Notes: generated from the sequence alone by a model not told the origin. A stretch of 17,571 nt of DNA from Candidatus Hydrogenedentota bacterium (GCA_034408725.1 JAWXCN010000099.1:1-17571); one strand, 5' to 3'. Shown: positions 1 to 17,571, counted from the first letter of the stretch. Translations and numbers: made by a program.

Positions 1-1245
1 ATCCTGCAAGAAGCGCAGGACGCGGCGCATTGGGGCATCACGTATCCAAAACCACAGATCGATCTCGACAAGATGCGCGCAAGCAAGGACGCGGTCGTCG
101 CCAAAATGACGGGCGGGTTGGGGCAACTTTGCAAGGCGCGCAAAGTAAAGTATATCCAGGGCCGCGCAAACTTCGAGGACTCGACCTCGATCAAGATCAC
201 GGCGAACGACGGCGCGGAACAACAGATCACGACCGACTACTCCATTCTCGCATCGGGCTCGCGACCCGCGACGTTGCCGGACTTGTTCATCGAATCCGAT
301 CGCGTGATGAATTCGACGACGGCATTGCAATTGAACGACGTGCCAAAGTCGTTGCTCGTCGTCGGCGGCGGCTATATCGGGTTGGAGCTCGGCTCGGTGT
401 ACGCCGCGCTGGGATCGAAAGTCACCGTCGTCGAGATGACGCCCACCCTGCTTCCGGGCGCGGACGAAGACCTTGTAACAGTGCTCGCCCAGCGCCTGGG
501 AACAATGTTCGCCGGCATTCACCTGAACACCAAGGTCCTCCGCGTTGAAGAACAGAAGAACCATATCGCGGTCACCCTGGAATCGGCGGACGGGAAGCCG
601 CGCAAGGAAAACTACGATAAAGTCCTCGTCAGCATCGGGCGCAAACCCAATTCGAGCGGACTGGGGCTCAACAATACGAAAGTAGAAATCGACGCGCGCG
701 GCTTCGTGGAAGTCGATGCGCAACGACGCACGGCGGATGCCGCAATCTTTGCAATCGGAGACGTTGCCGGCGAACCCATGCTCGCGCACAAAGCGTCGCA
801 CGAAGGCCGCGTGGCCGCGGAGGTGATCGCGGGGCACATCACAGCGTTTGAACCGCTCGCGATTCCGGCGGTCGTCTTTACGAATCCGGAAATTGCGTGG
901 TGCGGCATCACGGAACAACAAGCGAAAAAGGAAAAACGAAAAGTGTCCGTTGCGCGGTTCCCCTGGTCCGCATCCGGTCGCGCAAGCACCTTGCACCGGA
1001 ACGACGGGCTCACCAAAATGATCGTCGATCCCGAATCGAATCTTGTGCTCGGTATGGGTATCGTCGGCTCCGGCGCCGGCGAACTCATTTCACAGGGAGT
1101 CGTCGCCATTGAAATGGGCGCGACCGCAATGGATGTGGGTCTTTCGATTCATCCGCATCCTACGCTAAGCGAAACTATCATGGAATCGGCCGACCTTATT
1201 TTCGGAAACGCCACGCACCTGCACCGTCCGAAGAAAAAAGAATAG
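1..1245 (+). CDS. lpdA: Dihydrolipoamide dehydrogenase (E3), 5'-truncated by the window edge
   Basis: Frame is open from base 1 (ILQEAQDAAHWGITYPKPQIDLDKMR...). Contains the NAD-binding VVGGGYIGLELG, IFAIGDVAGEPMLAHKA and the C-terminal catalytic HPHPTLSE motif. The N-terminal FAD/redox-disulfide motif lies upstream of the window. Confidence 0.95.
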   Translation: MLQEAQDAAHWGITYPKPQIDLDKMRASKDAVVAKMTGGLGQLCKARKVKYIQGRANFEDSTSIKITANDGAEQQITTDYSILASGSRPATLPDLFIESDRVMNSTTALQLNDVPKSLLVVGGGYIGLELGSVYAALGSKVTVVEMTPTLLPGADEDLVTVLAQRLGTMFAGIHLNTKVLRVEEQKNHIAVTLESADGKPRKENYDKVLVSIGRKPNSSGLGLNNTKVEIDARGFVEVDAQRRTADAAIFAIGDVAGEPMLAHKASHEGRVAAEVIAGHITAFEPLAIPAVVFTNPEIAWCGITEQQAKKEKRKVSVARFPWSASGRASTLHRNDGLTKMIVDPESNLVLGMGIVGSGAGELISQGVVAIEMGATAMDVGLSIHPHPTLSETIMESADLIFGNATHLHRPKKKE

Positions 1246-1275
1246 CGCGCAAAATCTACACCTGCGTCATTCCCG

Positions 1276-4131
1276 TTACTTCAATACACCCTTCAAATGC
1301 TGTCCCGTGTACGAACTCTTCACCTTCGCTATCTGCTCCGGCGTTCCAGTGGCAATGATCTTCCCGCCGCGATCGCCGCCCTCCGGTCCAAGATCGATCA
1401 CCCAATCGGCGGTCTTGATCACGTCGAGATTATGCTCAATCACGAGCACCGTATTGCCCGACTCAACCAGCCGGTGCAAAACATGCAGTAACTTGTCAAC
1501 ATCGACCGCGTGCAGCCCTGTCGTGGGTTCATCGAGAATATAAAGCGTGCGGCCCGTCTGGCGCTTGGATAGTTCGGTGGCGAGCTTCACGCGTTGCGCC
1601 TCGCCTCCTGAGAGCGTCGTAGCGGCCTGACCGAGCTTCACATACCCCAAGCCAACTTCGTTCAATGTCACCAGCTTGTTGTATGCCATTGGCACATTCT
1701 TAAAAAACTCGCAGGCTTCCTCGACGGTCATGTCCAGCACATCGAAAATGTTTTTCCCCTTAAACCGCACTTCGAGCGTGTCCCGGTTATAGCGCATGCC
1801 CATGCACTCGTCACAGGGGACATACACATCGGGTAAGAAGTGCATTTCAATACGGATGACACCGTCGCCCTCGCAGTTTTCGCAGCGTCCCCCTTTGACG
1901 TTGAAGCTGAATCGTCCGGGCTTGTATCCACGCGCGCGCGCTTCCGGCACCATGCTGAACATGTCGCGAATCGGACCGAATAGCCCCGTATATGTCGCGG
2001 GATTCGAGCGCGGCGTGCGGCCAATCGGCGATTGGTCGATGTCGATGACCTTGTCGATATGCTGCAGGCCTTCGATCTTTGCATGTTTGCCCGGCTTCGC
2101 GCGGGCGGAGTCGTATACGGCGCGTTGCGCCGCGGGGTACAGCGTTTCGTTGATGAGGCTGGATTTTCCCGAACCGGATACTCCCGTGATACACGTAAAT
2201 ATTCCCAGCGGAAATGAGACTTTGACGTTCTTCAAATTGTTGTGTTGCGCGCCGGTGATGGCAATTGATTTGCCGTTCGACGCGCGGCGCGATTTCGGCG
2301 CGCGAATCTTGAAGGCGCCCGACAAGAACTTTCCGGTCCACGAGTTCTTCGCCTTCATCACCTGCCGAGGCGTGCCTTGGGCGACAATATGTCCGCCGTG
2401 TACACCTGCTCCAGGTCCCAGATCAATGACGTGGTCCGCGGTGCGAATGGTTTCTTCATCGTGTTCGACCACGATGACGGTGTTGCCGAGATCGCGCAGG
2501 CGCGTTAGCGTGCCGATGAGTTTTTGGTTGTCTCGCTGGTGCAGGCCGATGCTGGGCTCGTCAAGTATGTATAACACGCCCATGAGGCCCGCGCCGATCT
2601 GTGTGGCAAGACGGATGCGCTGCGATTCGCCTCCGGACAGCGTGCCCGCGTTGCGTTCCAGCGAAAGGTAATCAAGACCTACGTTAACCAGAAACCCAAG
2701 TCGTTCGCGTATTTCCTTGAGGATGCGCTCGGCGATCATCCGCTCCGTTTTCGAGAGGTCCATGTCACGGAAATACGCGAGCGCATCGCCAATCGCAAGA
2801 TGCGTTACATCGAGAATCGACTTGCCGCCCACGGTGACGGCGATGGATTCCGGGCGCAACCGCGCGCCTTTGCACGCAGGACAGGGTTTGGTCGACATGA
2901 ATTCGCTAATCATTTCGCGCGCGCGGGCGCTCTCGGTTTCCTTGTAGCGCCGTTCGAGATTGGGAATGACGCCCTCGAATGTCCGGGCCATTTCCACGGT
3001 TTTACGTTCGTTCGAGTACGAGAAATCGACGAGTTCTCCATCGGAGCCATAAAGAATTTTATGCTGCAAAGATTCCGGCAGCTTCTTCCACGGAGTCGCG
3101 GGATTCTGTTTGTAGTGCTTGACCACGCTCTTCAGCGCCCGCATGTACCACGCATCAAGCACCCGGCGAATGCTCCAGGGCCGCACCGCGCCGTCGTCAA
3201 TGGAGAGATCGACATCGGGCACCACGAGTTCCGGATCCACTTCAATCGTTGTGCCGAGGCCGGTGCATTCAGGGCAAGCGCCGTGCGGATTGTTGAACGA
3301 AAACATCCGCGGGGCCAGCTCCTCAAAACTGAGGCCGCAATCCACGCACGCAAAATGCTCGCTCTGAATCGTCTCCGTAACCTTTTTACCTGGTGACTCC
3401 TGCCAAATGCGCAAGATTCCTTCCGCAAGACGCAGGCACGTCTCCACGGAATCGGCGAGCCGGCGTCCTATTCCCTCTTTTACAACGAGGCGGTCTACGA
3501 CTACATCAATGTCGTGTTTTACGTACCGTTCGAGCTCGATCTTCTCGTCAACCGTCCGGAACTCGCCATTGACGCGTATTCGCGTGTAGCCTTGCCGTTT
3601 AATGTCATCGAAAACTTTCTGGTACGTGCCTTTGCGTTGGCGAATCAGCGGGGCGAGCAGTTGCACGCGCGTGCCTTCTGGAAGAGATTGAATCCCATCG
3701 ACGATCTGTTGGGCTGACTGCGCCTGAATCGGCTTTCCGCAGTTGTAGCAGTGTGGTTTTCCAATTCTCGCGAAGAGCAGGCGCAGATAATCGTACACTT
3801 CGGTTACGGTGCCCACGGTTGAACGCGGGTTCCGGTGGGTTGTCTTTTGTTCAATCGAGATGGCCGGACTCAGCCCTTCGATGTAATCGAGATCAGGCTT
3901 GTCCATCTGTTCGAGAAACTGGCGCGCATACGCCGACAGGCTTTCGACGTAACGGCGCTGCCCTTCCGCATAGATTGTGTCGAATGCGAGACTGGACTTG
4001 CCCGAACCGCTAAGCCCCGTAATCACGACAAGTTTGTCGCGCGGAATGGTGATATCAATGTTTTTCAAATTGTGTTCGCGGGCGCCGCGAATCACGATGG
4101 AATCCTGGACAATTTTTTTTATTTTGGACAT
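1276..4131 (-). CDS. uvrA: Excinuclease ABC subunit A, 951 aa
   Basis: [10 protein letters not shown] start, two Walker A motifs ([18 protein letters not shown]), ABC signatures [12 protein letters not shown] and [12 protein letters not shown], CxxC zinc-finger pairs, [11 protein letters not shown]. Confidence 0.99.
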
Positions 4132-4286
4132 AGTCGCTTTGCAGCCGTTGGTTATTCCTGTAGTGCGCGGTGGCTTTCAGAGGAAGGGCATGGCAAAGGG
4201 ATGACCCTTGCAGAATGGTATTCGCCGAAAAGCACCGGAGACGTATTTTACCGGAAATGGCGGCCAAAGGCACACGGCCGATGCGC

Positions 4287-4292
4287 TACAAT
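4287..4292 (+). promoter_or_regulatory. Putative -10 hexamer TACAAT, 8 nt before ATG 4301 (leaderless-type)
   Basis: gcgcTACAATcgcagtacATG; no Shine-Dalgarno sequence between the hexamer and the start codon. Confidence 0.5.
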
Positions 4293-4300
4293 CGCAGTAC

Positions 4301-4867
4301 ATGGAAACCAAACCTGAAATCCGCGCCCGAATGCTCGCCCTGCGCCGCGCGCTCCCGGAAGCCGAAGCCTGTGAAAGGTCAGCCCGTGTGCGCGAGCAAG
4401 TATACAGGCTCGCGGAATTTCAACGCGCCACTCGCGTCTTCACCTACGTTTCCTCGAAAGTCCGCGAAGTGGACACACTCACTATCATCGCCGATCTCCT
4501 CTCCAGTGGCCGCGAAGTCGCGTGCCCCCATGTCGCATTGGATGGAGTGATGACTTGGCGCCGTATCCCTTCAATGTCCGCGCTCACTCCCGGAAAATTC
4601 GGGGTCCTCGAACCTGGGTCCGCCTGCGAACCAATCGAAGCGGATGCTTCCAGCGTCGTGCTTGTGCCGGGAATCGCTTTCACCATCTCCGGAGATCGGC
4701 TTGGCTATGGCAAAGGGTACTTCGACCGGTTCCTTGCGCGTTACCCTGGCGTATCCATCGGCCTCGCCTATGATCTGCAAGTTGTCCCCCAAATCCCGCG
4801 CGAACCTCATGACGTGCGGCTTCATATGCTCGTAACGGAATCGCAGAGCGTAATACCGTCCGTGTGA
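4301..4867 (+). CDS. 5-formyltetrahydrofolate cyclo-ligase (YgfA/MTHFS family)
   Basis: METKPEIRARMLALRRAL N-terminus, EVDT, VLVPGIAF...GDRLGYGKGYFDRFL and EPHDVRL family motifs. Start moved from the track's 4208 to ATG 4301, where the family-typical K..IR..M..R begins. Confidence 0.92.
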   Translation: METKPEIRARMLALRRALPEAEACERSARVREQVYRLAEFQRATRVFTYVSSKVREVDTLTIIADLLSSGREVACPHVALDGVMTWRRIPSMSALTPGKFGVLEPGSACEPIEADASSVVLVPGIAFTISGDRLGYGKGYFDRFLARYPGVSIGLAYDLQVVPQIPREPHDVRLHMLVTESQSVIPSV

Positions 4868-4947
4868 CAATTCACCAGCACTTGTCCCGGCTCCCGGCGT
4901 TGCGGTAGGGTCGAAGCAATTGCTGACCAGCGACAAAGGGGGGTGTC

Positions 4948-6210
4948 ATGCATCTTCGTTATCCATCGTTAGTATTGGCTCTCCTGTTCGGGCTTATGGC
5001 GCCATTGAATACACCGGGCCAAGTAACGGGATTTCTTGGCACGGGCGAAACCACGCACTTTCCCATTGGCTTCTACGAACTGCCACAAGGCGATGCCGCA
5101 CTACAGGCCATGGCAGATGCCGGGGCAAATCTTATTCGGTGCGGTTCCCGCGCAGACCTCGACCGGGCACAGCGCGCGGGAATGCACGGATGGGTGACGC
5201 TGCCGTTGCACGCAGGAGCGACCGATTCGCTTCGCACTCAAATCGAGGACGTCGTGGATCACCCCGCGCTCGCCATTTGGGAAGGGCCGGATGAAATCGT
5301 TTGGAACTTCACGGCGTTCAGCGGGCTCCACAAGTCGATGGGCGTCTACGAACACGCGGATGAATGGTGGCTTCAAACGCGCCGCTCCATCAAGTATTCC
5401 GAATCTAAAGCAGCCGAAATCATTCCGAACATGCGCGCGTCTGTCGAGCTTATTCGGTCTATCGATACAAAATCACGCCCGGTTTGGATGAACGAGGCGT
5501 TGCGTAGCGACGTGAAATTCGTGCGCCAATACCTTCCATTCATTGACATTGTCGGCTGCGATATCTATCCCGTGACCGGCAAGGAGCGGAAAATCGAACG
5601 CATGGCCGGCGCAACCGATCGCTGGGTACAGGCCGGCAAGGGAAAGCCCGTCTGGATGGTGATGCAGGCGTTTTCGTGGGACGAACTCGGAGAGGACTAC
5701 GTCGCACGGGGCACGGCCTACCCGAGTTTCGCCGAATCGCGATTCATGGCCTACGATGTCATTGCGCACGGCGCGAAGGGGATCATGTATTGGGGTTCAA
5801 CGTATCTCAAATCGGAAGACTTTCGCGGCTCGTTATACACGTTAATATCCGAACTGACAAGCCTGAACGCTTTCCTCGTCGCGCCGGACGAACCTGATGT
5901 GAAACTCCGATTGATCGAATTGACCGAGGAACTTCCGGGCTACGGCGTCGCCATGGCCGCACGGCGATCCGGCAGTGACTGGATGATTGCGTTGATCAAT
6001 GAAGATGCGATACCGCGCATGGCCGTTGAAGTCTCCGGCCTCGAAAGAATCGAAGGCCATGATCTCATGCTGCTCTACGGCGAAGAAACTGCCCGCGTGA
6101 CCGGCGGCGAAATCGTTGTCCGGTTGCAGCCGAAGGAAGTGAAAGTGTTTTCCACCTCGCGCGCATTCGAGTCGGCCCGCCGCGATCTACGTGAATATCA
6201 GGGGAAGTAG
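4948..6210 (+). CDS. Secreted hypothetical protein with a probable glycoside-hydrolase-like TIM barrel
   Basis: AAGGGGGG RBS, hydrophobic signal-peptide-like N-terminus, and motifs FPIGFY, HPALAIWEGPDE, DIVGCDIYP, KPVWMVMQ and AHGAKGIMYW resembling GH-A-like barrels. Family assignment is by eye only. Confidence 0.55.
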   Translation: MHLRYPSLVLALLFGLMAPLNTPGQVTGFLGTGETTHFPIGFYELPQGDAALQAMADAGANLIRCGSRADLDRAQRAGMHGWVTLPLHAGATDSLRTQIEDVVDHPALAIWEGPDEIVWNFTAFSGLHKSMGVYEHADEWWLQTRRSIKYSESKAAEIIPNMRASVELIRSIDTKSRPVWMNEALRSDVKFVRQYLPFIDIVGCDIYPVTGKERKIERMAGATDRWVQAGKGKPVWMVMQAFSWDELGEDYVARGTAYPSFAESRFMAYDVIAHGAKGIMYWGSTYLKSEDFRGSLYTLISELTSLNAFLVAPDEPDVKLRLIELTEELPGYGVAMAARRSGSDWMIALINEDAIPRMAVEVSGLERIEGHDLMLLYGEETARVTGGEIVVRLQPKEVKVFSTSRAFESARRDLREYQGK

Positions 6211-6305
6211 CTCAGGAAACGTCTAATTCTTGGTTTGGTCGAATACCCTTGAGGGCGGCGCGGTGAAGCTGGAACAAGATCATTCGTACTATTTTCGTAA
6301 ATCGG

Positions 6306-6314
6306 TGGTATCAT
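6306..6314 (+). promoter_or_regulatory. Putative extended -10 promoter (TGgTATCAT) for the micro-ORF pair
   Basis: TGnTATCAT lies 27 nt upstream of ATG 6342 in an AT-richer stretch; no convincing -35. Confidence 0.45.
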
Positions 6315-6341
6315 GAACAATCACCCGAAGGAGGTCTTTGC

Positions 6342-6440
6342 ATGAAGCACGTTAAAACGGTTTCGCAATCCAAACTTCCGAAGATGGCCGCGAAACCCCC
6401 GGCGCCCGCGAAAAAGCCGAAAAAAGTGAAGGTCGCGTAA
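6342..6440 (+). CDS. Small basic peptide 1, 32 aa: MKHVKTVSQSKLPKMAAKPPAPAKKPKKVKVA
   Basis: Strong RBS (GAAGGAGG, 6327-6334) 7 nt before the ATG; TAA at 6438-6440; paralogous to the next micro-ORF. Below the size cut-off of the ORF track. Confidence 0.8.
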   Translation: MKHVKTVSQSKLPKMAAKPPAPAKKPKKVKVA

Positions 6441-6467
6441 CCCGGTCACAACGAAGGAGCTAGTCGC

Positions 6468-6560
6468 TTGAAGCACGTCAAATTGATCTCGCAGGCGCAG
6501 TGGCCCAAAATGGCTGCCGCACCTCCGCCGCCTAAGAAGTTAAAGAAAGCGAAAGCGTAG
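6468..6560 (+). CDS. Small basic peptide 2, 30 aa: MKHVKLISQAQWPKMAAAPPPPKKLKKAKA (TTG start)
   Basis: RBS GAAGGAG (6453-6459) 8 nt before the TTG; TAG at 6558-6560. 12 of the first 17 residues are identical to peptide 1, with six synonymous codon differences among them. Confidence 0.78.
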   Translation: MKHVKLISQAQWPKMAAAPPPPKKLKKAKA

Positions 6561-6620
6561 GTTTCGCCATCGTGCTCGTAATACGATTTAGGGGGTAAAG
6601 GGCGCCGAACCTGGCGTCGC

Positions 6621-7358
6621 TTACTTCGCGAACGGGTCGTTGGCCGGGTCTTTGCTCCAGGTGTATTCGGTGCCTTTGGCGATTCCGTCGGCGGTTTGTT
6701 CGCCATACACCCTCGCGATTACTGCGAGCGCCATGTCGATGCCGGCCGACACGCCGGACGACGTCACAAACTTGCCGTCTTCGACCCAACGCGCCTTGGA
6801 CTGCCATTCGACTTTCGGGCCATTGCTGATGAGCAGGCTGTAGAATTCCTTGTTGCAGGTGGCCTTGTGTCCATCCAGGATGCCGGCCTTCGCGAGAATG
6901 GCGGACCCTGAACAAACTGAGAGGACGAGTTCCGCGGCGTCGCTGCGTTGTTTGAGAAATTCGTGGCACGCCGTATTTGTCAGTTGTTTGATCGTGCCCG
7001 CGCCGCCAGGGATCATGAGAATATCGACGTGGGGCGCATCGGCAAACCCGTAATCGGCAACGACCTTCGGTCCGGACCAGTTGCCAGCTTTATCGCTCAT
7101 CGTGCCGGATGCCACGGGGCCGGCTTCTTCGGCGATCATGATTACACGCAACCGCTCGGCGCCAACGCTGATAAACATTTCCACCGGGCCGAACACATCC
7201 AGCACCTCGAAACCCGGATACAGCACTACGCCAAGGGTCTTCGCCGAGTTCTGCTCCGTTCCGGACCGGTCCTGCGCGGCCGCCTGATATCCGGCGGCGC
7301 TGAAGAGCGCCAACACTATCGCTGCAATTGCGCGACGATAACCATATTGAAAAGCCAT
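6621..7358 (-). CDS. DJ-1/PfpI (ThiJ, InhA-like) family protein with N-terminal signal peptide
   Basis: GVVLYPGFEVLDVFGPVEMF, DILMIPGG, nucleophile elbow SVCSGS, RWVEDGKFVTSSGVSAGIDMAL; AAGGAAGGA RBS; hydrophobic leader ending in AAAQ. Confidence 0.9.
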   Translation of the reverse strand: MAFQYGYRRAIAAIVLALFSAAGYQAAAQDRSGTEQNSAKTLGVVLYPGFEVLDVFGPVEMFISVGAERLRVIMIAEEAGPVASGTMSDKAGNWSGPKVVADYGFADAPHVDILMIPGGAGTIKQLTNTACHEFLKQRSDAAELVLSVCSGSAILAKAGILDGHKATCNKEFYSLLISNGPKVEWQSKARWVEDGKFVTSSGVSAGIDMALAVIARVYGEQTADGIAKGTEYTWSKDPANDPFAK

Positions 7359-7396
7359 TGTGTGTCCTTCCTTTCCGCGTCTTTCCGCCGTGCAAC

Positions 7397-7432
7397 ATCA
7401 TACAACGATTTGTGCTCTGTATATACATACAG
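7397..7432 (-). promoter_or_regulatory. DJ-1 gene promoter: -10 TATGAT (7402-7397) with a palindromic operator CTGTATATACATACAG (7417-7432) over the -35 zone
   Basis: CTGT-N8-ACAG dyad containing the perfect palindrome TGTATATACA (7418-7427), positioned where the -35 element would fall. Confidence 0.55.
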
Positions 7433-7488
7433 TCGTATTCGACACAGGGCGCGCTCCAGTCCCCGAATAAACCGGCGTGACGCAAACA

Positions 7489-7639
7489 AAAGCGGCGCTG
7501 TCGGGAAACTGCGCTACGCGCGGCCGGTTGACGTCTAGAATCCGCGCGCAGCGCCTTGGAGTGCGGCAGCGGGTAGCTACCGCTTTCCATTTCCTGGGCA
7601 AGGCCGCTTCACACTTAAGCGCGATTGCACTGGTTTCGA
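7489..7639. repeat. REP/REPIN-like palindromic repeat, copy 1 (left arm partly degenerate)
   Basis: 7511-7607 matches 7724-7820 at 93 of 97 positions by hand alignment. Both copies begin AAAGCGGCGCTG and contain TTGGAGTGCGGCAGC...GCT(A/G)CCG(C/T)TTT. Confidence 0.85.
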
Positions 7640-7694
7640 TTCGCGTATCCTAAAGCCTCCAAATTTATTGGAGGATTTCGAGTACCCCGAAGTG

Positions 7695-7853
7695 AAAGCG
7701 GCGCTGACACGCCGCAGTCCAAGGCGCTACGCGCGGCCAGTTGACGTCTAGAATCCGCGCGCAGCGCCTTGGAGTGCGGCAGCGGGTAGCTGCCGTTTTC
7801 GATTTCCTGGGCAAGGCCGCCCCGCAATTAAACGCGATTGCTCTGGCATTCGA
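7695..7853. repeat. REP/REPIN-like palindromic repeat, copy 2 (complete inverted pair)
   Basis: GCCGCAGTCCAAGGCGCTACGCGCGG (7711-7736) and CCGCGCGCAGCGCCTTGGAGTGCGGC (7755-7780) are inverted repeats with 2 mismatches in 26 nt. Each arm also carries its own small hairpin. Confidence 0.85.
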
Positions 7854-7878
7854 CAGTTCCGCTCCCGCCCCGTATACT
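7850..7878 (+). promoter_or_regulatory. Putative sigma70 promoter TCGACA-N17-TATACT for the sugar transferase (leaderless-type)
   Basis: -35-like hexamer at 7850-7855 and -10 at 7873-7878; an in-frame GTG follows 7 nt later at 7886 with no SD. Confidence 0.55.
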
Positions 7879-7885
7879 TGTTGGT

Positions 7886-9253
7886 GTGATTGGGGATTCC
7901 GGCCAGATACCACACTCCCGGCGCGCACCGTGGACGCTCGCGCTCGTCGTGCTCGACGTGCTGGCGTTTGCGTGCATGCCCGCGGCAGCGTTGGTCCTGC
8001 GATTTGCGGGCAGCGTGCCGATCGAGCACGCGATGCCTTACCTATGGTTCACGCCCGCGCTGGCGCTTTGGCGATTGTCCTGCGCGGCGTGGTGCGATCT
8101 CTACAACTTCCGGCGGCGACTGGCGCTTTCAGATTTCGTTTTTAACGCGGCGGGCGCATCGATCCTCGCGGTGGCCGGCGGCTATCTCCTGCTGGCGATT
8201 ATTCAGCTCTACTACCTGCCGGAAACCAAGCTGTCTCGTCTCACTTCCGTAATCGACGCCATCGGTTTGTTCGCTTGGTTTACGCTATCACGCTGGGTTG
8301 GCCTTGCCATACTGCGCATGTCCGGCTACCGGGTGCGGTTGCTGGTACTGGGCGCCGAGGACGAACGCCGCGCGCTCGCGGATGAAGTGCGCGCGCACGC
8401 GCCGGCAATGGTAGAGGTGATTGAATCGGATCGGACCGATGCATACGTGGAGCAGCTTGCGGGCGCGATCGCGATTGCGCAGGTCGATCAGATCGTGCTG
8501 GCGGATGCCAAACTCGAACAGCAGGACCTGTGCGCGTTGTTGCGCGCCGCGGCCCGCACGCACGCGGACGTATACCTTTTGCCTGGCGTGGATATGTCAA
8601 TCATCGCGAGTGCGCGGGTGTACAGCATCGCCGGGTTGCCCCTGGTGCCACTGCGGCCGCCGTTTCTTTCGAGTGTATACCGGCCCGTGAAACGCGCAAT
8701 CGATATTGCGGCGTCCGCGGTGCTGCTGCTGGCTGGCGCGCCTGTCGCCGCGATTATTGCTTTGCTGATTCGCATGGGATCGGCAGGACCGGTGTTATTT
8801 TCGCAGGCACGCGCCGGCCAAAACGCAAAACCGTTTCGCGTACACAAGTTTCGCACAATGATTGCGAACGCCGAAGTGAAGACCGGCCCGGTGCTTTCGA
8901 GTTCCGGCGACACGCGCATCACGCGTATCGGTCGCGTGCTGCGCAAGTATAGAATTGATGAATGGCCGCAGTTGTGGAACGTGTTGAAAGGCGATATGAG
9001 TTTAGTTGGTCCGCGCCCGGAACGGCCTGAGTTCGTGGAACACTTCATCGCCGAGAATCCGCTCTACGAACGGCGCTTTCTCGTTCAGCCCGGGTTAACG
9101 GGGCTTGCGCAAATACACGGACGGTACGACAGCGATTACGCGCACAAGCTGCGCTATGATCTGATTTATATCAACTCGATCTCGCCGCTGGCCGACGCGC
9201 AAATCCTGTTGGCCACCGTTCGCACCGTGCTCACCGCGCACGGCGCCCAGTAA
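7886..9253 (+). CDS. Polyprenyl-phosphate glycosylphosphotransferase (WcaJ/WbaP-type bacterial sugar transferase)
   Basis: Four N-terminal TM segments, a Rossmann-like middle region (LLVLGA), then KRAIDIAAS, GPVLFSQARAG, KFRTM, DTRITRIGRVLRKYRIDEWPQLWNVLKGDMSLVGPRPERP and PGLTGLAQ. Start is uncertain: the track's 7838 lies inside the repeat, so GTG 7886 is preferred. Confidence 0.93.
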   Translation: MIGDSGQIPHSRRAPWTLALVVLDVLAFACMPAAALVLRFAGSVPIEHAMPYLWFTPALALWRLSCAAWCDLYNFRRRLALSDFVFNAAGASILAVAGGYLLLAIIQLYYLPETKLSRLTSVIDAIGLFAWFTLSRWVGLAILRMSGYRVRLLVLGAEDERRALADEVRAHAPAMVEVIESDRTDAYVEQLAGAIAIAQVDQIVLADAKLEQQDLCALLRAAARTHADVYLLPGVDMSIIASARVYSIAGLPLVPLRPPFLSSVYRPVKRAIDIAASAVLLLAGAPVAAIIALLIRMGSAGPVLFSQARAGQNAKPFRVHKFRTMIANAEVKTGPVLSSSGDTRITRIGRVLRKYRIDEWPQLWNVLKGDMSLVGPRPERPEFVEHFIAENPLYERRFLVQPGLTGLAQIHGRYDSDYAHKLRYDLIYINSISPLADAQILLATVRTVLTAHGAQ

Positions 9254-9255
9254 CG

Positions 9256-10392
9256 TCAACGCACCGCGCCGATGTATTCACGTTTGACGCGATTTCCGAT
9301 GCCAGTGAATATTTCGTAGGGAATCGTGCCGGCGCGTTCGGCGAGTTCAGCGGCGGAAATGGTTTCCTGTCCGTCAGAGCCGAGCAGCGTGACGGTGTCG
9401 CCCACTTCAGCCTGTGGGAGGCCTGTGATGTCAATCACGATCTGGTCCATCGAAACACGGCCGCGCACGGGACAGCGCTTGCCGCGCACGAGAACGGAGG
9501 CGCGGTTGGACAGGCTCAGCGGGTATCCGTCGGCGTAGCCGACCGGTACAACGGCGGTGCGCGTCACGCCGTGCGCTGTGAAGGTGCGGCCATAACCGAT
9601 GCTTCCGCCCTTCTCGATGGTCTTGGTTAGTACGATCCGGGATTCCCATTGCATTACCGCGGCAAGCGCGTGCGGCGCGGCCGGCGACGGCGAGTCAGAG
9701 GGCCAAACGCCATACGTCATGATGCCGACGCGCACCATGTCGAACGCAGCGCCTTCATGGTTCACAACACCCGCGCTGTTGGCTGCATGCGCCATTTCGT
9801 AGGGAATGCCTTCTTTATCCAACTGGCGCAAGACGTGCCGGAAGACACGAAGCTGGTTGGCCGTGAAGGGATCGCGCGATGCATCGGCCACGGCGAAATG
9901 TGTGGCCACTCCTTCAATGTCCACGTGGGATATGCGCGTGAGGTACAGCATGTCCTGCACCGCGGTCTCCGCGTTGAAGCCTTGCCGGCCCATGCCGGTG
10001 TCAATCTTGCAATGGACCTGCACAACGCGGTTCGCGCGGCGCGCGAGTTCGCCGAGACGTTCCGCGGTCTTGACATCGGAGATCATCAGGCGAGCGTCGG
10101 CTTCGATCGCGGGGCCAATCGCGTCTTCTTCCGGCTGCACCAGCACGAGGATTGGCGCTTCGATTCCGGCGTCGCGCAAGTCGATGGCTTCCGCGACGGT
10201 GGCAACTGCAAGCATCTTGACGCCTTCTGCAACGGCTTTGCGCGCGACTTCGATTGCGCCGTGGCCATAGGCATCGGCTTTGATGACGGATACAACGCCG
10301 CATTCGCGTGGAATGCGCGCGCGCACGGCGGTCAGGTTTTTGGCGTATGCGGTCAGATCGATTATGAGACGGGACGGGCTGGCAGCCGTCAT
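9256..10392 (-). CDS. alr: Alanine racemase, 378 aa
   Basis: PLP-lysine motif VIKADAYGHGA, HCKIDTGMGRQG, THFAVAD, HAANSAG, GYADGY, GRVSMDQ, GTIPYE. ATG 10392 overlaps the pgsA stop codon (ATGA). Confidence 0.97.
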   Translation of the reverse strand: MTAASPSRLIIDLTAYAKNLTAVRARIPRECGVVSVIKADAYGHGAIEVARKAVAEGVKMLAVATVAEAIDLRDAGIEAPILVLVQPEEDAIGPAIEADARLMISDVKTAERLGELARRANRVVQVHCKIDTGMGRQGFNAETAVQDMLYLTRISHVDIEGVATHFAVADASRDPFTANQLRVFRHVLRQLDKEGIPYEMAHAANSAGVVNHEGAAFDMVRVGIMTYGVWPSDSPSPAAPHALAAVMQWESRIVLTKTIEKGGSIGYGRTFTAHGVTRTAVVPVGYADGYPLSLSNRASVLVRGKRCPVRGRVSMDQIVIDITGLPQAEVGDTVTLLGSDGQETISAAELAERAGTIPYEIFTGIGNRVKREYIGAVR

Positions 10393-11009
10393 GGACGGAT
10401 TCCGAGATCGAGGTTGGTCCAGTTGGCGCGCATGAATCGTACGCCGGTATAGACGGTGTAGAACGCGATGAAAACCATGCCCCACAGTGAGCCGCGCTCG
10501 AGGCAAACCCTGTACAGCGCCGCATACGCCGGCGCGTATGCAACGACAAAATGCTCCGCGCCCGCCAGAAACAGGAAGACATAAATGTAGATCATCTGAA
10601 ACACGGTTTTGGCCTTGCCAAAATTATCCGCGGCAATGACAATGCCATCGCTAGCGGCGAGGGAGCGCACGCCGGTCACGAGGAATTCGCGCGCTAGTAT
10701 CGCCACGATGGTCCAGCCTGGGATCAGAAGACTCTTCACGCCGGGATCCTGCGCGCTGGGCAGAGTCATCATCATAATGAACGCGGCGGTGACCAATACT
10801 TTATCCGCAACCGGATCCAGGAGTTTGCCGAAATTCGTGACCAAGTTGCGTTCGCGCGCGATTTTTCCGTCGTAATAGTCGGTGATGGTAGCGACGGTGA
10901 AGACGACGTAGCCGAGCCAATAGCACCACCACAGATCAAAGGACAGGAGCAAGACGAACACGGGCACCATGACGACACGCGCGAGCGTGAGTTGGTTGGG
11001 GAGGTTCAA
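10389..11009 (-). CDS. pgsA: CDP-diacylglycerol--glycerol-3-phosphate 3-phosphatidyltransferase
   Basis: (M)NLPNQLTLAR N-terminus from TTG 11009; CDP-alcohol phosphotransferase motif TDYYDGKIAR...TNFGKLLDPVADK; AREFLVTGVR; GKAKTVFQM. The track's extension to 11489 overlaps the upstream gene and is not credible. Confidence 0.93.
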   Translation of the reverse strand: MNLPNQLTLARVVMVPVFVLLLSFDLWWCYWLGYVVFTVATITDYYDGKIARERNLVTNFGKLLDPVADKVLVTAAFIMMMTLPSAQDPGVKSLLIPGWTIVAILAREFLVTGVRSLAASDGIVIAADNFGKAKTVFQMIYIYVFLFLAGAEHFVVAYAPAYAALYRVCLERGSLWGMVFIAFYTVYTGVRFMRANWTNLDLGIRP

Positions 11010-11121
11010 CCCTGCGCGCGCTGCCGATGCGCGGCCCTTGGCCTGATCTGTAGTAGAAGTAACGATGAAACACCTGCTTGGTATCGATGCACACCGCAGC
11101 GTGCGCCTGGATAACGCTTGG

Positions 11122-11151
11122 ATTCTACCAGATACGGCAGGGAATTGGCAT
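11122..11151 (-). promoter_or_regulatory. Putative internal promoter for pgsA-alr (ATGCCA-N18-TAGAAT, extended TG)
   Basis: Minus strand reads ATGCCAattccctgccgtatcTGgTAGAAT within the ~190-nt gap between the rodZ-like gene and pgsA. Confidence 0.45.
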
Positions 11152-11197
11152 ACGCCGCCGTGGCGCGCGGCTGCGCCCGGCCAGCATCGTCGCGCGG

Positions 11198-11668
11198 TTA
11201 CCGCACCGGTTGTTTGGGTGTGGCCGGTACGCGCAAATCGTCCGCCGTGGCGGCGTGTGCGCGTTGTTCCGTGACTGATGCGTTGGGCCGCACCAGCACA
11301 GTGTACGTGAACCATCCCAGCGCGATAACGCAGCATACCGCGGCCCAGGCCATGATTTCGGCCATCCAGCGGGGCGGCGCGCTCGTGCGGGGTTCTGGCG
11401 TGCTGCGCCGCAGAAAACTTTTCTGCGGGCGTTCGCACGCCTGATATGTGTCCACGTACCGGTTCGCGTCGACGTTCAAAAGCTGACAATACGTTTTCAG
11501 GAATCCAACGGAATAGCAGGCGGCAGGCAGATTATGCACGGCCCCCGCTTCGATGGATTCTACAAAATGTGCCGGCACACGAATACGGCGATAGATATCG
11601 TCGGAACTTAACCCAAGTTCTTCACGTCTCACTCGCAATTCGTCGCCAGGAAAAGCTGCGTGGTTCAT
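11198..11668 (-). CDS. RodZ-like helix-turn-helix membrane protein, 156 aa
   Basis: PGDELRVRREELGLS...IEAG...LPAACYSVGFLKTYCQLLNVD (RodZ/YmfM-type HTH) plus a single TM helix. Lies between ftsK and pgsA, a widely conserved gene order; ATGA overlap with the ftsK stop. Confidence 0.8.
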   Translation of the reverse strand: MNHAAFPGDELRVRREELGLSSDDIYRRIRVPAHFVESIEAGAVHNLPAACYSVGFLKTYCQLLNVDANRYVDTYQACERPQKSFLRRSTPEPRTSAPPRWMAEIMAWAAVCCVIALGWFTYTVLVRPNASVTEQRAHAATADDLRVPATPKQPVR

Positions 11669-14214
11669 GCGACCTCGTTGTTCGGTGGCATACTCACCAG
11701 GATCTCGCGCGCTTTACTGCCGCTATGCGGTCCCACTATCCCCCTCAATTCCATCATGTCGATGAGCCTGGCCGCGCGAGTATAGCCCACGCGTAGTCTT
11801 CTTTGCACCATGGAAATTGAGGCTTGTCCCGTTTCCAACACAACACGAATGGCGTCGTCAAACAATTCGTCGTCTTGGTCTGTGAGGTCCTCCATCTGTT
11901 CTTTGGACTTCCCGAAATTCTGGATTTCATCGCGGTACTGAGGCGGGGCTTGCGTCTTCAAGTACGCAATAAGCCCATTCATCTCCTGATCACTGACAAA
12001 CGCACCCTGGATGCGGGTTGGCTTCGACTGGCCAGCCGGCAGATAAAGCATGTCACCTTGGCCGATCAGCCGCTCTGCGCCAATCTCGTCGAGGATGCAG
12101 CGCGAGTCCACGCGCGAAGACACCTGGAACGAAATGCGGCAAGGGAAGTTTGCCTTGATGACGCCCGTAAGCACGTCGACGGATGGGCGTTGCGTTGCGA
12201 TAATCAGATGAATGCCGACGGCGCGCGCAAGCTGCGCGATGCGCGCTATGGCGTCTTCCACTTCGGCGCGCGCGAGCATCATGAGGTCGGCCAATTCGTC
12301 GATCACACACACGATATACGGTAGTTTGCGGATGGATTCGACCGATTCATTTTCCCCGGATTCATCGCCACCAACCAATTCGATCTCGCCGTTCTCAACG
12401 CTTTGGTTGTAGACGTCGATATTGCGCACGCGCAGATGCGCGAACAGCCGGTAGCGTTCTTCCATTTCGAGAATCAGCCACGAGAGCGCGGATGCTGCTT
12501 TCTTCGGATCGATCACGACGGGCGTAATGAGATGCGGAATGTCGTTGAAAATCGACAGCTCGACCATTTTCGGATCGATGAGCATGAGCTGGAGCTCTTC
12601 CGGGGTCTTCGATGACAGCATGCTCGCCAGTAGCGTCTTCACGCAGACGGTCTTGCCGGCGCCGGTCGCACCCGCGACGAGCAGGTGAGGCATCGCGGTC
12701 ATATCGACAACCATGACTTCTCCGGCGATGTCTTTACCGAGCGTCAACGGCAACGCGCACTTGCTCTTGTTGAACTGGCGCGTCTCGAGCAGTTCGCGGA
12801 TAACGACGGGTTCGCGGAATTTGTTTGGCACTTCGATGCCCACGCGGCCTTTGCCGGGGATTGGTGCTTCCACGCGCACGCGGTGCGCCTTCAACGCAAG
12901 GGCAATGTCATCGGCCAAGGACAGAAACCGGCTTACCTTGATGCCGGGCGCGGGTTCAAGTTCGAATCGCGTGATAGTCGGACCGCGCGTGACATCCGTT
13001 ACGCGGGCTTCAATGCCGAACGTCTGTAGCGTTTCTTCGAGGATCGAGCTGGTCTTTAATAACTCGTCGCTCCAGTCCTCGATGGGTGGTGGCGTTGGAA
13101 GGTCAAAAATCTCCAGCGACGGCTTGGTGTATCGCTTCGGGTACACGTAGCCTGGGGGCAGTTCGTCGGCGATAACGGACTTCCGGCGCGGCATCGGCGG
13201 ACGACTGCGCTTGACCGCGGCAAGAGGCATGGATAACGGCTCCGCCACCTTTGGCGCAGTTTCGAAAGCCGCTACGCGAAGGTCTTCAGCGTCATCCATC
13301 AGCACGGGTTCCGGCTCAAGCTCGTCATCGTCCATTCCGGCGTCGTATGCGTCTTCTTCAAGCTCGTCTTGCGTTTGCGACGACGTCGTCCAGATGCGAA
13401 TACGATTATCGTCCGCGGCGGGCGCGTTCACTTCGATGACATCGTCGGTCTCTTCGACATCAATATCGTTCGTGATCTGTGCGCCACGCATGCGCGGCCC
13501 GGGCGTCGCGAACCGTCCCAATACGATCTCAGCGGGTGTTTCTTTGACTGGGGCAACCGTAGACACGGTCGTGGCCGTGCGTATTACCCTGCGGTTTTTC
13601 CATGCGGACTTCGCGCCACCGGTCGCCGCATTAACGCAGTAGGCAATCGTGGCCGTAATCAATTGCGCGATCGCCACGACGATGATGCGAACACCGTAAA
13701 TGACCTGTAGCAACAGAAACTCGGTGGCGAGCAACATGCCTATAGTGCCGAGGGTCCCGGCGATGACATTGGCGCCGATGACGCCGAAATTCTTGAGCAG
13801 GAACGATCCAAAGAAACCGCCAAGCACGCCACCGGCGTGATCGCCGCGCGCGTTGGGAGAAATATTCATGTGCAGCAGTGCGGATACAGTGAGCAACAAC
13901 AGGAGCGCGCCCCCCGCCCGGGCCATCAGCCGATCCAATGGCTGGTGGCGCAGCATCATTCCGCCCCAGATCAGGGTCAGAAAGTAGAGCACGTGAACCG
14001 CGCCGCCAAAAACGACACTTCCCACGCCGGCTACCAGCGCGCCGGGTTTGCCGAGCATGTTGGATACTTCTGTCATACCTTCAATCGGACGCCGGGCATC
14101 GGACTTATAGCCGTCGGTGACGAGGGCCAGGAAAAGGAGAATAGTGATAGCAATTAGGGCGATGCCAACAATTTCGTTGATTCGCTCATGCGAATTGATT
14201 GTTGTCCCGCGCAT
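11665..14214 (-). CDS. ftsK: DNA translocase FtsK/SpoIIIE, 849 aa
   Basis: N-terminal TM domain, acidic linker, GPTITRFE, APIPGKGRVGIEVPN, Walker A PHLLVAGATGAGKT, IDPKMVEL, IDELADLM, ATQRPSVDV and gamma domain SISMVQRRLRVGYTRAARLID. ATG 14214 follows an AGGAAGGGG RBS. Confidence 0.98.
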   Translation of the reverse strand: MRGTTINSHERINEIVGIALIAITILLFLALVTDGYKSDARRPIEGMTEVSNMLGKPGALVAGVGSVVFGGAVHVLYFLTLIWGGMMLRHQPLDRLMARAGGALLLLLTVSALLHMNISPNARGDHAGGVLGGFFGSFLLKNFGVIGANVIAGTLGTIGMLLATEFLLLQVIYGVRIIVVAIAQLITATIAYCVNAATGGAKSAWKNRRVIRTATTVSTVAPVKETPAEIVLGRFATPGPRMRGAQITNDIDVEETDDVIEVNAPAADDNRIRIWTTSSQTQDELEEDAYDAGMDDDELEPEPVLMDDAEDLRVAAFETAPKVAEPLSMPLAAVKRSRPPMPRRKSVIADELPPGYVYPKRYTKPSLEIFDLPTPPPIEDWSDELLKTSSILEETLQTFGIEARVTDVTRGPTITRFELEPAPGIKVSRFLSLADDIALALKAHRVRVEAPIPGKGRVGIEVPNKFREPVVIRELLETRQFNKSKCALPLTLGKDIAGEVMVVDMTAMPHLLVAGATGAGKTVCVKTLLASMLSSKTPEELQLMLIDPKMVELSIFNDIPHLITPVVIDPKKAASALSWLILEMEERYRLFAHLRVRNIDVYNQSVENGEIELVGGDESGENESVESIRKLPYIVCVIDELADLMMLARAEVEDAIARIAQLARAVGIHLIIATQRPSVDVLTGVIKANFPCRISFQVSSRVDSRCILDEIGAERLIGQGDMLYLPAGQSKPTRIQGAFVSDQEMNGLIAYLKTQAPPQYRDEIQNFGKSKEQMEDLTDQDDELFDDAIRVVLETGQASISMVQRRLRVGYTRAARLIDMMELRGIVGPHSGSKAREILVSMPPNNEVA

Positions 14215-14259
14215 ACAACCCCTTCCTAGTGCTGAGCGTCCCTGCCCCAAGCTGTTGCG

Positions 14260-14288
14260 ATTGTATCAAATGTTTCAATTTAATGCAA
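14260..14288 (-). promoter_or_regulatory. Putative sigma70 promoter of ftsK: TTGCAT-N17-TACAAT with extended TG
   Basis: Minus strand TTGCATtaaattgaaacattTGaTACAAT, about 45 nt upstream of the ftsK start. Confidence 0.65.
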
Positions 14289-14380
14289 CCAAATATTGTG
14301 GGTACAATTGGCAAAAATCAAGCTATTGTGTCGTTCTGTCAGCTTATTTTCCGACTTATTTATTTACAACAAGCGATTTA

Positions 14381-14402
14381 TAACTGATATTATTTTCAGT
14401 TA
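14381..14402. promoter_or_regulatory. Operator-like inverted repeat TAACTGA-N8-TCAGTTA
   Basis: Perfect 7-bp arms with an all-A/T spacer in the AT-rich divergent intergenic region. Confidence 0.4.
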
Positions 14403-14506
14403 ATAGCTTCGGCTGAGGTGCCATTTCTCGTGAGTTTTACAGTGGGACGGCTATGAAAACCGGTTAGAATGGTTATGACAATTCTTGACACTAAGGATGG
14501 TCTGTC

Positions 14507-15133
14507 ATGAATGAATTGGCGCAATCACCGAAGTTAAGGAAGCCCGTTCCTGGATGGGAATGGGGCCTTTCCTTCTTTCTGACTTCCGTGTTGCTGACGG
14601 GTTTGTTTGTGTTCACCGTCCAGTTCTTTGGCCTGTCAACCAGTGCGCACTCAAGGTTCATCGCTATCTGGATAGTGACACTTGGAATGCTTTCGTATGG
14701 GATCGCGAAAGTCCGCAGGTTTCGCAAGAGCGTTATCATGGCGAGTCTAATTGGTGTTGTAGTTGCCACGTACCAATCGACAGGTTTCGTTGCAAAACTT
14801 GGCGAAGCGGAAGCGACTTCTTTTGCAGCAGTGCTGATTGACGAAATGCAGGCGTATCATTCGCAGTACGGGCACTACCCAAGTCGCGATGCGTTGGGGT
14901 TCGATGGCGAGACGTGCGCGCGCATTATGAATAAGTGGGATGCACTGCGATCAGAAATGTTCGTGTCCAGATTTAATTCGTGCGGCCATGCGGTTGCGGG
15001 CGGACGCGTCGTTTCGATCAAGGGCGTAGATAATTCAGGTTTGATTACTGTCAGAATCTCAGCGGCAAGCCTCGCCCCAGGACGACGTTTAAGCTGGGAT
15101 TGGGAATCCGAGGAGTGGGTGTTGGACCGGTGA
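14507..15133 (+). CDS. Hypothetical membrane protein, 208 aa (about three N-terminal TM helices)
   Basis: AAGGA RBS 9 nt upstream; three hydrophobic segments followed by a soluble domain; fills the gap between the ftsK promoter region and the next gene. Confidence 0.65.
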   Translation: MNELAQSPKLRKPVPGWEWGLSFFLTSVLLTGLFVFTVQFFGLSTSAHSRFIAIWIVTLGMLSYGIAKVRRFRKSVIMASLIGVVVATYQSTGFVAKLGEAEATSFAAVLIDEMQAYHSQYGHYPSRDALGFDGETCARIMNKWDALRSEMFVSRFNSCGHAVAGGRVVSIKGVDNSGLITVRISAASLAPGRRLSWDWESEEWVLDR

Positions 15134-15164
15134 GTTTCTGGGCAAACTTGAGTATGCTCTTACA

Positions 15165-15734
15165 ATGACGACGACACCTTTTCAGGCGGAAGAACATCAA
15201 CGTGCGGCAGTTCGCAAACTGGTCGAACAGATCGCGGCTATACCCTGCGTGCGCCGCGTGATCCTCTTCGGCTCCCGCGCACGGGGCGACGCGGATGATC
15301 GCTCCGATGTGGATATCGCTATAGACGCCCCGGGCATCACGCGTCCCGAATGGGTAGCAATGCTTTTTGCGGCGGAAGATGCCGATACATTGCTTGAGAT
15401 TCAATTGGTAAATCTGGAAGAAGCCGAAGGTAAATTCCGCGAATCCATTGAGGTGGAGGGGATCGTGTTATATCCTGAAGATCAAAAACAAAAGCCTTCT
15501 GGCTTAACATTTCTTGAAAACGTGGCACTAATCTGCGGAGTAGGATTGGCCGCATCCATTTACATTTCGATAATGGGGCCGCTATCGCACTGGCTTAATG
15601 ACAGGTTATTGCCATGGTGGACGTACGCTGGATTTGCAGCAATGATGACCGGAATATTTGGCGGAGGTTTATTGAGTTGTATCCTAATTGGGAGATTGCG
15701 AGATAATCCACCGTGGATACGTCGGGGTCGGTAA
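15165..15734 (+). CDS. Minimal nucleotidyltransferase (MNT, Pol-beta superfamily) domain fused to two C-terminal TM helices
   Basis: RVILFGSRARGDADDRSDVDIAI (GS...DxD motif) and the typical MNT end FRESIEVEGIVLY, followed in frame by ~85 aa with two hydrophobic helices. Confidence 0.8.
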   Translation: MTTTPFQAEEHQRAAVRKLVEQIAAIPCVRRVILFGSRARGDADDRSDVDIAIDAPGITRPEWVAMLFAAEDADTLLEIQLVNLEEAEGKFRESIEVEGIVLYPEDQKQKPSGLTFLENVALICGVGLAASIYISIMGPLSHWLNDRLLPWWTYAGFAAMMTGIFGGGLLSCILIGRLRDNPPWIRRGR

Positions 15735-15810
15735 TATCACTCTTTTGTTGGCTCAATAGTTGTGAAGTTCGAACCAAGGAAAGCGGAGCATAACGCTCGC
15801 TTGGGAAAAC

Positions 15811-16857
15811 GTGCGCAACTCTGACAAGCAAAAATCTCAACTCGCGGGTTGCTTGATTGGGTGCGCCGTTGGCGATGCTCTGGGCCTATCTCGCGAAGGA
15901 ATTTCCCCGCGCCGTGCGATGCGGTTGTTTGGGCCCGCAACGCGGTACAGTTTTTTTTCGGGCTATGGCTTTGTTTCTGACGACACTGACCATCACTGCC
16001 TGGTGGCAAACGCGCTCATGACATCGGGCGGCGACCCTGTCAAATTTGAACCAACCCTCGCTCGAAACCTTCGTCGCTGGCTTTTCACGATTCCGCCAGG
16101 CATTGGGTTTGCCACGCTTCGCGCACTTCTGAAGCTTTGTCTTGGTTTCGGTCCCGCCAAGAGCGGCGTATTTTCCGCAGGTAACGGTCCCGCCATGCGC
16201 GCCGCCATCATAGGTTTGTATGCGGACGATGAACTGCACTTAAAGGAACTCGTTGAACGCGCGACGCGCATTACACACACAGACCCACAAGCATTTCACT
16301 CGGCACATGCCATCGCCTTAGTTGCCAGGCTTGCTGCCGCCAACGACAACGTCATTGCCGCGGATTTCCGAACCTACCCGCGATCCTACATGGCGGAAGC
16401 GCAAAATGAGATGCTGGATTTTATTGATCGTGTCACTGATGCGGCTGATATTTCGACTGCCGACTTCGCCGTTCGGCTCGGCCTCTCATCGGGAGTGTCC
16501 GGTTACGCGTTACACACGGTACCCATCTGTCTTCACGCATGGCTTACCAACCAACGCGATTTTCTGGCGACTGTTCGTGCCGCCATCGAGTGCGGCGGTG
16601 ATGCCGACACAACGGGCGCGATCGCAGGTGCGCTTGCGGGATCGCAATTAGGATTGGACTCGATTCCCAACGAATTTCGATCAAAGCTTGTTTCAGCCCC
16701 GTGGTCACACACCTGGATTGAGCGAATCGCTGACGCATTGGTAAACCGTGATCAACTACGAACGCCAGTAATGTTCAGCAAACTGGCACTCCGTAACCTG
16801 GCGACGCTCGCAGTGATATTCCTGCATATTTTTCGGCGAGCGCTACCTCCTTATTAA
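15811..16857 (+). CDS. ADP-ribosylglycohydrolase family protein (DraG/ARH-like)
   Basis: GCLIGCAVGDALG, SDDTD, SAGNGPAMRAA, TRITHTD and GGDADTTGAIAGALAG metal-binding motifs. Confidence 0.93.
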   Translation: MRNSDKQKSQLAGCLIGCAVGDALGLSREGISPRRAMRLFGPATRYSFFSGYGFVSDDTDHHCLVANALMTSGGDPVKFEPTLARNLRRWLFTIPPGIGFATLRALLKLCLGFGPAKSGVFSAGNGPAMRAAIIGLYADDELHLKELVERATRITHTDPQAFHSAHAIALVARLAAANDNVIAADFRTYPRSYMAEAQNEMLDFIDRVTDAADISTADFAVRLGLSSGVSGYALHTVPICLHAWLTNQRDFLATVRAAIECGGDADTTGAIAGALAGSQLGLDSIPNEFRSKLVSAPWSHTWIERIADALVNRDQLRTPVMFSKLALRNLATLAVIFLHIFRRALPPY

Positions 16858-16871
16858 ATGTTGCGCCCCAA

Positions 16872-16938
16872 TTGACATCATTGTTGTGCAGTGCGAGAAT
16901 AAAACTGAACGGACGGTAGGTATATACGGTAGGTATAT
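16872..16938 (+). promoter_or_regulatory. Promoter TTGACA-N17-GAGAAT followed by a tandem 13-bp direct repeat (ACGGTAGGTATAT x2)
   Basis: Consensus -35 at 16872-16877, TGcGAGAAT at 16892-16900, and repeats at 16913-16925 and 16926-16938 directly before the AAGGA RBS. Confidence 0.55.
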
Positions 16939-16950
16939 AAGGACCCACCC

Positions 16951-17571
16951 ATGAGCAACGATGCCGCGCTTCAGGAAAAGCAGATTGAAATGGCGAAGGA
17001 ACTCCTCTTTTCCGGGGAGCGGTTGCCGAGTTTTGCGCAGGGGTTGTTCATTGGGGCGTTTGACGCGGCGCGGGTGTTTCCATTTCCAGAGGTGTCGGCG
17101 GAAGAGACGCGGCGGGCGGAGGAGTATTGCGCGCGGCTGAACGCGTGGGCGGACGAGAATCTCGACCCGGACAAAATCGATCGCGACGCGCTGATTCCGG
17201 ATCACGTCGTGAAAGGCCTCGCCGATCTTGGCCTTTTGGGCTGCACGATCGCGAAGGAATATGGCGGCCTCGAATTTTCCCATTACGCCTATTGCCGGAT
17301 GGTGGAAGAAATCGCGCGGCGCTGCGGCGCGACGACGTTGTTCATCAACGCGCACCAGAGCATCGGCATGAAGGCATTGCTGCTGTACGGGTCGCAGGCG
17401 CAGAAGGACAAATGGCTGCCACCCTTGGCGCGCGGCGAAATTCTTGCCGCGTTTGCGCTGACGGAACCGAATGCGGGGTCTGATGCGAACGGCGTCGAGA
17501 CCCGCGCGATATACGATCCCGCGCGCAAGGCGTATGTGATCAACGGCCAGAAGCAGTGGATCACCAACGGC
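16951..17571 (+). CDS. Acyl-CoA dehydrogenase (VLCAD/ACAD9-like), 3'-truncated; absent from the ORF track
   Basis: Hand translation: MSNDAALQEKQIEMAKELLFSGERLPSFAQGLFIG...KEYGGLEFS...NAHQSIGMKALLLYGSQAQKDKWLPPLARGEILAAFALTEPNAGSDA...INGQKQWITNG; AAGGA RBS 7 nt upstream. Confidence 0.95.
   Translation, partial: MSNDAALQEKQIEMAKELLFSGERLPSFAQGLFIGAFDAARVFPFPEVSAEETRRAEEYCARLNAWADENLDPDKIDRDALIPDHVVKGLADLGLLGCTIAKEYGGLEFSHYAYCRMVEEIARRCGATTLFINAHQSIGMKALLLYGSQAQKDKWLPPLARGEILAAFALTEPNAGSDANGVETRAIYDPARKAYVINGQKQWITNG

Follow-up and report, generated by a model that had tools for sequence, protein, structure and literature searches.

Two very short genes, here called pepA and pepB, lie in tandem in the window, which is the whole 17,571-nucleotide stretch of DNA from a Candidatus Hydrogenedentota bacterium that was analysed. 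They are real, ancient paralogous genes that are under purifying selection at the protein level, and they belong to a family in which one short N-terminal module is joined to C-terminal tails of many kinds. Our preferred reading, which is tentative and to which we give a probability of roughly 45%, is that pepA and pepB encode precursors of exported cationic peptides, the leader of which would be recognised in trans by unlinked machinery.

The pepA and pepB gene pair

Both genes belong to the Lys/Pro-tailed members of what we call the MKH-leader family. pepA is located on the plus strand at 6342-6440, starts with ATG and codes for 32 amino acids; its paralogue pepB is located on the same strand at 6468-6560, starts with TTG and codes for 30 amino acids (coordinates include the stop codons). 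The earlier note on this DNA had described two open reading frames that start 126 nt apart and are each preceded by a Shine-Dalgarno (SD) sequence at normal spacing, and these positions were confirmed. The SD sequence of pepA is GAAGGAGG at 6327-6334 (plus strand), with the ATG 7 nt further on, and that of pepB is GAAGGAG at 6453-6459 (plus strand), with the TTG 8 nt further on. The intergenic gap is 27 nt long.

Each product can be divided into a leader-like module and a tail. The module of pepA (residues 1-17, MKHVKTVSQSKLPKMAA) is encoded at 6342-6392 and its polycationic core or tail (residues 18-32, KPPAPAKKPKKVKVA) at 6393-6437; the corresponding parts of pepB are encoded at 6468-6518 (residues 1-17) and 6519-6557 (residues 18-30, APPPPKKLKKAKA), all on the plus strand. 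Alignment of the two proteins requires one gap and gives 67% identity. A composition count found 10 Lys in pepA and 8 in pepB and neither Asp, Glu nor Cys in either of them, exactly as had been stated before.

The pair had also been placed downstream of an extended -10 element. A sequence TG-n-TATCAT can indeed be read by eye at 6306-6314 (plus strand), but a scan of 6100-6750 with a sigma-70-type consensus revealed no site, and the element is thus a reading only and a weak promoter candidate. No Rfam family matched the region 5900-6900 at E<=1. The upstream neighbour of the pair codes for a 420-aa secreted-looking protein with a weak GH42-like match only, and on the downstream side lies a DJ-1/PfpI gene in convergent orientation (6621-7358, minus strand). 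A weak terminator-like hairpin on the minus strand at 6548-6568, which overlaps the pepB stop codon, probably ends this convergent gene; altogether, two terminator-like sites were found, compared with 1.2 in shuffled sequences. In four DNA sequencing runs the contigs were identical to the window wherever 6150-6650 was covered, and both genes were covered in two of the four. No RNA run was listed among the sequencing runs that contain this DNA.

Selection acts on the encoded peptides

Comparison of pepA with pepB gave a pS of 0.94 and a pN of 0.20. Synonymous sites are saturated at this low pN, which shows that the duplication is old and that the peptide sequence has been preserved. The two products are identical at 19 of the 29 aligned residues that follow the start, and at 11 of these 19 the codons differ. 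The argument from synonymous codons, for which six residues had originally been cited, is therefore stronger than it was claimed to be.

A search for homologues and a comparison of substitution rates across them had been proposed as checks, and both speak for genuine genes. Six-frame profile searches of whole genomes identified frame-intact homologues in related genomes. For the Lys/Pro-tailed orthologues, 12 pairs were computable, eight of which have a pN/pS of 0.00-0.20 at a pS of at most 0.65, and the remaining four a pN/pS of 0.22-0.56; two near-identical orthologue pairs contain no synonymous changes.

When 80 family members were anchored at their start codons, information was present at codon positions 1 and 2 and absent from position 3. 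Synonymous codons are mixed throughout: Lys2 is encoded by AAG in 37 and by AAA in 34 members, His3 by CAC in 53 and by CAT in 27, and Pro13 and Ala16 use four codons each. Upstream of the start, these 80 members have one conserved signal only, an SD-like stretch rich in purines between -13 and -9; since the set had been pre-filtered for such a stretch, the SD is not independent evidence there. Among unfiltered profile matches, 21 of 21 carry a GGAG, GAGG or AGGA-like block according to our own reading, and homologues from three genera retain both the reading frame and the SD. In the own genome (the genome to which the window belongs), nine of the 11,740 SD-preceded starts of small ORFs carry the motif M[KR]H[VIL][KQR]..[ST], compared with zero or one start for each of 22 permuted control motifs.

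Distribution of the Lys/Pro-tailed peptides

The Lys/Pro profile (A4) was made from an alignment of 16 sequences with lengths of 27-35 amino acids and has the consensus M-K-H-V-K-x-x-S-K/Q-x-K-x-P-A-x-A-x-x-P-..-K-x-K-P-V/A-K-x-K. The tail motif of pepA, P..K.KP[VA]K.K, is common to 15 other family members. Full-length matches to A4 were found in 12 genomes from three genera (g1, g6 and g9); a further copy is truncated at a contig end, which brings the number to 13 of the 14 genomes of these genera, the single exception without an A4 match being G004. The Lys/Pro family has so far been found only in Candidatus Hydrogenedentota. In a search of genome contigs, six confirmed loci have record titles that give Candidatus Hydrogenedentota and one is labelled Nitrospiraceae, whereas 22 pattern matches outside the phylum were not confirmed. 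Arrays of three copies are present in G009, G064 and G065 (two arrays in the latter), and pairs are present in G012 and G066. Two contigs of G065 (L099 and L101) are labelled "uncultured Nitrospiraceae"; this genome shares its genus with MAGs titled Candidatus Hydrogenedentota and has the same peptide arrays, and the label is probably wrong.

Protein libraries contain few of these peptides. A profile search in 1.84 billion representative proteins gave three matches, the window peptide and two near relatives; pepA is present in this library as a 32-aa predicted protein (P0001). In JGI metagenome contigs, profile A1 gave 247 pattern matches, of which one, an identical copy, was confirmed, and none of the 345 pattern matches of profile A6 was confirmed.

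At five loci of genera g6 and g9 (L052, L056, L058, L060 and L061) a sulfatase gene directly adjoins the Lys/Pro arrays. The numbers of sulfatase matches per genome (29 in G000, 58 in G009 and 28 in G067) put chance adjacency at roughly 1-2% per locus. There is no sulfatase gene near the window pair.

A common leader-like module on unrelated tails

The N-terminus of the two peptides had been described as leader-like, and the wider family bears this out. A pattern scan of 47 loci and the window yielded 64 small ORFs with a leader-like start, and about ten more leader ORFs are located in the own genome on contigs C7, C17, C150, C171, C200, C204 and C222. The leader pattern is M-[KR]-H-[VIL]-[KQR]-x-x-[ST]-[KQR]-x-x-x-P-A-x-A-(G). 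Positions 1 to 16 or 17 recur, and beyond them at least eight unrelated C-terminal types follow, so that the same module of about 17 residues is found on all of them. In addition to the Lys/Pro tails these types include C..YLL.GD.S.F.EC, C.IFP.K.KC, other two-Cys loops, FSSNPIKAYLMMKKGS, an N-x-T type (K.xPxN[ATV]T.T[LI]) and several hydrophobic, helix-like tails. Exactly two Cys are present in at least four tail types, which would fit disulphide-bridged extracytoplasmic peptides.

To describe the module separately from the tails we used a leader-only profile (A5; 66 distinct rows, 18 positions). Pro13 and Ala16 are conserved in at least 90% of the 66 sequences, and conservation ends after position 16-17. 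The end of the leader had been proposed to lie near PKMA/A, and the conservation boundary is located there (P-x-x-A, then A or G): the window peptides have Ala16-Ala17, many relatives Ala16-Gly17. Met1 and His3 are invariant in all 66 aligned leaders, with His3 being demanded by the search pattern that collected them. A5 matches the leaders of pepA (E 4.6e-6) and pepB (E 2.0e-4), both of which were members of the profile. At E<=0.001 it matches 27 of 53 further genomes in the family to which the window belongs, and four of 82 genomes from elsewhere in the phylum; relaxing the threshold to E<=0.01 gives 35 of 53 and 16 of 80. Random matches would not be expected to concentrate in one family in this way. 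Genomes that were absent from the profile are matched too (e.g., G007, G035, G072 and G077), and the number of leader matches per genome reaches 11 (G065), with at least nine in the own genome.

Residues 6-12 of pepA (T-V-S-Q-S-K-L) are polar or charged, and a Sec-type h-region of at least seven hydrophobic residues is absent from the leader as read from the alignments. When the Cys-type core was searched alone for copies with a Sec-type N-terminus, MKH-headed copies only were found, including a second, diverged copy. Judging from these sequences, the family has an architecture of leader plus variable core.

Fusion of a Lys/Pro peptide to Peptidase_S74

In two species the gene of a Lys/Pro member continues in frame into a Peptidase_S74 domain and a coiled coil (L060:702-1136 on contig C668 of G067 and L059:3-362 on contig C173 of G066). 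The fusion joint is in both genomes the exact normal C-terminus of the Lys/Pro relatives. The S74 match covers residues 29-87 and profile positions 1-57 of 58 (E 1.4e-16), and the pN/pS of the fusion between the two species is 0.10. The Peptidase_S74 intramolecular chaperone cleaves itself off at the Ser with which the domain begins. By analogy, the fusion would liberate a 28-residue peptide that equals the stand-alone forms. The added domain matches the C-termini of tail-fibre families from phages, and the peptide occupies the place of the tail-fibre shaft. No S74 domain was found in the own genome.

Gene neighbourhoods of family members

A tabulation of neighbours, which the earlier note had recommended, was carried out with 569 flanking ORFs from 55 regions; these were clustered, and the recurrent clusters were annotated. 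No recurrent maturase, peptidase or exporter was found among them, and the claim that neither a maturase nor a transporter is adjacent to the window pair proved correct. The recurrent neighbours are sigma-54 activators, histidine kinases, DUF1559 pseudopilin-like proteins, sulfatases, GFO/IDH/MocA oxidoreductases, BlaR1-type M56 proteins, a porin, solute-binding proteins and ABC ATPases, i.e., families that are common in these genomes and are not RiPP maturases. Sigma-54 activators are located near the peptides in 11 of the 55 regions. The idea of sigma-54 promoters was rejected, as none of 82 peptide upstream regions reaches nine of the 12 consensus positions.

The peptides of the N-x-T type are followed directly downstream by a same-strand gene for a GT2 protein of about 470 amino acids in all four loci (L109:7949-8062, minus strand, which is C171:12358-12471 of the own genome; L078:378-491; L094:8013-8123; L095:6985-7092), with a gap of 25-31 nt in three of them. 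This GT2 is an HpnB/CruG-like, lipid-type glycosyltransferase, which weakens the idea that the N-x-T type are glycopeptides. In these loci, the small peptide may act as a partner of the membrane glycosyltransferase or be its substrate.

One locus of G019 (L083:1-4225, contig C282) contains a gene for a hydrophobic-tailed leader peptide; behind it on the same strand come two GNAT genes, a gene for a CPBP/Rce1-like protease and genes for an ABC ATPase and an ABC-2 permease, an arrangement that resembles a bacteriocin locus. Two GNATs also follow a leader pair in the own genome (C7:45844-46248). Several members lie within ordinary operons. An ORF of 38 amino acids whose MKH-type start is weaker (L106:7943-8059, own genome C200:77462-77578) ends in an ATGA that also contains the start codon of a ferritin-like gene, which suggests translational coupling. 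A 63-aa leader peptide with a hydrophobic helix (loci L082:6492-12184 and L088, in G012 and G066) is present in two species with a pN/pS of 0.04 and is flanked by a phosphate-selective-type porin gene and an operon for sulphate-type solute-binding and ABC import proteins. Three tandem leader peptides with differing tails are encoded at L107:7611-8413 (minus strand; own genome C222:8410-9212), with an anti-sigma-like gene upstream and a gene for a 1384-aa LVIVD/BACON/lipase protein downstream, all on one strand.

Comparison with known families and systems

Searches with the window peptides in Pfam, NCBIfam, PADLOC and PHROGs gave no matches (no NCBIfam family even at E<=10). A profile search against PDB chains returned two insignificant rows (E 0.17 and E 2), and the best score in the ESM Atlas was 0.77, which is under any useful level.

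SCIFF precursors have a leader that starts with MKHIK, and a likeness to SCIFF/ranthipeptides had been pointed out on this ground. The likeness does not go beyond the start of the leader, and membership was rejected: the peptide model TIGR03973 misses the window peptides, these contain none of the six Cys that are required C-terminally, and a TIGR03974 maturase above the cut-off is lacking. The own genome is 92% complete. Across all of it, TIGR03973 gave a single match at E<=1, which is unrelated and located on another contig, away from the window peptides; the best radical SAM match to TIGR03974 reached 73.7 bits, whereas the cut-off is 425; and a search for PqqD/RRE domains gave nothing. Regarding the generic features of RiPP precursors, a conserved leader with a variable core is present; no recurrent modifying enzyme was found in the 55 regions, and no PqqD domain in the own genome.

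A C39/PCAT exporter was considered as the reader of the leader and rejected. PF03412 is present in 33 of 54 family genomes, yet its distribution does not follow that of the leader: no C39 was found in G065 despite 11 leader matches, nor in most g4 genomes, which also have leader matches, and several leader-free genera carry C39. The clear C39 protein of the own genome is a 280-aa membrane protein without ABC domains (C98:23343-24182, minus strand). C39-domain proteins of 260-330 amino acids recur in many genomes of the family.

Several known systems share part of these features. Nif11- and NHLP-type leaders (prochlorosin-style) are roughly 60-80 residues long, and trans-acting maturases are known for them; as in the MKH family, one leader is found on many paralogous precursors with hypervariable cores, the genes are scattered or in tandem, and the enzymes are unlinked. 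The MKH leader differs from them in having only about 17 residues and no detectable sequence relation (Pfam and NCBIfam are silent), and neither a LanM-type enzyme nor a C39 exporter is linked to the MKH peptides. Double-glycine bacteriocins and microcins resemble the family in their short, non-hydrophobic leader, which in the MKH family may likewise close on two small residues (AA here, AG in many relatives), and in their small cores, which in the MKH family are cationic, hydrophobic or putatively Cys-bridged; moreover, one MKH relative is located in a locus with CPBP and ABC-2 genes. Their leaders are unlike the MKH consensus, MKH[VI]K..SK...PA.A, and the distribution of C39 does not follow that of the family. 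Sec signal peptides are similar in having a positive n-region and, in the c-region, Pro at -4 together with small residues at -3 and -1 (P-A-x-A), but in them a hydrophobic h-region, which the MKH leader lacks, separates the two. In composition, but not in sequence, the window peptides are similar to proline-rich cationic antimicrobials and to the Lys/Pro/Ala tails of histone H1-like proteins, all being short, cationic, rich in Pro and free of acidic residues; the window core differs in that it is Lys- and not Arg-based and of bacterial origin.

Discussion

The conserved N-terminal module, the abrupt loss of conservation behind it, the unrelated tails, the tandem arrays and the occurrence of two-Cys and helix-like tails lead us to read the products of pepA and pepB as precursors. 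Each would consist of a non-hydrophobic, Lys-rich leader of 16-17 residues and a short polycationic Lys/Pro core. The leader, M-K-H-V-K-x-x-S-K/Q-x-x-x-P-x-x-A-A/G, would be the module recognised by machinery whose genes lie at other sites in the genome, probably an exporter, a leader peptidase or both, and cleavage may take place after the small residues 16/17. Because the leader has no hydrophobic region, export by Sec is not expected. The freed core of 13-15 residues, cationic and proline-rich, would work outside the cytoplasm, maybe as an antimicrobial or as a polyanion-binding peptide, with further modification being optional. This reading is supported by the tandem arrays of two to three diverged copies, which are common, by selection at the protein level, by the bacteriocin-like locus of G019, by the S74 fusion and by the confinement of the family to one lineage. 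Its main weaknesses are that no such machinery was found and that some members are located inside ordinary operons; the latter placements (porin/sulphate-binding, ferritin, GT2) would equally suit small accessory or regulatory proteins.

The main alternative, which we regard as doubtful though serious, is that the products are unprocessed small basic proteins, intracellular or membrane-associated, and that the conserved N-terminus itself is functional. This N-terminus might serve as a helix that docks onto a common partner or as an NH2-X-X-His (ATCUN) metal site formed by the free amine of Met1 and His3, with the Lys/Pro tail binding nucleic acid or another polyanion. Met1 and His3 are found in 66 of 66 leaders, though the search pattern required His3, and the Lys at position 2 should prevent removal of Met1. 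Many members are located within or coupled to ordinary operons (ferritin by ATGA, sulphate uptake, HpnB-like GT2), no recurrent exporter or peptidase was found in the regions surveyed, and the hydrophobic-type members resemble small proteins that span the membrane once and have a cationic N-terminus on the cytoplasmic side. A single intracellular partner is, however, hard to square with eight or more unrelated tails, and the presence of exactly two Cys in some of these points to an oxidising compartment. The variable copy number and the many family genomes without the module argue against a core cellular role, and the S74 fusion indicates release of a free short peptide. In a sub-case of the exported-precursor reading, which the earlier note had put forward as its first option, an unlinked enzyme would modify the Lys/Pro core before removal of the leader, which would make the peptides true RiPP precursors. 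We see a small chance for this: the combination of leader and hypervariable core on many genome-scattered paralogues speaks for it, as do the trans-acting maturases of Nif11/NHLP-type precursors, whereas RRE/PqqD and a SCIFF-type maturase were not found in the own genome, no modifying enzyme recurs next to the Lys/Pro members, and the sole enzyme that is consistently adjacent to any tail type is the HpnB/CruG-like glycosyltransferase, an enzyme for lipids and not for peptides.

Some family members directly precede or overlap a larger gene, as regulatory upstream ORFs do, whose translation controls the downstream gene irrespective of the product. For the window pair such a role is very improbable, since it has no same-strand downstream gene (the next gene is convergent), purifying selection covers the whole peptide including the tail, and the conserved part is N-terminal and not at a stall site. 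Next to no weight is left for chance ORFs or a non-coding element. The ORFs are short and gene callers rarely predict them, as the small number of matches in the 1.84 billion proteins illustrates, but conservation has a three-base periodicity, pN/pS is well below 1, three genera retain the frame and the SD, Rfam is silent at E<=1, and the motif is enriched over the permuted controls.

The exported-precursor reading can be extended to the whole family, in a form that we consider unlikely. The MKH module of 17 residues would then be a new kind of sorting or processing signal, read by export or maturation machinery specific to Hydrogenedentota and serving a repertoire of small effectors, with the Lys/Pro peptides as polycationic cargo. 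In these sulphatase-rich mat organisms, such cargo might bind sulphated polysaccharides or be a proline-rich antimicrobial.

Families of leader-tagged small peptides as such are a known kind of thing. The MKH leader, its lineage, its reach over many tails and the lack of a linked system are undescribed in the libraries and in the parts of papers that were searched. The available parts of two papers on Hydrogenedentota genomics (PMC10866078 and PMC11406978) do not mention bacteriocins, leader peptides or small proteins, a literature search for Hydrogenedentota together with RiPP gave no paper naming the phylum among the matches listed, and searches with the peptide sequence strings gave nothing useful. 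If pepA and pepB do encode exported precursors, an uncultured phylum that is known from metagenomes only has its own family of leader-tagged small peptides outside the curated families. The MKH module would then be a handle to mine small secreted or modified peptides that gene callers have overlooked, and it would raise the question of what recognises so short and non-hydrophobic a tag at the N-terminus. Owing to their small size, the Lys/Pro cores could be synthesised and tested directly. If the products are unprocessed instead, they are still members of an undescribed small-protein family, clearly under selection, in which the common N-terminus would be the functional motif.

A separate part of the window differs in base composition. 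Between 14000 and 16000 the G+C content is 0.49-0.52, compared with 0.55-0.62 in the remainder; this stretch encodes a family-less ORF of 208 amino acids (14507-15133) and a Pol-beta-type nucleotidyltransferase (15165-15734), and it may be a small acquired cassette.
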